Virus record (IMG/VR): IMGVR_UViG_3300025151_000001
Coordinates: 1 to 64,000 of that record
Source: a virus
Length of the DNA stretch: 64,000 bases
Direction: 5' to 3' (one strand)
Shown here: piece by piece, positions 1-64,000 of the stretch
Position numbering within the stretch: the stretch's first letter is position 1
Layout: each line of letters begins with the position of its first letter
Translations under genes and position numbers: made by a program
The notes under the pieces: generated by a model
Seen by the model: only the letters and a program-made list of their open reading frames with translations
Told to the model about the DNA's origin: nothing
The model's database searches: none

Positions 1-374
1 ACTTTAATTTCAATCGTATCTTTTGGAATTCCAAGTGTTACGAATTCCGCTTTGTATTTCTTTCTAATGTATTCTTGGATTTGTTCTTCACTCATACCAG
101 ACTTTACCAACTTTTCAATCTTAACGTTTATGTATGGGATTGAAATTTCATAATGGCCCCGATTCGGTGAAGGTTGACCTCTAGCATTCGCTTGAGTATC
201 TTCTCGCATTAAATTTTTTAATTTTTGGTCCATATTTTGAATCAAATGTGTATCAAGTTCTCTAAGAGCCCTTTCTTTTTCCATCTTAACGTTTTCACGA
301 CTTTCTCTAGCCATTTGTCTGCCTGCCCTTCGTGTTCCAAAAGGAGCCTTTCTTAGTTCATCTTTCCAACTCAT
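1..374 (-). CDS. Hypothetical protein, 3' end outside the window; N-terminus MSWKDELRK
   Basis: Manual translation from ATG at 374 is open to position 1; AGGTGA Shine-Dalgarno upstream. Absent from the ORF track because it has no stop in the window. Confidence 0.8.
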   Translation of the reverse strand, partial: MSWKDELRKAPFGTRRAGRQMARESRENVKMEKERALRELDTHLIQNMDQKLKNLMREDTQANARGQPSPNRGHYEISIPYINVKIEKLVKSGMSEEQIQEYIRKKYKAEFVTLGIPKDTIEIK

Positions 375-588
375 ATTTTTCACCTGTTTTGTGTGTGTTT
401 AAGACCTTAATTTTCTCAAAAAATGGCCCGGAATTTTTTTGGCACTTGCGCCCATTTTTTAACTTTAATTTATGTATTTCCAGTTTAAAAACATACGCGA
501 TTTTTCGTTAAGTTTGCAATTTGAATGTTTAATTGTTAAGGGCGCGCCGTTTATGTTTTAATGTTGAAGTTGTAACTTTAAGTTTGAA

Positions 589-810
589 TCATTCAAATTG
601 CAACGTTGTTTGCACGGTCTTAGGACTCATGTAATCTAGTAATTGGCTTTTTACGGCAGTAAGTTTCTTTTGAATCTCCTTAACTAATGCGCGAGTCTCG
701 GGAGTAAGTTGATTAGATTTGGCTTCATTACCTTTAACATCAGCCAATAATGACTCAATGGACGCAACTACAGAAGTAAGTGCATCTTTAACTGACTGTT
801 CAGAAGCCAT
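589..810 (-). CDS. Small helical hypothetical protein
   Basis: ORF track 589..846; likely start MASEQ after GAGGG; amphipathic helical pattern. Confidence 0.6.
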   Translation of the reverse strand: MASEQSVKDALTSVVASIESLLADVKGNEAKSNQLTPETRALVKEIQKKLTAVKSQLLDYMSPKTVQTTLQFE

Positions 811-1020
811 GTAACCCTCTCGGATTAGCCTAGTCTTGTCTAGCATATAATGATGTCGCTTGGCTAAGTTTTTGCCCCGAAATAGCGCGTTTAACTCACG
901 AAGTTGACGTTAAATCGTTCAATTTGCAAAGTTAAAATAAAAATAAAATTTGGAACAAAGCCATATGGTTGTAGGGCTTTGTATCTAGAATCCCATAAAT
1001 GCAAATTGTGTGATTCTGGT

Positions 1021-1290
1021 ATGAAGCAAGAAACATCCTGCTATGATTGTGGAACTGAGATGGATATTGAGATGAATGGTCGAATCGTTGATATCGAAGA
1101 CGTGATGATTCTGTGCGCCGATTGCGACCACTACCGCGAAATCCAGAAGGAGAGAAATAAGGCTCAATGGAAGAAGCATCTTCTCGAACTCGGAAAGAAT
1201 GTGGTTGAGTTGTGGGATGCAGCAGGCGAACCTGAAAACGCAGACGTTTTCCTCAAGGCCAACAACCTCACCCGTGAAGATTTGGTTTGA
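1021..1290 (+). CDS. Small Zn-finger protein (CxxC...CxxC)
   Basis: CYDCG and CADCD motifs; start chosen from promoter spacing; followed by a hairpin. Confidence 0.7.
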   Translation: MKQETSCYDCGTEMDIEMNGRIVDIEDVMILCADCDHYREIQKERNKAQWKKHLLELGKNVVELWDAAGEPENADVFLKANNLTREDLV

Positions 1291-1312
1291 CGGCCCAAAA
1301 CAACGCAACTCG

Positions 1313-1360
1313 GTCCCTGCCCTCAATCCTTCGGGATTGGGGGTGGGGTTTTCATTTTTA
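1313..1360 (+). terminator. GC-rich hairpin plus T-run closing cassette 1
   Basis: CCCTGCCCTCAATCC-TTCG-GGATTGGGGGTGGGG followed by TTTTCATTTTT. Confidence 0.7.
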
Positions 1361-1471
1361 TTCAAACCATATGGTTTAGTCTTTGAATTGTGAAACAATA
1401 AACCCTAAACTACCTATCCTGACGAATTCTATCGTCTCCGGGGTGGAGAATAGCCAACAAAGGTGAAAAAC

Positions 1472-1954
1472 ATGAACACAGAAAAGTATGAAATGAATCT
1501 GAATAAGATTCGTGAATGGATGAAGATGAACGATGCGGGTTCATTGGGTGTTGTGCTTGAAGCACAAATCGCCCTTCCCGTTGAAAACGATGATGACCGC
1601 GTTCGGGTTTGGACGGCTATTCGCGCTATTGCGAAGATGCTCCCAAATTCGCCAATTCGCCCCGGTGCCGCTTCCAAGTATAGCCCCGAGGTTCAAGCGA
1701 CTTTGGACTCTATTGCGAATGGTGTCCGAACTGCTGCGCGTAACTACTTCAAGGCGGGTATGCATAATCTTTTGCGAATGCACGGAAAGTCTGGTGGCGG
1801 CCTTTATGCCGATGCTGATGAATTCGGTGATGCAGAAGCAAAGAAGGTCGTTAACGACCTTAAGCGCCGAATGCGCGAAGGTATCTGGGATGGAACCATT
1901 CCGGGTCTTGATACGCAAACCTTCCCCGTTCTGGAGGTGAACGAAGAAGAGTGA
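1472..1954 (+). CDS. Hypothetical protein, paralog family A copy 1
   Basis: GGTGA SD; shares NDAG..VVL.AQ, W.AIRAIAKMLPN..IRPG, HGK.GG.YA.A and G.W.G with 3815-4330. Confidence 0.85.
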   Translation: MNTEKYEMNLNKIREWMKMNDAGSLGVVLEAQIALPVENDDDRVRVWTAIRAIAKMLPNSPIRPGAASKYSPEVQATLDSIANGVRTAARNYFKAGMHNLLRMHGKSGGGLYADADEFGDAEAKKVVNDLKRRMREGIWDGTIPGLDTQTFPVLEVNEEE

Positions 1955-2095
1955 ATCGTGGCGGATTCCACCCCGGGGGCCCCTTTAGCAGATAATGCTA
2001 TTGGGGTTCCCGTTTCACGGGCAAAGGCCGAACCATATGGTATGTTCTTTGGTTACTTGTTCATACCCTAAAACGTCATTATGTAGGGATTTATC

Positions 2096-2332
2096 ATGGT
2101 TTTATGTAACTGTGCAGAGTGTTTGAAAGAATTTTACGCTGAAGGTGCTGACGCTTATACTGATACACATGGCTTGGACCACCATCCAAGGTGTAATCAT
2201 ATTACGCAGAAGAATTTCAGCGTGATTAGCGACTACATTGAAGTTGACTATTATGGGACCGTTGAAAAAGTTATTCTGTGGCAGGGCTATAATTGCACCT
2301 GTGAAGAAGAATACGACAAGGACGAATCCTGA
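2096..2332 (+). CDS. Small Cys/His-rich acidic protein
   Basis: CNCAEC, HHPRC, CTC; fills one cassette. Confidence 0.7.
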   Translation: MVLCNCAECLKEFYAEGADAYTDTHGLDHHPRCNHITQKNFSVISDYIEVDYYGTVEKVILWQGYNCTCEEEYDKDES

Positions 2333-2461
2333 AAAAGCCCAAAAAACCCTGTATTGGGTTTTTCCTCCTCGTTGGGGTTTTTTCCTCAAAGATAGAACCA
2401 TATGGTTGCTATGCTTTGTCGCTTGTAGCAACCCTATCTACTGTAATTGCTGCATTTTACC

Positions 2462-2800
2462 ATGTCTAAGAAACAAATCGAATACATTGTCGAAAACACG
2501 CGCTCGCACTCGTCAACCTCGTTTGAAACACGGTTTAGAAAACTCTTTTCGGAAAGCAGGTCTGATTCTGCGTTCTCGATGGCCCTTGAGAAGAAGACCG
2601 AGGAAGAAATCAGTATGATTGAGAGCGCGATTGTTGCTTATGTGAGTTTAGAAAAAAAACTGAGGGACACTAAGAGGCAGTTGAACAAAGCGAGTGACGA
2701 CTACATGAAACTTCACAATGAAGCGAGGCGAAACAGGAAAACCCTTGATTCGCTCAACTTCATGTTTCATCAACTACACCAAGTAGGCGACGAATACTGA
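2462..2800 (+). CDS. Coiled-coil hypothetical protein
   Basis: Fills one cassette; heptad-like C-terminal half. Confidence 0.7.
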   Translation: MSKKQIEYIVENTRSHSSTSFETRFRKLFSESRSDSAFSMALEKKTEEEISMIESAIVAYVSLEKKLRDTKRQLNKASDDYMKLHNEARRNRKTLDSLNFMFHQLHQVGDEY

Positions 2801-2918
2801 ACAAACCCGCACGGGTGGCCGAACCTCGGGGGTCTGCGGACCTCCGGGGTTCCTTTCGTCAGACCAAAGTGACTCGAACCATATGGTTGCTGACTTTGGA
2901 TTAAACCCCAAATTTATT

Positions 2919-3209
2919 AAAAATGGGGGTGGTGAGCCGGACTGAATACCGACATGAATGAAGCAGTTTAGGTCCGCTTTGACCGTTGCTCTCCTAGTTC
3001 CTTGGTCTAGAAGCCATTCAATCACATTCACCGACGAATCCGCTAAGAAACGCGCCCTTTTGGGGTCTTACCACGGCATAAATCCACAAGTGCGCCACGC
3101 ATTCACGCATCTTCACTATAGAATTCTGGCCCGCTAAAGCCGAATGTGTCCCTTAACCCCGAGCAGGGGTTATTCGGGCATCACCTGTGCCGGTGGCCGC
3201 CGACACAGT
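2919..3209 (-). ncRNA. Candidate structured ncRNA (~290 nt) in an inverted cassette
   Basis: No credible ORF; several helices; stems pair fully (with G-U) only on the minus strand; promoter-like ACCTC ~27 nt upstream; ends in a T-run. Confidence 0.55.
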
Positions 3210-3314
3210 AATATTGCCACAAAAGGATATGTTTGAGGTTATAACAAAGCCGAACCATATGGTATGGCCTTTGAATGTAATATACCCCTATCAAATGGAA
3301 TAGATGTGTTTTAG

Positions 3315-3690
3315 TGGAGCATGGGGGACAATGACCCCACCACCCGGAAACTCAGCATTGACTCGCTGAAGGGATTCCGGTAAAACGTCGCTGACCGCGT
3401 GAAAGTCTGTAACTGAGCAATCACACATTGTTGCTCCCGTAGCATCCTCAATCAATACGGTAAAAATTTGGTGGGGTAGGTGAAGCGTAAGCGAGTATAG
3501 GCGATTTGAACACTTTGGACAGAAGGTCGAAGGCCGATAATCCTCATTGTTAGAAAAGCCAAAAAACGCCTCATAGTGGTCCTGTAAGCCGCAGCCCTAA
3601 TATAATTGTATTGCAATAGAAAAATGAATCATGATTCAATGCTACCTCTGGGGCGGTTCATTCATCAATGGACCTCGGGGTAGTAATTTC
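3315..3690 (+). ncRNA. Candidate large structured ncRNA (~300-370 nt)
   Basis: Nested helices 3334-3342/3469-3477, 3344-3349/3375-3380, 3352-3356/3365-3369, 3415-3420/3431-3436, 3437-3441/3456-3460, 3499-3503/3567-3571; no ORF of 60 aa or more. Confidence 0.6.
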
Positions 3691-3814
3691 ATTCAAAGGC
3701 TACTACCATATGGTTTGTGCTTTGTAAGTGTAACGCAAACCCCATATGTAATTGGTTGAATGCATTTTACTGTCTAAGGGGGACAACCAAAGGACACACA
3801 TCGGAGAGATTAAC

Positions 3815-4330
3815 ATGACCGAAAAAGACGAAAACTATTGGAACGAAAAAACGCAAACGATTGATGCGTGGATGGAACACAACGACGCCGGAGCGATGGC
3901 GGTTGTTCTTAACGCACAGAATGACCTTTTGAAGCAGAATGTTGGAAATCCTACGGAAGCGGACCAGATTTGGGCCGCGATTCGTGCGATTGCCAAGATG
4001 CTTCCAAACACTTTCATTCGCCCCGGACGCCAACCGGGCTTGAGTCCAGAACTTCAAGCATCTGTGGATTCTGTGGCGCATTGTGTCGAAACTGCCTATG
4101 CGGAATTCTATGAGGCCCATTGGGAACTTCTGTCCGCTATCGTCCTTCCTCACGGAAAGACCGGTGGTCACTACGCAAACGCTCAGGATGCGGCTTCATA
4201 CATGAATGGCCGCACCACGCGCATCCTGAAGGAAGCCATGAAGGATGGCCGTTGGGAAGGCAAGTCGGAAGACGGAATGCCTATCGAATTGGCTGCTCCC
4301 CCAATGCCGGAGGTGGCAGAAGAGGAGTGA
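3815..4330 (+). CDS. Hypothetical protein, paralog family A copy 2
   Basis: Clear similarity to 1472-1954; GGAGAG SD. Confidence 0.85.
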   Translation: MTEKDENYWNEKTQTIDAWMEHNDAGAMAVVLNAQNDLLKQNVGNPTEADQIWAAIRAIAKMLPNTFIRPGRQPGLSPELQASVDSVAHCVETAYAEFYEAHWELLSAIVLPHGKTGGHYANAQDAASYMNGRTTRILKEAMKDGRWEGKSEDGMPIELAAPPMPEVAEEE

Positions 4331-4459
4331 ATTGTCTAAGGAAGTCCCCCTTAGGCCCCTTTGTTCGCCTTTGGGCGTTCAAGTGGGGTTAGTGCAAAGC
4401 AAACCATATGGTAGTAACTTGCGGATTAGCGGGCTACCCCGACTAACCCCCCTTTTGGG

Positions 4460-4597
4460 TCAGCAACGCGTTCCTCTACACCACCTTTCCTCATCTGCTC
4501 GCTTTTCACACCCATACATCGAAATCACACCATCACAGGTATAGCACCTCTGAATGCCTTTTCCACAGTTTTCTTGATTACAGCACTTTTTCGCCAT
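4460..4597 (-). CDS. 45-aa Cys-rich microprotein MAKKCCNQENCGKGIQRCYTCDGVISMYGCEKRADEERWCRGTRC
   Basis: Manual translation; 8 Cys; ACCTTAAG box ~27 nt upstream on the minus strand. Confidence 0.65.
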   Translation of the reverse strand: MAKKCCNQENCGKGIQRCYTCDGVISMYGCEKRADEERWCRGTRC

Positions 4598-4734
4598 GTT
4601 TAGACGTTAGGTCACTAATACTTAAGGTTGTTCCTTAATTCCTTAATTACGTCTTTGACTCTAATTAAGACTCAACCATATGGTAGTAGGCTTTGTTTTA
4701 CTACCCCCATGAATAGCGTCAAAAACCGATTAAC

Positions 4735-4929
4735 ATGAAGATGGAGAGGTTCGAATTGGCTATGAAGCACCTTTTGAAAATGCATGAGAAGGTCATTGAT
4801 GATGCTATCCAACACCATGCCGTGAATAAGTCCTTCACAACGTATGCAAGCGTTGAGGCCCTTATCGCTCAAACTAAAGAAGATGCGGCCTTTGTTCTGA
4901 TGCACGGCAATATTGACGAGGAAGAGTGA
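4735..4929 (+). CDS. Small hypothetical protein
   Basis: ORF track; start matches promoter spacing. Confidence 0.7.
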   Translation: MKMERFELAMKHLLKMHEKVIDDAIQHHAVNKSFTTYASVEALIAQTKEDAAFVLMHGNIDEEE

Positions 4930-4933
4930 TAAA

Positions 4934-5170
4934 ATGAAGCAAGAAGAATCCGTTAGATTTGCTGAAGCCTTTGGATATAAACTGTATCAAGATGGCCTTC
5001 TGCCGCCTTTTGAAGAAAAGGGCATCTATGCAGCAATTGAAGCATTCTGTGGAGCGTGCATGGAAAACAACAACCGCTTCGATGAGGTGCTTTTCTTAGA
5101 AAAAGTGCATGAATTCCGTAACAAATTGATTCAAGAAGATTTGGATAATCATTACAGAGAAGAGGAGTGA
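4934..5170 (+). CDS. Small hypothetical protein, paralog family B (FAE.F...AFC.AC...N.RFDE)
   Basis: Similar to 5468-5668 and 11881-12072. Confidence 0.75.
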   Translation: MKQEESVRFAEAFGYKLYQDGLLPPFEEKGIYAAIEAFCGACMENNNRFDEVLFLEKVHEFRNKLIQEDLDNHYREEE

Positions 5171-5291
5171 AAAGTTAAAAACCCGATGACCCACCCTTAG
5201 GGGTGGCGAGGTCTTAAAATCAAAGTAAGACCATATGGTAGCAGGGCTTTGTTTCTGACTACCCTATCAAATGAGTTTGATTAACATTAAC

Positions 5292-5471
5292 ATGGCAACA
5301 GATTGGACACCTACGAATGTGCTTGAAGGATGGGAAGAGGTTTGGGTCACTTTCCACAGCGAAGAATTGAACAAAGATGTGACCATTGAGGTATGCTCCG
5401 TTGAAGACCTCATTTATCGCATCATTGGCGATTCTTCAGAAGTCGCGGCACGAATTGCAGAGGAGGAATGA
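5292..5471 (+). CDS. Small acidic hypothetical protein
   Basis: ORF track; start MATDW chosen from promoter spacing. Confidence 0.7.
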   Translation: MATDWTPTNVLEGWEEVWVTFHSEELNKDVTIEVCSVEDLIYRIIGDSSEVAARIAEEE

Positions 5472-5668
5472 ATATGGGAATGACCAGAAAGCACTTTATC
5501 ATCTTTGCAGAAGAATTTTCTAAGTTGAAGAACCGGATGGAAACGTCTTCCTATGGTTTGGAGCCTTGGACGGTATATTCTGAAATGCTCGTCGCTTTTT
5601 GCAACGCTGCAAGTGAAGTTAACGATCGATTCGACGAAGAACGGTTCATTGAGGCGGTGAATGAATAA
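5468..5668 (+). CDS. Small hypothetical protein, paralog family B (MTRKHF...NDRFDEERF)
   Basis: ATGA overlap with upstream gene; paralog similarity. Confidence 0.75.
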   Translation: MNMGMTRKHFIIFAEEFSKLKNRMETSSYGLEPWTVYSEMLVAFCNAASEVNDRFDEERFIEAVNE

Positions 5669-5808
5669 ATCAATAAGAAAACCAAAAAATAACCCTTCAA
5701 GGGTTGTTTTTCCTTCTATGTGGGGTTTTATTTTTCAAAGTCACATATTACCATATGGTAGTATGCTTTGTTTTCTACCCCATGAATAAAACCAAAAAGA
5801 AGTAAGTG

Positions 5809-5976
5809 ATGAACATCAAGAGGTTTCAAAAACTGAGGCATGAATACTTGGAAAAATATTTGCATTGTTCTCTTTCGTGGGAAATGGAATTCACATTTGA
5901 ACAGTTCCTTCTATTGGAACTTGAGGCCTATGTAGCCCTATTTCATAACCTTAAAGCCGAGGAGGAAGAAGAATGA
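5809..5976 (+). CDS. 55-aa hypothetical protein (MNIKRFQ...KAEEEEE)
   Basis: Manual translation; promoter spacing. Confidence 0.65.
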   Translation: MNIKRFQKLRHEYLEKYLHCSLSWEMEFTFEQFLLLELEAYVALFHNLKAEEEEE

Positions 5977-6140
5977 CCACGAAACAAAACGAACTTCTGA
6001 AAGAGATTAAAATGCTCAAGCGAGCAATCCGAAACATTGGGCATACGCCCGAAACGGAGAAAATCATTCAGGCACATAACCTTCTGGTTGAAATGTGCGT
6101 GGAACAATTTGAAGAGTTGAGGAAGGTGGAGTCAAGATGA
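5973..6140 (+). CDS. 55-aa hypothetical protein (MTTKQNE...KVESR)
   Basis: Manual translation; ATGA coupling and GGAGG upstream. Confidence 0.65.
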   Translation: MTTKQNELLKEIKMLKRAIRNIGHTPETEKIIQAHNLLVEMCVEQFEELRKVESR

Positions 6141-6389
6141 TGGAGAGGTTTAAGGAGAAATAAGACCGATGACCCCGGCCCATTTGGGTCGGGCGAGGTC
6201 TTATCACAAAGACAGACCATATGGTTTGAAACACAGAGAAAGAATCAAAATGGCTTAATCCCTACCCTCTCCCTATTATTGAATAGGTAGAAATAATCAT
6301 CCCCTTGATTTCCACACCATTTGTTAGGGTGCTTTCAATTGGAGATATGAGTATGAGTATAATCATATGGTATATACTATAGTTAAGTA

Positions 6390-6905
6390 AATGATGTTTC
6401 TAATCGAGGGCGGGCCTTAGAATAATACAAACATCAAGAAACTGAGGGCTTGTGCAACAGAACCGAGAGAGTTCTATATTATTATATTTTTATCATTATT
6501 ATACTACTACTACTACTACTACTACACACAGAGAGGGAATCACACAGGGAGAGAGAGAAAGACCCCCCCTTAGAAAATTAGAAAAATAGAATCGAAGTTT
6601 TTCTCAAAGGTCTGAAGGGTTTGTGCTGCACAGACCCTCAGAATCTCGATTCAGGCCCCCTTAGAATTTTCTTAGAAGGTTCGGGTGGGAAAAGAGTGCA
6701 TTTTTCAAAAGTTGATTTTCGAGCATTGTTAATGATTGTTTTAAATTTGATTATCTTAGAAAGCAATATAAGAGATTCCCTCCTCAATCCTAAAGTTTCT
6801 TTGCTCTTATGTAACACTTCTAACTAGGTTCTATTGTTAAGTGTGCCCTTCTCAGGGCATTAGACTCACCTTGGTTATTAGAATCTTTAGAAAGATTAGA
6901 AACTT
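6390..6905. repeat. Non-coding repeat-rich region: (TAC)8, GA/CA runs, many TTAGAA/TTCTAA copies
   Basis: (TAC)8 at 6502-6525; TTAGAA clusters near 6417, 6570-6585, 6661-6677, 6757, 6878-6902. Confidence 0.8.
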
Positions 6906-7017
6906 CTGATGTGAACATTCAGAGCGAATCACCTTCATATAGGGTAAAGCCGTCCACGAATTGTCCAAAGCGACCCACCGAAATATGAGGAAGCGGAGGA
7001 CAGGATTAGTGAACAAA

Positions 7018-7509
7018 ATGGATGATATGACTTGGCAAAGCCTAGTAATTGAAGTAAATGAATACCTTGCAGCCGATGACCAACTTGATGCTTCCCTGCG
7101 TCAAGTTGTGGAATTGAACCTGCAAGTAGGAACGAACAACCCAACAGAGCGAGATGCTGCGACAAATGCGTTAAAGGCGCTTTTGAAGGGCCGTGACGGA
7201 ACTCCTTTCCGCCGTGGTCAAAAGTCGTCTGTTCCCGCTGCGGTTCGTGTTGCGATTGACCGTATTGCCGGTGTTGTGGAAGAAGGCGCTTTGGCGTATT
7301 ACAACCACGATGCGGTAATTGCTGCGGTTTCCTTCCAACACGCTCGCTCTGGCGGCGGACTCTATGAGTCTGGTGAGGATTACGCTGTTGCTCAGGCAAA
7401 GCGCGTTAAAACTGCTCTTGGTAAGAAATACAAGGAAGGCGCTTGGGATGGTTCCCTCGAAAGCCTCCTTTCTGCCGAGGACGTTGCCGATTCCGGCGAC
7501 ATGGAGTGA
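7018..7509 (+). CDS. Hypothetical protein, divergent paralog family A copy 3
   Basis: ALKALL...PFRRG...IDRIA...HARSGGGLY...GAWDGS aligns with family A. Confidence 0.8.
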   Translation: MDDMTWQSLVIEVNEYLAADDQLDASLRQVVELNLQVGTNNPTERDAATNALKALLKGRDGTPFRRGQKSSVPAAVRVAIDRIAGVVEEGALAYYNHDAVIAAVSFQHARSGGGLYESGEDYAVAQAKRVKTALGKKYKEGAWDGSLESLLSAEDVADSGDME

Positions 7510-7722
7510 ATCCTTCGGGATTCCTCTGGTTTAGAGTAATCTAGACAACCCGGTTTGGGGGAGGGGAGTTTTAACGCTCCCTTCCCTCATTCCACCCTTT
7601 TAGCCCCTTTTTAGATGTGCGGAGCCGAGACGCGGGGCTTCATATACCCCCTCGACCGCCTGCTACTGTGTTTCGGGATATCCGGCACGATGACCCTTTG
7701 ATGTTCAATCATCAAACAATAA

Positions 7723-7804
7723 GCGGGAGTAGCCGAGTGGTCAAAGGCGTGAGGTTTAAGCCCTTATCTCAATGAGTTCGCAGGTTCAAATCCTGCCTCC
7801 CGCA
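7723..7804 (+). tRNA. tRNA-Leu (anticodon TAA)
   Basis: Acceptor GCGGGAG/CTCCCGC; anticodon loop TT-TAA-GC; long variable arm; GGTTCAAATCC T-arm; no CCA. Confidence 0.93.
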
Positions 7805-8017
7805 TTCTCTTTACATGGGGAAGGTCGAGTCAGGGGCCTATTTAGACAAAAACTAAGAACGCGCATCTCTTAGTTTGACTCCCTTCCCCTCCTTTTCACA
7901 ACGCGGTTTTATCAAGTAATAAAGTGCAAACCTACCTCCTATGATAATGGGGTTCTGTCTGTTCCTCTAGGGCTTTTCCGCGACCTTTTCTCCTTATTTT
8001 AAGGGGAGGTAATTAAA

Positions 8018-8377
8018 ATGGAAAACAATGATTATATGACTAATGGTGGACCTCATGAACTTCATGAGTATTCATCGGCAGTAACTGAAAAGATTGAACA
8101 ACTTGGAACAGATGGACTAACAGCATTGGAGTTTGTTTGTCTTAAGAAGTCACCACATTTTAGAGTTGATGGATATCCTTACGATGAAATTATCGTAACG
8201 GATTGTTCTCGTCTTGTTGGTGGCGAAGTTGGCGAATCTGCTGACTTTGAATACTTTCAAATTTCTCTTTCTTTTTATGAAAATGACGATGAGTCATACG
8301 CTCTCTATGATATTAAGAGAGAGAAGGTGTATGATTGCTATTATAATTTCCCTAACTATCTTTTGGGGGAGGAATGA
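8018..8377 (+). CDS. Acidic hypothetical protein
   Basis: GGAGG SD; coupled to next gene. Confidence 0.75.
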   Translation: MENNDYMTNGGPHELHEYSSAVTEKIEQLGTDGLTALEFVCLKKSPHFRVDGYPYDEIIVTDCSRLVGGEVGESADFEYFQISLSFYENDDESYALYDIKREKVYDCYYNFPNYLLGEE

Positions 8378-8754
8378 AAATGGTATTGGGCATGGAATAT
8401 TTGGAACACCTTGAGAATTGCCGATTGATTGCAAGCCGTATTGTGGCTGACATTAAACTTTATCCTAACAGTAAGGTTAGGGATATCGTTAATGCCTATT
8501 GGGAACAACTTCCCCGTTTGAAGGCTAATCAGACAACATACGTTCTTGAACTTTTCAAGAAATCGGACATGGATTCTTTGGCTACCTTTTACGCTGAAGT
8601 TGCAATTCGAGATTGTATCGTTAATGCTAACGAGCGTAACTACTTTAACCCAAGCGAAGAAGTCGCTTTTCAGCGCAAGCATGAGATTAAGCAATTTGCA
8701 CTCATGTTGAAAGATTCTGCAGATTTTTATAAGCAGATGGAGGAATTGGAATGA
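8374..8754 (+). CDS. Hypothetical protein
   Basis: ATGA overlaps at both ends. Confidence 0.75.
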   Translation: MKMVLGMEYLEHLENCRLIASRIVADIKLYPNSKVRDIVNAYWEQLPRLKANQTTYVLELFKKSDMDSLATFYAEVAIRDCIVNANERNYFNPSEEVAFQRKHEIKQFALMLKDSADFYKQMEELE

Positions 8755-10181
8755 GCAATTGGACAGAACAACAGAACGAAATTTTTGAAGAAATTGTGAA
8801 CGGTGAAGACGATGTTTTCGTTTATGCCGGTGCAGGAACCGGAAAGACGACGACAATTGTTGAAGCGTCACATCGTGCAAATGCACGCCGTATGTGCTTT
8901 CTTGCATTTAACAAGAGTATTGCAACTGAACTTGGAGAACGCCTCCCTGATGATGTAACGGCAAAGACGTTTCATGCATTGGGTTTTGCGGCTTTCCGTT
9001 CTAATGGTGTGCGAACCAAGGTCAACACCAAGAAGACTTGGGATATTATCTCCGAAGTTCTCGGTAAGGATTACATCGCGGCTCCTCTTGTGAAGTTGGT
9101 TTCGCTTGTTAAGGGTTCTATGATTGACCCAAAGGATGTTCGTGCTATTCGCGCTTTGATTGATTCTTATGATATCAACTTTGCAGAAGGTGAAGAAGCA
9201 GATGGAATTAAGGCTATTCCTGCGATTCTAACTATCGCTCGAAACCAAGCCTACCACATTGACTTTGATGATATGATTTGGATTCCTCTTGTTGAGAATT
9301 ACAATTTCCCTCGCTTTGATATGCTTTTTGTTGATGAAGCGCAGGACTTTAATGAAATGCAACGTTCTCTCATCAAGGAATGTGTCGCTGAGAATGGCCG
9401 TGTGGTCGTTGTGGGCGACCCTAATCAAGCCATTTACGGATTCCGTGGTGCTGATTCAAACTCGATGGACATTTTCAAGTCAGACCTTGAAGCCCGTGGC
9501 CGAGAAATCAAGCAATTTCCTTTGTCGGTTTCGTGGCGATGCCCACATACGGTCATTAAGGAAGCAAACAGATATGTCAAAGACATTACTTGTCCCGATT
9601 CTGCTGATGATGGTTCAGTTAAGGTCAATGCTCCGTTCAATCCTGTTCGTGGTGATATCGTCCTTTGCCGATATAACGCACCTTTGGTGAACGCATTTTA
9701 CACGATGATTCTTGAAGGCAAGTCTTGCTACATTCTTGGTCGTGATATGACGAAGGGATTGATTAACCACGTCAAGAAAATCACCAAGAATGAAAAGATG
9801 ACTACGGTTGAATTTACGAGGATGCTTGATGAAAACACCGCTATGATGCTGAAGAGATTCCGTGATGCAGGTAAGGAAACTCAGGCAAATAACCTTGAAG
9901 ATAAGGCCGAATGCATCCGTATCTTTGCTTCTCGCGTTGAAACGGTCGGAGCAATTATTGCTGAAATCAAGCGCGTGTTTGACGGCAAGGATTACGGCGA
10001 CGTGATGCTTTCCACCGTCCATAAGGCAAAGGGTCTTGAAGCGGATAACGTCTATATTCTCGCCACAGATAGGATGCCTCATCCCCGTGGCGGCTCAGAA
10101 GAGAACAATATCTGCTATGTTGCGATTACTCGCGCAAAGAAGAACCTTTACTACTGTGGTCCTCAACCGGGGATTAACTGA
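8751..10181 (+). CDS. UvrD/Rep-like superfamily 1 helicase
   Basis: AGAGTGKT, VDEAQD, VGDPNQAIYGFRGA, STVHKAKGLE, YVAITRAK. Confidence 0.93.
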   Translation: MSNWTEQQNEIFEEIVNGEDDVFVYAGAGTGKTTTIVEASHRANARRMCFLAFNKSIATELGERLPDDVTAKTFHALGFAAFRSNGVRTKVNTKKTWDIISEVLGKDYIAAPLVKLVSLVKGSMIDPKDVRAIRALIDSYDINFAEGEEADGIKAIPAILTIARNQAYHIDFDDMIWIPLVENYNFPRFDMLFVDEAQDFNEMQRSLIKECVAENGRVVVVGDPNQAIYGFRGADSNSMDIFKSDLEARGREIKQFPLSVSWRCPHTVIKEANRYVKDITCPDSADDGSVKVNAPFNPVRGDIVLCRYNAPLVNAFYTMILEGKSCYILGRDMTKGLINHVKKITKNEKMTTVEFTRMLDENTAMMLKRFRDAGKETQANNLEDKAECIRIFASRVETVGAIIAEIKRVFDGKDYGDVMLSTVHKAKGLEADNVYILATDRMPHPRGGSEENNICYVAITRAKKNLYYCGPQPGIN

Positions 10182-10195
10182 AGTAAAACCAAAAT

Positions 10196-10273
10196 GGGCC
10201 GTTAGCCAAGTCAGGTAAGGCGTCGGGCTTTTAACCCGAAGATTCGTGGGTTCGAACCCCACACGGCTCGCCA
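10196..10273 (+). tRNA. tRNA-Lys (anticodon TTT)
   Basis: Anticodon arm TCGGG-CT-TTT-AA-CCCGA; GGTTCGAACCC T-arm; encoded CCA. Confidence 0.93.
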
Positions 10274-10322
10274 TTCATTTCCTGAGTATGAATTTAAACT
10301 GCTCAACTTTTGAGGAATTAAA

Positions 10323-10769
10323 ATGGAAAAATATAAGATTATGTATGGAGAAAGAGAATCTCATGTGAAGAGTTATCGTGTTATTTTGCACGGACCCTTT
10401 GACCATGATTTGGGTGAAATTGAAGTTCGAGGACACTTCACAAATGGTGATGTATTTACTTTGAGGCGTTCCGCTTACGATTATAGTATCATAATTGAAT
10501 CGATTAACTATACTCCTGAATTGTTTATGCTCGAAGAACCCTCAGAATGGGATGAAAAGGCTGACAGTCAAACAAGATATGTTGAAAATGATACTGTGAT
10601 TTATACGGAAGACTATAGCCACATGGAAGAATGGATGATTATTGACTTCCTCGAAACTGCATATCATCGCCACTATGAGCAAGAATATACTTTGTTTGAT
10701 GTGGTTTGTGACGAATTTCAAATTAATGATGAAAAGGTCGAAGGACCATTTGGGAGGAATAAAGAATGA
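10323..10769 (+). CDS. Acidic hypothetical protein
   Basis: GAGG SD; ORF track. Confidence 0.75.
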   Translation: MEKYKIMYGERESHVKSYRVILHGPFDHDLGEIEVRGHFTNGDVFTLRRSAYDYSIIIESINYTPELFMLEEPSEWDEKADSQTRYVENDTVIYTEDYSHMEEWMIIDFLETAYHRHYEQEYTLFDVVCDEFQINDEKVEGPFGRNKE

Positions 10770-10903
10770 CTTGTATTATTGAAGACCAATGTGAAATCAG
10801 AACTCTTATTAAGCCAATGCGTGTCGTGGATGCTGCGGGAAGACTTATTGAAACCCGCTACGTCCATGAAAAGCGTTGTCGAAATTGCTACAGGTTGGTG
10901 TAA
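10766..10903 (+). CDS. 45-aa Cys-containing protein (MTCIIEDQC...RCRNCYRLV)
   Basis: Manual translation; fills the gap, with ATGA coupling. Confidence 0.55.
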   Translation: MTCIIEDQCEIRTLIKPMRVVDAAGRLIETRYVHEKRCRNCYRLV

Positions 10904-10905
10904 AA

Positions 10906-11241
10906 ATGACAGAAAAACTATTTGAAGAACAATGGCACAGAATCGCAAAGAAGGTTTGGATGAATGCAGTAAAGCATGGTTTCTGGGATGATGCCCGGAA
11001 CGATGGTGAATCTATTGCACTTGTTCATTCAGAACTATCTGAAGCATTAGAAGCCATGAGGCAGGGTAATCCTTCCTCGGATAAGATTATCGAGTTTTCA
11101 GCGGTTGAAGAAGAACTCGCTGATGCAGTAATTCGCATTATGGATTATGCGATGGGTAAAGACTTGGATGTTGCGGGTGCAATTATCGCCAAGTTAGAGT
11201 ATAACAAGTCCCGTGAGTTTATGCACGGGAAAGCGTTTTAG
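10906..11241 (+). CDS. MazG-like all-alpha NTP pyrophosphohydrolase
   Basis: SELSEALEA...EEELADAVIRI motif. Confidence 0.85.
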   Translation: MTEKLFEEQWHRIAKKVWMNAVKHGFWDDARNDGESIALVHSELSEALEAMRQGNPSSDKIIEFSAVEEELADAVIRIMDYAMGKDLDVAGAIIAKLEYNKSREFMHGKAF

Positions 11242-11529
11242 TTCTGAGAGTTGTCTTGGCTCTCTTAACGCGGTGGTTTGAACGGTAAAAACTGTAACGG
11301 TTTCGGTAAAAAATGCTCGTTTTGCTACATTAAAACAGTTTTCCACCAACAGGGTTTGCAAAAGTAAAAAGGCTAAATTCTATGTTGGAACTCTTCAGGT
11401 TCTTGCAGCGTGGTGTTTTCCCCGCGTGGCCTTCCCTACCTTTTAGGTGATAATCATGGTATGGTTAAAACTATTTACATTCTTATTCTTTGTGGGCCTC
11501 ATCGCCCATTTACTTTCTAGGTGGGAACT

Positions 11530-11793
11530 ATGAAATTAATTGATGCTTTTAGAAATGCTTTTTCAATGAAGCCAGACGATATTAAGAGGCGTAAGCCTTG
11601 CTTGAAATGCGGACTAAAATCTGCATATTCAGCAGAAGTAACTTTTACTCGCCACGGGTTTGATATTCCTGAGGTGACAATTAGATATGAATTATGCAGA
11701 GGTTGTTTCAATGAAGCGAATGAAAGATATAATCCCAATTACTCAGCATCACTATTGGAAGCCGAAATATTTGAATCGGTTGGTGACTGTTGA
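11530..11793 (+). CDS. Small Zn-finger protein
   Basis: CLKCG...LCRGC. Confidence 0.65.
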   Translation: MKLIDAFRNAFSMKPDDIKRRKPCLKCGLKSAYSAEVTFTRHGFDIPEVTIRYELCRGCFNEANERYNPNYSASLLEAEIFESVGDC

Positions 11794-11880
11794 AATGCGC
11801 CGTCGAGAACGGTATAAAGAATTGAGGAGTCTGGGTTACTCCTTTAACAAAGCCCACCAAATCTCAAGGAGAGGAATTAA

Positions 11881-12072
11881 ATGATGACGAAAAAGAATTT
11901 TGAAACGTTTGCAAAGGAATTTGCATATGCACACCGAGAACAAATTGGCGGTAGCCTTTCAGTTCAAGAAGAAATTATGCTTGAAGCCTTTATGTGCGCT
12001 TGCAAGAAAATTAATCCTAAGTTCGATGAAGAAGTTTGGATGAATTACTTTTGGAACGAGGTGTTTCCATGA
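11881..12072 (+). CDS. Small protein, paralog family B
   Basis: MTKKNF..FAKEF...AFMCACKKINPKFDE. Confidence 0.75.
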   Translation: MMTKKNFETFAKEFAYAHREQIGGSLSVQEEIMLEAFMCACKKINPKFDEEVWMNYFWNEVFP

Positions 12073-12728
12073 ATATTTTTGCTCTTAGCACAGACCCTAT
12101 CAATGCTGCACAACAGATGTTGGATAAGCATATTGTGAAGATGCCCACGGAAACGTGTCAAATGCTTCACACCAATGTTCTTTACAAGCATTTTGTTCAT
12201 GAACATGGTAAAGAACCTAAACTTGCAGAATTGAAGGATTTTCATGCACGAACCGGCTCGTATTTGATGAAGCCTGCCATGCTCAACCACCCCTCAACCC
12301 AATGGGCGAGAGAATCTGAAGACAATTTCACATGGCTTTATCATCATGGACTCGCTCTTTGCAAGGAATACACGCTTCGTTATCAGAATCGTGTTCATCG
12401 AACAGAAAAGCGTATTCGTAATATTGAAGAATATGTGAAGGGCGACCTATCAAAAGCAAGTCCTGTTTGGATTGCTATGGACGACAAGTATCGTCTTGAT
12501 GGTGTGCAATATTTCAAAGATAATCCTAATGCAACAGATTGGGATTTTGTTATCGCATCCTATCGCCACTATTACCTTGAAGGTAAGTGGGAATTTGCAG
12601 CATGGAAGTCCATTCGTGGACGACCTTCATGGTGGCCTGAACACCATGCAATTATCAAATACAATGAAAGAACCGAAGTGTTCAATAAAAAATATGGGGC
12701 TAACTTCCCCCTCAAGGAGTTGAATTAA
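12069..12728 (+). CDS. Pyrimidine-dimer DNA glycosylase (T4 DenV-like) family protein
   Basis: MNIFALS.DP..AAQ...DKHIVKM..E..QML, NHPST.WARES..NF.WL, LCKEYT.RY. Confidence 0.75.
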   Translation: MNIFALSTDPINAAQQMLDKHIVKMPTETCQMLHTNVLYKHFVHEHGKEPKLAELKDFHARTGSYLMKPAMLNHPSTQWARESEDNFTWLYHHGLALCKEYTLRYQNRVHRTEKRIRNIEEYVKGDLSKASPVWIAMDDKYRLDGVQYFKDNPNATDWDFVIASYRHYYLEGKWEFAAWKSIRGRPSWWPEHHAIIKYNERTEVFNKKYGANFPLKELN

Positions 12729-12729
12729 A

Positions 12730-13062
12730 ATGATGAAAACTTGTGAAAATGAATCATGCAAAAATGGTTATCTCTTGGTCCCTAATCATCAACACGATGT
12801 TATGGAACGTATTGAGTGTATGGACTGTTTGATTAATGAAAAATACCGCTATGACCTTGCTTCCAAGGTCCGTGAAACGCTCCGTGAAGGTTCACGGGAG
12901 CGACTTATAAGCATCGTTTCTGATGCCTTTTCTCAGGTTATCCACATGAATGTTGAGGCTTGTGCTGATGCTGAAGACCTCATTCATTCCAAGAGGACTG
13001 AAGACCTCATGGCTATGATTTCCGTCTATTTGAGTCGCCCTTATAGTAGGAGGGCGGCTTGA
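12730..13062 (+). CDS. Hypothetical protein with N-terminal Cys cluster
   Basis: CENESC.NG...CMDC. Confidence 0.7.
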   Translation: MMKTCENESCKNGYLLVPNHQHDVMERIECMDCLINEKYRYDLASKVRETLREGSRERLISIVSDAFSQVIHMNVEACADAEDLIHSKRTEDLMAMISVYLSRPYSRRAA

Positions 13063-13071
13063 AAACAACAT

Positions 13072-13143
13072 GGGTGCGTGGTGTAATGGATAGCATTTTG
13101 GCCTTCTAAGCCGAAGATGGGGGTTCGATTCCCTCCGCGCCTG
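13072..13143 (+). tRNA. tRNA-Arg (anticodon TCT)
   Basis: Anticodon arm TTGGC-CT-TCT-AA-GCCGA; GGTTCGATTCC T-arm. Confidence 0.92.
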
Positions 13144-13300
13144 CCTTTTCTCAGGAGTAATTTAAATGATAAAACTAACGTTTCAACTTATCGGGTGGTC
13201 TTTTGTGATTGCCTTTTTTGTGATTCTTATTCCTATTTTGTTTATACTAGATGACCATATGGGTTTTTCTGGTGAAGAAGAGTTTTGATTTGGTGATAAA

Positions 13301-13555
13301 ATGAATTTAATTAAAGATAAAGTAAAGCCTGTTGAATTTCGTAAGGTGATGGATGAGGAACTTCCTCCTATTATTATTACGATGAATGAAGATGATGAAC
13401 CAAAGATGGTATTAAATATGTATCATCGCATTTGGATTAGTCTTCACCGAAAGACTATTGCGGGAATCATCAATGTCTTCCCTGAGAAGATTGATGAGAT
13501 TCTTGATGATTTCCTCTCTGACCAACGAGCGAACGAAAAGATGGATTGGGATTGA
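13301..13555 (+). CDS. Hypothetical protein
   Basis: GGTGA SD; ORF track. Confidence 0.75.
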   Translation: MNLIKDKVKPVEFRKVMDEELPPIIITMNEDDEPKMVLNMYHRIWISLHRKTIAGIINVFPEKIDEILDDFLSDQRANEKMDWD

Positions 13556-13556
13556 A

Positions 13557-14024
13557 ATGGGATTTAGAAAGAACGATGAAGAAGCGCAAAGGCGTCGTGA
13601 CCTCCGAGCAAATGAAATTGCTTTGGAATATGCAAATAAGAAGGGCATTACCCCAACTGTGATTATGGGTAGTGAACTACATACTGTTGGTATGCCTATT
13701 GCTATAAATTGTTCAACTTGCATCGAAGAAGGTCTAGACCATAGAGATTCTCTTTTGATGATTGCTCATCACACAAATCCAATGAAAGATGAAGATTGGT
13801 ATACGAATCCTATTCTAAATGTGGAATGTATGAATGGTCATAAAGCATTCATTAAACTGAACACTATTCTTCATACGGGCAAATATCCCGTCCACCTTCG
13901 ATTTTTGAATGGTGGCGTTGCTTGGTTAGAAGAGGGAATTTCTATTGGGAATATTCCTTCCCTTAGAGAAGAAGGCTATTGGCCTTATAGCGATGATGAA
14001 CCGTCAATGGGGGTTATGAATTGA
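13557..14024 (+). CDS. Hypothetical protein (CxxC...CxxxH)
   Basis: Operon packing; ORF track. Confidence 0.7.
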   Translation: MGFRKNDEEAQRRRDLRANEIALEYANKKGITPTVIMGSELHTVGMPIAINCSTCIEEGLDHRDSLLMIAHHTNPMKDEDWYTNPILNVECMNGHKAFIKLNTILHTGKYPVHLRFLNGGVAWLEEGISIGNIPSLREEGYWPYSDDEPSMGVMN

Positions 14025-15280
14025 AATTAAGAAAACTTGGAAATGGTCATTGGGACCGCAAACTTATTGAGCGTATGCTTGAAATTTCTATTTCTCCTGA
14101 TATTGATGAGGCGCTGAAAGAATGGAAAGCCACGGGTGAATGTTGGTGGCCTTCCCTTAACAATACTAATCCTCCTGAATGGGTTCGTGAAAGTCGAACA
14201 GGTGTTGGATATTGTCTCTGTGGCCATGCTATCTATTACCACTTTGCTATTGAGAACACCGAGAATGGAACGAAAGAATGCGTTGGTTCTGACCATATTA
14301 ACGCTTACATGATTGCCCGTGCAATTGCAGATGAATTGGGTGTCGCACCTGAAACCATTAGTGATGATAAGATTGCTGATTGGATTAAGGTTCGCGTTAA
14401 GAACATGAAGGCAGATGCTTGGTGGGAAGAGAACGGAATTTGGTGGAACGACATGATTGATGGCCTTCGTCCTGTTGACCATTGGTTGAATTGGAAGAAT
14501 ACAGATGAACATGAATATGATTACGTTTATCGTTGGCATATCGTGAAGAAAATTCCTCGAAAGCGAGCAGAAGGAAAGTTTGGTGAAAGGAACTATCAAA
14601 TGGCTTCTGTGTTTTGGCGTTGGGATAATCCAGAAAACTCTCGTAATCAAATGGCTAGTCGCGGCTATCCGAATGATGCTCTTATCGCTGACGTGACTTA
14701 CCTTTCTTTTAAGAAGCCTGCTTATCTTAAGTATAAAGAAAGTCAAGATAAGAGAAAGGAAAACCGTCTTGAACAAATTCGCCTTGATGAAATTGCACGC
14801 CTTAAGCGAAAAAAGCGACAGGATGAAGAAAGAAAGGAAAGAGAGCGCCTTCAAGAGATTCAAAGGAAGAAGCATGAGGAAAATAGGGCATTGTCTCTTG
14901 ATGAATTACAACAAAGCATGACTTTTAGAAAGATGTGTAAGTTTTATGGCTCTCCTACGATTATTTCTGCCTATGCTTTTGATAGTGCTTCTTTGATAAA
15001 GTTGCGTAACTTTGCAGATTCCCTCTCTAAAGGAGAGCAGTTAGATGATTACGCTCTTAAGCAACTTGCATCAATTATGAGCGATAAGCGCAGAGTAACT
15101 GAAAAGCAAGTTAAGTTTATCAAGGACTTGGGTGGGGAAATTAGAGGCCCCATCACAAGATTTGAGGCTAGCACCTACATTGAAACTCTAATGGCTGAAA
15201 GGGACGGCAGGGATGCAGTAGCCGAACCAACGAATCAGCCTTATAGCCTGAGCGACCGTCCACAGAATAGGAGAGATTGA
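14021..15280 (+). CDS. Hypothetical protein with CxCGH...VGSDH metal motif, coiled coil and C-terminal TEKQ..EAS module
   Basis: CLCGHAI...CVGSDHI; charged helix; directly upstream of the Ubl gene. Confidence 0.75.
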   Translation: MKLRKLGNGHWDRKLIERMLEISISPDIDEALKEWKATGECWWPSLNNTNPPEWVRESRTGVGYCLCGHAIYYHFAIENTENGTKECVGSDHINAYMIARAIADELGVAPETISDDKIADWIKVRVKNMKADAWWEENGIWWNDMIDGLRPVDHWLNWKNTDEHEYDYVYRWHIVKKIPRKRAEGKFGERNYQMASVFWRWDNPENSRNQMASRGYPNDALIADVTYLSFKKPAYLKYKESQDKRKENRLEQIRLDEIARLKRKKRQDEERKERERLQEIQRKKHEENRALSLDELQQSMTFRKMCKFYGSPTIISAYAFDSASLIKLRNFADSLSKGEQLDDYALKQLASIMSDKRRVTEKQVKFIKDLGGEIRGPITRFEASTYIETLMAERDGRDAVAEPTNQPYSLSDRPQNRRD

Positions 15281-15281
15281 A

Positions 15282-15488
15282 ATGATTCGACTAAGAATTT
15301 TGAATGATACCGGCCATACAGAAGTCATGCTCGCCTCTTCCGAGGTAATTGAGCAAATTGATACCCACCCGACCCATTGGGTTTTCATCAATGGGGAAAT
15401 GGTGAGTCGTGAAGAGATTACGACACTCGATTGGAACACAGTCGAGAATGTTGACCTTACTCCGGCAATTGTTGGAGGTGCTTTCTGA
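15282..15488 (+). CDS. Ubiquitin-like (ThiS/MoaD/SAMP beta-grasp) protein with GG-AF C-terminus
   Basis: 68 aa; VFINGE motif; ends VDLTPAIVGGAF, matching the ThiS/MoaD V.I.P...GG pattern plus a 2-residue extension. Confidence 0.8.
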   Translation: MIRLRILNDTGHTEVMLASSEVIEQIDTHPTHWVFINGEMVSREEITTLDWNTVENVDLTPAIVGGAF

Positions 15489-15521
15489 GGACTACCTAAC
15501 GGTAATGCTCAGGAAACATTT

Positions 15522-15604
15522 GGGGAAAGAAGACCGCATCCCATTGTCTTCTTTCCCCTCCATTGGGGAGGGAATAGCCGTCAGGCTTTCCTTCCCCTTT
15601 TTTT
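15522..15604 (+). terminator. Tandem GC-rich hairpins plus T-run after the Ubl gene
   Basis: GGGGAAAGAAGAC/GTCTTCTTTCCCC and GGGGAGGGAA/TTCCTTCCCC-TTTTTTT. Confidence 0.7.
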
Positions 15605-15614
15605 ATTGAGAGTC

Positions 15615-15992
15615 ATGGACCTAAAGACGACAATTTCTGAGGGTGCTATGAAACTCATGTTTGAACTTAATGGTTGGACTTTAACCAAACCATTCATCCA
15701 CGAAGGTATTGCTTTCGTAAAGCCCGACTTCTATCCCGATAGATTCGTAATTGGGACAAGTAAGAAGGGCTACATTTATGCGGGGGGTCACTCTCGCATT
15801 ACTTACCGTGGTCGAGCCTTCGACTCGGTAAATGAATTAATTGATATGTATGGAAATTCAGCCATTGATAATTTTAAAGAATGGCTATTTGAGGTTGAAA
15901 AGGAATGGGTAATAACCAGAGATGGTAGTGACTTTATTTATTCCTTTACGACTCTCGATAAACTACCCAAAACAACTAAAGTGAGGTGCTAA
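15615..15992 (+). CDS. Hypothetical protein
   Basis: ORF track. Confidence 0.7.
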   Translation: MDLKTTISEGAMKLMFELNGWTLTKPFIHEGIAFVKPDFYPDRFVIGTSKKGYIYAGGHSRITYRGRAFDSVNELIDMYGNSAIDNFKEWLFEVEKEWVITRDGSDFIYSFTTLDKLPKTTKVRC

Positions 15993-15993
15993 A

Positions 15994-17847
15994 ATGAACA
16001 CAGAAATTTTGTCCGATATTACCGTGCATATGAAATATGCTAAATATAATTCTGAACTCTTACGAAGAGAAACTTGGAATGAAATTGTTGAGCGTAATAA
16101 AACTATGCATATTAAAACTTATCCGAATCTTTCGGAGGAAATCAAAAATGTCTATGAAAACTTTGTCCGAACCAAAAAAGTCCTCCCTTCTATGCGCTCT
16201 ATGCAATTTGGCGGTAAGCCCATTGAGATTAGTCCGAATAGGATTTACAATTGTGCTTATATGCCTCTTGATTCCTATTTATCTTTCTCTGAGGCTATGT
16301 TCCTTTTGCTCGGTGGAACGGGGGTGGGCTATTCCGTTCAACGACACCATATCGAACAACTACCAGAAATCAGGCATCCCAAGGCTGACCGGCAGCGTCG
16401 TTACCTTATTGCTGATTCTATCGAAGGGTGGGCTGATGCTGTAAAGGTTCTTTTTGAATGCTATATTGGAACCAGAACCTCAACACCTATCTTTGACTAT
16501 TCTGATATTAGACCGAAAGGTTCGATTCTTAAAACATCTGGTGGTAAAGCACCCGGTCCTCAACCTCTTCGTGAATGTCTAGTTAAAATTGAAGGTATTT
16601 TTCAAAACACGATTGATGGTGAGAAACTTTCAACCATTCAAGCACACGATATTATGTGTCATATTGCTGATGCAGTTCTTAGTGGAGGTATTCGTCGTGC
16701 GGCTATGATTAGTCTTTTCTCCGCTGATGATGCTGAAATGATTGCGTGTAAATCTGGTTCTTGGTGGGAGAACAATCCCCAACGTGGCCGTGCAAACAAT
16801 TCTGCCGTTATTCTCCGACACCGTGTAACAAAGGAATTCTTCATGGATTTGTGGAAGCGTATTGAAGCAAGTGGTTCCGGTGAACCCGGACTTTATTTCA
16901 GTAACGACAAAGATTGGGGAACCAATCCCTGTTGTGAAATTGCTTTGCGCCCATATCAATTCTGTAACCTTACAGAAGTGAACGCTTCTGATGTTGAAGA
17001 CCAAGCAGACCTCGAATCTAGGGTTAAAGCCGCCGCTTTTCTTGGAACACTTCAAGCCGGTTACTCTGATTTTCATTATCTTCGTGAAGTTTGGCGAAGG
17101 ACCACAGAAAAAGACGCATTACTCGGTGTGTCTATGACGGGGATTGCATCAAATCGTGTTGAAAACCTTGACCTTGAGATGGCTTCCTTTGCCGCAAAGT
17201 TAGAAAACAGTCGCGTTGCTAAGATTTTAGGAATCAAGGAGGCTTCTCGCGTTACTTGTGTAAAGCCTGCCGGAACAACTTCTCTTGTTCTTGGAACCTC
17301 TTCTGGCATTCATGCATGGCATGATAAATACTACATTCGACGCATTCGTGTTGGAAAGAACGAGGCCATCTATGGCTACCTTTCCCAGAATCATCCTGAG
17401 TTAATTGAAGATGAATTCTTTAACCCAACACAACAGGCAGTAATTTCTGTTCCGCAGAAGGCTCCCGAAGGTGCAATCACTCGTAGTGAAAACGTATTTG
17501 AACTTCTTGAACGGGTGAAGAACTTCAGCATTCGATGGGTGCGAAGCGGACACCGTGAAGGTTCAAACACACATAACGTTTCTGCAACTATTTCTATCAA
17601 GAAAGATGAATGGGGCGATGTTGGAGAATGGATGTGGATGAATCGCCACTATTACAATGGTTTATCCGTATTGCCTTACGATGGCGGAACTTATACACAA
17701 GCACCATTTGAAACCTGTAATAAAGAAACATTTGAAGAACTCTCAAAGGCTTTGAAGGGTCTTGACTTAACACAGGTAATTGAAGAAACAGATGAAACAG
17801 ATTTGTCTGGTGAACTTGCTTGTGCGGGTGGTGCTTGCGAAATCTGA
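15994..17847 (+). CDS. nrdJ: Ribonucleotide reductase, probably class II (B12-dependent)
   Basis: PSMRSMQFGG, YNC, TNPCCEI, FCNL, KPAGTTS, C-terminal CAGGACEI; no beta subunit seen in the window. Confidence 0.88.
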   Translation: MNTEILSDITVHMKYAKYNSELLRRETWNEIVERNKTMHIKTYPNLSEEIKNVYENFVRTKKVLPSMRSMQFGGKPIEISPNRIYNCAYMPLDSYLSFSEAMFLLLGGTGVGYSVQRHHIEQLPEIRHPKADRQRRYLIADSIEGWADAVKVLFECYIGTRTSTPIFDYSDIRPKGSILKTSGGKAPGPQPLRECLVKIEGIFQNTIDGEKLSTIQAHDIMCHIADAVLSGGIRRAAMISLFSADDAEMIACKSGSWWENNPQRGRANNSAVILRHRVTKEFFMDLWKRIEASGSGEPGLYFSNDKDWGTNPCCEIALRPYQFCNLTEVNASDVEDQADLESRVKAAAFLGTLQAGYSDFHYLREVWRRTTEKDALLGVSMTGIASNRVENLDLEMASFAAKLENSRVAKILGIKEASRVTCVKPAGTTSLVLGTSSGIHAWHDKYYIRRIRVGKNEAIYGYLSQNHPELIEDEFFNPTQQAVISVPQKAPEGAITRSENVFELLERVKNFSIRWVRSGHREGSNTHNVSATISIKKDEWGDVGEWMWMNRHYYNGLSVLPYDGGTYTQAPFETCNKETFEELSKALKGLDLTQVIEETDETDLSGELACAGGACEI

Positions 17848-17856
17848 GGTGATAAA

Positions 17857-18225
17857 ATGTTATTCTCTTCTTTTGAAGAGATGCAACTCGTAATCTATTC
17901 TCTAATTAAACAGAAGGAATTAAAATCCAAAAATTTAGAGATTGCTCTCAAAGCAACAAGTGTCTATTATAGTGACAAAGATAAAATCTTCAGAGTGTGG
18001 CAAACTCTTGAAAAAGAACTATGGTCTGTTCCAGAAGCAGTTGAAAAGGGATTCCATAAATACATCTCAGAAAAAAGAGAGAGAATCCTTCAAGCCTTTG
18101 AATATCATGATATCAATTGTCAATCTAAATGTAAATTATGTGAGGTTTTAATTTGTGTAAAAGAACAAGAAATTTCAATGTCGCTCGGAAAAAAGCCATC
18201 GAATGCGATTACTTCTACCGTTTAG
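17857..18225 (+). CDS. Hypothetical protein
   Basis: GAGGTGA SD. Confidence 0.7.
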   Translation: MLFSSFEEMQLVIYSLIKQKELKSKNLEIALKATSVYYSDKDKIFRVWQTLEKELWSVPEAVEKGFHKYISEKRERILQAFEYHDINCQSKCKLCEVLICVKEQEISMSLGKKPSNAITSTV

Positions 18226-18473
18226 GAGCAGTAATTGTTAAAGGTGGAAAGATTCTTTCCATTGCGAGTAATACTCGCAAAGGTCATGCTGAAGTGAACG
18301 CCATTAAACAGGCGAGCAAAACCGAAGGCGCAGACATTTATGTTACACGTCATACGCCAACAGGAATGGCGATGGCGAAACCATGCGATAATTGCATGGA
18401 AGCAATTAAAGCGGCGGGCATCCGTCGAATTTATTACACTAGCCGTGATGGCTACCATAAGGTGATGGTATGA
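18153..18473 (+). CDS. Zn-dependent cytidine/dCMP deaminase family protein
   Basis: GAVIV, HAE, PCDNC, GIRRIYY; start uncertain. Confidence 0.88.
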   Translation: MCKRTRNFNVARKKAIECDYFYRLGAVIVKGGKILSIASNTRKGHAEVNAIKQASKTEGADIYVTRHTPTGMAMAKPCDNCMEAIKAAGIRRIYYTSRDGYHKVMV

Positions 18474-18637
18474 AAGAACACGACCCGGAATATGTAAAAA
18501 ATATTAGAGGTTATAAAAAACGTGTAGCAACACGTTGTCGAATTTGTGGTGGACAACTCCTACACCCCGAAGACTTTAAAAGAGAGATGCACGAAAAATG
18601 TGCAAAATTAGAAGACAAATCAACTTATCTGATGTGA
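18470..18637 (+). CDS. Small Zn-finger protein (CRICG...HEKC)
   Basis: Manual translation MKEHDPEY...STYLM. Confidence 0.65.
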   Translation: MKEHDPEYVKNIRGYKKRVATRCRICGGQLLHPEDFKREMHEKCAKLEDKSTYLM

Positions 18638-18641
18638 TATT

Positions 18642-19778
18642 ATGGAATTAGAAAAAAATGTTAAAATTTATAAGCCTGACGATACTAGAGGGTTTTATAG
18701 CACAGTATTACTTCTTGGAGAAAATCATCCAAGTAGGATTGAAATACACCCTTCTAGGGCATTGAAAGACCCGGTTCAAGGAGCAATTGCTTCTGAGTTA
18801 AAACTTATTCTTCAGGGTAAGCACAGTCGTTGTTGGTTCTCTGTTTCTGCAAAACCTAAAACAATCACAATCGGTAGCCTACCTATCCTTATTCAAAAGC
18901 AAGGTAGTCGCTATCTTCTAAATGGTCAGGCGCTCAGTCTTAATGAAATTACGAACACTTTGGCGCGAGTAATGTATAAGAGTTGCTTCACTAACGACCA
19001 AGGACTTTTGATGAAGACTATGATTAGTTACATGAATATGCCAGAAAATGTTCGGTATGTTCTGGAGAATCGTCTTCCTTATTTCTTTTATGAGAACTTT
19101 AGGAAGATTGATGTTAGGCTTAACGTCATGCAAATTGAAGATGAGAAATGTGCCATTGAGATTTCAGATGGGGTATGGGGCGAAATTTCTTTCAAGGATT
19201 TGAATACGATGTGTAACTTCTATATCCACGGGAAGCAAAGGGGTTCATGGAAGTTTATTTCACCAGATGACCTTTACTTTAGGTTAGTTGGTGAGCAGAT
19301 TTCAGAATCAACTGAGAAAGTAATGCTTGAGTTTTTGAAGCAGAATCGTCAAAGTGACATTGTTGAAAAGAGAGCCGAAGAATTGATGATGGATTTGCAG
19401 AAACAATACCCTCAAAGAATTAAGATTGTTGAAGGAGAGGATGGAACTACCATGTATGTTCGAGGAAAGGGCTACGATTGGAAATTAACAGACAACAAAT
19501 ATAAGTCTGATATTCAACAAGTTAGCACATATGTCTGGCAACCGAACGGTGTGAAATCAAATTCAGAAACAAACGAAATTGAACTTTCTGAAGCAACTTG
19601 GCGAGGGCCAATTTGCATTGATAACATGGCTAGAGGTTCTTCTTTGGGCGACCAATTTGCTGCAAGAGCCCTTGCACTTCTAAATGACACTTTGACTATT
19701 CAAGTCGTGAATACAATTAAGCGTTACATCAACGCGAATGAAAATGAAAATAGGATTGATTGGCATGAAATGCGATGA
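18642..19778 (+). CDS. Hypothetical protein; C-terminal domain possibly E2-like
   Basis: Long ORF; TYVWQPN...GPICID resembles E2 HPN...GxICL; function tentative. Confidence 0.5.
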   Translation: MELEKNVKIYKPDDTRGFYSTVLLLGENHPSRIEIHPSRALKDPVQGAIASELKLILQGKHSRCWFSVSAKPKTITIGSLPILIQKQGSRYLLNGQALSLNEITNTLARVMYKSCFTNDQGLLMKTMISYMNMPENVRYVLENRLPYFFYENFRKIDVRLNVMQIEDEKCAIEISDGVWGEISFKDLNTMCNFYIHGKQRGSWKFISPDDLYFRLVGEQISESTEKVMLEFLKQNRQSDIVEKRAEELMMDLQKQYPQRIKIVEGEDGTTMYVRGKGYDWKLTDNKYKSDIQQVSTYVWQPNGVKSNSETNEIELSEATWRGPICIDNMARGSSLGDQFAARALALLNDTLTIQVVNTIKRYINANENENRIDWHEMR

Positions 19779-20598
19779 ATGTGGTTCGCGTAACAACACC
19801 TTCGATGAAAGAATGGGTGAACGCATTTGTGATGATTGCGGACTCGTTATTCAAGTCGAAGCCTTTGAAGAAACTGTTCGTCTAAGCATGGGCGAAGATG
19901 GTTCCTTTCGTTCCAAGGATTATGGTCTTGGTTCTGAAACTACCTTCATGAAGCGTGCAAAATCTTCAAGAAACGACTCTGAAAGAACACTAGAGAATGG
20001 TTATAGAGTCATGCGTATGGTAGTTTCATCTTTGAAGTTACCATTTAACATTAACGACAGATTAGAACAAATCTATCGTGAGTTGATTACTAAAGGTATT
20101 CTTTCTGGTTCTACCTTAGAAACAAGAGCAACAGCGATTGTCTACTACGCTTTGAAGGAAAATAGAACACCTGCAACCTTAAAAGAAGTCTGTGGTGAAT
20201 TCCAAGTCCAAAGCAAATTAGTTCGAAAACTAACTAGAAGAATTACTAGACATTATGGCAACAATGTATTAAGAAATGATGATTCCCATTTCTTAATGCA
20301 ACGTGCCATTGCGAATATTTCAAATGACCCTGCCTTTGTATCTCATTGTTTGCAGACATTTGAATTCTTTGAAAAACTAATGAAAGAATTAGATGAAAAT
20401 AAGACAAAGTTGCACTACGCAACAATGGTGTATTTTACATCATACATTCACAACTATCCATACTCAGCAACTTCGATTTCTAAAAATTTGAAGTGTTCTG
20501 CTAATGGAATCAGAATCTCCGGTAGGAGGTTGCTACCCCTAATTGGTCTAAAGGGAGTTGAGCAACTCAAAGGAATTGACCTAGAAAAATTGATGTGA
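19765..20598 (+). CDS. tfb: Transcription initiation factor B (TFIIB)-like protein
   Basis: Zn ribbon CDECGS...GERICDDCGLVI; GLGS; ERTL; cyclin repeats (A.AIVYYA...PATLKEV). Confidence 0.85.
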   Translation: MKCDECGSRNNTFDERMGERICDDCGLVIQVEAFEETVRLSMGEDGSFRSKDYGLGSETTFMKRAKSSRNDSERTLENGYRVMRMVVSSLKLPFNINDRLEQIYRELITKGILSGSTLETRATAIVYYALKENRTPATLKEVCGEFQVQSKLVRKLTRRITRHYGNNVLRNDDSHFLMQRAIANISNDPAFVSHCLQTFEFFEKLMKELDENKTKLHYATMVYFTSYIHNYPYSATSISKNLKCSANGIRISGRRLLPLIGLKGVEQLKGIDLEKLM

Positions 20599-20603
20599 TA
20601 TAA

Positions 20604-21161
20604 ATGAAGAAAGTATTGATTATTGGAGCAGGTGGTATTGGGAGTTTCTTGATTCCACTTCTAGACAGAATTAACGAATACGATATTCAGGTGGCTGACC
20701 CTGATAAGGTGGAGACAAAGAATCTCCTGTATCAGAATTACCTACCTTTGAATGTTGGGCAGAATAAAGCACAGTCAATGCAAGACATTCACAATAATGT
20801 CTCAAAGGCTAGCCCCTATCCAATTTTAACTGCGAAACAAATGGAAGGTTATGACCTTGTTGTTTCATGTGTAGATAACCTTGGAGTTAGAAGAACTCTT
20901 TACAACACAACCCTTAAGTGGCTTGACCTTCGCGCTCAAGGTAGAAATGCGGCTCTTGTGTCGCACAACGCGGACCCCTCGCTTTATGATACTCTCTTAG
21001 CAGGTCCAGAAGGTTCATTTTCATGCCAAGCAGGAGATTGGGACGGTTCAGGAAAGAATGTGAATCTAATGAATGCTATGATTGCAGGTGCAGGCGCTCA
21101 ATGGATTCAGAAGTATTTTAACAATGAAGAAACAAAAGCGTTTATGACGTTTAATATTTGA
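20604..21161 (+). CDS. ThiF/MoeB/E1-like adenylyltransferase
   Basis: VLIIGAGGIGS, DPDKVETKNL..Q, VGQNKA, DLVVSCVDN...R, WLDLR, candidate catalytic Cys in SFSCQ. Confidence 0.9.
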   Translation: MKKVLIIGAGGIGSFLIPLLDRINEYDIQVADPDKVETKNLLYQNYLPLNVGQNKAQSMQDIHNNVSKASPYPILTAKQMEGYDLVVSCVDNLGVRRTLYNTTLKWLDLRAQGRNAALVSHNADPSLYDTLLAGPEGSFSCQAGDWDGSGKNVNLMNAMIAGAGAQWIQKYFNNEETKAFMTFNI

Positions 21162-21171
21162 GGTGAATAAA

Positions 21172-21744
21172 ATGAAGTATAATAAATGGAAACAAGAAGA
21201 AATTAATTTTGTGCGAAAGTGCAGAAAGAAAGGAATGAAGTGGCGAGAAATTTGCGATAAACTCGAAGTAGTTTATGGACGAAAGACTACACCACAAAAC
21301 ATTATGCGCTTTAGGGAAGCAAAGCCAAAAACCGTAAATGTTAAGAAAGTTGTTGAGGAACTCGTTGAGCCAAAGGAAAAGAAGTGGGCTTACACCCGAT
21401 TTAACTATACTCCACAACAGGAGTTAGGAATTATGGTTGATTTCCCCAACCTGAGTATTGACGAAATGCGTGAAAAATACCAAAGAGATTATCGCGCCCT
21501 CGCAGCCCGATATGAAAACATTTGGGACTCGGAAGAACCTTCAAGAATTGCATTGGTTATGGAGGCTTCTCAGATTGTCGCCGCCCGTAAGGCGGAAGCG
21601 GACGAGAAGGCCACAGAACCCCGTATGGGATGGTTTGAGAAGCGAAGGATGCGACGTGTGGCGCGTAAGGCCGCGAAGATTCAGAAGCGATTGGATAAGA
21701 TGGCTACCAAGTATGGTGCAATTCTCACCAAAGGAGATGAATGA
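21172..21744 (+). CDS. Myb-like/HTH DNA-binding protein
   Basis: KWKQEEINF...GMKWREI..KL...GRKT. Confidence 0.6.
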   Translation: MKYNKWKQEEINFVRKCRKKGMKWREICDKLEVVYGRKTTPQNIMRFREAKPKTVNVKKVVEELVEPKEKKWAYTRFNYTPQQELGIMVDFPNLSIDEMREKYQRDYRALAARYENIWDSEEPSRIALVMEASQIVAARKAEADEKATEPRMGWFEKRRMRRVARKAAKIQKRLDKMATKYGAILTKGDE

Positions 21745-21745
21745 A

Positions 21746-22270
21746 ATGGGTAAGATTAAAGATAGGTTCTTTGATGAAATCAATTCAGAAGATGATTCTG
21801 ATTATGAATATTACCAATCTGCTGATAATGTAATCAGGGGTGCTTGGGATATCTGTATGGACCATTACGGTCAAATGTCAAACACGCATCATCCTGAATT
21901 GAATGAAGCAATCTGGGATTGTTCAACAATGTTGTTTCCCGGTCTTGAAATTCAAGTTGTGATTGATGGTGCAGATAATTTGCATTGGTCCCTCGGTTCA
22001 CCCGGATATGTTGATTTTCCTGCACCACCATACGGAATGAAATTGCCGATTAAGTGTTGGATTCATACTCATCCCTTTGGTTCTGCATATTTTAGCGGAA
22101 CAGATTGGAAGACTATTGATACATGGCGCATTCATATGCAACGTGCCGAAGTCCTTGGAAACATGGAATGGGGTGTTTGGGATGGTGAAGCGGGCCACCA
22201 ATACACCCATATTAAGGTTACAGAAGACAGTAACCTACTGCTAAGAAAAATTGGAAGTGAAGAAGAATGA
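21746..22270 (+). CDS. JAB/MPN+ (JAMM) metalloprotease
   Basis: Upstream Glu (LEIQ) and WIHTHPFGSAYFSGTD, matching HxHP-x-SxxD. Confidence 0.85.
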   Translation: MGKIKDRFFDEINSEDDSDYEYYQSADNVIRGAWDICMDHYGQMSNTHHPELNEAIWDCSTMLFPGLEIQVVIDGADNLHWSLGSPGYVDFPAPPYGMKLPIKCWIHTHPFGSAYFSGTDWKTIDTWRIHMQRAEVLGNMEWGVWDGEAGHQYTHIKVTEDSNLLLRKIGSEEE

Positions 22271-22668
22271 AGAAATTTGAAAGAAGACAACAAGAAAAGA
22301 GTCAATCATTTACGATTGACTATTCTAGGACCACGCGCCGTTATAAGAACGGAACTGCGAATATGCATACCGTTTATATTAACGAAACAATTGATGGAAG
22401 AGGTGGAAAGAAGTTCACCAACACCATTCAGATGCTTGTTCCTGTTGAACCTATGGAATGTTCAAAGCGTGTTGAAAAGCATAAAGCCCGCCATCCAAAT
22501 GATGTGAAGAAGATTCATGATGAGATGCACATTCCCGGTAATGCTCGTCAAGCAAAAGCCGGAAAGCGAGATAAGCATTTGAAGGAGTTTTATAAGACCC
22601 ACGTTTATGCTTACGTTTCTGAAGGAAAGCGTCGTTGGATTAAGATTCCCGAAGGTGATGAACAATGA
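22267..22668 (+). CDS. Basic hypothetical protein
   Basis: ATGA coupling at both ends. Confidence 0.7.
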   Translation: MKKFERRQQEKSQSFTIDYSRTTRRYKNGTANMHTVYINETIDGRGGKKFTNTIQMLVPVEPMECSKRVEKHKARHPNDVKKIHDEMHIPGNARQAKAGKRDKHLKEFYKTHVYAYVSEGKRRWIKIPEGDEQ

Positions 22669-22886
22669 TGAAAGCGGTTGGAAAATACGCTCTTATTCGT
22701 ATGGAAACAACAGAAACGAAAGGCGGCATCGTTACTTCTCATGGGAATGTAGGTAAGTGTATTTCCTGTGCTTATGAACAATCCATCGTAGGGAAGAAAG
22801 TTATGTTTAATGGTCGCAACTCATATGAAAATGATGGAGATATTCTTTTCGTGCCTTTTGAACACATTTTCTGCGTGGTGGACTAA
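22665..22886 (+). CDS. groES: GroES-like co-chaperonin
   Basis: MKAVGKYALIR...ETKGGIV...LFV..EHIFCVV; adjacent to GroEL. Confidence 0.75.
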   Translation: MMKAVGKYALIRMETTETKGGIVTSHGNVGKCISCAYEQSIVGKKVMFNGRNSYENDGDILFVPFEHIFCVVD

Positions 22887-22966
22887 ATGTGCGGCGCTAT
22901 TCCAATCGAATGCAATTCCTGTGGAGCATGGTTTAGATTTGACCACGAATGTAAGGAGGAAGATGA

Positions 22967-24475
22967 ATGATTACTACAGAAAATGAAGTCAAAGAAAAAC
23001 TATTGAAAGGGATTAACATGGTTGCTGATGCAGTTTCGCCTACGCTTGGCCCACAAGCAAAGACGGCGATTCTTCAAGGAAACCCACCTGTGGTCATCAA
23101 TGACGGAGTAACTATCACCAAATACGTTACTCATGAAGACCCTTATGTTCAAATGGGTATTCAAATGGTTCAGAACCTTGCTTCACAAGCACAAGATAAG
23201 TCCGGTGATGGAACAACAACTGCGTGTATTCTTGCTCGCTCTCTATGCAACAGTATTTTCGACCACTACAAATACATTGAGAATATGCGAGACTTCCAAA
23301 ATGATTTAGAACAAATGCAAAGTTTTGTTGTGAACAAAATCGAAGAATCATCTATTGATATTAAAGAAGACGAAGTATTTGATGTTGCCTTTGTTTCCTC
23401 AAACAATGATACAGAAATTGCCGGTATGATTACCGATGCAGTTAAGACGGTTGGGAAGGACGGAGTAATTACTGTTCAAGAAGGTAAAACTTATAAAAAT
23501 CGCCTTATGGTTCGTGAAGGGGTTAGACTTGATGAAGGCTACTTAAGTCATCTTATGGCTAACAAAGAGGATGGAACGTGTGAGTTTGAGAACCCTCTCG
23601 TCTTTATGTCTAATCTTGCTTTCCGCAAATTCCAAGACCTTCTGCCTATGCTTGAGATTGCATCCACCAATAAAAGGCCGCTAATCATTATGTGTAAAGG
23701 CATTGAAGGTTCTGCAATGAATAACTTAATTGCGAACATTCTTCAACAGACTGTTCAAGTTGCTGCAATTCTTGCGCCTAATTTTGGTGATGCGCAGTTA
23801 GATGAGTTAGGCGACCTTAATGCTCTTATTGGTGGTAAAATTTATAATCATGAAAGTCGTGACGACCCAACCCTAGTTTCCATTGGAGATTTCGGTTCTT
23901 GTGATAGAGTCATTGTGACTAAGGAATACACGACAATTATCGGCGGTGACGGTGATGTTCAGTCCCGAATCGAAACGCTTCGTTCAATGGCTGAAGATAT
24001 GGAAGGATATGATAAGAACAGAATTAAGCATCGCGTTGCTCGTTTGAAGGGTGGAATCGCCACTATTGAAATTGGTGCTTCCTCTGCTATTGAAATGCGT
24101 GAATCAAAGGAAAGATTGGATGACGCTCTCAATGCAACCAAAGCCGCACTTGCTGAAGGTATCGTTGCGGGTGGAGGCATGACTTATGGTAATATCGCAA
24201 ATGCAATCATTGAAACGACTAATGATACTCCCGTGGAAATTATGGTTGTTCGTGCGTTAATGGAACCCATTACAGCATTATTGGCTAACTCCAACGTATC
24301 TAAAGAATCCTTTGAGACTTGGAAGGAAGGAGGTTTCAATGCCTTAACGGGTAAGTTTGGTGAACTAGATGATGTTTATGACCCTGCTCGCGTAGCCCGC
24401 GAATCTTTCTTAGCAGCAATGTCTATTGCTAAACTGTTCTTAACTACATCTGTAGCAATTACCGTGGAGGAATGA
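22967..24475 (+). CDS. groEL: Group I chaperonin (GroEL-like)
   Basis: TLGP, INDGVTI, GDGTTT, VGKDGVITVQE, D.GYLS, APNFGD, RLDDALNATKAA, EGIVAGGG. Confidence 0.93.
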   Translation: MITTENEVKEKLLKGINMVADAVSPTLGPQAKTAILQGNPPVVINDGVTITKYVTHEDPYVQMGIQMVQNLASQAQDKSGDGTTTACILARSLCNSIFDHYKYIENMRDFQNDLEQMQSFVVNKIEESSIDIKEDEVFDVAFVSSNNDTEIAGMITDAVKTVGKDGVITVQEGKTYKNRLMVREGVRLDEGYLSHLMANKEDGTCEFENPLVFMSNLAFRKFQDLLPMLEIASTNKRPLIIMCKGIEGSAMNNLIANILQQTVQVAAILAPNFGDAQLDELGDLNALIGGKIYNHESRDDPTLVSIGDFGSCDRVIVTKEYTTIIGGDGDVQSRIETLRSMAEDMEGYDKNRIKHRVARLKGGIATIEIGASSAIEMRESKERLDDALNATKAALAEGIVAGGGMTYGNIANAIIETTNDTPVEIMVVRALMEPITALLANSNVSKESFETWKEGGFNALTGKFGELDDVYDPARVARESFLAAMSIAKLFLTTSVAITVEE

Positions 24476-24657
24476 AAATGCCACAAGTTATGCATCAAGA
24501 ACTATTAGACTACATTACTTGGTTAGAGAGTCAAATCCCTGAAGGATTAGAAGGTCAATATCCTTTCCATAGATTATATAAGAAGAACATCTTTATGGGT
24601 TCAAATGGCTACTTTTACTTCATTCATAAAGATGATGAACCGGGGAGGAAGCATTGA
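24472..24657 (+). CDS. Small hypothetical protein
   Basis: Coupled ORF. Confidence 0.6.
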   Translation: MKMPQVMHQELLDYITWLESQIPEGLEGQYPFHRLYKKNIFMGSNGYFYFIHKDDEPGRKH

Positions 24658-25049
24658 TGAAACGGGCAGTTACAGTTACATTACCTGCACCTCATGATGC
24701 AGAGATTAATTGTCCAATCTGTGAAGGAAACAAATGTAAGGTGTGCAACATGACCGGGAAGATTAAGTTTCAGGTTGCACCTAAAATTCCCATTCAAAGG
24801 GCTCACATTATCAAATACGTCAACGATAATCTCAATGATGTAGCATTTGAACTAACTAGAATGTTTGGCCTCGTTCCTGAAATTTCAACAAAAGAAGTTG
24901 TTGAAATCAGTAGTGGTCAATATGAAATCGTTCAGGTATCTTCAATCGGTGGAGCCTGTTGGATTGCTAACCGTTTAGATGAATTAGAAGCGCCACGTTA
25001 TTTTAGAACGTGGAAGGACTTAGAAAAGTTCAAGGAGGAATCAATTTGA
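24654..25049 (+). CDS. Protein with DnaJ-type Zn motif (CPICEG..CKVCNMTG)
   Basis: CxxCxG repeats. Confidence 0.65.
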   Translation: MMKRAVTVTLPAPHDAEINCPICEGNKCKVCNMTGKIKFQVAPKIPIQRAHIIKYVNDNLNDVAFELTRMFGLVPEISTKEVVEISSGQYEIVQVSSIGGACWIANRLDELEAPRYFRTWKDLEKFKEESI

Positions 25050-25252
25050 CTGATGATGGATTTGAACTGATTGGAACTATACCCCGAAACGAAACTGATG
25101 TAGTTAAGGTTCGTAAGGGTAATTATTATAAAATCGACGTTATTGATATTCGTTGGTTTAAGGGAGATAAAATCTCCCGCAAAGGCATTCGCCTTAACCG
25201 AGAAGAGGCTACATATCTTCTCAACCTTTTAAGGAGGGAACTCGATGAGTGA
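25046..25252 (+). CDS. PC4/Sub1-like ssDNA-binding protein
   Basis: VIDIRWF...SRKGIRL..EE signature; TTG start after GGAGG. Confidence 0.75.
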   Translation: MTDDGFELIGTIPRNETDVVKVRKGNYYKIDVIDIRWFKGDKISRKGIRLNREEATYLLNLLRRELDE

Positions 25253-25553
25253 AATTAAAAAACGTATTAGCGTTGTGCAAGCAAAGAAAGCAGTAAGAAA
25301 AGCAAATGAAGATAGACAGTATGGACATGGAGCGATTGAGAGATTCGTTTCTCATAGTTCTAGTTTAGTGGACTTATTTGCACTAATGGTTGAAAAAGAT
25401 ATGGTAGTTTCTCCGGGTGAAGGTCGTGGTTGTCGTGTTCAAATGCAACACATTGACTCCACCTTCCTCAAGGTTCAAACTGCTTTCATGAATATGCTAA
25501 TGGAGCGTGAAGTAAATGAATACGAACAAGATGTATCTAGTGACGACGAATGA
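25245..25553 (+). CDS. Hypothetical protein, possible divergent histone fold
   Basis: Short helix, long helix, then GR..RV...HI pattern. Confidence 0.45.
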   Translation: MSEIKKRISVVQAKKAVRKANEDRQYGHGAIERFVSHSSSLVDLFALMVEKDMVVSPGEGRGCRVQMQHIDSTFLKVQTAFMNMLMEREVNEYEQDVSSDDE

Positions 25554-25884
25554 TAAAAAGTTCGCAGAATGGACTAAACGGATGCTTAAGAAATTAAGCC
25601 GAAGTGAAGTCTTGACTGAACATTTCAAATCTCAAGTAACAGAAATGCGCTATGCCAATTACTTAGCAAAGTCTTCATTTGTTGCTTATTGGGAAGTCCA
25701 AACAGATAACGGTTTGGCTAGATTAGCACCGGCAATTACTCAAGCGACTCTGATTCAGATGACTCATCGTTTCCTTGAGCAACAAAAGATGGAAGAAGTG
25801 GAAATTACTTCACAAATTATTGCGAACTTTATTCGTTTGCTAGGGAGGCTTGACGATGACGTATCGCAAGATGAAGAAGAATGA
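25516..25884 (+). CDS. Hypothetical protein
   Basis: ORF track; operon context. Confidence 0.7.
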   Translation: MNTNKMYLVTTNDKKFAEWTKRMLKKLSRSEVLTEHFKSQVTEMRYANYLAKSSFVAYWEVQTDNGLARLAPAITQATLIQMTHRFLEQQKMEEVEITSQIIANFIRLLGRLDDDVSQDEEE

Positions 25885-26110
25885 ATGGATTAAGGTTGCA
25901 AAATTCCTACATTGGTTTTTTGTGACTGAAGAAAAAGAACCGAAAGACTACACAACGATTTCGGACGATATTAAGAATTTAATTTATACAGTAAATAAAG
26001 AGGTGAATTTTGATGACATGGAAAATGATGAGCAATCTGTTGGAAGCAACGGACCAATCCCTACCAAGCAGGCAAATCTCAATGATTTCGAAGGCTCTGG
26101 AGAATTTTGA
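25871..26110 (+). CDS. Small protein with PIP-box-like C-terminus, overlapping the ligase start
   Basis: KQANLNDF motif. Confidence 0.5.
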   Translation: MKKNEWIKVAKFLHWFFVTEEKEPKDYTTISDDIKNLIYTVNKEVNFDDMENDEQSVGSNGPIPTKQANLNDFEGSGEF

Positions 26111-27539
26111 AGATAAGAGTAGCGTCGTTGCTATTCTTTCTCTGGAATACCCTTCAAATAATATTGGTGTTTCTAGAGCGAAAAAGTGGGTAGCAAATGC
26201 TTTCAATATTCATGATGATGAAATTGATGGTGATATGTCTGTTTATGAAGATATGGGAGATGTAGTCTATTTCTTAGACTCTTCAGCAGATTCAACAACA
26301 GAAACTTCAGTCTCTTCTGTTCTTAGATTTTTAGGAACTGATTGCTCAGGTATTGGCTCAGACTCATATAGGGCTTTTCGAGAAATGATTACCTCTCTTT
26401 CTGCTATTGAGCGAAAGTGGTTTATTCGTTATTGGATTAGAACGCCCCGTAATGGAATCAGCGAAGGAAACGTGGTCAAGATTCTAGCAAAGCATTTTGG
26501 TAAGAAACAAGCGGAAGTAAAGAAACATACTACGTTTAATAGTATTGCTAATGTTTGTGAATATTATATGGGAGACATGGAACCTTCTATGGTTCTCAGT
26601 CATGGAACATTTGTTTCTCCTATGTTAGCCAAATCAGTTCCACTAAATAAATGGCCTAAGAATCGTATTGTTGATTATAAATACGACGGTAATAGATACC
26701 AAATCCACAAGAAAGGTGACAACGTTATCATCTTTAATCGGAAAGGAAAGATTGTAACTAATCAATATCCAGATGTTGTCGAAATCATTCGTGATTATGA
26801 CTGTGATAACTCAATCTTTGATGGTGAGATTTACCCGATTCATGGAGATGGTTCGCCTGCCCCCCATCAACGTTTAGGAACCCGCGTTCATTCCAAAGAC
26901 CACGCGGAAGCCGTCAGGAGAGTCCCTGTGACGTGGGTAATCTTTGATTGCTTGAAGATGAACGGCGAAGTTGTTTTGGGCCTCTCATACTCTCATAGGC
27001 TTGAAGTTATGAAGGAGTTACCCAACCAAGCCCACCGGCAAATTGGTGGTAATGCAATCGCTTTCTACCACGAAGCGATTAATGCAGGTTTTGAAGGCAT
27101 CATCGTAAAAGATGCAGATGCCGAATATCAGCCCGGAAAGCGTTCTGTTTCTTGGGCTAAACACAAACCACCGCGTATTGAATTAGATGTGGTAATTCTT
27201 TCTGCTTCATATGGCGAAGGAAAGAGGGCAGGAGTTTTTGCTTCATTTGAAATTGGTGTTCGTTCAGGTAACGAATTTGTTAGCATTGGTCAAGTTGGAA
27301 CAGGCTTTAGTGAAGCGGAACTATTTAACTTAACTAACGCTTTGAGAAAGAATATCGAAGCAGTTGAAAAGAACAAGTATAAATTTTTGCCTAGAGTTGT
27401 TCTTGAAGTTTCTGCCGATTTAGTTAGCAGGGATGCTAAGGGTAATATTGGGCTAAGATTCCCAAGATGTAATAGAATTAGAGATGATAAGTTCGTCAAT
27501 GATATTAATACATTTGATGATGTAGTGAGGCTGATGTAA
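26010..27539 (+). CDS. lig: ATP-dependent DNA ligase
   Basis: PMLA, KYDGNR, FDGEI, FDCL, EGIIVK, Y.PGKR, VGTGFS, LRFPR. Confidence 0.95.
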   Translation: MMTWKMMSNLLEATDQSLPSRQISMISKALENFEDKSSVVAILSLEYPSNNIGVSRAKKWVANAFNIHDDEIDGDMSVYEDMGDVVYFLDSSADSTTETSVSSVLRFLGTDCSGIGSDSYRAFREMITSLSAIERKWFIRYWIRTPRNGISEGNVVKILAKHFGKKQAEVKKHTTFNSIANVCEYYMGDMEPSMVLSHGTFVSPMLAKSVPLNKWPKNRIVDYKYDGNRYQIHKKGDNVIIFNRKGKIVTNQYPDVVEIIRDYDCDNSIFDGEIYPIHGDGSPAPHQRLGTRVHSKDHAEAVRRVPVTWVIFDCLKMNGEVVLGLSYSHRLEVMKELPNQAHRQIGGNAIAFYHEAINAGFEGIIVKDADAEYQPGKRSVSWAKHKPPRIELDVVILSASYGEGKRAGVFASFEIGVRSGNEFVSIGQVGTGFSEAELFNLTNALRKNIEAVEKNKYKFLPRVVLEVSADLVSRDAKGNIGLRFPRCNRIRDDKFVNDINTFDDVVRLM

Positions 27540-27887
27540 ATGCAAAAAACATACAATTATTTTACTGAAAACGATGGTTCTTCGATTGAAATTGATTCAA
27601 TGAACGCTAAACAGTTAGGCAGGGCTATCAAATCCACCTATGATAGACTGAGGGGGCAGTTTTACCTTCTATCTAGTTTGCATTCTAAATTAGGAGAAGT
27701 TAGGTCTAACAAAAAGACTCCAGACACAAAGAAAAAGGTCTTGAAACTGCTGAAGATTAAAAGTCTTCCCTCAGATAATGAAAAGCGATTAGAGCAAGTA
27801 ATTGAAACTGCAATCGTTCTTATGGACTCTGAAAAAGATTACGAATTTGTTAAAAAAGTATTAGAGCAGGGGATTAAAAATGATTAA
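27540..27887 (+). CDS. Hypothetical protein
   Basis: ORF track. Confidence 0.7.
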   Translation: MQKTYNYFTENDGSSIEIDSMNAKQLGRAIKSTYDRLRGQFYLLSSLHSKLGEVRSNKKTPDTKKKVLKLLKIKSLPSDNEKRLEQVIETAIVLMDSEKDYEFVKKVLEQGIKND

Positions 27888-28338
27888 GGAAGGACAATTT
27901 ACTATTATTGATGGAAAGACATATCAAGTTGTTAGAGTTGATGGGACATTTGCTCATCTTCATAACGTCGAAACTTATAAAGGGCGTCCACGCAAGATGC
28001 TTTTGTCGAGAGTCCCGTATTTTGATGAAAGTGGAACTCTAATAGAGCCAAAGCAGGAAAATACTAAGATTCCAACTAGAAAATTTCAATCGAAAGTAAA
28101 TGTAAGAGAGATTGTTAAGAACGAAACGGAAATGCAGGTTTCTAAAAAAGCAATTATGTTTCTTCAAGAACAACTTAGTAGCATTTGTGAAATTTTAATT
28201 TCAAACGCTGAACAAACCGCAGAAAGACATGGGCATTCGAGGATTGGACCAGAACATATTTGTTATCTCAATATTCCAGACCTTCATTATGAAATATTAG
28301 TTGACCATAAGGAATACATCGAGGACGGTATGGGCTGA
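27880..28338 (+). CDS. Protein with C-terminal archaeal-type histone fold
   Basis: VREIVK...QVSKKAI..L.E.L.......ISNA...A..HGHSRIGPEHI. Confidence 0.7.
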   Translation: MIKEGQFTIIDGKTYQVVRVDGTFAHLHNVETYKGRPRKMLLSRVPYFDESGTLIEPKQENTKIPTRKFQSKVNVREIVKNETEMQVSKKAIMFLQEQLSSICEILISNAEQTAERHGHSRIGPEHICYLNIPDLHYEILVDHKEYIEDGMG

Positions 28339-28694
28339 TGTTTCAAGATGAACTTATTCAGACTTGGCTTGCTAAGTATGATAACTTAACATCATTTAGT
28401 TTTATGGCTTTCTTAAATGTTGATGAGGAACTGCTACAGTTTGTTGCTAAAGGACTACATCTTAGGTTAATGATACTAAATGAGTCTGAGCAATTCGCTA
28501 TTGTTCATGATAGAGTTGACGAGCAAACTGCAAAGGCATTAGGAACATATCAAGGAACCTCGTTCTCTCTTATTTTTCCCGGAAAAAATAGTGATTTTGA
28601 AGATTTAGTTAAAACAACAGTTCTAGAGGGTATGGATTTTCTTAGAATTAAGGTAGAATATCTTGGAATGACGGAGGCATATGATTATGTATAG
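28338..28694 (+). CDS. Hypothetical protein
   Basis: ORF track. Confidence 0.7.
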   Translation: MFQDELIQTWLAKYDNLTSFSFMAFLNVDEELLQFVAKGLHLRLMILNESEQFAIVHDRVDEQTAKALGTYQGTSFSLIFPGKNSDFEDLVKTTVLEGMDFLRIKVEYLGMTEAYDYV

Positions 28695-29082
28695 TAAAGA
28701 TATGCTCACAGGAATTTTATTGTGTGGGTCAAAAATTGATTTTCATATTGAAAAGAATGAGAAATCTAATATTGGCTATTCAATTAGACTTAGAGTAAAT
28801 CTAAGAGCAGAACAAGAGTTCCTTCTCGGTGTGCAAAGAAGCCTTTTACAGTTTGATATCAAAAGCACACTTAAAGAACAAGAGAATAAGGCTCGACCAA
28901 AACCAATTTTAAAAATTGGTGGGATTAAGAATCTATACCTTCTCACGGAAATGGTGGATAACTTACCCGATGCAAAGGGTGAATGGATTAGATTCAGAGA
29001 GGCAGTTGATATTGTCTCTAATAAAGAGCATTTGACTCTTGAAGGAATGGAAAGAATGTTAGAATTAAAAGGAGTGTTATAA
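28687..29082 (+). CDS. Single-motif LAGLIDADG-like protein, apparently lacking the catalytic acid
   Basis: LTGILLCGS helix; GYSIRLRV strand; C-terminal F.EAV.IV..KEHLTLEG typical of the I-CreI-type fold. Confidence 0.65.
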   Translation: MYSKDMLTGILLCGSKIDFHIEKNEKSNIGYSIRLRVNLRAEQEFLLGVQRSLLQFDIKSTLKEQENKARPKPILKIGGIKNLYLLTEMVDNLPDAKGEWIRFREAVDIVSNKEHLTLEGMERMLELKGVL

Positions 29083-29927
29083 TGGGACTCACCAATTTAA
29101 ATAGAAAGCGTGCAATTTTGATTACAGGAAAACCGGGAACAGGAAAATCAACGAAGGCAAAGACCTTCTGCGAAGACCCTGTTGTTATGTTCGCAAATTC
29201 GATAGACACAACCGATATTGGTTCTCTATCAAAGGATAATGGAATCATTATTGAAGACGTTCACCACAAGCCAAATAAAGAAGACATTCTATATTTACTT
29301 CGGAACTATAAAGGGCAAATTGTCTTGACTTCAATCAATGAAAAGTCTGTTCCGTCTGAAATCAAAAATATGTGCCAAATTAAAAGAGCCGGGAGTAACA
29401 ACTACTTGCGTGATGAAGTTATGTCTTTAGCACCAAGAAGTGAAACTCCTCAAGCGGCTGAAATAGATACATACTCTTTGGTTAGAATGTATCTTAAGGA
29501 AACAGATAGAGACAAGGTAGCGAATGCCTTGCTCTTCAATAAGCCATCAGATACACAAATCGTTTCATGGCTTGCAGAAAATATGCATCCGAATCGTTTA
29601 ATTTTTGTTGATGGTGTAGTTAAACGAAGATGGAAGCAAGATTACTTCTATCAAATGTTGGCTTATGCTCACGAAGGTAATTCCTTTGGTCGAGTAAATA
29701 TGCCAAAGCGGAATGCTTATTCTAAAGTTCCGTATATCTGTCGAAAGTTAGGGGTCAGGAATGAAAAGACTCTTCGACAGTTGCTCAAAGACCCTGAATT
29801 TTCTGCTTGGGCAGGAAAGAAACTCAACAACACCGAGCGTCGAATTATCGGTATCGCTGATAAGAAACGCCGTAAAAAGACGGACCCTGTTGTTTATGAC
29901 GTGGGAACTCTTGACCAATTTATGTGA
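29082..29927 (+). CDS. Clamp loader large-subunit-like AAA+ protein
   Basis: GKPGTGKST; IIIEDV; PIP-like end TLDQFM; next to RFC small subunit. Confidence 0.7.
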   Translation: MGLTNLNRKRAILITGKPGTGKSTKAKTFCEDPVVMFANSIDTTDIGSLSKDNGIIIEDVHHKPNKEDILYLLRNYKGQIVLTSINEKSVPSEIKNMCQIKRAGSNNYLRDEVMSLAPRSETPQAAEIDTYSLVRMYLKETDRDKVANALLFNKPSDTQIVSWLAENMHPNRLIFVDGVVKRRWKQDYFYQMLAYAHEGNSFGRVNMPKRNAYSKVPYICRKLGVRNEKTLRQLLKDPEFSAWAGKKLNNTERRIIGIADKKRRKKTDPVVYDVGTLDQFM

Positions 29928-29931
29928 TAAT

Positions 29932-30192
29932 ATGAAACCAAAAAACAAAAGAATCATTGATGGTTGTGTAGAAATTATTCTTGAAGTAGGAAGACCGCTA
30001 CCAACCAGAACCTTAACTGAGATGTTACAGGATAGAATGCCTAGGCATTGGCTTCCTGCAAATTCTCGAACAACTGCTAATATCTTATCTAAATGTGATA
30101 AGGAAAGAAAACTAAAACTAGTCCCTGTGGATATCAACAGACCAAAGAATAGAGACTATCTTTGGACTGTTAGAGATGAATGGAGGAATTAA
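29932..30192 (+). CDS. Small winged-helix-like protein
   Basis: IL.EVGRPLPTRTL.E pattern. Confidence 0.55.
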   Translation: MKPKNKRIIDGCVEIILEVGRPLPTRTLTEMLQDRMPRHWLPANSRTTANILSKCDKERKLKLVPVDINRPKNRDYLWTVRDEWRN

Positions 30193-30193
30193 A

Positions 30194-31102
30194 ATGCTAT
30201 GGACAGAAAAATATAGACCAAGTAAAATCAGCGAAGTGATTGGACAAGAACACTTCACAATGGACGCATCAACATGGGTTGAAGAAAGGAATATGCCTAA
30301 CGTTCTTCTATACGGTAATCCCGGTAATGGAAAAACTGCTGCGGGTATTGCTCTCGGCAAGTCTATTCTCAAAGAAGCCTTTGATGATAACTTCGTTGAA
30401 GTGAATGCATCCGATGACCGACGGTTAGAAACAGTCAGAACAACAATCAAAACTATTGCACAAAGCGGAACAATTGGTGAAGTTCCTTTCCGCATCATGC
30501 TTCTAGATGAAATGGACGGAATGACTTCTGATGCTCAGAATGCACTAAAGCGAATTATGGAAAGATATTCATCTAACATTCGTTTCATCATTACATGTAA
30601 CGACAGAAACAAGATTATCTTTGCTCTTCAAAGCCGATGTGCAAACTACTATTTTAGGCCATTGACTAATGAAGTCATCCTTGAAGTAATACAGAAAATC
30701 CTTCAGGCTGAAGGAGTCGAGCGATTTTCTCAGGATGAATTAGTCACCTTTATATCCTCGGCGTCCCTCGACTTAAGGAGGGTCATTACCGAAGTGCAGG
30801 CAGCAAAGTCTAGCAATACTTCCCTCAAGAAACAAATTGAAATTGGGCTTGAAGACTTCTCTAAAGGCTTAGATATTCTAATCAACAATAAAAATTCAGC
30901 AATTGCTTACTTTCATAAGATGCTTGTTGACGGTAGGTCAGTAAAAGAAATCTGTATTGGAATGCACGATGCGGTAATCAATTCAGAAGGATTAGATGCG
31001 AAAATTAAATTCAAGTTCTTAAGAACAATTGGCGAAACAGAATGGCGGTCCACAACTATGACTCCGAAGGTATTACTTTCGTGGATGGTTGGACAACTTT
31101 GA
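30194..31102 (+). CDS. rfcS: Replication factor C small subunit
   Basis: WTEKYRP, GNPGNGKT, NASDDR, LDEMD, AQNAL, QSRC. Confidence 0.93.
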   Translation: MLWTEKYRPSKISEVIGQEHFTMDASTWVEERNMPNVLLYGNPGNGKTAAGIALGKSILKEAFDDNFVEVNASDDRRLETVRTTIKTIAQSGTIGEVPFRIMLLDEMDGMTSDAQNALKRIMERYSSNIRFIITCNDRNKIIFALQSRCANYYFRPLTNEVILEVIQKILQAEGVERFSQDELVTFISSASLDLRRVITEVQAAKSSNTSLKKQIEIGLEDFSKGLDILINNKNSAIAYFHKMLVDGRSVKEICIGMHDAVINSEGLDAKIKFKFLRTIGETEWRSTTMTPKVLLSWMVGQL

Positions 31103-31123
31103 AAAAATAAGAAGTGATTAAAA

Positions 31124-32332
31124 ATGCAAGAAGATATGAAAAATGAAATCGGGAAGTCCCTTCAATACATTGGGATGACTCAAGAAGAAGCAGAACAAAA
31201 GTATGGAGAAATCTGTGCTGAGAATGGTTTGGAAATTACCGATGCTTTCGGTAAAGCCCTTTGGCGCTCATTTGTGGCGCAACATCGCCGTTCTCAGAAC
31301 AGACCCTCAACCGATAGTGGAAGCCTAACAAAAAAGGTATTTGGGTTCTTCATGGCTTTAGATGCACCCCGCGATATGATGGCTTGGCGTCGTCGTCGTG
31401 CCGGTGAAGAATACCGGCGTGATTCAGACAATGCTCTAGAAAGCGGCATCGTTGCGGTTGCTACGCAGAATGCTCTTGGAAAGTGGGTTGTTTCCCGCTA
31501 TCATAAGGGCGAATACCAAGAGAAGACTGTAAGTGGTCTTCCGAATGGCGCTGAAGAAGGAGAAGATGGTTCCTATTACATCCCACTTGATGATACGGAA
31601 CGATACGGAAACGGTGGAGAAAATAAGGGATATGGCAAGCCTCTCCCTGTTGAACAATTCCGCCGTCAAGGTCTTTTCTATGGTTCGGTTGAAGGTAAGG
31701 AAGGAATGGCTCTTTATCCATTCTCTTATAAGAATCAACCTGCCGTGGAGTTTGAACCTAACACCTTTGAATGGGTTCACTTCCTAGCAATTCCGAACGA
31801 TAACGGTAATCTTTACGGCATGACCGATGTAACAAAGGCTAGCCTTGTTTTGAATTCGGCTCTTGACCCTGAAAATAGCGACCATAGGAACATGGATAGT
31901 TTCGACTTTGAGAACCTTCTCATTAATGAAATGTCGAGTCATATTGTTCCTCTCGTTGAAATTGACCGAGCGCACGTTGAAAGGCAATCCCTTCCATATA
32001 ACGAGCGTTTCATCGTAACTGATGGTGTGGTCTGCAACATGAACATGACTCCAACCTCTAACGGAAACCGAATCCTAAACATCACAGACTTGAATGCTGA
32101 GTTTGACTATGATGAAGGAAGCGGTGTAGTTACCTGTTGGATTCCTGCACATATCGAAATTGATTTCGGTATTGGTTCATCTGTTATCGTTATTGGTAAT
32201 ACCTCTCAACGCTCAGTTGACGGGGAATCTGAACCTGCAACTATTAACACAACCGGACTTTATGTCCTTGACCGAAAGGGTTCAGCCGTTGAGGTGACTC
32301 AAGCGGTTGAAGAGGACTACGATTGGTTCTGA
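31124..32332 (+). CDS. Putative RPA/SSB-like OB-fold protein
   Basis: C-terminal OB-like strands (ILNITD...VTCW...GSSVIVIG); acidic-aromatic tail EEDYDWF; replisome context. Confidence 0.55.
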   Translation: MQEDMKNEIGKSLQYIGMTQEEAEQKYGEICAENGLEITDAFGKALWRSFVAQHRRSQNRPSTDSGSLTKKVFGFFMALDAPRDMMAWRRRRAGEEYRRDSDNALESGIVAVATQNALGKWVVSRYHKGEYQEKTVSGLPNGAEEGEDGSYYIPLDDTERYGNGGENKGYGKPLPVEQFRRQGLFYGSVEGKEGMALYPFSYKNQPAVEFEPNTFEWVHFLAIPNDNGNLYGMTDVTKASLVLNSALDPENSDHRNMDSFDFENLLINEMSSHIVPLVEIDRAHVERQSLPYNERFIVTDGVVCNMNMTPTSNGNRILNITDLNAEFDYDEGSGVVTCWIPAHIEIDFGIGSSVIVIGNTSQRSVDGESEPATINTTGLYVLDRKGSAVEVTQAVEEDYDWF

Positions 32333-32409
32333 ATTAAACTACCGTGTAAGCGTGGCGGTCGAATGACGCTCAATAGGGTGCAAAGCCCTTTCCCGTTGGG
32401 GGTTTAAAT

Positions 32410-32673
32410 ATGTTAAAACAAAATAGATACTTTTTACTAGAAAACAATTATGTGATTGATTTAATCAATGTTGACTTTATCACATTCAAAGAAAACGAAA
32501 AGAAAAACGGCGAATATTGGCTCAAGTTTCATCTTGGTTCAAAAGAATGTCGTTATAAGGCTGATGGACAAGACGAAGTTGCTAAGATTTTGCGAGTTTG
32601 GTCAAATGTTCACGGCCAAGAACTGAATTTAGAAGAATATGAAATTGGTGGTTTCAATGGGTCTAACGTCTAA
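32410..32673 (+). CDS. Hypothetical protein
   Basis: ORF track. Confidence 0.7.
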   Translation: MLKQNRYFLLENNYVIDLINVDFITFKENEKKNGEYWLKFHLGSKECRYKADGQDEVAKILRVWSNVHGQELNLEEYEIGGFNGSNV

Positions 32674-33478
32674 GCAAGGAACTACGGCAGCAAGTAACGA
32701 AACTCAGAACAATTCTAGACTTATTGCCTTCAAGCAAAAACTTCAAGCGCAAACCGAGCGCCGTCTAGAGCGTAACAATCGCTTGGTTCTTGGTATTTGG
32801 GGTGAACCTAAAACTGTTAAGTCGGGTCTTGCTCTAGATTTCCCAGATAAGAAAATTTATGTGCTTGATTGGGATGACGGCTGCGAACCGACATGGCGTC
32901 AGAATCATGAATGCACCGATAGGATTACGCTCTGGAATCCACAAGTTCTGAATGATAAAGGCGAAGCAGACATTACCGCTTCTGAGAGAAATTCAGAAGA
33001 CTTTATTCTTTTTGTGCAAGAAAGGATTGCAGATGGCGAAGATGTTTTATTTGTGTTCGATGGTGTAGATAAATGGTTAGACATTTGCACTTTGCACGTT
33101 ACAGGTTCTTCAAAGATTGGAAAGCCACAGAAGATGAAGTTTGAATGGGGTAAGCGTAACGCTCCCTTTTATGCTCTCTTGAAGATGTGTAAAACTTTAG
33201 ATTGTGACCAAGTGTATATTACACACGCCAAGGCTGATTATGGTTCAACAGGTGAAGTCGTTGGTCAGAAGCCAAATTGGCACAATTGGGGAGATGCTCT
33301 TTTCCAAGTCATTAGCACAAAGCAAACAAAGAAACAGGGCAATACCATTTATAAGGCAACTCTAACTGCCTCTAAAACAAATACAGAACTAGTCGGTAAG
33401 ACTTGGGAAACTCTAACTGTTGGACCCAATATGGTCAAATGGGAAGGAATCCCCGAACTACGCAAAGGCAAGGTTTGA
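32657..33478 (+). CDS. RecA-fold ATPase (Sak4/RadB-like)
   Basis: GEPKTVKS Walker A variant; LDWD; FVFDGVD Walker B; YITHAK. Confidence 0.7.
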   Translation: MGLTSKQGTTAASNETQNNSRLIAFKQKLQAQTERRLERNNRLVLGIWGEPKTVKSGLALDFPDKKIYVLDWDDGCEPTWRQNHECTDRITLWNPQVLNDKGEADITASERNSEDFILFVQERIADGEDVLFVFDGVDKWLDICTLHVTGSSKIGKPQKMKFEWGKRNAPFYALLKMCKTLDCDQVYITHAKADYGSTGEVVGQKPNWHNWGDALFQVISTKQTKKQGNTIYKATLTASKTNTELVGKTWETLTVGPNMVKWEGIPELRKGKV

Positions 33479-33483
33479 GAAAT

Positions 33484-34251
33484 ATGAAATTTAATATTAA
33501 TACGAATACATTCAAAGAAGCACTAGAAAGCATTCAAGTAAAAGGCAAATACGTCAAAAAGGGTGGCCTATCATCCGGTAGTCTTGATGATATCTTTTAT
33601 ATGAAAGGTGAAGAAAATCAATTGCAACTTTGGTCAGGTAATAATACCTTCGTTGTGAACATCGTTCTTGATGTTGAGATAGAAGAAGAGGGAGGCTTTA
33701 TTTGCAGGTCTTCGTCTATCTTACCTTATTTGAAGAAGTTTGGGGAAGAAGTAACTGTTGAAACAGGTGACTTTATGACCCTTTCATCGGGGACTCGTAA
33801 GGCTTCTATTCCAAGAGTAGTTGAATGGTCTAATATTCAAGTAATTACCCGTCTTGGTCCTAGACTGTCTGAAATGCCAACTGTTTTAGACCCTGAAAAT
33901 ATTCCAACTATGGGCAAAGCAAAGTTTGAAGGAGCATTCATTATTTCTAATGAAACTCTTTCAGATGTTATTTCTGGTTGCGAACTTGTTAAATCGGGTG
34001 TATATAAAATTGACGCAAAGAAAGATACACTAACCTTTTCTAGCGAAGATGGAATCAACAACAATTATACTGAGGAAATTACACCAATGCTTCGTGTTGG
34101 TGATGAAGCAACCGTTGAATTTTCTGGTCCGCTTCACAAATTCTTCAAAAAAGACCAAGTTCTAACCTTTTATGTTTTAGATGATGCACCTATTGTTATC
34201 ATTTCTGACGATAGGAGGTTAGTTAAGGCTCCCTATGTCGGAGGCGTATGA
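33484..34251 (+). CDS. PCNA-like sliding clamp
   Basis: ~255 aa repeated beta-alpha pattern, DAPIVI..LVKAPY C-terminus; upstream of PolB and near RFC. Confidence 0.7.
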   Translation: MKFNINTNTFKEALESIQVKGKYVKKGGLSSGSLDDIFYMKGEENQLQLWSGNNTFVVNIVLDVEIEEEGGFICRSSSILPYLKKFGEEVTVETGDFMTLSSGTRKASIPRVVEWSNIQVITRLGPRLSEMPTVLDPENIPTMGKAKFEGAFIISNETLSDVISGCELVKSGVYKIDAKKDTLTFSSEDGINNNYTEEITPMLRVGDEATVEFSGPLHKFFKKDQVLTFYVLDDAPIVIISDDRRLVKAPYVGGV

Positions 34252-35919
34252 ATGATTATTAGCAAACTAAATACAGGAAGGCATATTTTTAAATCATGGA
34301 GAGAGAATGGAGAAAAGAAAACTGAAGTTGTGGAGTTTAATCCTTATTTCTATATCCGTAAGGACCATCCCGAAATCGCTGAGTATAAGCCTTCAGCATA
34401 TACCGAAAGGCGATTTAAATATAAAGAAACTGATGCAGTAACTTTGGACGGTCTTCCTCTAAAGAAGGTATTTGTTGATAAATCTGAAGATATTAGAGAA
34501 GCAAAGAAGCGTTTCTCTGAGACTTGGGAAGCAGATGTTCCTTTTCATTTCCGTTATTGTGTTGATGAACTAACCGAACTCCCAGAATATAAACTGCGAA
34601 AGTGGTATTGGGATATGGAATGGATGCCTAGTGGAAAATACAAGGATGCAATTACTGCGATTAGTCTCTATGATAACTTTAGTGAAACGTTTTATCTTTG
34701 GACTTGGTTCCCCGAACACCCTCCTAAATTTTCAGCAAACCCTGAAATTGAAGGCTACGGAAACGACATGAGAATCTTCTCTTCGGAGAAAGAGATGATT
34801 GAAAGTTTTGTTAATGAATTGAATACTCAAGACCCTGATATGCTTATTGCTTGGTTTGGTCTAAAGTTCGATTTGCCGGTATTGCTGAAGCGTATGTGTG
34901 CAAATGGGTTGAACCCTAACCTTCTAAGTCCTGTCTTCGCCGTTGATGGCATTAAGAAGACTAAGGATGGCTTCACTTACATTAAGGGAGACAATGGCTT
35001 CTCACCGATTTCTCAGCCCATCAAGGGCCGCATAACCCTTAACTTAGACCTTGCTTTTGAGCGACAATGGAACGATTCTCAGCGAGGGACGCTGCCTTCT
35101 CTCTCATTAGATTATGTTTCTAACACTTTGTTTGGAGAAGGCAAATCTTGGGAATCTAAGTTTGAAGGTGACGATTTCTATAATCGTGGGTGGCTTGAAG
35201 ATACATACCATTATCTGCAATATGCTTTAGTTGACGTTGAAATCCTTAGAAAAATTGATGAAACTAACTTTACTAGTGAGGCTATTATTTCTCTTCAAAG
35301 ACTTCTAGTTGCTCCCTTTGATGCTTGTTTTTATGCATCACACATGGGTTCAATTTACTTTATGCGTAATGCTTGGTGGAAAGCACCAACAGGCCTAAAG
35401 CCCGAAGAACGTGAACAATACGAAGGTGCTATGATTTATGACCCGACTTCTGAAGGAACAAATGGTCTTCATCTAAATGTAGCAGCATTTGACTTCGCAG
35501 GTCTATATCCATCAATGATGATTGCAAGAAACATTTCTTGGGAAACTAAGTCAGTAGAACCTACTGAATTTGCAGTTGATTTACTTACTCCTAGAGATTT
35601 CTCAGAAATGTCTGAATCAAACTATAGGTTTTATAAAACTGATAAACTCGGCCTATTGCCTCAATCTGTCCTTACGCTTAAGAACCTACGAAATGAATAT
35701 AAGCGACGGATGCGTGAGGCCCGTGAAGAAGGGAATGACGAAGATTATACGAAGTGGTATAACAATCAAATGGCTGTAAAGCGATTAATGGCTTCTTTTT
35801 ACGGCATTGTTGCCTTCCAAGGTTTTGGTTGGGCAGATGTAGAATTAGCCGCTTCTATTACTGCTTCAGCAAGAGAAGCAATTCGTGAAGCAGCATTTGT
35901 AGCAAAGGAGATGAAATAA
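34252..35919 (+). CDS. polB: Family B DNA polymerase, N-terminal part (exonuclease, motifs A and B)
   Basis: WDME, WFGLKFDLP, Y...D, DFAGLYPSMM, KRLMASFYG. Confidence 0.93.
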   Translation: MIISKLNTGRHIFKSWRENGEKKTEVVEFNPYFYIRKDHPEIAEYKPSAYTERRFKYKETDAVTLDGLPLKKVFVDKSEDIREAKKRFSETWEADVPFHFRYCVDELTELPEYKLRKWYWDMEWMPSGKYKDAITAISLYDNFSETFYLWTWFPEHPPKFSANPEIEGYGNDMRIFSSEKEMIESFVNELNTQDPDMLIAWFGLKFDLPVLLKRMCANGLNPNLLSPVFAVDGIKKTKDGFTYIKGDNGFSPISQPIKGRITLNLDLAFERQWNDSQRGTLPSLSLDYVSNTLFGEGKSWESKFEGDDFYNRGWLEDTYHYLQYALVDVEILRKIDETNFTSEAIISLQRLLVAPFDACFYASHMGSIYFMRNAWWKAPTGLKPEEREQYEGAMIYDPTSEGTNGLHLNVAAFDFAGLYPSMMIARNISWETKSVEPTEFAVDLLTPRDFSEMSESNYRFYKTDKLGLLPQSVLTLKNLRNEYKRRMREAREEGNDEDYTKWYNNQMAVKRLMASFYGIVAFQGFGWADVELAASITASAREAIREAAFVAKEMK

Positions 35920-36120
35920 ATGGTAAAACCAATTAAACAAAGAATTGAAGAAGTAATTGACTCTTATAACTCAGGTGAGACATTTTTCACAAGAGATTTC
36001 AAAGGAAGAGCATACGATAGTATGGGTAAATATACACCCTGTAACAACTCTATTGGACTTCGATTAAAGGCAAGTCCAAAAGTAATTCGTATTGGAAAAC
36101 AAACATGGAGGCGAATTTGA
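35920..36120 (+). CDS. Small basic protein between the PolB halves
   Basis: GGAG SD. Confidence 0.65.
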   Translation: MVKPIKQRIEEVIDSYNSGETFFTRDFKGRAYDSMGKYTPCNNSIGLRLKASPKVIRIGKQTWRRI

Positions 36121-36335
36121 TGAAACTAGATAACAAAAGCAGACTTAATTTATTAGAAGACAAGATTGAACAACTAACGCAGAGGATTAATCATCTTGAA
36201 GATGAAAGAGAAGAACTCTTTGCTATTGTGAAAGAAGTAATGGCCTTGCGTAGTGCAGTAACAGAAATGCAACAATTGCATGAAGCACCCGCTATGAAAT
36301 TTATACACTACTCAGAAAAGGGGTGGTGGAAGTGA
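36120..36335 (+). CDS. Small coiled-coil protein between the PolB halves
   Basis: Heptad pattern; GGAGG SD. Confidence 0.65.
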   Translation: MKLDNKSRLNLLEDKIEQLTQRINHLEDEREELFAIVKEVMALRSAVTEMQQLHEAPAMKFIHYSEKGWWK

Positions 36336-36523
36336 ACCCATCAAATAGTGCTATTTTGGCTATGATGGAGAGACTCAAAAGATTAGAAAGGTTAGTTGAT
36401 AACCTACCTGATAGCATTTGTCGTTGTTGCGGTGAATCAATGTGGACTACAGATGGTGTGGACTATATGTGCGTATCTTGTGAAGAAACATTTACTTGCG
36501 ATTGGTGTGGTGAAGAAGAATGA
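36323..36523 (+). CDS. Small Zn-ribbon protein between the PolB halves
   Basis: CRCCG...CVSC...CDWC. Confidence 0.65.
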   Translation: MVEVNPSNSAILAMMERLKRLERLVDNLPDSICRCCGESMWTTDGVDYMCVSCEETFTCDWCGEEE

Positions 36524-37407
36524 AGGTAGTTTATGGTCACACAGATTCAATCTATGTCCAGATTGATGATATAGACCAAGCCTTAGAAACCGTAAAGAAG
36601 ATTGAAAATGTCGTCAGGAAGAAGTTCCCGAATGTTCTCGGACTTGAAGAACATCCCGTTGCATTGGAGTTTGAAAAGTATTATTCAGCATTGGGTGTCG
36701 GTATTACGAAAAACAGAAACGCAGGAATGATTACATGGGAAGATGGTGTTCATCTAGATAAGCCCAAATTCACCATGACGGGTTTTACTGCAAAACGAGT
36801 AAGTGAAACTAAACTTGCTAAGGAAGTGCAAACAAAAGTGCTTAAAATGTGGGTTGAACAAAAAACTCAGGGGGAAATCAACAATTACCTGTATGAAACT
36901 TACTCCTCCGTAAGAAATGGCGAAGTTCCTATGCGTTCAATCGTAAAACGTAGTCGTTTGAGGGAGGACCGCTTTATGCTGAAGTGTCCCGAATGCAAGC
37001 GACACCATGAAATGCGTTCAGCGATTCGCATGAAGTGGTGTGACCGTTGCGGGAAGGATTCAAAGGATTTTGTGACGCTTCAGTATAAGCGACCTTCAAT
37101 TTCTTCAGGAATTGCGGGAGTTCTCTATGCTTGGGAGCATCTAGGGACAAAATTCGAAGATTCTTACCTCTATCTAAGAGTTGACGCACCCGGAAAGACC
37201 TTTACTCATCCTCTCACTAAAGAACAAAGGCAAGTTGACTATATTTCTGCATCATCTTATGATGAATTCGATAATTGGACTCCTGATTATGAGCATTATG
37301 CAGAACAGGTCATTAAAAAGGCAGAACCTATCTATCGTGCTATGGGTTGGGAAACTTCTAGCATCAGAACAAACAGAATCCAACTAAAATTAGAAGAATG
37401 GTGGTAA
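36520..37407 (+). CDS. polB: Family B DNA polymerase, C-terminal part (motif C, thumb, Zn finger, PIP box)
   Basis: VVYGHTDSIYV, LEFEK, CPEC..CDRC, DYEHY..Q, QLKLEEWW. Confidence 0.9.
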   Translation: MKVVYGHTDSIYVQIDDIDQALETVKKIENVVRKKFPNVLGLEEHPVALEFEKYYSALGVGITKNRNAGMITWEDGVHLDKPKFTMTGFTAKRVSETKLAKEVQTKVLKMWVEQKTQGEINNYLYETYSSVRNGEVPMRSIVKRSRLREDRFMLKCPECKRHHEMRSAIRMKWCDRCGKDSKDFVTLQYKRPSISSGIAGVLYAWEHLGTKFEDSYLYLRVDAPGKTFTHPLTKEQRQVDYISASSYDEFDNWTPDYEHYAEQVIKKAEPIYRAMGWETSSIRTNRIQLKLEEWW

Positions 37408-37409
37408 AT

Positions 37410-38315
37410 ATGGAACAAAACGAAAAATATAAAGCAGTAATCAACTCGATGGATGAATACACCTATCAATGGAACCCTGAAAATGCAGAAGACCCGTCTA
37501 AACCAATCCTGAAGATTACCAAATCTTCACTTGGGACGCATGATTGGTGTCCTAAGAAGTATGATTTCAGTTATGTTCAGCGTCTTCCCCAAGACCAAAC
37601 TGAAGCAATGTTAAAAGGAACGGTAGTCCACAATGCAAGAGAGGATTTCTTTAATGATTTTGATATTACTAAGGCGGAAACAATGAATAACACAGAACTT
37701 TTGGACTACTGCCAAAGTCTTTTCCCCATTGATGACTATTTAGACATTTATTTGACTATCGCATCAACTGAAGCAGAAAGATTTATTGAAGCAAAAGAAG
37801 AAGATAAGTTAGATGAGTATTTGCCGGTAGTTAACGAAGGTTTATTTGATGCAGAAATCACTTTTCGGGCAAATCAAAGCAAGAAGTTCACACTTCAGCG
37901 TGATTATAAGATTCACCTTCAAGGAATCATTGACCGAGTATTTAGAGAAGGTAATTCTCTAATCCCATTGGAGTTGAAGACAGGGCCTTGGAAGGACTAT
38001 AAAACAACAATGATGAGAAAAGAAATGGCTTTTTATCAGTTGATGATTGAATCTGCTCCCGAGGAAGTTCTTATTAAGAATGGATTAACTAAAGATATGA
38101 AAGTGACTCATTGGGGTTGGTATTACCCTGTATCAAATTACATGTATGTTGAAGAAGCAAAGAAACGGTCTATGACTTCTGTTACAGATGGTATTGCCAA
38201 ACTTCTTCACGCATATGAGCAGGGTATTTTTGCACCTAAGTTTTATTTTAAGACGTGTAGTCATTGTTCCTTCTTTGGTATCTGTGATGCGGCTCAAACG
38301 GATTCGTGGTTATGA
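37410..38315 (+). CDS. Cas4/RecB-like PD-(D/E)xK exonuclease
   Basis: WCPKKY, GTVVH, GIIDRV, ELKTG, CSHCSFFGIC. Confidence 0.85.
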   Translation: MEQNEKYKAVINSMDEYTYQWNPENAEDPSKPILKITKSSLGTHDWCPKKYDFSYVQRLPQDQTEAMLKGTVVHNAREDFFNDFDITKAETMNNTELLDYCQSLFPIDDYLDIYLTIASTEAERFIEAKEEDKLDEYLPVVNEGLFDAEITFRANQSKKFTLQRDYKIHLQGIIDRVFREGNSLIPLELKTGPWKDYKTTMMRKEMAFYQLMIESAPEEVLIKNGLTKDMKVTHWGWYYPVSNYMYVEEAKKRSMTSVTDGIAKLLHAYEQGIFAPKFYFKTCSHCSFFGICDAAQTDSWL

Positions 38316-38689
38316 TGATTAAGAATTTGATTGAATCTAAAGTATTAGCGAAAGATTGGACGTTTAATGAAATTTCAAACTTAAAACAAACAATTGAAGC
38401 ACTATCTCATAGCCTCTACTCTGAAATGAAATTAAGTGAACGCTTCCAACTAATTCGAGAAATTAGAATCAATGATGCATATGTTGGAAGCACATTTGAA
38501 GATTCTATGAGACAAGCAATTATGTCTTCACTTCAAGCAGAAGTTGCAGGCATTATTCGTGAAATGTTAAATAATGCAACAGTAAATTTCGGAGGTAATA
38601 AAAATGATGTTTCCAAGATTAGTGTGGGCGGGGAGTCACATTCCGAACGCACCACAGATGAAGAGAAAGAAAGTTCTAACAAAGAATGA
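38312..38689 (+). CDS. Hypothetical protein
   Basis: ORF track. Confidence 0.65.
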   Translation: MMIKNLIESKVLAKDWTFNEISNLKQTIEALSHSLYSEMKLSERFQLIREIRINDAYVGSTFEDSMRQAIMSSLQAEVAGIIREMLNNATVNFGGNKNDVSKISVGGESHSERTTDEEKESSNKE

Positions 38690-39647
38690 TTATTCCAATT
38701 TTGTAAATTCTCACAATAATAGAACAAATGTATATACTACAGTTTATGATTTTGAAGAGTTTTCAGAAACTACGGCTATTGATTCTTCCGTTGTTCTTAA
38801 TCGAATTTTCTTAGATTTTGATGCACACGATGAGAAATTAGAAGATGCATATAGTGATGTTAAGTTGATTATGCAAATGGTCAAAGATGAAGATTTAATG
38901 CATACACTATTTTTTTCAGGGAGGGGATTTCATTTATTCATTGAAGGAGAGCGCACAGACGATATTAGAAATATTCAGGCTTATTTCAAAGTCATTAAAG
39001 AATATCTTAGAAATGGTGGTGGCGGGTCTTCTCTCGATGATAGAGTAGGACAAGCAACTAGACTACGAAGAGTTCCAAATACAGTCAATATGGCTTCTGA
39101 TGATGGTCAAGGCAATCCCCTTTATTGCATCCCTCTTTTCTATGAAGACGTGATTTCAATGAATCTTAACGAAGTGATTGGAATGGCGCGAAGTCCGCGA
39201 CTTATTCCCTTCCGAAAGTCGGGGTCTAAGAGGGTGTTCTTCCCCGAACAACCCCCTATTGAGATGGTGGAGGGCGAGGTTTCTGTGCCCCAACACGACG
39301 GTAATCTCCCCATCCTTCCATGTTTATACCATGCGACTATGGTAGAGAATCCCGGTCATTTTGCTCGCGTGTATCTTGTTCAATGGTGGCGAGATATTTT
39401 GACTAATTGCACGGGAGTTCAGTTAAGAGGCGAACAAGCAAAGCCAATCATCAATAAGATTATGGATGAAATACATGAAGTTTATGGTAAATCAGAAGAC
39501 GTTTGGTTAGATTGGAATGAACGTGAATCTAGAAAGCACGTATCATATACCGTTAGAAACAATCGTTTCTCTCCTAGTTGTAAGACTCTGATTTCAAACG
39601 GATATTGCGTAGGTAAATGTTGGAGGTTCCCAAATGGAAAGAAGTGA
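38604..39647 (+). CDS. Archaeo-eukaryotic primase (PriS fused to PriL-like C-terminal domain)
   Basis: LDFD, SGRGFH, RLRRVPNT; PC...PSC...GYC...C Fe-S-type cysteines. Confidence 0.88.
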   Translation: MMFPRLVWAGSHIPNAPQMKRKKVLTKNDYSNFVNSHNNRTNVYTTVYDFEEFSETTAIDSSVVLNRIFLDFDAHDEKLEDAYSDVKLIMQMVKDEDLMHTLFFSGRGFHLFIEGERTDDIRNIQAYFKVIKEYLRNGGGGSSLDDRVGQATRLRRVPNTVNMASDDGQGNPLYCIPLFYEDVISMNLNEVIGMARSPRLIPFRKSGSKRVFFPEQPPIEMVEGEVSVPQHDGNLPILPCLYHATMVENPGHFARVYLVQWWRDILTNCTGVQLRGEQAKPIINKIMDEIHEVYGKSEDVWLDWNERESRKHVSYTVRNNRFSPSCKTLISNGYCVGKCWRFPNGKK

Positions 39648-39728
39648 CTTAATGTTTTATGCTAGAATTGCGTTTTATATAACAGGCACTATTGCTTTTA
39701 TTTTAACATCAATAATGGGGGTAGCACA

Positions 39729-40424
39729 ATGCTAATCATAGATTCAAGAGAAAAAGAAGGTTCTAAACTAGTTCGACTAGTTGAGCAAAAGGCAAAAGCA
39801 TTAAACATCAAAACAGAAAAGAAGTGGATTGAGATTGGCGACTACGTTTTCAATGATGTGTGTTTTGAAGCGAAATCAACCACAGACTTTTTGGGTTCCG
39901 TTATTTCAAAAAGAATGTGGACTCAGATTGATAATATGGATAGAGCATATAAAACAAATATTGTTTTAATTTATGGTAATATTCAAGAAGCGATTAACAA
40001 TGTAATAGATAATGCACCAAACAATATGCCTAGGGCAACGCGAGGAATTCTTTTAAGAAACAAATTTTTGGGAGCATACGGGCGAATTATTCTAGACATG
40101 GACACTAAACCAATGTGGGTTGAATCTGAAGAGGAAGCCGCAGAAATCATTACTGCGGTGTGTAAAATGCAACCTCTAGATAGGCCTAGTATTAAGCCTA
40201 GGATTCATAAGAGACTAGCAACAGATGATTTAAGGGTTGATATGCTTTCAACCATTAAAGGAGTATCTGAATCAAAGGCAGAACGCTTGATTAACGAATT
40301 CGGTTCCATTATGGAAATCGGAGAACAGAAAGCATACGAAATTACAAAAATGGAAGGTATCGGTCCAACGGTTGCAAACCGTATTTTAGATACATTAAAC
40401 TCAGAAGATAAGGTGAGAATATGA
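39729..40424 (+). CDS. ERCC4/XPF-family nuclease with HhH motifs
   Basis: IDSRE, GDY, EAKS..DF..S, IKGVS and EGIGP. Confidence 0.88.
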   Translation: MLIIDSREKEGSKLVRLVEQKAKALNIKTEKKWIEIGDYVFNDVCFEAKSTTDFLGSVISKRMWTQIDNMDRAYKTNIVLIYGNIQEAINNVIDNAPNNMPRATRGILLRNKFLGAYGRIILDMDTKPMWVESEEEAAEIITAVCKMQPLDRPSIKPRIHKRLATDDLRVDMLSTIKGVSESKAERLINEFGSIMEIGEQKAYEITKMEGIGPTVANRILDTLNSEDKVRI

Positions 40425-41872
40425 ATGAAGCAGAAGAATATGTTGAATTTTATGAAGAACGAGCAACGGCTTTTTCGGAGTCGCTTCCTAGATTGGTTAG
40501 GGAGTTTCAGAAGTCTGCTCTTGAAGTTTCACACATGAACGACGTGCCTGCGGCAGTATCGTTCTTTGTGATTCTAGGTCAGATTTCAAAGGATTTTGTT
40601 CAAATCGTGAATGGAAGAAATATTGAAGACTCTAGAATCCATTTCTGTTGGATTCAAACTTCGGGAACAGGGAAGTCAACCCTTTGGAACTTTGTTGGTC
40701 CGGTTGCAGAAGGTGTCTTTAGAAGAATTAATGAGAAGGGAACGCATCCTAACTTGGTTTGGAAAGACTACAATCGTCCTCAAAGTTTCGACACCTTTTC
40801 TCTAACTGACTACACAGATGCAACTCTGATTGGTGGTTTCAATAAAACAATCAATGACGAGGGTGAAGTTGAATTAGATTCTGTTCCCGGTCACTTGGAA
40901 GGTGCGGGTCTTGCCCATTGGGACGAATTTGAATATTCAGGTGTGTTCAAACCAACACAACACAATGAATCTTCTATTGTGTATCTAAATACTCTAATGA
41001 ATACACTAGCCGGTGAATCTTGGGTAATCAGTAAGGCTCTTCGTCAGTTTGATAACGAGGTAAAATACTGCCTAAGTCAACGTTCAACTATCGCTATGAC
41101 TTATCCTCCCGAGAACCTTAGTGACGTTATTGCAAATAAGGGTGTTCTTCAACGTATGCTTCTTTATGTTTGGGATGTTCCTGAACACATTCAACAAAAA
41201 ATGCGTCGTGACCAAATCATGAAAGCAGGAACCTTTGAAGAAGTCGATTCACCAATTGAGAAATTCGTAAATGGTATCTATAAAGTATATGAAGAATTGA
41301 AGAAAAAGTTCGATGAATCTGGTCGTGATGCTAAGTCAACTATCAAGTATTCCCCTGCTTTTAATGATGCTCTAATGTTAGAGTATGAAAACATGGAAGC
41401 ATTCATTAACAATACTAATGCTGACGTTCGTAAAGTGGCGCAAAACTTTACCACCCGTTTGATGAAGATTCTGATTAAGATGAGCGTTCTTTGCTGTATC
41501 GCTGAAGCGCCCTCTATTAAGAAAGCAAGCGACAAATTCGTGGTTGGGCCGAGAAACGTCCGTCAAGCGGGAAGTGTTGTCCGACAATGCTATAGCACAT
41601 TGGTTGATTGGCTAGAGCAGGGCCTCCGAGTCAAGCGACGAAGCATCGCAGAAAAGTCTCTGTTTCCTGTATTTGTTAAGGTTTATGCTGAAATGGTGAC
41701 TGAACAAAACGAAGGCTTTGTTTCAAAGAAAGACCTACTTACTAGAGTAATGAAAGAAGGCAACAAATCTCAACCATCTGTCTATAATTACTATAGAAAG
41801 ATTCAACATAAATTCAAAGAACAAAAAGAAGGACGCTCAGTCTATACTAAATTAGTTGGTGATGAAGAATGA
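40421..41872 (+). CDS. MCM-like AAA+ helicase
   Basis: SGTGKST, TDATLIGG, G.AHWDEF, LQRM; C-terminal winged helix. Confidence 0.7.
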   Translation: MNEAEEYVEFYEERATAFSESLPRLVREFQKSALEVSHMNDVPAAVSFFVILGQISKDFVQIVNGRNIEDSRIHFCWIQTSGTGKSTLWNFVGPVAEGVFRRINEKGTHPNLVWKDYNRPQSFDTFSLTDYTDATLIGGFNKTINDEGEVELDSVPGHLEGAGLAHWDEFEYSGVFKPTQHNESSIVYLNTLMNTLAGESWVISKALRQFDNEVKYCLSQRSTIAMTYPPENLSDVIANKGVLQRMLLYVWDVPEHIQQKMRRDQIMKAGTFEEVDSPIEKFVNGIYKVYEELKKKFDESGRDAKSTIKYSPAFNDALMLEYENMEAFINNTNADVRKVAQNFTTRLMKILIKMSVLCCIAEAPSIKKASDKFVVGPRNVRQAGSVVRQCYSTLVDWLEQGLRVKRRSIAEKSLFPVFVKVYAEMVTEQNEGFVSKKDLLTRVMKEGNKSQPSVYNYYRKIQHKFKEQKEGRSVYTKLVGDEE

Positions 41873-42090
41873 AATGGGAAAACACATATAAAGTATTTGA
41901 AGTATCAAAAGGCCCGAAAGTGATTATTGAATCTCTTAACACCTATGGGGAAGAAGGTTGGGAATGTTCATCTATGGTTACAGTAGCCGGACAAAATATC
42001 GTTGTCTTCTTAAAAAGAAAGATTGAAGAAGATGTTCCTGTAGATAAAGAAGAGGCTAAACTTAGCAAACTTTGGTCTGGCGGTGAGTGA
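41869..42090 (+). CDS. DUF4177-like small protein
   Basis: MKWE...LNTYGEEGWE...FLKR. Confidence 0.65.
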   Translation: MKWENTYKVFEVSKGPKVIIESLNTYGEEGWECSSMVTVAGQNIVVFLKRKIEEDVPVDKEEAKLSKLWSGGE

Positions 42091-42685
42091 AATGAATGTA
42101 ATGGCGATTGACTTAGAGACAAAAAATATGTCTTATGAAATTGGAGGATTTGGTAATACTCATATGTTTCAAGTTTCGACTGTGACTACTTGGGACGGTT
42201 CGACGGGGACGGCATATGTTGATGAAGCCGTTGATTCTTTCGCTAAGGGTGGTCACGTCGTCAAAAGCCTTCGTGACCTCAAATATGACCTAGACGATTT
42301 TCAGAAGACAGGAGGCCTTCTATTAGGCCACAATATCGCAGCGTTTGATTTACCTATCCTTCGAGATTCTTTGGACATATACTGCATTCGAAAGTATTTG
42401 GAGAATAAGCAATACATTGATACTAGTAAAGCATTACTTAAAGGACATGGGGAGAGATATCGTCTTCAAAATTTAGTTGAGTGTTCTTTAGGCGCTTCAA
42501 AGACTATGGATTCTGCTGATGCTCCTGCACTTTGGAAAGCAGGAGATTATGATACGGTCGTTGATTACTGTTTAAAGGACAGTCAATTAGTCTATGACCT
42601 TTGGAAATACGGTCAGAAAAATGGAATCGTTAAAGGATTTTCTGTTGAAAAAGAGGAGTTTGTTGATTTAGGAGTTGATTGGTGA
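42083..42685 (+). CDS. DEDD/RNase H-like 3'-5' exonuclease
   Basis: AIDLET, GHNIAAFDLP, YCLKD. Confidence 0.85.
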   Translation: MSEMNVMAIDLETKNMSYEIGGFGNTHMFQVSTVTTWDGSTGTAYVDEAVDSFAKGGHVVKSLRDLKYDLDDFQKTGGLLLGHNIAAFDLPILRDSLDIYCIRKYLENKQYIDTSKALLKGHGERYRLQNLVECSLGASKTMDSADAPALWKAGDYDTVVDYCLKDSQLVYDLWKYGQKNGIVKGFSVEKEEFVDLGVDW

Positions 42686-42837
42686 TGACAGGTTGGGAAA
42701 TTTTTGCTCTTATTGTTTTTTTGTTAATTGTGCTTTTGTTATTCTTTGCAGCATTTGGCGGTTCTAATATCACCGATGAATCTGTTGAGCAATACATGGC
42801 TCGCTTAATCAATTCGCGTGATAAGAATGGGCCTTAA
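42685..42837 (+). CDS. 50-aa single-TM protein
   Basis: Manual translation MTGWEIFALIVFLLIVLLLFFAAFGG... Confidence 0.65.
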   Translation: MTGWEIFALIVFLLIVLLLFFAAFGGSNITDESVEQYMARLINSRDKNGP

Positions 42838-42985
42838 ACAAAGATGTCCATTTTGCGATAAACATACACTAGCGAAGCGGCTAGTCGCCTTTTATGTAGG
42901 CGCACCCGGACAAGTTAAACTGTGGGAATGTAGAGAGTGTAAGGGTATTTGGTCGAAAGACACACTTAGGGAGGTTGGGGAGTAA
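42827..42985 (+). CDS. 52-aa Zn-ribbon protein
   Basis: Manual translation; CPFC...WECREC. Confidence 0.65.
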   Translation: MGLKQRCPFCDKHTLAKRLVAFYVGAPGQVKLWECRECKGIWSKDTLREVGE

Positions 42986-43009
42986 TTTTCCCCGACCTCC
43001 CCATTTTTT
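42969..43009. terminator. Hairpin at the convergence of early and late blocks
   Basis: GGGAGGTTGGGGA/TCCCCGACCTCCC followed by a T-run. Confidence 0.75.
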
Positions 43010-43059
43010 GGTCTTCTAAAAGTTAATAATATTTTTCATGAACTTATTAAGTAGTTTGA

Positions 43060-44070
43060 CTAATATGTTAATGAAAAGATAGGGAATGTATTAGGTGTTG
43101 GACCGGGACTAAGTTTTGCGTTTAGAATTACACCGGGAGCAGGACTTCCACTAATTCCCGTAGTTCCACCAAATACAGTAGAAACATAAATTGTTCTACC
43201 ATCACTCGACCAATCAAAACCAGCAATAGATTCTGCGACACTTGCGGTTGCATAAATTGGTCCCACATCACGGTCGCCAAGATAAGAACTTAAATCAAGA
43301 GTATAAACCACAGAACCCATAGTGCTTACGTCATATGGTGTTGAAAGGGCGTATTCTCTAATGGCTTTATTTTGTGAAACAAAAATCTTTGTGCCGTCAT
43401 CATTAAATTTAACGCCTGTAATATTCCCATTAGCAGAAACATCGGTTATTGTTTTAGTTCCAATAGACGTAACGCTGCTTAAATTATATGCGCTATTGCA
43501 AGTATATGAACGCAATTTATTTTGAGTGCTGCTAATACCGCTTCCTACTACAACCTTAGTCCCATCATCATTCCATGCACAGGCTTGAAGACCAACAGCA
43601 CCTAATGGATTGCTAATACTACCTGCTGCTGATAAGGTGCTACTAATATCTCCGGGTGTAGCATAAGAGGCGGCAAAAAGGTCATTACTATTCCAACCGG
43701 CCACAAGAAGATATTGCCCTGTATCATCAAAGTGAATATCTCTTAACTGTTGATTACTACCTGTAATTGCTGAAATATCGTCAACCTGAACAACCAAACC
43801 ATCTGTATTCCCAATAGGTAATTCACGAACTTGTTCGGTTCCAGAATCGTAAATAGAAGGACCATTACCGGCATTGCAAATATAAAAATCCGAATCAGTT
43901 ACAGCAATTCCCGTAATAATATCTGCTCCCTGTCCACCACTTCTTGCAGTATCTTGAGTAAAGTTAAAGTTAATTCCTACCGGGCTAACGCTTGCAAATT
44001 GTGATAAGTCGAAAGGCCCTGCGGCATTTACCTTATCTTCAGCACAAGCACCTGCAACGGCTAAATACAA
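43060..44070 (-). CDS. Beta-propeller tail/receptor-binding protein
   Basis: Repeated (F/W)xxDG(T/R)xxxV blades; EYALSTPYDVST; last gene of the tail block; TTG start inferred. Confidence 0.65.
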   Translation of the reverse strand: MYLAVAGACAEDKVNAAGPFDLSQFASVSPVGINFNFTQDTARSGGQGADIITGIAVTDSDFYICNAGNGPSIYDSGTEQVRELPIGNTDGLVVQVDDISAITGSNQQLRDIHFDDTGQYLLVAGWNSNDLFAASYATPGDISSTLSAAGSISNPLGAVGLQACAWNDDGTKVVVGSGISSTQNKLRSYTCNSAYNLSSVTSIGTKTITDVSANGNITGVKFNDDGTKIFVSQNKAIREYALSTPYDVSTMGSVVYTLDLSSYLGDRDVGPIYATASVAESIAGFDWSSDGRTIYVSTVFGGTTGISGSPAPGVILNAKLSPGPTPNTFPIFSLTY

Positions 44071-44072
44071 TC

Positions 44073-45908
44073 TCAAGCCCCCAATACTACATAATTGTTG
44101 TTTCCATCTGCAATGCAAGTAACGCCATTACGAGCCGATACACTAATATCTGTTTGTGCGCCATTCATGGTATCTCCGGCACTACTACCTGCACCTGTTC
44201 GAAGTGTAAAACCATTTGCATCATTACTGAGAATAGTAAAATGAACACCCGCGCCTTGATTATCAGGGATTGTAATAACAATACTACTCCCTGTAACAAA
44301 GATGTATTTACCCGCGTGAGTTGCTTCGGTTAAAGTCGTATTTGCAGTTAAAGAAACTGTATCTAATCTAGTTGACCTAAAATTATGTCCTGTTTCAACC
44401 ACTACATCTCCATCTAAAGTAATATCGCCTGTTCCCTTCGTTTCAATTTCAATGCCTACGTTGGTATCTCCACCCGTTGCAGATAATTTAGGAGCATTAC
44501 CCGTAGCCGCGTTAGCAATAGTAAATTCATTTACTGCACTACCTGTTTCACTAAACTTGAGAAGTTCTAAAGTTCCATCACCAAGAGCATTACCGTTAAC
44601 GTCTAACATACCGCCTAATTGTGGTGTGGTATCTTCAACGACGTTAGAAATACCTGTTTGTGTATCTAAGGATAAAACATAATACCCTGTAATCAAGGGA
44701 CTTGTGGTATCAGTCATTCCAACTAAAATAACAGATTCTCCGACCTCTAAAGTCAATGCCTGTGCCGGTGACGCTGCAACTACTCTTTGGTCTGGGTTTG
44801 GATTGATACCTGTTGCTGCTGAAGCAATACCGTCAAAAACCTCACTACCCGTCAAAGTAATAGTGCAAGCAGAACTATGAATATTTTTTAAGAAGAGCAG
44901 CCTTTGGGCGCAAGAAGCAGCAGATGGTAATACGACGCTTCCCGCATTAATGAAGTAATATAAATCATTAACCCCCATAGTTGGACCGGCTTCGATTGAT
45001 GCATCGCCGAGAATGTATGCACCGGAAGATAAAGACCCAACTGTAACATCATTTGTTGTTGAAGCACCATTACTTGTTACTGAATGTAAGGTTGGGTCTG
45101 ATGCCGTTAATGCTCCAATATCACTCACAACTTCTGTTCCGGTTCTAAAATCTACATTTCCACCGCTATCTAAAACTAAGAACTTATCTGTATCTGTTCC
45201 GGCATTGACTACACTACCTAAATTTGCTGTCCCTGCAATTGTTGTTGTTCCGGCTCCATCAACGCCAAATTTAACTGCGTCAGAATTATTTCTAACTTCA
45301 AAGTCAGTATTAGCGTCATCACTACCTAAACGCATAATGATTTTTTTATCTGCATCTGTGTTATCAATGGTAAAATCTCCACCTGCTGTTGCTACCTCAA
45401 CGGTAGTTCCACCAGAAGCGGCAGTTACTTTAGACATTTCTGTATATGTTCCGCTATTGCTATATGCTAAGGAAAGAGAGTTTTTGGTTTTTCCTGTTCC
45501 AAAATATTGAACCCTCATCGGATTGCTACCCGTATGTGCAAGAACAGCAATAGGAACATCACCGGCAGTAAAGGCGGGAACCTTGTTTGCAGCGGTAGGG
45601 TTAATTACGGCTAATGCAGAAGAACGAGCAACTAATAAATGATAGCCTGTAGTATATGTTGTTGAAAGGGTAATGCCACTACCAGAAATCTCTACTCTTT
45701 CTTCATCTCTTAAAACTACACCCGCAGCAATCGTTGCCGTTGTTGCAGTAACAGAAGTAGCATCAAAACCACTAATAACATAATTTCCTGCTACACCTAA
45801 ACTAAGTGCTTTAATCAAGCCCGTGTGTGGGTTATCCACACCGTCTTCAATTTGTGTTAAAGAACCACCTGTAGCCATTTGACTATAATATCCCGGATTA
45901 CTTACCAT
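44073..45908 (-). CDS. Tail fibre protein
   Basis: G/T/S/A-rich; DTTPQLGGMLDVNG fibre-type motif. Confidence 0.75.
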   Translation of the reverse strand: MVSNPGYYSQMATGGSLTQIEDGVDNPHTGLIKALSLGVAGNYVISGFDATSVTATTATIAAGVVLRDEERVEISGSGITLSTTYTTGYHLLVARSSALAVINPTAANKVPAFTAGDVPIAVLAHTGSNPMRVQYFGTGKTKNSLSLAYSNSGTYTEMSKVTAASGGTTVEVATAGGDFTIDNTDADKKIIMRLGSDDANTDFEVRNNSDAVKFGVDGAGTTTIAGTANLGSVVNAGTDTDKFLVLDSGGNVDFRTGTEVVSDIGALTASDPTLHSVTSNGASTTNDVTVGSLSSGAYILGDASIEAGPTMGVNDLYYFINAGSVVLPSAASCAQRLLFLKNIHSSACTITLTGSEVFDGIASAATGINPNPDQRVVAASPAQALTLEVGESVILVGMTDTTSPLITGYYVLSLDTQTGISNVVEDTTPQLGGMLDVNGNALGDGTLELLKFSETGSAVNEFTIANAATGNAPKLSATGGDTNVGIEIETKGTGDITLDGDVVVETGHNFRSTRLDTVSLTANTTLTEATHAGKYIFVTGSSIVITIPDNQGAGVHFTILSNDANGFTLRTGAGSSAGDTMNGAQTDISVSARNGVTCIADGNNNYVVLGA

Positions 45909-45909
45909 A

Positions 45910-46248
45910 TCATTCCACCTCAATAACGAAGAAAATTTCTAAAGTTTCTGTTGATGTAAAGGGGCCTACACCATCAAATGATTCTCGTCCAAATAATAAA
46001 GAGCCATCAAAGAATCCTGCTTCACGAATTACTTTGCCGGGGATGGCAGAACCCGCAATACTTAATTTAACTTCGACAACGTTTTCAGTTGATTGGTCGT
46101 TGACTACTGTAACAGTAATTGAACCAATTGGAACATCTAAATCAGTAGCGGCGGGACTTGTTGAGTTTCCACCTAATCCAATCTTACCGCCATCAACATT
46201 ATCTTTAATGTATTTGGCTAATTGAAATCTAAGGTCATCGGTAATCAA
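45910..46248 (-). CDS. Small tail/baseplate protein
   Basis: IG.GG...P...DL..P, IREAGFF pattern. Confidence 0.6.
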   Translation of the reverse strand: MITDDLRFQLAKYIKDNVDGGKIGLGGNSTSPAATDLDVPIGSITVTVVNDQSTENVVEVKLSIAGSAIPGKVIREAGFFDGSLLFGRESFDGVGPFTSTETLEIFFVIEVE

Positions 46249-49200
46249 TATTCCACATCCACTAAATCTGTTTCGGTAATTGTTCCTAATCCACCAAAGG
46301 TTGAGCCAAAACCTAGAGTAATTCCGAAACCCAAGGTCACACCCGAAGACGCTCTCTTCCTAACAAGCAGACGAAGGGGCTTGACCTTAAGTGTTTCTAA
46401 CACATCAAATGTAGAAGTATTTTCATTAAATGCTTGCTCTCGGATAGTGGCGTTGGTTTGTCTATTACTTACAAGTAATTCAGCAAATCTGTCTTCTAAC
46501 TTCTTTGAGAAAAGACCCAACTCTAAGACCATGTTTCCTGTAAGTAAGTGTTTTACTTCAAGAACGTAATATTGATTAAGTGGGATGTTTTCTCTTCTAA
46601 TTTCAACATTGATAATGTCTCCGGGTTTAAGTTGAGAAATACCTTTATGTCCAACTTCTAAAACTAACTTTTTATTTGCTCTAGTGTGTAATAAGAAAAG
46701 TTCTGTTGCCCTATCATCAACATCACTCTGAGAAGCAAGTTCTCTTTCAAACACTTCTAAAGTTTTCTTTCCGTTCTTTTTAATGTCTCTAAGATTCTTT
46801 CTAACAGTTTTGTGTTGTCTTCCAAAAACAATAATTTCGTTGTATTTATCGAAGGTTGTTGATTCGTTCTTAAAATCAAAGATTTGATATTCTCCAAAGT
46901 CTGATAAGACAACATCGGTGTAGTGGGTGTTGTCTCTCTTGGGTTTTACCTTGAATACCCCATCTTCCTCAACTAATCTAAGTTCTTTCTTTTTCGTAAT
47001 ATAGTTAATCGCTGAAAGCAAATCAACCCCTTGGAAATTTGGTGAAGCAAAACGAGGATAAGCCTGAGTTGTTAAGTCAAAGGAAATATCATTTTCTTCT
47101 AACAGGTCATTGATAATTCTTTCAGATTCATGCCCAATAGTTACACCGACTCCAATGTTTGCTCTTTTGAAGTTACCTCTCACTTGATTTGGGACAGTCA
47201 ATGTAAAGACCTCAGAAACAGAAGGAACGCCCAATGTCTTTTTCATTTCAGAGAAAGAGAAGGCAGTTCCTAATTCAGAATCCTTGGAGGTCAAGGAGGT
47301 CTTATATGTAGTAACTCCATCAGAAACACACATTTGGTAGAAACCCTGTGGAACACACGTTTTGATATTTGCAGCAGAGCGATAGACTACATTTTCTTCA
47401 GAAGAAGATTTTCTGTCCAAATCAGCAATAACATACATAGATAAAGCCGCTTCAGAGCCACCTTGATTTACATCTGTGTTATGAACAATGAATGGACCGG
47501 CCTCCTTTTCTTTAACTAGGTATGAAGAAATATTATCATAAGTTCTGTTTCTTCCATTCATTTTTGTATATCTAGATGATAACTTATTCAACTCAATAGT
47601 TTTAGGTGTGAAATCATAAGTGCAAACATGGTTGGGCTGCATAATTCTAAAATAATCATTAGCCAATTGCTTATCTGTGATAATGATATGAGTTAGAGTG
47701 CTATCCGATGTATCAATTTCATGAGACACAACATATGCAATTTTGTCTGGGTTCATTTCGTTGATTGATACTTGGTCATCTTGAAGTGCAGAGTTATCGG
47801 TATAGGCGGTTCCTTCATATCTAATCTCTTCAAATGTTCCCTGTTCTGATACCAAGTAACAACCAGAAAGACCATTGATTAAGTTTAGCCAATAATGTTC
47901 ATCAAAATCAGCAGTTTCAATTTCGTATTTATAGAAATTACCGTCACCTACTTCATTGCTCAATTGAGTTTCTGTAATTCCTGATTCAGCAGTATTAAGT
48001 TTCAGTCTGAATTTCATTCCAATATAAGCACCATCAGAGTCTTCTTCACTATTGGCCGTCTTTTCAAAGTCGTCATATCTGTAAAACTTCTGTCCATTGA
48101 CTAAACCAACCAAATAGAAATTATATAAAGAACTCAGAGCGCCGTTAATTTCTGTTAATCTAGGAGAAACCGTTCCCGGAGTTAAATTTCTAGTTGAGTC
48201 TTCAATGCTAAATCTATCCAAGAATAGAGGTAACATCTCATTTGTTAAGAAGTCATGTTCTGGATTAGATGAAGAACTACATTTCTGATAAATACCTAAT
48301 ACTTGGGAAGTGTTAGCATTGAATGTCGCTCTATGTAAATTGAGGTCTTTTCCTAAATTTGGTGGTAGGAAAATACTAGCATTATTTGTTTGAAGGCTCT
48401 GTAAAGTTCCACTATATTTCGTATTAAAGTAATCAGCATAATTGTCTTTATCAACAACAGCGCCCTTTAACATATGAATATCTGTTCTAAACTCAAATGA
48501 TTCCTTGAGTCCTCTTCCTTCAACTAAGGAATATTTTACTTCAGTCACCTTAAAAAGATTACCTGTATAAAACGCACCACTATTTGTTTTATTAGCAATA
48601 GCCGTTAATGTAATTTCTCCGCCACTCGGAGTTCCTGATACAGTTCCAATTAAATTTCCTTCACTATCACAAACAATATTGCCGTTAGCAAAATTTGTCT
48701 CATTAGACGCAGTAATCTTAAAAGGCGCTGAAGTGGTATAGTCTGAAACACTACTCACTACTGAAGTTGTTTGCGCGAGGTCAGTAAATTGGTATTCAAG
48801 TCTTGGGAGTGTAGCCTTTTTATTAGGTAAGTTCTCGGGGTCAATTTGATTAAAGTGCCAATCATAAACACATTCAGTTAATCTCATTAAACCAAACTGT
48901 TTAAGGTCTGTAACAGAATCTGAACTTGAAATGTTAAAAGTCTCATAATCAGTATCAATGTTTGATTGAACTCTAGATTGTGCTAAACTGTGGTCTTTTG
49001 GCGTTGATGAATTAACTGTGTTCGTATCTTTCTTTAACATGATAGAGTAGTTGGTTATTTCTCTAGTTAATGTAGGATTTAAAACGCTGTCCTTTCTTTT
49101 ACCACTATAAGGTTCAAGGTCAGAATTTACAAACAAGAACATTTTAGCAACTTTGGGGTCAATTTGATATAGAACATCATGGCCCCGGAAAGGACTTACG

Positions 49201-52200
49201 CCTCCGATAACGTCAGCATCTTTATACACAGGTGAAGCAGAACTTCCACTTTTGTGAAATTTAGTATCAAAAAATCTAGAACCGGAAACAGGTTGGAATC
49301 CTTGTGATTCTGTTAATGGATGATTTTCTGTCCCTGAACCTGTTTGTCCAACACCCGTAATATTAGGAAGTGTTTGTAGTCCCGGCCCAAATCTATAGGC
49401 ATCGGCATAATATCTAATCTCTGAAATGATTTCATTATAGTAATCTAAATCATAATCTTCCGACCAACTTGTCTTTTTGGGAGTTTTGTAGTTAACATTT
49501 CCTCTTTCCAAGTTAAAAATTCTATATAGGGGACTACCAAACTTATGAGTATAACTATCAAAATTTGTTGTTGAAAAAGAAAAGGGTGCTTCAAAAAGTA
49601 AATTGGTATTTGCACTAGGGGACTCTTGATATTTTGGATTTAATAGACCAACTACCTTACCTCCGTGCAAATGTGCAGCATTCAAAAATGCTAAAGAATG
49701 TGCTAAGTCATTAGCAGATGTTACTCTTTGAAGATTTCCACCAGAAGATGTTGCTCTTCTATCTAAGAAAATTGTATTAACTCCTGCTCCTGTGGTTGAA
49801 GTATGAATATGCTTTCCAATAAAAACACCGTCAACATAAACAGGTTCTTCGTAGTTATAATAAAATGCTAATGAAGTTGGACTAAATGACCTACTGTCAG
49901 AAATAGAACCCGTAACTCCTAAACTTGAAAAAGTTTTTTCTATTGTGCTTTGGCTGTTTGTGTCCACTCGACCGAGAGAAAGCGGAACATAAGGAGCCAA
50001 TTCAATAGTCGTTTCTGTATCTCCGCGAGAAATATTTAGAATAGAAAAATCAATGAGGCTATTTACTACGTCAAAGGTCTGATTTGTTCCGTCTGTGTTT
50101 TGAAGCCTCGCTTGGAAAAATCTGTCATTTTTCATATTAGAAGGGTGATGAATAGGATAGCCCAAAGAGTTAGCATCATCATCACTTGATGTCCCAACGA
50201 GAGCAGTTCCATCATTACCACTAGCATCTAGTTTTGTTCCTGAATCAAACAATATTCCCTTATCAGCGGAGCCTTCTAATGCTGTAGTCGTTTGAGTAAC
50301 AGTATAATTTGCCGCTAATGCTTTGTTTAAAACATATGACTTCGATAATCTCTTAAATAGAGAAACGCTATTTCCATAACTTCCAAACTTAGCAGTATCA
50401 ACTAATGTTACTCTTACCGAAGAAAAGGTATCAACTACACCAATGTAAGCAAAACTACCATTAGAAAATTTTCCAAATAGTTCATCACCCGGAGAAATAT
50501 CAGTTGTTGTTGAATTGATATCAAAAATTTTAGAATCTCCATTTAAGAAAACTCCTGAAGTTACTACTGTTCTGCTTAAATCTTGAACTGAATTATAAAA
50601 TGACTTAGAAGAATAAATCATATCTTTAGAGAATAACTTATTAGAATTCACAATAGGTGATAATAGTTTTCTTAAATTATTCCTTCCTTCTAATTTAACA
50701 TAAGTTTGACCCATCTCTTTAGAAGTTTCAACTGATTCAACTGCACCGTCAAATCTTTCAACAAAAATTTGATAACTGCCTAAAAGATATTTTAAAGGAT
50801 TAGTGTCATATCCATCCCCAGAAAAACTTAAAGTTAGCATCTCTTTATCCTTGTCGGAACTAGTTACCGAGGCATAGATAAATCTAAAGTTCTTTGTTGT
50901 GAACCTAACAGATAGGTTATAGTCCCTACCTTCAACGATGTTAAACTTAGTTAGAAGCGTCCCATCAGTTGAATTATATGCTCTCCTGTATAATGTCTCT
51001 TGGCCTAAACTCGTTAAAGAAGTTGAATTTGTGAACTCGCCTTCTGTTTCTAATCTACTAAATTCATTAAATTGAATCGTTGTCGAAGTGATTGCTTCAA
51101 CAATTAAAATTCTAGAACCTACCTTAACTTCATCATTAACATTTAAAAAACTAGTTAAATCATAATCACTAATTACTGTATATGTTCTAGAACCTGTATG
51201 AGAATCTAAAGATGCTTTAAGTTCGAACCAATCAAAAAAATCTCCTGTATGAACTAGATGTCTAACTCTTAGTGCATCTTCTTCTGAAACCTTTTTTGTG
51301 AAAATTCTATTGTTATCAACAATACTTACATTAGCAAATCCTGACCTCGAACCTACAGCATCAGTAATTTCTGCTTCAATAACACCCACCGCAGTATTGC
51401 AGTATGTTGGTGAAAAATCATAATGAACGTAGCGAGTTGGTCCGGTTAAATTAATTGTTCCAGAAATGTCGTTATCAACTTGTCTTCTTGCATTATAAAA
51501 AACATCTTCGTAGTCTGTGAAGTCTTCGGTAGGTAATGAATACGAAGACTCTTGGGGAACAGGAGTCCCGGCTACGTCTTTGTTTCTTAAAACGTCGGTT
51601 AATGTAACCTGTAAAGAATATGGACTATAATCAACGACAGCATTTGAGAAATCCTGTTCGACCATAAATGCTGTTTTCAAAGAGTTGACGGTAACAGTTG
51701 AACCACTAGTTACTGAATTGCTTTGAACGAAATATTTTGTGTTATGGTCCAACTCTCCCTTTTTATTTACTTTAGTTTCTTCAATATAGAAAAGAGGCCT
51801 TGAACAAACTAAGTCATTTCTGAGACTATCGCTAATGCCTCCAGAAAAAGCAATAGCATTTGAAGTTAAGAGAGGCCCCTTAAACAACATAAATTTTGTC
51901 CCTTTTGGAATTTCTTTGCCTAACTTTGGAGTAAATTCTAATGAGTCCCCTGCCGCATCATCTGTTAATGATTCAGTAATTCTAGCAAAATGGTGCTGAT
52001 TTGCATCATCTGAATGCAAAAGAATAAACCAATAGTGAGTAGTATTAATACTTAATTGGACCCCATCTCCTGTAAAGGCATTATATTGCTTAACAATATG
52101 ACCGGGCGTTGTTGCTAAATTAGTGTATTCTGTTAAAAGACCTGCGCCACTTGAGATTTCATCAAATGTTAAATTTTCACTATCATCTGAATGAATAATA

Positions 52201-52313
52201 GTAAAATGTTTTTTAGATGAACTAGAAGAAGTATTTGTTTTAATCTTAGGATTCGTTGGACAATTAGTGTTCGTGTCCGTAGTCGAACCTTTATTGAGAA
52301 CAGTTAGAGCCAT
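46245..52313 (-). CDS. Very large (2022 aa) tail tip/baseplate hub protein
   Basis: S/T-rich beta protein; C-terminal NEIIVFG and LKPGDIINV hub-type motifs. Confidence 0.7.
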   Translation of the reverse strand: MALTVLNKGSTTDTNTNCPTNPKIKTNTSSSSSKKHFTIIHSDDSENLTFDEISSGAGLLTEYTNLATTPGHIVKQYNAFTGDGVQLSINTTHYWFILLHSDDANQHHFARITESLTDDAAGDSLEFTPKLGKEIPKGTKFMLFKGPLLTSNAIAFSGGISDSLRNDLVCSRPLFYIEETKVNKKGELDHNTKYFVQSNSVTSGSTVTVNSLKTAFMVEQDFSNAVVDYSPYSLQVTLTDVLRNKDVAGTPVPQESSYSLPTEDFTDYEDVFYNARRQVDNDISGTINLTGPTRYVHYDFSPTYCNTAVGVIEAEITDAVGSRSGFANVSIVDNNRIFTKKVSEEDALRVRHLVHTGDFFDWFELKASLDSHTGSRTYTVISDYDLTSFLNVNDEVKVGSRILIVEAITSTTIQFNEFSRLETEGEFTNSTSLTSLGQETLYRRAYNSTDGTLLTKFNIVEGRDYNLSVRFTTKNFRFIYASVTSSDKDKEMLTLSFSGDGYDTNPLKYLLGSYQIFVERFDGAVESVETSKEMGQTYVKLEGRNNLRKLLSPIVNSNKLFSKDMIYSSKSFYNSVQDLSRTVVTSGVFLNGDSKIFDINSTTTDISPGDELFGKFSNGSFAYIGVVDTFSSVRVTLVDTAKFGSYGNSVSLFKRLSKSYVLNKALAANYTVTQTTTALEGSADKGILFDSGTKLDASGNDGTALVGTSSDDDANSLGYPIHHPSNMKNDRFFQARLQNTDGTNQTFDVVNSLIDFSILNISRGDTETTIELAPYVPLSLGRVDTNSQSTIEKTFSSLGVTGSISDSRSFSPTSLAFYYNYEEPVYVDGVFIGKHIHTSTTGAGVNTIFLDRRATSSGGNLQRVTSANDLAHSLAFLNAAHLHGGKVVGLLNPKYQESPSANTNLLFEAPFSFSTTNFDSYTHKFGSPLYRIFNLERGNVNYKTPKKTSWSEDYDLDYYNEIISEIRYYADAYRFGPGLQTLPNITGVGQTGSGTENHPLTESQGFQPVSGSRFFDTKFHKSGSSASPVYKDADVIGGVSPFRGHDVLYQIDPKVAKMFLFVNSDLEPYSGKRKDSVLNPTLTREITNYSIMLKKDTNTVNSSTPKDHSLAQSRVQSNIDTDYETFNISSSDSVTDLKQFGLMRLTECVYDWHFNQIDPENLPNKKATLPRLEYQFTDLAQTTSVVSSVSDYTTSAPFKITASNETNFANGNIVCDSEGNLIGTVSGTPSGGEITLTAIANKTNSGAFYTGNLFKVTEVKYSLVEGRGLKESFEFRTDIHMLKGAVVDKDNYADYFNTKYSGTLQSLQTNNASIFLPPNLGKDLNLHRATFNANTSQVLGIYQKCSSSSNPEHDFLTNEMLPLFLDRFSIEDSTRNLTPGTVSPRLTEINGALSSLYNFYLVGLVNGQKFYRYDDFEKTANSEEDSDGAYIGMKFRLKLNTAESGITETQLSNEVGDGNFYKYEIETADFDEHYWLNLINGLSGCYLVSEQGTFEEIRYEGTAYTDNSALQDDQVSINEMNPDKIAYVVSHEIDTSDSTLTHIIITDKQLANDYFRIMQPNHVCTYDFTPKTIELNKLSSRYTKMNGRNRTYDNISSYLVKEKEAGPFIVHNTDVNQGGSEAALSMYVIADLDRKSSSEENVVYRSAANIKTCVPQGFYQMCVSDGVTTYKTSLTSKDSELGTAFSFSEMKKTLGVPSVSEVFTLTVPNQVRGNFKRANIGVGVTIGHESERIINDLLEENDISFDLTTQAYPRFASPNFQGVDLLSAINYITKKKELRLVEEDGVFKVKPKRDNTHYTDVVLSDFGEYQIFDFKNESTTFDKYNEIIVFGRQHKTVRKNLRDIKKNGKKTLEVFERELASQSDVDDRATELFLLHTRANKKLVLEVGHKGISQLKPGDIINVEIRRENIPLNQYYVLEVKHLLTGNMVLELGLFSKKLEDRFAELLVSNRQTNATIREQAFNENTSTFDVLETLKVKPLRLLVRKRASSGVTLGFGITLGFGSTFGGLGTITETDLVDVEY

Positions 52314-53434
52314 TAAGCATCAGTCTCCTCAAATCTAAGATACATCAACAGGTTATTTAAGTTAGTCACGATAGTTGAAAGAGACTGAAATCTATCCTTT
52401 GAACTATTGATTACTGCTAATTCATGAATTTCTCCCATGAACTGTTGATTTGTGCTAGCAGCATTATCTCCCGTTCCACCTGTTCCATTTGCCCCAATAA
52501 AATAAGATTCTTTATCAAATGCAAAGGTTCCAGAGTTTGTGTGTTTTGAGTCAAGTATTTTATTCCCATTTACATAGATTTCAATTGCATTATCGTTTGA
52601 ATAATAAGTAACTGCAATATGCTGAAATGAATTGATATAGGAGGGTTCAACATAACTAGGAAGAAACAAACCATCCCCGGTGCTTAAGCCCGATGAATAT
52701 GCTGACGTTATGGTGATTACTGAGGACGTTTTTGTATTGATGGTCCCGACCTTCACAAACTCAGTTCCCGACCGAGCAAACACGTCTTGGACCTGCCCTT
52801 GGACAAAAGAGGTGGTCGGGCTGCATGAAATGGTAGTCCCTGACCCCGAGTAGTCGCCTGTAAGAGTTGAAACCTTATCATAGACAAATTGCCCCGTTTT
52901 ATCGAAACCTTGCTTATCTAACGCTGCATATTGGTATTGAAAGCCCGAATCTGGACTAATTGCATAGTCCGAAGTAAATGTTTGAGTCGCCCCTCCGATA
53001 GTCATAACAACTTGAATTTTATAATTAGCCGGGTTATTTTCATTATGTCCGGTATCATTGACTAGATAAATCTTAAGCGACGTGCTGTGAAACAAAGCCA
53101 TTTTGTGATTTAGCCTATCTGCTCCACCTGCATCATAGGTTTTCAAATATAAATTGCTTTGATAATTTGAAGCCGTTCCATCACCATATGTAACAGGCAA
53201 ACCGGGCATAATTTTCTTTGAGTTTGCGATTGTTCTTACTGTATCTCCTGACCACTTACCGTAACCATTTACATCATAAGGAGTAACAACTGCTTCAAAA
53301 CAAAATGAACCTTCATGGTCCCAAATGCCATAGTTAGTCGTTGCTACATTTGCAGCATAATCAATGGTAATGAACCCATTACACATGACGGGAAAGACAA
53401 TAGAACGCTGCTTTCCTGTAAGAACGTCATACAT
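52313..53434 (-). CDS. Tail protein with LamG/concanavalin-like domain
   Basis: HIAVTY...IYVNG...FIGA...FMGEIHEL. Confidence 0.7.
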   Translation of the reverse strand: MYDVLTGKQRSIVFPVMCNGFITIDYAANVATTNYGIWDHEGSFCFEAVVTPYDVNGYGKWSGDTVRTIANSKKIMPGLPVTYGDGTASNYQSNLYLKTYDAGGADRLNHKMALFHSTSLKIYLVNDTGHNENNPANYKIQVVMTIGGATQTFTSDYAISPDSGFQYQYAALDKQGFDKTGQFVYDKVSTLTGDYSGSGTTISCSPTTSFVQGQVQDVFARSGTEFVKVGTINTKTSSVITITSAYSSGLSTGDGLFLPSYVEPSYINSFQHIAVTYYSNDNAIEIYVNGNKILDSKHTNSGTFAFDKESYFIGANGTGGTGDNAASTNQQFMGEIHELAVINSSKDRFQSLSTIVTNLNNLLMYLRFEETDA

Positions 53435-53443
53435 GATAACACC

Positions 53444-54043
53444 TCAGGGAAGAATTCTAGCAATTTCAAATTCTAAAGTAAATTCAACCTCAACTGTGTC
53501 GGCAGTAAAGGTGGTGCTAAATTGGCGAATGAATCCTTTAAGTCCATCATTCGCTTCTGAATCTGGAAATTCTGTTCTGAAAGGAACATTTAAGTTATCG
53601 AATTCGTTATTGTCCCCTCTTGCGTGATAAGTGAATGGAATGTTTCTTTCAGTTACTTCATTATAGTCTTTGTCAACTTTAGATGGAATTAAAAACACTA
53701 ATTCAACAATTGCTTGATTTTTAGCAACACCTGTTGAGTCAACCGAAGAATGAATCAACTGTGCAATTTCATGTGCCGTCATAGTAACTGTTGAACCATG
53801 ACGAGTTAAAGGGCCTTCAATAATAAAACCGCTGAGGGAAAGATTTTTGCCCGCCATACCAATATCCAATGCAACTGTTTCTGATTCACCCGTAACTAGA
53901 CCAGAAAGAGGAACTTGCATTGAAGGAATTGTTTTAGATGTGCTAACTGAAACACTAGTTGCCCGTAAAGGAATGGTGTTAATGGTTGCACCATCATTAC
54001 CACTATGTTTCCCTGTCTTAAGATAAACGTAGTAATCTGGCAT
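53444..54043 (-). CDS. Distal tail protein-like
   Basis: Immediately downstream of the tape measure; size and beta-strand pattern. Confidence 0.55.
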   Translation of the reverse strand: MPDYYVYLKTGKHSGNDGATINTIPLRATSVSVSTSKTIPSMQVPLSGLVTGESETVALDIGMAGKNLSLSGFIIEGPLTRHGSTVTMTAHEIAQLIHSSVDSTGVAKNQAIVELVFLIPSKVDKDYNEVTERNIPFTYHARGDNNEFDNLNVPFRTEFPDSEANDGLKGFIRQFSTTFTADTVEVEFTLEFEIARILP

Positions 54044-54047
54044 TTAA

Positions 54048-55598
54048 TCACCCTAATGTTCTAGACGAAACGCTTCTATTAACCTTAGAGTTAACCATTC
54101 GGCCAATCTCGTCTGCAATTCTTCTTAGTTCTGCATTCGATGTATCGCGTGCATTGATAGTAATGTTGAAGGTGTTGCCTCCGCCACCCATAACTCTCTT
54201 TGAATCTTGAGCAGTTCTAACTGTTGAACCTCTTGGAAGACTAACCAACTCAGGGCCTCTTTCGCCAACTAAGGTCATTGGTGCAGTTACGGGACCACCT
54301 GCTGATTTAGCACCAAACAACTTTCCAAGTTTAGCCCCTATCCAATAAATCAAACCAGCAACTACTGCTGCTACAATTGCTGCAATCCAAGTCATACTTA
54401 AGAAGAAAATAATTCCACCAACAACAATTGCAATCAATGTAATGATTTTCTTAAATGAAGCAGCCAAGTCTGTCCAACCTGTAGTTAGCCAATCCCATCC
54501 TCTTTTGATAACATCCATGATTAAAACACCAACTAGCATAAATGCAGCACTTAAAAGAGTAACAGCAACACCAAGAGAAAACAGCAGCATTCCTCCAAGA
54601 ATCTTAAGAAGGCCGTCAATTAGCATTTCTAAATCCCCTCCGCCAAAGAAAGCATTAAAGACATCTTTAACTCCATCAAAAGCAATCATTAAACCTGCTA
54701 AAGCAATTTTTCCTACGACCTTAATTGCTTCCCAAGCCGCCTTTAGGCCTTCTAAAATAGATGGACCGAATGCTTTGAATGCTAAATAGGCTAAGATAAT
54801 AATACCAACAACTTTGAAAATAATACCCATAAACATAATTGCTGCCCTTACTACAAACTTTTTAATTAGTTTCATAATCTTTCCAATGTCAGATTTATTG
54901 AACTTTTTAATAAAATCTCTTGAATTTTTCTTTGATTCTCTAAATCTATCTGATAGTTTTCCACGAAGTTTCTTTGGATTTAATACTTGCTTTAATTGTT
55001 TGAAAGTAACAGGCATATCCATACCTGTAATAGCCTTTACCGTAGCACTTCTTCTTCTAAGCCTCATTGTTTTTTCAGCCTTTTGTCTGCCTGCTAATTG
55101 TCTTCCTAAACCTCTAATTTCATCGGCATCTGTAGATTTTCCTATTCTATTAGCAAATGTGCTTTGTGCTTTTTTTGCTCCCCTAATATTAGAGGTATAC
55201 ATCTCGATTCTTTTTAAATCAGCCTTACTTGGTGCTAATTTACTAAATAAGTTTTTGGTTCCACCAAACTTTTTTAATCCCGGAAACTTTCTAATAATAA
55301 AGTCGGTTTGCTCAAGAAGAGAAACGATTTTATTGAACCCTCTGAAGAAATCAAAAGGAAAGAAACCATATAACACTCTTCTGAATTTTGCGAAAGCGGT
55401 GTCTCCTTTCCTAGCGTATTCTGCAAGCCGTCCGAAAGCAGTTGCGGCTCCTTCTGCTTCCTTAGTAGTTTTTTTAATGTCTTTCTCAACTTTTTGACTT
55501 GCTAAAGATAGTTTTTTCATTACCTCTAGCATCTCACCCGTTGTTTTATTCAGACCATCAAGAGCCGATTGCATCTTGATAATCTGAGAAGCCTTCAT
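54048..55598 (-). CDS. Tape measure protein
   Basis: Helical, hydrophobic segments; AGGPV...LVGERGPELV; follows the chaperone pair. Confidence 0.8.
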   Translation of the reverse strand: MKASQIIKMQSALDGLNKTTGEMLEVMKKLSLASQKVEKDIKKTTKEAEGAATAFGRLAEYARKGDTAFAKFRRVLYGFFPFDFFRGFNKIVSLLEQTDFIIRKFPGLKKFGGTKNLFSKLAPSKADLKRIEMYTSNIRGAKKAQSTFANRIGKSTDADEIRGLGRQLAGRQKAEKTMRLRRRSATVKAITGMDMPVTFKQLKQVLNPKKLRGKLSDRFRESKKNSRDFIKKFNKSDIGKIMKLIKKFVVRAAIMFMGIIFKVVGIIILAYLAFKAFGPSILEGLKAAWEAIKVVGKIALAGLMIAFDGVKDVFNAFFGGGDLEMLIDGLLKILGGMLLFSLGVAVTLLSAAFMLVGVLIMDVIKRGWDWLTTGWTDLAASFKKIITLIAIVVGGIIFFLSMTWIAAIVAAVVAGLIYWIGAKLGKLFGAKSAGGPVTAPMTLVGERGPELVSLPRGSTVRTAQDSKRVMGGGGNTFNITINARDTSNAELRRIADEIGRMVNSKVNRSVSSRTLG

Positions 55599-55602
55599 GT
55601 TA

Positions 55603-55824
55603 TCAACTCTTTATTTTCTTAGAAGCCTTTTCAATTTCTTCTGCCTTGATTTCTTCAAACACTCTATGAACACTCAACAAATCTAAGACGAGAGAGGATG
55701 GCATTTTATAAATTTCTAATGGGCTGATTCCTAATGCTTTAGAAAGCGAATAGACGATAATGAGGGAAACAGTTGCAGGGTCGGATTTTCCTCCCTTAAC
55801 TGCTGCCCTCAAATTTCGTTTTTT
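55603..55824 (-). CDS. Tail assembly chaperone, frameshift extension (gpGT-like)
   Basis: In the -1 frame relative to the upstream chaperone; LGISPLEIYKMP motif. Confidence 0.7.
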   Translation of the reverse strand, partial: KKRNLRAAVKGGKSDPATVSLIIVYSLSKALGISPLEIYKMPSSLVLDLLSVHRVFEEIKAEEIEKASKKIKS

Positions 55825-56180
55825 CCTTCAGTCTCCTCAAATGCATCAAATGGATTTGGGAGAACCTCTTTAATCTGAGAACCTACATACGGATTTAATC
55901 GTAATAGGTCAACTGTGGAAAGTGATGGTTCGGATTTAACAATGAAATTTTCAACCATGTAGCGATACATAGCATTCAAATCAAGGTCAAAGTTCTGATT
56001 TTTTGCGTCAACTTTCATAAGACTATTCATAGCCTTATCAACCTCAAGCCATGTGGGTTCTTTAACCCAGACTTTTAGGTATTCTTCGCGGTCTTCGGCC
56101 ACCCTAATGTAGTGGCATTTTGGTTCGGTTAGTGCAAATAGCACGTTCTTATCTGTAACAATTTTCTTATCGTTTAACAT
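55809..56180 (-). CDS. Tail assembly chaperone (gpG-like)
   Basis: Between major tail protein and tape measure; ends at a slippery site. Confidence 0.75.
   Translation of the reverse strand: MLNDKKIVTDKNVLFALTEPKCHYIRVAEDREEYLKVWVKEPTWLEVDKAMNSLMKVDAKNQNFDLDLNAMYRYMVENFIVKSEPSLSTVDLLRLNPYVGSQIKEVLPNPFDAFEETEGKNEI
55818..55824 (-). other. Programmed -1 frameshift slippery site A AAA AAC
   Basis: GGA AAA AAC GAA ATT TGA; the -1 frame continues open into LRAAVKGG. Confidence 0.75.
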
Positions 56181-56229
56181 AGTTCCACCTTCATAACCAA
56201 CAAACAAACAAACGTATGTTGGTGGAATA

Positions 56230-56337
56230 TCATTTTGCTAATTTAGATTTCTTTAATGATTTCTTTTTAGTTTCAACTTTCTTAGTTTTCTCAACTAAGG
56301 ATTCTTTGAAACGCTTTTGCTTTTCAAATCTATCCAT
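56230..56337 (-). CDS. 35-aa Lys-rich microprotein
   Basis: Manual translation MDRFEKQKRF...KSKLAK; GGTGA upstream. Confidence 0.5.
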   Translation of the reverse strand: MDRFEKQKRFKESLVEKTKKVETKKKSLKKSKLAK

Positions 56338-56341
56338 CTAA

Positions 56342-58294
56342 TCACCCTTGGAGAATCCAATGGCTTACTGCGGTGCAGGATTGAAGAGTTCTAGGCATAA
56401 CTGTAGCCTCAACAACTACAGGGCCTTTATCGTCAGGGATTGGGAAGTTAACCGCAGAGGTTTGATAGTCAGTAAATTTGAGATTAAAGTTCTCGCCATT
56501 TGCTTTTTCAAACTGTAGTTCGATGTATTCTCCTGAAGCGGTGTTATCACCTGTTCTGCTCAAGAGTTCAGTATAGAGTTTGTCGTCAGTAACGTGTCCT
56601 GTAAATTGCAGTTCATAGGTTCTTTGTGCAGGAATGCCTTCTTTGATAGAGGTGTTACCCACGCCAATGAATCTCCGGTCTTGAAGATTGTTATTCATGG
56701 TCAAAGTTAGAGAATTGATTTTTAAGAACTGTTGACCAAAAATCTTGAAATATCCGCGAGAGAAGAAGAAAGGTTCAAGGAAGGTTGGTTGAGAACCGTA
56801 ATTGAAGAAAGTAGTTTCATCAGTTACGCCACGACGAGCATCATAAGATTCTGTTTGTTCAAGTGAATGAACTGCTCGACTGTTTAAGTCAAGAGTCATC
56901 TTGATTTCTTCATTTTCGTTAGCACTAAGCGTCAAGGTATTTACTCTATTTCCACGCGCAATCTTAACAAAGTTTAGGCTTTCATCAGCCGATGCTGTTT
57001 CAGTTCTGTAAGTGTTGGAAGAGGGAAGTTTGCTAAACACTTGCTCAATAGCAAAAGAAGGTAAGTTGTCTGTATCTTGTTCAGCAAAGGTGTATGTAAT
57101 TCCATTAGTCATGTTACCAGAAGATTCTCCCGGAACAGTAAGTTTATCCATGTTCGCAAGAGCGTCCGAACCTTTGAGAATCGGAGGGCAAATTACCGTT
57201 CCAACCGAACGATAGAAAATTGGACCCGTTTCAACGTGTGCGCCTGCATCAAAGTAGGTTGCACCGGAAGTTTGAGCAGTAAATTCATCACCTGCCGCTA
57301 ATGATTCAGTAGCGCTAGTCGCTGAAATGGTTGTGCATTTCCCTAAGAAATAATATAGCCAAGCAGCATGGTTAGCAACAATTCCTAGATTTGCACCACT
57401 AGCAGTTTCAATTCCTTTATACTGATAAGTAAAGTTACGCGAGCCACCGAGAGAAAGGTTCACCTGTTTCATTTCAACTTCAGTAGTTGGGAATGTAGCA
57501 GATTCAAGAATACCTAACCATTCATCGGCTAAGAGTCTTGCAGTTGCAGCCGTTGTGACGCTTGCACCGGCAGTAGTAGTAGTTTTAGTCATATTTGTGC
57601 TATCGGACACAGAGAGACTTTGACTAACTGTTCCTCCAAAGGTGTTAGTTAAAACTAAACTATCTCCGCTTCTTGAAGCAGAAAAATGAATAGAACCTGT
57701 TTTAGCAACTTCAGCAACAATAACGTCAATGACTTCTTCTGCCGTAGTGATATCAGCATCACTAATATCAACAGTTAAGTTAGCAGTTGCTCCTCCGTAT
57801 GAACCATCATTAGTCAAACCAATTACATAGGCAGTTGAAGTTGCTCCATCTGAAGAAGGAACTTGACCAAAAGAAATGCTATCATTATCATAGTTAGCCT
57901 TAGTATCTGAATTAAATTTAATGCTTAAAACTTGAGCAGTATGAATACTTGTGGAACCATCACCGGGTCCGGGAACAGGCGCACCATATCCACGAATGTG
58001 GAAATAATCCTGTGAAGTATTTACTGTAATGCTAGAGGAAATAGCAGGACTAAAGGTAATTGTTGTTGCGGTGTTAGCAGTAATTCTGTGAGAAGAAGTA
58101 AAAGTCCCATTGTCGTAATATTCAATAACACAACCTACATAGAGGTCTTTAACTAACCGATAATCATCTGAAAAAGCAGTTGCTACAGTAATTACGTTTT
58201 GAGTATTAATAACCGAAATCGGAACGTAAATATCAGTTTCAGGCACAAATGTGAGCGATGCTCCGCTTCCTAGAAAAATGTCGGTGTTAGGCAT
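56342..58294 (-). CDS. Major tail (tube) protein with inserted domains
   Basis: Position; C-terminal SFAIEQ / RVNTLTL / LTMNNNL tube-like pattern. Confidence 0.7.
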   Translation of the reverse strand: MPNTDIFLGSGASLTFVPETDIYVPISVINTQNVITVATAFSDDYRLVKDLYVGCVIEYYDNGTFTSSHRITANTATTITFSPAISSSITVNTSQDYFHIRGYGAPVPGPGDGSTSIHTAQVLSIKFNSDTKANYDNDSISFGQVPSSDGATSTAYVIGLTNDGSYGGATANLTVDISDADITTAEEVIDVIVAEVAKTGSIHFSASRSGDSLVLTNTFGGTVSQSLSVSDSTNMTKTTTTAGASVTTAATARLLADEWLGILESATFPTTEVEMKQVNLSLGGSRNFTYQYKGIETASGANLGIVANHAAWLYYFLGKCTTISATSATESLAAGDEFTAQTSGATYFDAGAHVETGPIFYRSVGTVICPPILKGSDALANMDKLTVPGESSGNMTNGITYTFAEQDTDNLPSFAIEQVFSKLPSSNTYRTETASADESLNFVKIARGNRVNTLTLSANENEEIKMTLDLNSRAVHSLEQTESYDARRGVTDETTFFNYGSQPTFLEPFFFSRGYFKIFGQQFLKINSLTLTMNNNLQDRRFIGVGNTSIKEGIPAQRTYELQFTGHVTDDKLYTELLSRTGDNTASGEYIELQFEKANGENFNLKFTDYQTSAVNFPIPDDKGPVVVEATVMPRTLQSCTAVSHWILQG

Positions 58295-58321
58295 TATTTA
58301 ATTCCCCCTCGTAAAACAAAC

Positions 58322-58831
58322 TTACGGGACTGTGAGGGCAAATCTCTTTGCTTCGATATTTACTTTATATCCAAATAATCTTTTAGCACGGTCGTTTGAC
58401 TCGCTTCTTGAACCGACAAACAATTGATTAAAATTGGAACCATCGGATGCGGTGTAGCCACGCCTCGCGCTCTCAAGTGCATGACGGGCAATCAGGTATA
58501 AAGCCCTAAGCCTGTCTCGGCCAAATCCTTCATCCGTTCCGCCTCTCTCATCGTGAACTGTGCGAATGTGCATCGTAAAACCATAGGTTTCATTTCTTAC
58601 ATCATAGTGAATAGTCGGATATTCAATTGATTGACTGTCTTCAAAAAAGATGATTACATCTTTAGAAGATAAATCATAGCGAACACCTTTATTCTTTTGG
58701 AGTGTTCTAACGTCAATTAAGTTAGGTTTAGCAATATGACTTGAAGTAATATAGCCACCATCTTCAAGGGCGGTAGCCGAGGTAGTCCATTTTGAATCCA
58801 AAATGTCTATGAGAAGGTTGACTTCATCCAA
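58322..58831 (-). CDS. Putative tail terminator/neck protein
   Basis: Position upstream of the tube gene; size. Confidence 0.55.
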   Translation of the reverse strand: MDEVNLLIDILDSKWTTSATALEDGGYITSSHIAKPNLIDVRTLQKNKGVRYDLSSKDVIIFFEDSQSIEYPTIHYDVRNETYGFTMHIRTVHDERGGTDEGFGRDRLRALYLIARHALESARRGYTASDGSNFNQLFVGSRSESNDRAKRLFGYKVNIEAKRFALTVP

Positions 58832-59022
58832 TTAGCCACCTCCTTAAAAATTTCATTCTCAAGATATTTGTCAAAATCTTCTTGAGCGTATTTAATTTTT
58901 TCATCTTCAGACATTCTAAAATCAACACCGAGAAGTTGAGAGACTTCTGTTAATGCCTTTTGTCTTTCTTCTTGAATATCTAAGAACTTTTGAAAATGTG
59001 AAATTTGGAATTCAATCGCCAT
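58807..59022 (-). CDS. Small hypothetical protein
   Basis: GGTGA SD before MAIEFQ. Confidence 0.6.
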   Translation of the reverse strand: MAIEFQISHFQKFLDIQEERQKALTEVSQLLGVDFRMSEDEKIKYAQEDFDKYLENEIFKEVANWMKSTFS

Positions 59023-59032
59023 TTTTATCACC

Positions 59033-60337
59033 CTAATCAATAAAATAGACGATATCACTCTTACCCGAAAGGATATCAAATGCTTCCTTACGGAGAATAT
59101 CATACTTTTCCTTAGTAGTAATATTTCCTCCTGTTTCAGCGATGAGAATTGTTTGGTCATCATGACGTAAGATTTCAGAACAAACTAACTTAGTAGCGGC
59201 TTCGTGAATCGCTGCCGGAACCCTACTGCTTCCTGCAATATAAGTAACAACAACAGAATTGTTTGTGTGATATGGATATTCTCTTAAAAAGAAAATACGG
59301 CCCTCGCTACCAATTGTCCAATAGTCACCAAGGCGCTTCATATCATTTTTGTCCGTAAATTCAACCATTCCACAAACTGTTGGAATACCGTTGATTGAAG
59401 TAAATGTTGTTGTTGCAGAACTAGCACCCGTAGCAGTTGCGCTCATAACAACTGTTGTGGAGTTAGTAATAGAAGAAATTGTCGTATTAGCCGGAATATG
59501 GCTATGTCCACTAAGAGTCATGCCTACCTTTAACTTACTGCTATCTGCGACTGTTAGATTGGTCGAGGCATTTACCGTAGTTGCTGACTGTTGAATGCTC
59601 GCTTTTAGCACACAATCCGAGCCGTCGTCGCTTGGAAGCAGGGACGAAATGAGCAAGGTGGTCCCATCTTCTGAGTCCTTCTGAGCATAAAAGTAGTCAG
59701 ACACCGTTAAATTACCAACAGTAAGGCTCTTTGCCGAAGTTGCTTTAGTAAATTGTGAAGTTGAAGATGGAAACTCTTCATTGATAAGATGGGCTAATTC
59801 AGACATAGCAGTTTTCTTTCCAAAGGTGACTTCGAATTCAGTAGCAAGAGGGGAACCATCTGTGCTTGCTTCTGTTTCAAAGGAGGTTCCACTATTGGGT
59901 AATTGCAAAGTAATAGAATGTAAATCTCTAAAATTATCTAGCATTTGGATAGACGCTTGAGCCGATGCAATTTCTTCATAATGATTACCCTGCCAAACTC
60001 TTAATGAAATAATTTTTCGGACTTTCATTTGGGGCAGTTGAATAAAACCAACATATCCGCCATAATATGAATGCATAGGATGACGAGTGAATTCAAAATT
60101 GTGAAACTCTTGTTCGTGAATAATAGGGCGATAAGAACGCTTTGCTTTATCATCAACCATTCCTTCGACGCGCTTGATAATAGCACCAACTTGTGCTTCT
60201 GATGGATTGGTTAAATCAGTAAATTCAGGAACCTGTAGCATATCTGCAACTGCCACAACATCAGTATAGAAACCATAGCCATTCGCGTAGTCAGGAGCAA
60301 TTGAGGTATAATCGCTTGGTGATGACGCTACCGGCAT
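59033..60337 (-). CDS. Head-tail adaptor-like protein with insertion
   Basis: VVVTYIAG..RVPAAIHEA motif; YTD...V at the N-terminus. Confidence 0.65.
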   Translation of the reverse strand: MPVASSPSDYTSIAPDYANGYGFYTDVVAVADMLQVPEFTDLTNPSEAQVGAIIKRVEGMVDDKAKRSYRPIIHEQEFHNFEFTRHPMHSYYGGYVGFIQLPQMKVRKIISLRVWQGNHYEEIASAQASIQMLDNFRDLHSITLQLPNSGTSFETEASTDGSPLATEFEVTFGKKTAMSELAHLINEEFPSSTSQFTKATSAKSLTVGNLTVSDYFYAQKDSEDGTTLLISSLLPSDDGSDCVLKASIQQSATTVNASTNLTVADSSKLKVGMTLSGHSHIPANTTISSITNSTTVVMSATATGASSATTTFTSINGIPTVCGMVEFTDKNDMKRLGDYWTIGSEGRIFFLREYPYHTNNSVVVTYIAGSSRVPAAIHEAATKLVCSEILRHDDQTILIAETGGNITTKEKYDILRKEAFDILSGKSDIVYFID

Positions 60338-60339
60338 TC

Positions 60340-61578
60340 TCAAACCTCCATTAGTTCAAGATAATTGTTTCTGATTACAGCCGCAAAGTCTCGAAGTTTT
60401 TTACGGTATTTTGAACCTTTTCTTTGGGTTCCTAATGGAACAGAAAAACCGATAGAGGTGTAGTCATCTCCTTCGCCCTTTCCCGAAACTAGACCTGTTT
60501 CAAACAGACCGTGTGTTTTAATACCTGATAGTTTAATCTTATATTTTGTTTTCATGGATTCGATTTCTAATTCCATATTATAGAGATGCCAATCATTAGG
60601 ATAAACTTTTTGAATAAATTTATCAGGATTTCTAATGATTTCAGAAAGAGTCATTCCTTCAAAGCGTTCACTACCTTCATCAACTTTTTTTCTCTTTTGT
60701 TTATGAAGATGGAAGATTTCCAAAAGAATTTTTTCTTTGATTGCGTTAGAAATTAAGAAATTAAATAAATCCTCACTAACAGAATTTTTAATCCTAATTG
60801 AATAGTCTTCAAAGTTTTCATCTTCCTTAGCATCCTTGACCTTACTAAATTCTTTTACTTCTTTTTTAAATTTTGAGACTAACATATTAAATGCGTTTGT
60901 GTGCAAACCGTCATCCTTAACCCTATCTCTAGAGACATCATAAAAGATTGTTCTAGGTTCTTTGACGGGAGTTAAGTAAGGACTATAGCCTTCCTTTTGT
61001 AAGTAATCTACCTTTGAACCACTAATATCACTCGTTTGGCTTTCTGAAAGTTCTACAGATAAAACATTTTCTTCACCAATAAAGCCTTCATTTTCATTTG
61101 AATAATTTCTTTTAATAGCCTTTTTCAAATAATTAGAAGTAATAAACCCATCGGTCCCTGCTTCAATTTCTGGTGGCCTTTGAAACTGCCTAAAACCTAA
61201 AAGTCTCTTAATCTTTTCATCATCTAAGATTTCATCTAGAGTTAAGTCTTCTAATGGTTTTTCAACTTCATTACCAGAATCAACTGTAAACTTTGCATAA
61301 AGTTTCTGGCCCCGAAGAAGTTTTCCAATTGGTGTCTTGCTAATATCTTTCACAACCCTTTTCATTTCTTTAACCATTTCTTTCTGGCTAAAGCCCTTTA
61401 CCTTTTCATTTCTAGGGTCTTCGATTGCCTCTTCCAATAAGTCCAAGTTATCAGCAAATGCTGAACCTGTAACTACATCAGAAAACATAGCACCTAAAAC
61501 AAGAGTTCTAAATTCATCGCTACTAGTTTCAATGGCCTTAGTAGCATCAGCGCCAATTAGAACTCTCAAGTAAAACAC
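60340..61578 (-). CDS. Charged hypothetical protein
   Basis: 412-aa ORF coupled on both sides. Confidence 0.75.
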   Translation of the reverse strand: MFYLRVLIGADATKAIETSSDEFRTLVLGAMFSDVVTGSAFADNLDLLEEAIEDPRNEKVKGFSQKEMVKEMKRVVKDISKTPIGKLLRGQKLYAKFTVDSGNEVEKPLEDLTLDEILDDEKIKRLLGFRQFQRPPEIEAGTDGFITSNYLKKAIKRNYSNENEGFIGEENVLSVELSESQTSDISGSKVDYLQKEGYSPYLTPVKEPRTIFYDVSRDRVKDDGLHTNAFNMLVSKFKKEVKEFSKVKDAKEDENFEDYSIRIKNSVSEDLFNFLISNAIKEKILLEIFHLHKQKRKKVDEGSERFEGMTLSEIIRNPDKFIQKVYPNDWHLYNMELEIESMKTKYKIKLSGIKTHGLFETGLVSGKGEGDDYTSIGFSVPLGTQRKGSKYRKKLRDFAAVIRNNYLELMEV

Positions 61579-61579
61579 C

Positions 61580-62212
61580 TCACATTAGCCACTTAGCCCA
61601 AGCCGCACCCTTTTGTGCAACTTGCATCAAGCCTAATCCTGCTTGTGGGGGTTCATAGGACATTTGCCCTGTTTGTGGGTCAATCCAATAAGGACGACCA
61701 TAGCCGTCTGTTCCGGCAGGTGGAACCGGATAACCTGAGCCGTTTTGCATAGCCCCTTGCATTTGATAACCACCGGCCATAGCACCACCCATAGCGCCAC
61801 CACCAAATGCAGCCGCGCCCGGTGAACCTGCACCAAAGCCTTGAGATTCAAGGTATTGCTGCTTCGCCATTTTACGTTGCTGAATTACCTCTTGATTTAA
61901 TGCAGATTGTAGAATTCTCTCGATATCAAGTTCGATATTTTCAGCAGTAATTCTTTCGTATTCTCGCATAGCATCGGGGTTCATTGTCGCGGAAGTTCCG
62001 TTGATATCCAATTTTAGTTTAGTTAACATTTTGCTTACTACTCTCTCAGTAACATCTTCCATTAACTTTTCTAAAGTGCTAAGAAAATCCTTACCGTGGT
62101 ATTGGAAAAATTCTTCAACATGGTTCTCTTGAAGAGAAAGAAGATTATTGACGGTTTTAAACGTCGTATCTCCTTGGCTGCTAATTGCGTTAATCACGTC
62201 TTTCTGTCCCAT
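61580..62212 (-). CDS. Helical protein with Gly/Met-rich linker and WW-like motif
   Basis: GRPYWIDPQTGQMSYEPP. Confidence 0.7.
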   Translation of the reverse strand: MGQKDVINAISSQGDTTFKTVNNLLSLQENHVEEFFQYHGKDFLSTLEKLMEDVTERVVSKMLTKLKLDINGTSATMNPDAMREYERITAENIELDIERILQSALNQEVIQQRKMAKQQYLESQGFGAGSPGAAAFGGGAMGGAMAGGYQMQGAMQNGSGYPVPPAGTDGYGRPYWIDPQTGQMSYEPPQAGLGLMQVAQKGAAWAKWLM

Positions 62213-62840
62213 TTAATTCAACTCCTTTATCAACTAAGTGATTTAATCTTTGAATGCTTGCATTAAGGTCATTCAAAAGAGCAGATGCTTCAGCCCTCTC
62301 GTCCTCAATCGTTGCAGGGGCGGGCGGCTTTATAGACCAACCGGCGGCGGTGAGAGAGGTAACATCTTGTGGTGTTAAGCCGGTAAGTGGTCCTTTTTTC
62401 ATAATTGAAGGCATTTTAGGTTTAAACCCTTTAAATTCAAGACCATGTTCATTAGCAAGAATCTGTTGCTCTAACATTTCCATTTGCATATGAATAGCAG
62501 CGTGTTTAGGACAATAGGTTCCTCTCATTGGGCGACCCTTATGGACTTCTGTTAAAGGAATAACAGGGCGTAAATAATCTCCTGCATCCCAATGGTGATG
62601 TGTTCCACAAACAACACAACGGTCCTTAAGATTAAATTGCTTTCCATATCTAAAGAACAGAAACTTCTTCTTTTCTGGTAGCAATACCTTTCTAATTTCC
62701 TTAAGTTGTTTCTTAGGTTTAATTGAATCATATTTGTATTCTTCAATCTGACCCGGAGAACGAAACATCGGTAATTTAGGCAAAAATGCCGAAGGTGCTT
62801 GGGCACTTTGCATTCCCATTAGTTGTGGTTGCTGATACAT
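62190..62840 (-). CDS. Zn-finger protein (CxxC...CxxH)
   Basis: CVVCG...YCPKH; Q/P-rich N-terminus. Confidence 0.7.
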   Translation of the reverse strand: MYQQPQLMGMQSAQAPSAFLPKLPMFRSPGQIEEYKYDSIKPKKQLKEIRKVLLPEKKKFLFFRYGKQFNLKDRCVVCGTHHHWDAGDYLRPVIPLTEVHKGRPMRGTYCPKHAAIHMQMEMLEQQILANEHGLEFKGFKPKMPSIMKKGPLTGLTPQDVTSLTAAGWSIKPPAPATIEDERAEASALLNDLNASIQRLNHLVDKGVELNGTERRD

Positions 62841-62845
62841 AATAA

Positions 62846-63505
62846 TCAATAATCCTTAATCATTGTGAAGATTCCTTTATACACCATTTCAGGGTCAGAT
62901 TTTGCAGAAACAATATACTTAAAACAAGGTATTCCTCTATCGTTTAGTTTGCTCATTCCGTATCTAAAGGGTTCAAAGATTTCATGTTTTAGAATATCAT
63001 CCGTTGGATATTTTTTTCCCCAAATATCATATTTGTTTGCCCAAATTCCTACCGCTAATGGAAAGTCTGCATCCTTTTTCTTTTTACCGTCAGGCCAATA
63101 ATCATTAATCATCGCATCAACAAAAAATTTCCATGCAATTTGGTGGTCCATATTTGAGTCGCTATCTAAGTGTCGGTGGTCAATCATAAAGATAACGTAT
63201 TTTACTTTCCTCTCTCGCATATCTTTGAGCCATTCTTTCCAATAGATTGCCTCTCCACCAATGTCTGCTGTTTTTAATGTATGAGCATTACCATCGAGTT
63301 TAACATATTTTCTTGATGCACGGTGTCTTCCGACCGTTCTTTCTTTAATTTGTTGAACTTCTCCCCGTGTTCTCAATTGATGATGTAATGTTGTCTTTCC
63401 AACCATTGTTGCTCCATAAACTCCAAAATGAACTGCATGAAGTTTTCTGTAAATAGCAAGGGCCGCTTCCGTCACAACAACCGCAAAGCCCGTAAGAAGA
63501 GACAT
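62846..63505 (-). CDS. Ras/Arf-superfamily small GTPase
   Basis: G1 GATMVGKTT, G2 RTVG, G3 DIGG, G4 NKYD, G5 SAK. Confidence 0.88.
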   Translation of the reverse strand: MSLLTGFAVVVTEAALAIYRKLHAVHFGVYGATMVGKTTLHHQLRTRGEVQQIKERTVGRHRASRKYVKLDGNAHTLKTADIGGEAIYWKEWLKDMRERKVKYVIFMIDHRHLDSDSNMDHQIAWKFFVDAMINDYWPDGKKKKDADFPLAVGIWANKYDIWGKKYPTDDILKHEIFEPFRYGMSKLNDRGIPCFKYIVSAKSDPEMVYKGIFTMIKDY

Positions 63506-63520
63506 TCATTGAAACCCTCC

Positions 63521-63736
63521 TTAATGAGTAAAAATACCAACAACGGCGTTAATCATCCAACCGATGATATCAACACCAAAGACTCCACCGACATTACCTA
63601 AAAGTAATGCGGCAACGGAACAAGTAATTCCGTAAAACCAAGCCTTTAATTTAAGAAACATAATGTCGGCAGAATGGGCGCGAGTCTGATTATACATGTA
63701 ATCAGAATCAGACATACCCATAAGGTCCATCAACAA
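63521..63736 (-). CDS. Small membrane protein
   Basis: Hydrophobic C-terminal segments. Confidence 0.7.
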   Translation of the reverse strand: MLMDLMGMSDSDYMYNQTRAHSADIMFLKLKAWFYGITCSVAALLLGNVGGVFGVDIIGWMINAVVGIFTH

Positions 63737-63746
63737 TCATATCACC

Positions 63747-64000
63747 TTATTGCAATTTAGCCAAGAAGTCAGCACTAACCTCGTTGTTTTGGTTTTGAAA
63801 ACCAAACTGCGGTGAAGTGTTATAATCCGTTTGAAATTGCTTAGATGCTTCAAGAAGTTTTTTCTTTTGTTGTTCGTCACGGGACATTCTTGCCCAATAT
63901 GCTTCAATCTTGCGGTCGAGCAAAAACAATTCAATACGGTCATTGAGGAATAAGTCCCCAATGGCTTTCATAATCATAATTGCTCCAACAGTAACTAAAC
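63747..64000 (-). CDS. Probable membrane protein, 5' end outside the window
   Basis: Frame open to the window edge (LVTVGAIMIMKAIG...). Confidence 0.65.
   Translation of the reverse strand, partial: LVTVGAIMIMKAIGDLFLNDRIELFLLDRKIEAYWARMSRDEQQKKKLLEASKQFQTDYNTSPQFGFQNQNNEVSADFLAKLQ

Follow-up and report, generated by a model that had tools for sequence, protein, structure and literature searches.

Canonical E2 conjugating enzymes carry an HPN motif about 8–10 residues before the catalytic cysteine, and RWD and UEV domains are defined by the absence of that cysteine. Sets composed of a ubiquitin-like protein (Ubl), an activating enzyme (E1), and a JAMM protease also serve sulfur transfer, as in CysO/Mec+. 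In prokaryotes, gene clusters that associate E2-like, E1-like, JAB, and Ubl proteins were described by Iyer, Burroughs and Aravind in 2006; some of the E2-like families in question also lack the classical histidine, and sets of a ThiS/MoaD-type Ubl, a ThiF-type E1, and a JAB protein occur together with sulfur-assimilation genes (PMC1779556). In BilB, the proven E2 of the bacterial BilABCD (ISG15-like) ubiquitination systems, the loop from strand 4 to the cysteine varies in sequence, and a conserved histidine follows close after the catalytic cysteine (CEHH, Cys138-His151) (PMC10557695). Here we describe a viral locus with the same gene association as the prokaryotic Ubl/JAB/E1 clusters, i.e., candidate genes for an E2-like protein, an E1-like protein, a JAB protein, and a Ubl. 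We consider it fairly probable, from the predicted fold, the conservation pattern, and the gene context, that the first of these (hereafter the target) codes for a conjugating enzyme of a magrovirus Ubl system, E2-like but divergent and restricted to viruses.

Among the viruses of ocean-surface archaea, magroviruses rank with the most abundant, and no function has been assigned to the majority of their genes. In the literature we found no paper on the target family or on a Ubl pathway in viruses of archaea, and no mention of ubiquitin, ThiF, or JAMM in the magrovirus publications that we consulted. The window, i.e., the whole stretch of DNA that was analysed, covers 64,000 nucleotides (positions 1 to 64,000) of the IMG/VR record IMGVR_UViG_3300025151_000001. 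The record is complete, with 92,240 bp and direct terminal repeats. Its genes (among them those for a class II RNR, a dCMP deaminase, TFB, a thermosome, and an ATP-dependent ligase), its hundreds of collinear relatives on marine contigs of about 90–100 kb, and the published description of such viruses (PMC5434244) mark it as a tailed virus of the magrovirus type, with Marine Group II archaea as hosts. The features of the locus are listed in Table 1.

Table 1. Positions of the target gene, its parts, and the neighbouring genes in the window.
Feature	Positions	Strand	Description
Ubl	15282..15488	+	68-aa ThiS/MoaD-like ORF, ends PAIVGG-AF; 66 aa up to GG
55-aa CxxC...HxxC protein	18470..18637	+	start shares an ATGA with the stop codon of the dCMP deaminase gene; stop 4 nt upstream of the target ATG
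Target gene	18642..19778	+	ATG..TGA ORF, 378 aa; conserved magrovirus protein; N-terminal alpha/beta region and C-terminal UBC-like domain (predicted)
N-terminal part of target	18642..19346	+	~235 residues, conserved as strongly as the C-terminal domain, e.g., ENR.PY and A.E.SDG.WG
Predicted C-terminal UBC/E2-like domain	19347..19775	+	residues ~236–378: helix, four-strand meander, hairpin insert, Cys loop, three helices
Predicted strand 4, ending in WQPN	19521..19550	+	residues 294–303; TYVWQPNG = 296–303; conserved only among close relatives
Variable insert, strand 4 to Cys strand	19551..19598	+	about 10 to 70 residues in relatives (alignment); modelled as a small hairpin
WRGPICIDNM, proposed active-site loop	19599..19628	+	residues 320–329; Cys325 codon 19614–19616, proposed thioester Cys
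Helix after Cys, GDQ..R.....ND	19647..19688	+	GDQFAARALALLND; residues 336–349; near-invariant D337, Q338, R342, N348, D349
TFB/TFIIB-like transcription factor	19738..20598	+	Pfam TFIIB 5.7e-9, Zn_Ribbon_TF 4.4e-8; start overlaps target end
Minimal E1	20604..21161	+	185-aa ThiF-family adenylation domain; GxGxxG, CVDN..R motif, invariant Cys141; Pfam ThiF 1.1e-13
JAMM/MPN+ metalloprotease	21737..22270	+	HTHPFGSAYFSGTD = HxHx7SxxD, with a conserved Glu upstream; motif kept in 69 relatives
133-aa ORF	22267..22668	+	just after the JAMM gene
152-aa ORF	27880..28338	+	

The E1 matches Cap2 (2.6e-6), UBA5 (8e-6), and MoeB among PDB sequences, as well as the E1-E2 models of PADLOC and the PRTRC_ThiF and ThiF models of NCBIfam; Cap2-type E1-E2 proteins are its best matches in both PDB and PADLOC. 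Typical ThiF/MoeB enzymes, with about 240–250 aa, are longer than this protein, which has 184–187 aa in every relative (alignment of 69 sequences) and lacks the C-terminal Zn-binding CxxC pairs and any E2-docking domain, be it a UFD or another module. Its invariant Cys141 lies in an S-x-S-C-Q motif and suggests a thioester relay. The Ubl has no Pfam match and, searched as a profile, no PDB sequence match, so that its beta-grasp fold is deduced from the sequence pattern only; across 72 related loci, its end always reads AIVGG followed by 0–2 variable residues, with G65 and G66 invariant. The JAMM ORF matches Pfam Prok-JAB below the cut-off (E 0.0065, with the alignment on the motif) and has no PDB sequence match. 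The assignments of the Ubl and of the JAMM protease are therefore motif-based, without significant family matches. Besides the two glycines, the Ubl has the invariant residues N8, G11, H12, H29, P30, T31, H32, and W33 (GH...HPTHW), whose three histidines are unusual for a Ubl of the ThiS/MoaD type and hint at metal or partner binding.

Ubl, target, E1, and JAMM genes co-occur wherever the available flank suffices (229/229, 191/191, 171/171, and 227/227, in overlapping contig sets drawn from 252 fetched loci), with distances of 250–4678 nt from Ubl to target and of 505–2993 nt from target to E1. In this genome, only TFB separates the target from the E1, as the preliminary description had stated. 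Elsewhere the neighbourhood changes. RNR and dCMP deaminase, the nucleotide-metabolism genes that lie between the Ubl gene and the target, are present or absent depending on the magrovirus group, and the gap between TFB and E1 ranges from 0 to 2.5 kb of small ORFs. One divergent virus group misses RNR and has the Ubl gene about 0.5–0.7 kb upstream of the target, and another has a 212–226-aa Zn-ribbon plus HTH protein in place of TFB. Hence, the four genes stay together regardless of their neighbours. This persistence is only moderate, arguably even weak, evidence for a functional link, because the whole replication module is collinear in these viruses and co-occurrence and proximity count for little in such a module; the target is as constantly coupled to the transcription-factor gene as to the genes of the kit. 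The 55-aa CxxC...HxxC protein, which gave no meaningful Pfam match, may be a zinc-binding partner of the E2-like target; of 160 related loci, 149 have a homologue of it immediately before the target gene. Searches of the complete 92-kb genome gave no match to UQ_con or Prok-E2_A-E at E ≤ 10. With no other E2 family detectable, the target is the only candidate seen in this genome, if the system uses an E2.

The target protein has more than 510 homologues of ~380 aa each. It showed no match in Pfam, PHROGs, PADLOC, NCBIfam, or the PDB sequences, either as a single sequence or as a profile. When 46 members of the family were compared with Pfam, NCBIfam, and PADLOC at E ≤ 10, none had a match, be it to UQ_con (PF00179), to the Prok-E2_A-E profiles, or to any other model, and the profile search of PDB also returned nothing. 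We searched 1.84 billion representatives with a profile of the C-terminal domain and found 153 proteins. In nearly all of the full-length matches the domain is at the C-terminus of a protein of 330–490 aa, and no relative of another build or with an annotation turned up that would link the family to known E2s. We also scanned GTDB (185,579 prokaryotic species genomes) with patterns that reach close relatives only. This revealed no host copy of the gene and a single match, on a contig of 1951 bp (CAXBMW010000043.1) binned into the metagenome-assembled genome of a Balneolaceae bacterium; the contig is probably a mis-binned magrovirus fragment. On this evidence, the family appears to be virus-only. 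A tblastn search of a phage collection gave no relative of the target, and among the viral structures of BFVD there are 3 homologues only, none of them named. In ESM Atlas the protein's own model is poor (pLDDT 0.42), and neither half of the protein gave usable matches. A search for internal repeats between the N-terminal and C-terminal parts found none. One odd match of the C-terminal-domain profile, a repeat protein of 1617 aa, aligns with positions 48–82 of the profile (35 residues, the strand 3 region) at ten separate places and has this short element in common with the family.

The preliminary description had noted, in the C-terminal region, strands followed by TYVWQPNG, an insert, WRGPICIDNM, and a helix, and had proposed to examine this region by structure prediction and fold searches, and the ICID cysteine for its conservation. 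All these motifs are found in the translation and the predicted secondary structure agrees with them; the large number of homologues and the invariance of Cys325 make the observation more than chance. We modelled the whole protein with AF2/AlphaFold (pLDDT 85, pTM 0.51) and residues 225–378 alone with an alignment of 67 sequences (pLDDT 82, pTM 0.75). Both models have the same layout: a long helix, four antiparallel strands (residues 260–301), the small hairpin of the insert, a strand that ends at residue 324 and runs into Cys325, and three helices, with a helix at residues 335–347. The UBC topology, with its N-terminal helix, antiparallel four-strand meander, Cys loop, crossover helix, and C-terminal helices, is present in these models. 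When they were aligned exhaustively with 48,161 PDB cluster representatives, the UBC superfamily dominated the matches, with ~90% of the best 50 for both models. The top match is FANCL ELF (6.5–6.7), and the others include UBE2S (5.6, rmsd 3.9 Å over 111 residues), Ubc9 (5.2), Tsg101 UEV (5.2), UBE2F (5.1), RWD domains (about 5), the bacterial Cap2, CdnG-E2, and Bub complex chain (9eav_D) (4.1–4.5), and ASFV I215L (3.8–4.3). The alignments to E2s span the whole domain, with 106–118 residues at about 4 Å. The last ~140 residues are thus predicted to adopt a UBC fold.

The conservation of the ICID cysteine is borne out as well. All 46 close relatives have Cys325, and so do 91 of the 92 full-length representatives of clusters at 50% identity, the exception being a sequence that looks truncated or frameshifted. 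It is the only invariant cysteine of the domain. Around it, I324 is kept in 80, I326 in 83, D327 in 84, and N328 in 75 of the 92 representatives, and the following helix shows even stronger conservation at G336 (86), D337 (91), Q338 (92), R342 (91), N348 (90), and D349 (90). The resulting signature, [ILV]-C-[IV]-D-N ... GDQ..R.....ND, includes a helix motif that is specific to the family and has no counterpart in canonical E2s. Since this is a lone invariant cysteine flanked by invariant polar residues, the pattern looks like that of an active site, and not that of a metal site or of a packing residue. In the models, the loop from strand 4 to the crossover helix holds Cys325, 10 residues ahead of helix 335–347. 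That this is the position of the catalytic cysteine of E2s is argued from the topology and from the aligned ranges, e.g., model 15–131 to Ubc9 9–121, which are consistent with Cys325 on the catalytic cysteine, as ranges and not as a residue-level superposition.

The HPN motif is absent from the target family. The preliminary description had taken WQPN for its analogue, which does not apply to the family as a whole: Pro301 is present in 16 and Asn302 in 8 of the 92 representatives, the motif is restricted to close relatives, and its spacing to the cysteine varies between 20 and 80 residues. The broader suggestion, that the target may be the E2, gains from the predicted UBC fold, the near-invariant Cys325, and the context of Ubl, E1, and JAMM genes; it loses the analogy with HPN and any sequence link to E2s. 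Canonical E2s read G-x-I-C-L-D-I-L where the target reads G-P-I-C-I-D-N-[MLIV], so the two have G-x-I-C-[IL]-D in common, and the distance from the cysteine to the next helix is that of nine canonical E2s that we retrieved from giant-virus contigs by DNA pattern. The comparison of the target with these nine proteins by hhalign is not significant (probability 2%, P 0.02). Its greedy version, also not significant, is collinear and places Cys on Cys and WQPN opposite the YHPN of the canonical E2s. Overall, the target resembles the canonical E2s of eukaryotes and giant viruses (UQ_con: UbcH5, Ubc9, UBE2S, ASFV I215L) in its predicted fold and order of elements. It lacks HPN and significant profile similarity to them, has shorter loops in the meander and an additional hairpin insert ahead of the cysteine, shows another conserved signature in the helix, and carries a large extension at its N-terminus.

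We propose, by analogy, that among known systems the target works most like BilB. Each stands alone as a UBC-fold protein that is recognised chiefly by its structure and has a cysteine at the catalytic position (fold and position being predictions for the target), and each has a variable loop between strand 4 and this cysteine. The Bil and magrovirus kits also share a Ubl in which GG is masked by 1–2 residues, a JAMM protease that removes this mask (as proposed for the magrovirus kit), and a ThiF-type E1 without UFD. In contrast to BilB, the target has no conserved histidine in residues 326–349, where D/N and GDQ..R..ND stand instead of the CEHH histidine; it carries a conserved N-terminal extension of 235 residues, and it has no similarity to PADLOC, Pfam, or NCBIfam models. 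The magrovirus E1 is a single adenylation domain of 185 aa, without an inactive adenylation domain, a mobile Cys domain, or a Zn site. The magrovirus genes are scattered across 7 kb within a replication module of the virus, whereas those of Bil form a four-gene defence operon, and the former are encoded by a virus of archaea, the latter by the bacterial host. The target also differs from Cap2 of CBASS and Prok-E2_A-E, because it is not fused to an E1, matches no Prok-E2 model, and is virus-only. We therefore rejected its membership, by sequence features, in the UQ_con, Prok-E2, and BilB-type families (no HPN, no CEHH histidine, no profile match). We also rejected its membership among RWD/UEV proteins, UBC-like folds without an active-site cysteine: the fold fits, but Cys325 is near-invariant, and whereas FANCL ELF/DRWD, RWD, UEV, and BRCC45 lack such a cysteine, the target family keeps it almost always.

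If the target is an E2-like enzyme, the pathway could run as follows. The JAMM protease would trim the Ubl precursor at GG-AF, exposing Gly-Gly. The 185-aa ThiF-type E1 would adenylate the Ubl, probably load it on its own Cys141, and hand it as a thioester to Cys325 of the target, where D327/N328 and the GDQ..R..ND helix would stand in for the absent HPN motif and complete the active site. The N-terminal stretch, 235 residues long and conserved, would dock onto the E1, itself devoid of an E2-docking domain, or onto the substrates, or onto both, and the target may then act as an E2 with built-in E3-like targeting. The Ubl would end on lysines of host or viral proteins, and the JAMM protease could reverse the tagging. 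A complex prediction of the E1 dimer with the full-length target scored 0.58, against 0.37 for the best of three controls, with runs that agree in at least 43% of the contacts and a partner pLDDT of at least 75. Of 80 solved complexes, 58 attain the mark set for such predictions, as do 2 of 110 mismatched pairs; the score obtained here falls at a level (at most 0.60) where only 7 of the 80 solved complexes, and both of the passing mismatches, reach it. The prediction lends the E2-like reading weak support, hardly more than a nudge. Archaeal SAMP conjugation is not known to require an E2, which counts against this reading. A bolder version, which we put forward as a tentative and rather unlikely one, makes the target a self-contained E2-E3 hybrid: its N-terminal half would pick host targets, e.g., transcription or proteostasis factors, and the virus, by attaching its own Ubl of 66 residues to them, would gain control of Marine Group II cells. 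The target is translationally coupled to the viral TFB, and a thermosome gene is nearby.

The main rival to an E2-like enzyme is a non-catalytic UBC/RWD/UEV-like adaptor, comparable to FANCL ELF/DRWD, Mms2/UEV, BRCC45, or the RWD proteins of kinetochores or Mediator, in which the cysteine would be structural or regulatory. Such a protein might be a cofactor that binds the viral Ubl or E1, or it might act in transcription with the coupled TFB. The top structural match, FANCL ELF, is non-catalytic and the target gene is coupled to that of a transcription factor, as this explanation would have it, and yet we think it unlikely. The cysteine occupies the catalytic topological position in 91 of 92 divergent representatives, whereas RWD and UEV proteins do without it; the invariant D327, N328, D337, Q338, R342, N348, and D349 form the pattern of an active site and not of a binding surface; and the E1 retains an invariant cysteine of its own.

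The target could instead be a cysteine enzyme of another chemistry on a UBC-like scaffold, e.g., one that uses a thiocarboxylated Ubl in a sulfur relay and perhaps modifies nucleotides or tRNA. The described association of ThiS/MoaD-type Ubl, ThiF-type E1, and JAB sets with sulfur-assimilation genes (PMC1779556) speaks for it, as do ThiF and MoeB among the best family matches of the E1, the GDQ..R..ND signature and the conserved N-terminal part, both unlike E2s, and the nucleotide-metabolism genes between the Ubl gene and the target. It is nonetheless quite improbable: among the ~30 ORFs at 14–28 kb we saw no rhodanese, no cysteine desulfurase, and no thiamine, molybdopterin, or thiolation enzyme; other virus groups with the four genes have no RNR and deaminase genes at that position; and the fold matches are to E2/UBC proteins, with no sulfurtransferase among them. 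Least credible of all is that the match is an artefact of modelling or chance, i.e., that the domain is a generic alpha/beta arrangement unrelated to UBC and the protein serves replication or transcription in some other way. Both independent models, in all three search modes, lead to the same superfamily, which fills nearly the whole list of the best 50 among 48,161 chains, and the order of secondary-structure elements and the place of the invariant cysteine match those of E2s, so this explanation would be surprising.

If the target is a working E2, magroviruses carry a complete private Ubl tagging pathway, with tag, activating enzyme, carrier, and protease. The target would then be a new branch of the E2 superfamily, unrecognisable by sequence and without the HPN motif, beside an unusually small E1, which would bear on the minimal size and the evolution of ubiquitin-type cascades. 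The E2-E3 hybrid, if real, would add a previously unreported kind of virus–host interaction and a new catalytic signature in replacement of HPN. The four genes are small and can be co-expressed in E. coli, which makes a direct experiment possible.

Some observations concern related genes in other viruses and further ORFs of the window. A ThiF-type E1 next to a protein with a JAMM motif is also encoded by crAss-like phages, in which sequence searches detected no relative of the E2-like target. The Bacteroides phage crAss001 (MH675552.1, 77727–86047) has as this protein gp76, which matches the magrovirus E1 profile with an E of 1.3e-15. Gp76 lies directly after gp77, the protein with the JAMM motif (HxHx7SxxD), and its N-terminus contains TAIVGG, which resembles the end of the magrovirus Ubl. 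In the window itself, the ORF just after the JAMM gene has a faint match to an APOBEC4-like deaminase, below the cut-off (E 0.004). The 152-aa ORF further downstream has a sub-threshold match to the core histone fold (PF00125; E 2.1e-5, 25.2 bits for a cut-off of 26.4).

Follow-up and report, generated by a model that had tools for sequence, protein, structure and literature searches.

The window, i.e. the whole stretch of 64,000 bases that was analysed, comprises bases 1-64000 of the complete 92,240-bp genome of a magrovirus. It is a tailed virus and its host is Marine Group II, abundant archaea of the ocean. Magroviruses, which are uncultured, reportedly rank third in abundance among the groups of marine viruses (Philosof et al. 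2017, PMC5434244). On the minus strand, flanked by the capsid genes and the neck/tail genes, lie five packed genes, referred to here as the cassette. The gene order is TM130, TM71, GTPase, Zn219 and GP210, all on the same strand. In coordinates of the window, the genes are as follows.

63747..64000, minus strand: TM130, an open reading frame of 130 aa with two transmembrane (TM) segments by Kyte-Doolittle hydropathy; its start lies outside the window at genome position 64139
63521..63736, minus strand: TM71, 71 aa, a membrane protein by Kyte-Doolittle hydropathy with an acidic N-terminus
62846..63505, minus strand: small Arf-like GTPase of 219 aa, whose family is virus-restricted
62190..62840, minus strand: Zn219, a Cys/His protein; the likely start is the conserved ATG at 62840, the ORF finder having chosen a TTG at 62849
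61580..62212, minus strand: GP210, a Gly/Gln-rich protein with a helical N-terminal domain at about residues 20-125

The gaps within the block range from -23 to +15 nt and each of the five genes is preceded by a ribosome site of the GGTGAT/GGAGG type. This bears out an earlier note, made from the DNA alone, which had described five coupled genes 5′ of the neck/tail genes. The genes downstream of the cassette are p412, p436 (phrog_17057), p169 and a Phage_tube_2 protein. Across the cassette dN/dS lies between 0.07 and 0.32, which denotes purifying selection, with synonymous sites near saturation; values in this range for all five indicate that the genes are real and constrained. As they are co-oriented and tightly coupled with structural genes, expression of the cassette is probably late. 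The earlier note had also found no holin or endolysin in the window, which holds for the range checked, nine genes between 56342 and the end of the window.

All 54 related group-A loci whose flanks were long enough have the five genes in the same order and on the same strand. The proposal of a linked block, for which a lack of co-occurrence in relatives had been named beforehand as the refuting outcome, therefore stands. Conservation in the region is highest for the GTPase, with a median identity of 74% across relatives against 68% for the capsid protein; the GTPase of the window is 75% identical to gp088 of Poseidoniales virus YSH_150918. Extra genes lie between the GTPase and Zn219 in one third of the relatives, so strict translational coupling of this pair is not required.

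A second subfamily of the GTPase (group B, 28-35% identity) is carried on contigs of ~95-109 kb that belong to another, distant group of magroviruses. Its genes follow the order 2-TM protein, 1-TM protein, GTPase, Cys/His protein and Gly/Met/Gln-rich protein. The group-B block lies ~10 kb upstream of TerL, whereas that of group A lies between the capsid and neck genes. This difference in position indicates that the five genes relocate together and independently of the neck genes. Zn219 is homologous to the group-B gene that follows the GTPase (hhalign 97.8%, E 7.7e-13) and GP210 to its own group-B counterpart (hhalign 74%, E 2.8e-5). Profile comparison of the two TM proteins of group A with those of group B found no similarity, and on sequence grounds they are positional and topological analogues only. 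The five genes are one real cassette, inherited together in magroviruses, and their togetherness in two distant groups with joint relocation argues for one functional unit.

The features of the GTPase gene are listed below, with residue numbers of the protein.

63449..63502, minus strand: N-terminal hydrophobic helix, residues 2-19, followed by Arg-Lys (hydropathy and AF2)
63392..63415, minus strand: G1/P-loop, GATMVGKT, residues 31-38; G31, G36, K37 and T38 invariant in 133 sequences
63251..63265, minus strand: G3, the start of switch II, DIGGE, residues 81-85; D81 and G84 invariant
63026..63037, minus strand: G4, NKYD, residues 157-160, for guanine specificity; N157, K158 and D160 invariant in 133 sequences
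62900..62908, minus strand: G5, SAK, residues 200-202; invariant in group A

All five G motifs had been claimed for this protein, and the claim holds for G1, G3, G4 and G5. The first three of these are invariant in the 133 distinct homologues from both groups, while G5 reads A/S-T/A-R/Q/K in group B. A threonine, T57 (in RTVG), is invariant in group A and the invariant Thr of group B aligns two columns off; residues 48-59 of switch I fall below pLDDT 50 in the AF2 model. The nucleotide-binding motifs read as intact and the protein would be expected to bind GTP. At position 85, the place of the catalytic Gln in Ras and Arf, all 64 group-A sequences have Glu, so that the GTPase may hydrolyse poorly or differently. 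In group B this position is Q/E/D, with Gln in 35 of 69 sequences.

The AF2 model of the GTPase is of moderate confidence (pLDDT 68.8). Foldseek with this model returned Rab33, Rab1b, KRas, HRas, Arl3 and G-alpha at E about 1e-7. Alignment of residues ~22-219 with VIA-align gave Z 10.4-13.8, with LokiRagO, Arf6, SR-beta, Arl2, Gi-alpha, Sar1 and Arl13B tied at the top (Z 12.7-13.8). As modelled, the fold is a small G domain.

The relation to Arf becomes visible with wider profiles. A profile of the wider GTPase family matched Asgard ArfR 8OUN in the PDB over its full length (E 4.4e-14), followed by Arl3, Arf1 and Arl8; structures of this Asgard protein have been described as GerdArfR1 8OUN/8OUM (10.1101/2024.02.28.582541). 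Among distant members of the wider family Arf is the top Pfam family, with 27-57 bits. The window GTPase itself gave no match to Pfam Arf (PF00025) at E <= 0.1 and none in six frames at E <= 10, and the model is not very specific, being over cut-off in 13 of 14 control genomes. A scan against NCBIfam gave one small_GTP match, below threshold. The ESM Atlas returned viral clusters first and then small clusters annotated Arf. With the Arf family the viral protein shares the G-domain fold, a switch II that starts D-x-G-G and continues with conserved aromatics (YW..W), and the Asp motif after strand 4. It differs in the group-A Glu that replaces the catalytic Gln of DxGGQ and in a uniformly hydrophobic helix in place of an amphipathic one. 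The GTPase is thus Arf-like at the profile and structure level only, and very divergent.

The group-A family appears in the databases searched as virus-restricted, occurring in no cellular genome. Among 185,579 cellular species genomes there was a single match, on a 12.2-kb contig in a bacterial MAG, and this contig has the same size and range as an IMG/VR viral contig (L060). At E <= 0.001 the group-A profile recovered 77 representatives among 1.84 billion proteins, which makes the group-A GTPase a narrow, virus-borne offshoot. The literature search found no mention of a GTPase in magroviruses. The orthologue is labelled hypothetical at NCBI, and some JGI records carry the automatic name ‘GTPase SAR1 family protein’. 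The ICTV genome map of the type virus labels no GTPase. The distant Arf-like relatives P0159, P0169, P0132, P0138, P0178 and P0186 sit on contigs of 1-9 kb, and viral and metagenome scans of these found nothing.

The N-terminal helix spans residues 2-22 in the AF2 model and has a Kyte-Doolittle value of 1.74, with G6, F7, A8 and E13 invariant within group A. Over residues 2-19 the Eisenberg mean hydrophobicity is 0.64 (group-A mean 0.70) and the hydrophobic moment is 0.23. The helix had been described as hydrophobic and amphipathic, as in Arf and Sar1. The first term stands and the second does not, given a mean hydrophobicity of 0.64-0.70 and a moment of about 0.2. High hydrophobicity with a low moment makes the helix resemble a short membrane anchor and not an amphipathic helix.

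A membrane anchor placed directly before an Arf-like, cytoplasm-facing G domain is the architecture of SR-beta, and SR-beta structures are among the matches to the GTPase in VIA-align (2fh5_B Z 13.4, 7obq_v Z 12.9, 1nrj_B Z 11.6), the first two within the tied top. Pfam SRPRB (PF09439) scored 15 bits, below its cut-off of 25, and one distant relative bears the JGI name SR-beta. These likenesses would fit a different role for the cassette, namely takeover or exclusion at the level of the host membrane, acting on targeting, transport or receptors (e.g. superinfection exclusion or SR-beta-like recruitment) and not on virion release. The presence of the cassette in all related loci examined is also what would be expected of a core host-interaction function. 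On the other side, SR-beta belongs to the eukaryotic ER, and nothing visible ties the viral GTPase to SRP: neither an SR-alpha/SRX (longin-type) partner nor an SRP component was recognised among the cassette neighbours. PADLOC returned 0 matches for nine proteins, and co-orientation and coupling with late structural genes suit a late function better than an early takeover. Such a role is considered distinctly improbable.

The gene that follows the GTPase, Zn219, encodes a Gln/Pro-rich N-terminus, a Lys-rich helix, a Cys/His core and a C-terminal helix. Its core contains the following site.

62502..62618, minus strand: putative metal site C78-x2-C81...C113-P-x-H116 of Zn219, numbered from the TTG start

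In 32 sequences from both groups C78, C113, P114 and H116 are invariant and C81 and H85 nearly so. Homologues number 696; the 120 that were listed are all plain ‘hypothetical protein’ entries and lack Pfam domains. With the AF2 model (pLDDT 67), Foldseek found nothing in the PDB at E <= 0.001 and a wide VIA-align search gave a best Z of 3.9, confined to the C-terminal helix, with no fold match; the profile of Zn219 found nothing among PDB sequences. Of the Zn-finger protein proposed earlier, the conserved Cys/His pattern (C-x2-C...C-P-x-H) remains, while a finger is not borne out by any fold or family match. An assignment as the zinc finger of an ArfGAP (C-x2-C-x16-C-x2-C-x4-R) was tried and rejected, as the spacing in Zn219 is C-x2-C-x31-C-x2-H and no Pfam match was obtained at E <= 0.1. 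Complex prediction for GTPase residues 24-219 with Zn219 residues 40-170 gave a score of 0.00, which is no verdict and evidence neither way.

The last gene, GP210, combines its helical domain with a low-complexity stretch rich in Gly/Ala/Met/Gln, followed by two conserved elements, a Pro/Tyr motif and the hydrophobic-basic C-terminus KGAAWAKWLM. Its profile found no relative among PDB sequences, and the ESM Atlas gave no relative and nothing useful. The protein had been called WW-like on account of the stretch below.

61646..61711, minus strand: ‘WW-like’ stretch of GP210, residues 168-189, GRPYWIDPQTGQMSYEPP and flanks, a sub-threshold Pfam WW match

This reading is not upheld. Pfam WW (PF00397) matched with E 0.029 and 14.8 bits against a cut-off of 26.9, over profile positions 10-31 only. 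Read against the WW consensus, the two signature Trp are both substituted, the first by Thr and the second by Tyr. The stretch is conserved in group A and absent from the group-B counterpart.

A different match of GP210 bears on whether the cassette belongs to the virion. Residues 22-124 match phrog_14074, a ‘virion structural protein’, with E 3.4e-4, in a match that is weak and partial. Together with the tight coupling of the cassette and its place between capsid/accessory genes and neck/tail genes, this would fit a virion or assembly module. TM130, TM71 and GP210 would then be internal/ejection or neck/tail factors, and the GTPase an assembly chaperone or checkpoint at the stage when heads are completed or joined to tails. 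TM segments are frequent in the ejection proteins and tape measures of tailed phages, as this reading would expect. It is at odds with the group-B cassette, whose position upstream of TerL is apart from both capsid and neck genes. Furthermore, we know of no GTPase that takes part in assembling the heads or tails of tailed viruses, and a tblastn search of 50,697 phage records with the viral GTPase found nothing. This virion or assembly reading is, in sum, unlikely.

The two remaining genes encode the membrane proteins named in the earlier note, and both are upheld by simple hydropathy calls. TM130 has two predicted TM segments, 10-28 and 43-61, and its C-terminal tail is charged and rich in Gln and Lys; the window holds its C-terminal 84 codons only. 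It was found in 75 of the 76 more distant loci among 80 related ones, with a median identity of 59% and a dN/dS of 0.07. TM71 has one predicted segment (37-55), which contains a glycine-zipper-like GxxGGxxG motif, and a hydrophobic C-terminal end; its median identity in related loci is 54% and its dN/dS 0.32. The only predicted membrane proteins of the late block are the three hydrophobic proteins of the cassette and the presumed tape measure. The cassette's three are thus the only small ones.

Small membrane proteins of a lytic tailed virus, expressed late as is probable here, recall holin systems, and TM130 has the generic holin features of small size, TM segments and a charged hydrophilic C-terminus. 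The two could thus be a holin-like perforating pair, with the GTPase and the two soluble proteins unrelated to them and neighbours by history. The zipper-like segment of TM71 would suit such a pair. TM130 and TM71 match no holin family in Pfam or PHROGs and have no adjacent endolysin, which speaks against it; so does the occurrence of all five genes together in two distant groups, relocating jointly. We know of no holin that works with a GTPase. The weight of a missing family match is reduced by the fact that holins are too diverse to be detected by homology (PMC10791045). A perforating pair with unrelated neighbours is very improbable.

The closest known system to the viral cassette is ArvABC (OapABC), although the likeness is architectural only. 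In Haloferax, vesicle formation is driven by the Arf-like GTPase ArvA and its operon partners, ArvB and the Zn-ribbon protein ArvC; the system is known from Haloferax volcanii as well as from other Euryarchaeota/DPANN (Mills et al. 2024, PMC10927574). Each of the two is an operon of the archaeal world centred on a small Arf-like GTPase whose N-terminal helix has a hydrophobic face, along with a zinc-type protein and one further protein of unknown fold class. MMR_HSR1 is a listed Pfam family of both GTPases, with Arf nearest by profile. The cytoplasmic membrane is the site of action of ArvABC and would be that of the viral cassette.

The differences from ArvABC are also clear. The partner proteins are not homologous, and OapB and OapC are absent here. 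A six-frame search of the 92-kb genome gave no match to OapB (PF09846) at E <= 1, where the same model was over cut-off in two control genomes, Haloferax being among the matching controls, and none to OapC (PF09845) at E <= 1. In five group-B genomes OapC gave a chance match only (E 0.085), elsewhere in the genome. The gene order is unlike that of ArvABC, as the viral zinc protein comes directly after the GTPase, and the cassette has two integral membrane proteins beyond the ArvABC set. The viral helix is uniformly hydrophobic and not amphipathic.

The best explanation of the whole, held tentatively and at a little less than even confidence, is a membrane-anchored, Arf-like GTPase cassette for late membrane remodelling, perforation or egress. 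The GTPase would be at its centre, with the hydrophobic helix probably inserted in the host membrane so as to keep the GTPase on the cytoplasmic side; this would be an anchor more like that of SR-beta than the reversible amphipathic helix of Arf. TM130 and TM71 probably mark or form the membrane site. Zn219, with its CCCH-type putative metal site, and GP210 are likely to contact the GTPase as regulator and effector of the switch; these roles are guesses, since the partner proteins have no match among known families, folds or solved structures. Most likely, the cassette would remodel or perforate the host membrane under the control of GTP so that virions are released, or would prepare a membrane site late in infection, as gene content and the analogy with ArvABC suggest. 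The earlier note had read the block as a GTPase-switched system for membrane remodelling, lysis/egress or an assembly site with eukaryote-like parts. Its observations are partly confirmed and this interpretation is partly supported: the eukaryote-like parts come down to the GTPase, at the profile and fold level, and include neither a WW domain nor an Arf-style amphipathic helix.

Arf-like membrane switches have so far been known from eukaryotes, Asgard archaea (ArfR) and haloarchaea (ArvA), and the cassette would add viruses of Euryarchaeota-grade archaea to this list. For the head-tailed viruses of archaea, the players in egress have been described as ‘completely uncharacterized’ (PMC10791045). 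As a conserved, virus-only and putatively membrane-directed GTPase unit, the cassette supplies a concrete set of five candidate genes for egress. A stronger proposal, which is rather unlikely, is that it is the missing lysis/egress machine of these viruses, in which the GTPase would time or drive perforation or vesiculation by the TM proteins, with the zinc protein as regulator. If true, this egress machine would stand beside the holin clock as its GTPase-gated counterpart and would parallel, in viruses, the ArvABC vesiculation system of Euryarchaeota.

The source record is a single virus sequence of 92,240 bp with direct terminal repeats, and the window covers bases 1-64000 of it. The GTPase of the window shares 75% identity with a protein of the type magrovirus, Poseidoniales virus YSH_150918 gp088 (ICTV profile PMC10768690). 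Replication genes (UvrD-type helicase, chaperonin, ATP-dependent ligase and family B polymerase) lie on the plus-strand half of the genome, and the minus-strand half forms the late block.

Features of the late block in transcription order (positions past 64000 are genome coordinates outside the window)
77503-78990, minus strand: TerL, first in transcription order
74090-75772, minus strand: portal-sized ORF of 560 aa, a portal candidate by size
68059-70557, minus strand: 832-aa ligase-domain protein
between the preceding protein and MCP, minus strand: putative protease/scaffold-like ORF, 401 aa
65461-66804, minus strand: MCP
between MCP and TM130, minus strand: p193, p124 and p93
63747-64139, minus strand: TM130, first cassette gene
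63521-63736, minus strand: TM71, second cassette gene
62846-63505, minus strand: GTPase, third cassette gene
62190-62840/62849, minus strand: Zn219, fourth cassette gene
61580-62212, minus strand: GP210, fifth cassette gene
downstream of GP210, minus strand: p412, p436 and p169
56342-58294, minus strand: Phage_tube_2 protein, 650 aa

The 832-aa protein (68059-70557; L001:8059-10557 in the locus of the window genome) has the adenylation domain of an ATP-dependent DNA ligase (Pfam DNA_ligase_A_M, E 1.2e-31); the genome also encodes a canonical ligase of 509 aa (window 26010-27539). A 530-aa ORF on the minus strand (genome 75901-77493; L001:15901-17493) sits between the portal-sized ORF and TerL, and its AAFIDSDGY resembles, by eye, the LAGLIDADG homing-endonuclease motif. 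No small ORF of the genome is more hydrophobic than the 52-aa one that closes the plus-strand (early) block (window 42679-42837, plus strand), in which residues 8-26 reach a Kyte-Doolittle value of 3.37.

The five cassette genes are as tightly coupled as the earlier note described, lying -23 to +15 nt apart, and a GGTGAT, GGAGG or AAGGAG-type site stands in front of each. Selection on all five is purifying, with dN/dS of 0.07-0.32 wherever synonymous sites fall short of saturation. Hydropathy agrees with the two membrane proteins proposed there: TM130, whose tail is charged, peaks at residues 10-28 and 43-61, and TM71 at 37-55. The third hydrophobic segment of the cassette is the GTPase N-terminus. 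Apart from these three, the greedy whole-genome gene set contains just one predicted membrane protein in the late block, the putative tape measure (516 aa, 4 TM). It is very unlikely that the TM proteins are a holin-like pair with unrelated neighbours; the five genes, treated earlier as one module, co-occur in relatives. Gene order was assessed in the best 80 of 285 loci in IMG/VR from group A, the magrovirus group of the window genome, and order and strand are kept in all 54 that are adequately flanked.

Of 54 related loci, 18 have an insertion of 250-880 bp precisely where the GTPase stop would otherwise adjoin the start of Zn219, at the equivalent of window 62840-62846 (e.g. L004:6666-7529, L005:4758-5087, L033:6669-7196, L027:6666-7133 and L067:6660-7235). 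Each of the 11 inserts inspected has one or two ORFs that start MW(F/K/E)(D/N)(I/V)(L/I)(K/R) and are otherwise unrelated. This junction seems to be a hotspot at which genes sharing the N-terminal tag insert.

A second, distant magrovirus group (group B) has its own GTPase subfamily, with 266 loci on contigs of about 95-109 kb. Its order is a 2-TM protein (143-186 aa), a 1-TM protein (73-82 aa), the GTPase (about 241 aa), a Cys/His protein (about 300-345 aa), a Gly/Met/Gln-rich protein (about 210 aa) and an extra 2-TM protein (about 85 aa). By profile-profile comparison, Zn219 is homologous between the groups (97.8%, E 7.7e-13), homology of GP210 is weaker (74%, E 2.8e-5) and that of the TM proteins is not supported. 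The group-B block lies on the late strand about 10 kb upstream of TerL; in genome G001 MCP occupies 8.8-9.9 kb, TerL 20.0-21.4 kb and the GTPase about 31.1-31.8 kb. The block thus relocates as one unit between virus groups, which makes a structural role specific to the neck less likely. The cassette is unlikely to be a virion or assembly module.

Among 185,579 cellular species genomes, the only match to the group-A GTPase is a 12.2-kb contig (L163; NZMJ01000024.1, labelled MAG: Maricaulis sp.). This magrovirus-type fragment is identical in length and range to the IMG/VR viral contig UViG_2788500287_000048 (L060), and was evidently misbinned into a bacterial MAG. The group-B locus L152 encodes a 143-aa EF-hand protein (L152:10660-11091, plus strand; EF-hand_1, E 2e-7) two genes downstream of the cassette, past the extra 2-TM gene, and upstream a protein of 778 aa that contains a GP88 domain (E 1.2e-9). 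The TerL homologue of one group-B genome (G002:C1:66289-67689, the record of L117) spans two in-frame TGA codons, which could reflect sequencing error, frameshift, an intein boundary or recoding.

Of the G motifs recognised earlier in the GTPase, G1 GATMVGKT, G3 DIGG, G4 NKYD and G5 SAK are all invariant in 23 homologues, and G1, G3 and G4 remain so across 133 distinct sequences of the two subfamilies. The residue after DxGG, the catalytic Gln position of Ras and Arf, is Glu in 64/64 group-A proteins and Q/E/D in group B. The family is narrow: when 1.84 billion representatives were searched exhaustively by profile, only 77 proteins matched at E <= 0.001. The window GTPase fails the tests of Arf family membership. 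Sequence models hardly recognise it. The Pfam Arf model does not match it in six frames, though it gives hits in all 14 control genomes; the Pfam hits to MMR_HSR1, Roc, SRPRB and Ras each fall below threshold, and NCBIfam small_GTP gives 19.6 bits against a cut-off of 42.5. No PDB match was obtained by phmmer, and the group-A profile reaches KRas and HRas at no better than E about 0.08.

The AF2 model (pLDDT 68.8) is a small G domain. Foldseek places it with Rab, Ras, Arl3 and G-alpha at E about 1e-7, and VIA-align gives a tie at Z 12.7-13.8 of LokiRagO, Arf6, SR-beta, Arl2, Gi-alpha, Sar1 and Arl13B, with Ras and Rab about 1-2 Z units lower. Distant relatives (22-31% identity) have Arf as top Pfam family (27-57 bits). 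A profile including them matches Asgard GerdArfR1 (8OUN) over its full length at E 4.4e-14, followed by Arl3, Arf1, Arl8, G-alpha, EngA and SR-beta. The putative GTPase would act in the manner of the Arf/Sar/SR-beta branch and is probably derived from it.

What defines Arf, according to the ArfR paper (10.1101/2024.02.28.582541), is an amphipathic helix at the N-terminus that GTP binding releases. The helix that the earlier note called hydrophobic/amphipathic, as in Arf/Sar1, is hydrophobic but not amphipathic, as residues 2-19 have an Eisenberg mean hydrophobicity of 0.64 and a moment of only about 0.2. The mean averages 0.70 in group A; in group B it is 0.49, with a moment of 0.19. Arg-Lys directly follows the helix, and Glu13 is invariant in group A. 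The helix is read as a permanent short membrane anchor, which would leave the G domain cytoplasmic; the likeness to SR-beta lies in this predicted layout.

Zn219 has four residues that never vary across both virus groups, C78, C113, P114 and H116, and two that hardly do, C81 and H85. The resulting pattern, C-x2-C-x31-C-P-x-H, differs from that of an ArfGAP finger, and this candidate was ruled out. Pfam, PHROG, NCBIfam, PDB and fold searches gave no match to Zn219. It has 696 homologues; the 120 listed are named only 'hypothetical protein' and come from contigs that reach about 100 kb. GP210 has a helical domain at its N-terminus, a stretch rich in Gly/Ala/Met/Gln, and two conserved elements, a Pro/Tyr motif and a hydrophobic-basic C-terminal end. 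Its former WW-like label could not be sustained: the Pfam match covers two thirds of the model and scores 14.8 bits where the cut-off is 26.9, and the group-B counterparts lack the feature.

The closest system found is ArvABC of Haloferax. Haloferax no longer forms vesicles when its Arf-like GTPase, ArvA, is deleted; of the two partners, ArvB resembles SepF, and the Zn-ribbon protein ArvC has been proposed to be the GAP of ArvA (PMC10927574). The likeness is one of theme only, an Arf-like GTPase with a zinc protein and a third protein at the membrane. The viral block differs in that the OapB and OapC models (for ArvB and ArvC) match nothing in the window genome or the group-B genomes. In the searchable literature, no paper ties magroviruses to a GTPase. 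Reviews describe the proteins behind egress of archaeal head-tailed viruses as uncharacterised (PMC10791045), and the only holin-type proposal is for the unrelated Adrikavirales (PMC11706807). Takeover or exclusion at the membrane level is considered quite unlikely as the role of the cassette. The likeliest reading, proposed tentatively, is that the putative membrane-anchored GTPase acts late as a switch, by which the host membrane would be remodelled or perforated for virion release or for a late membrane site.
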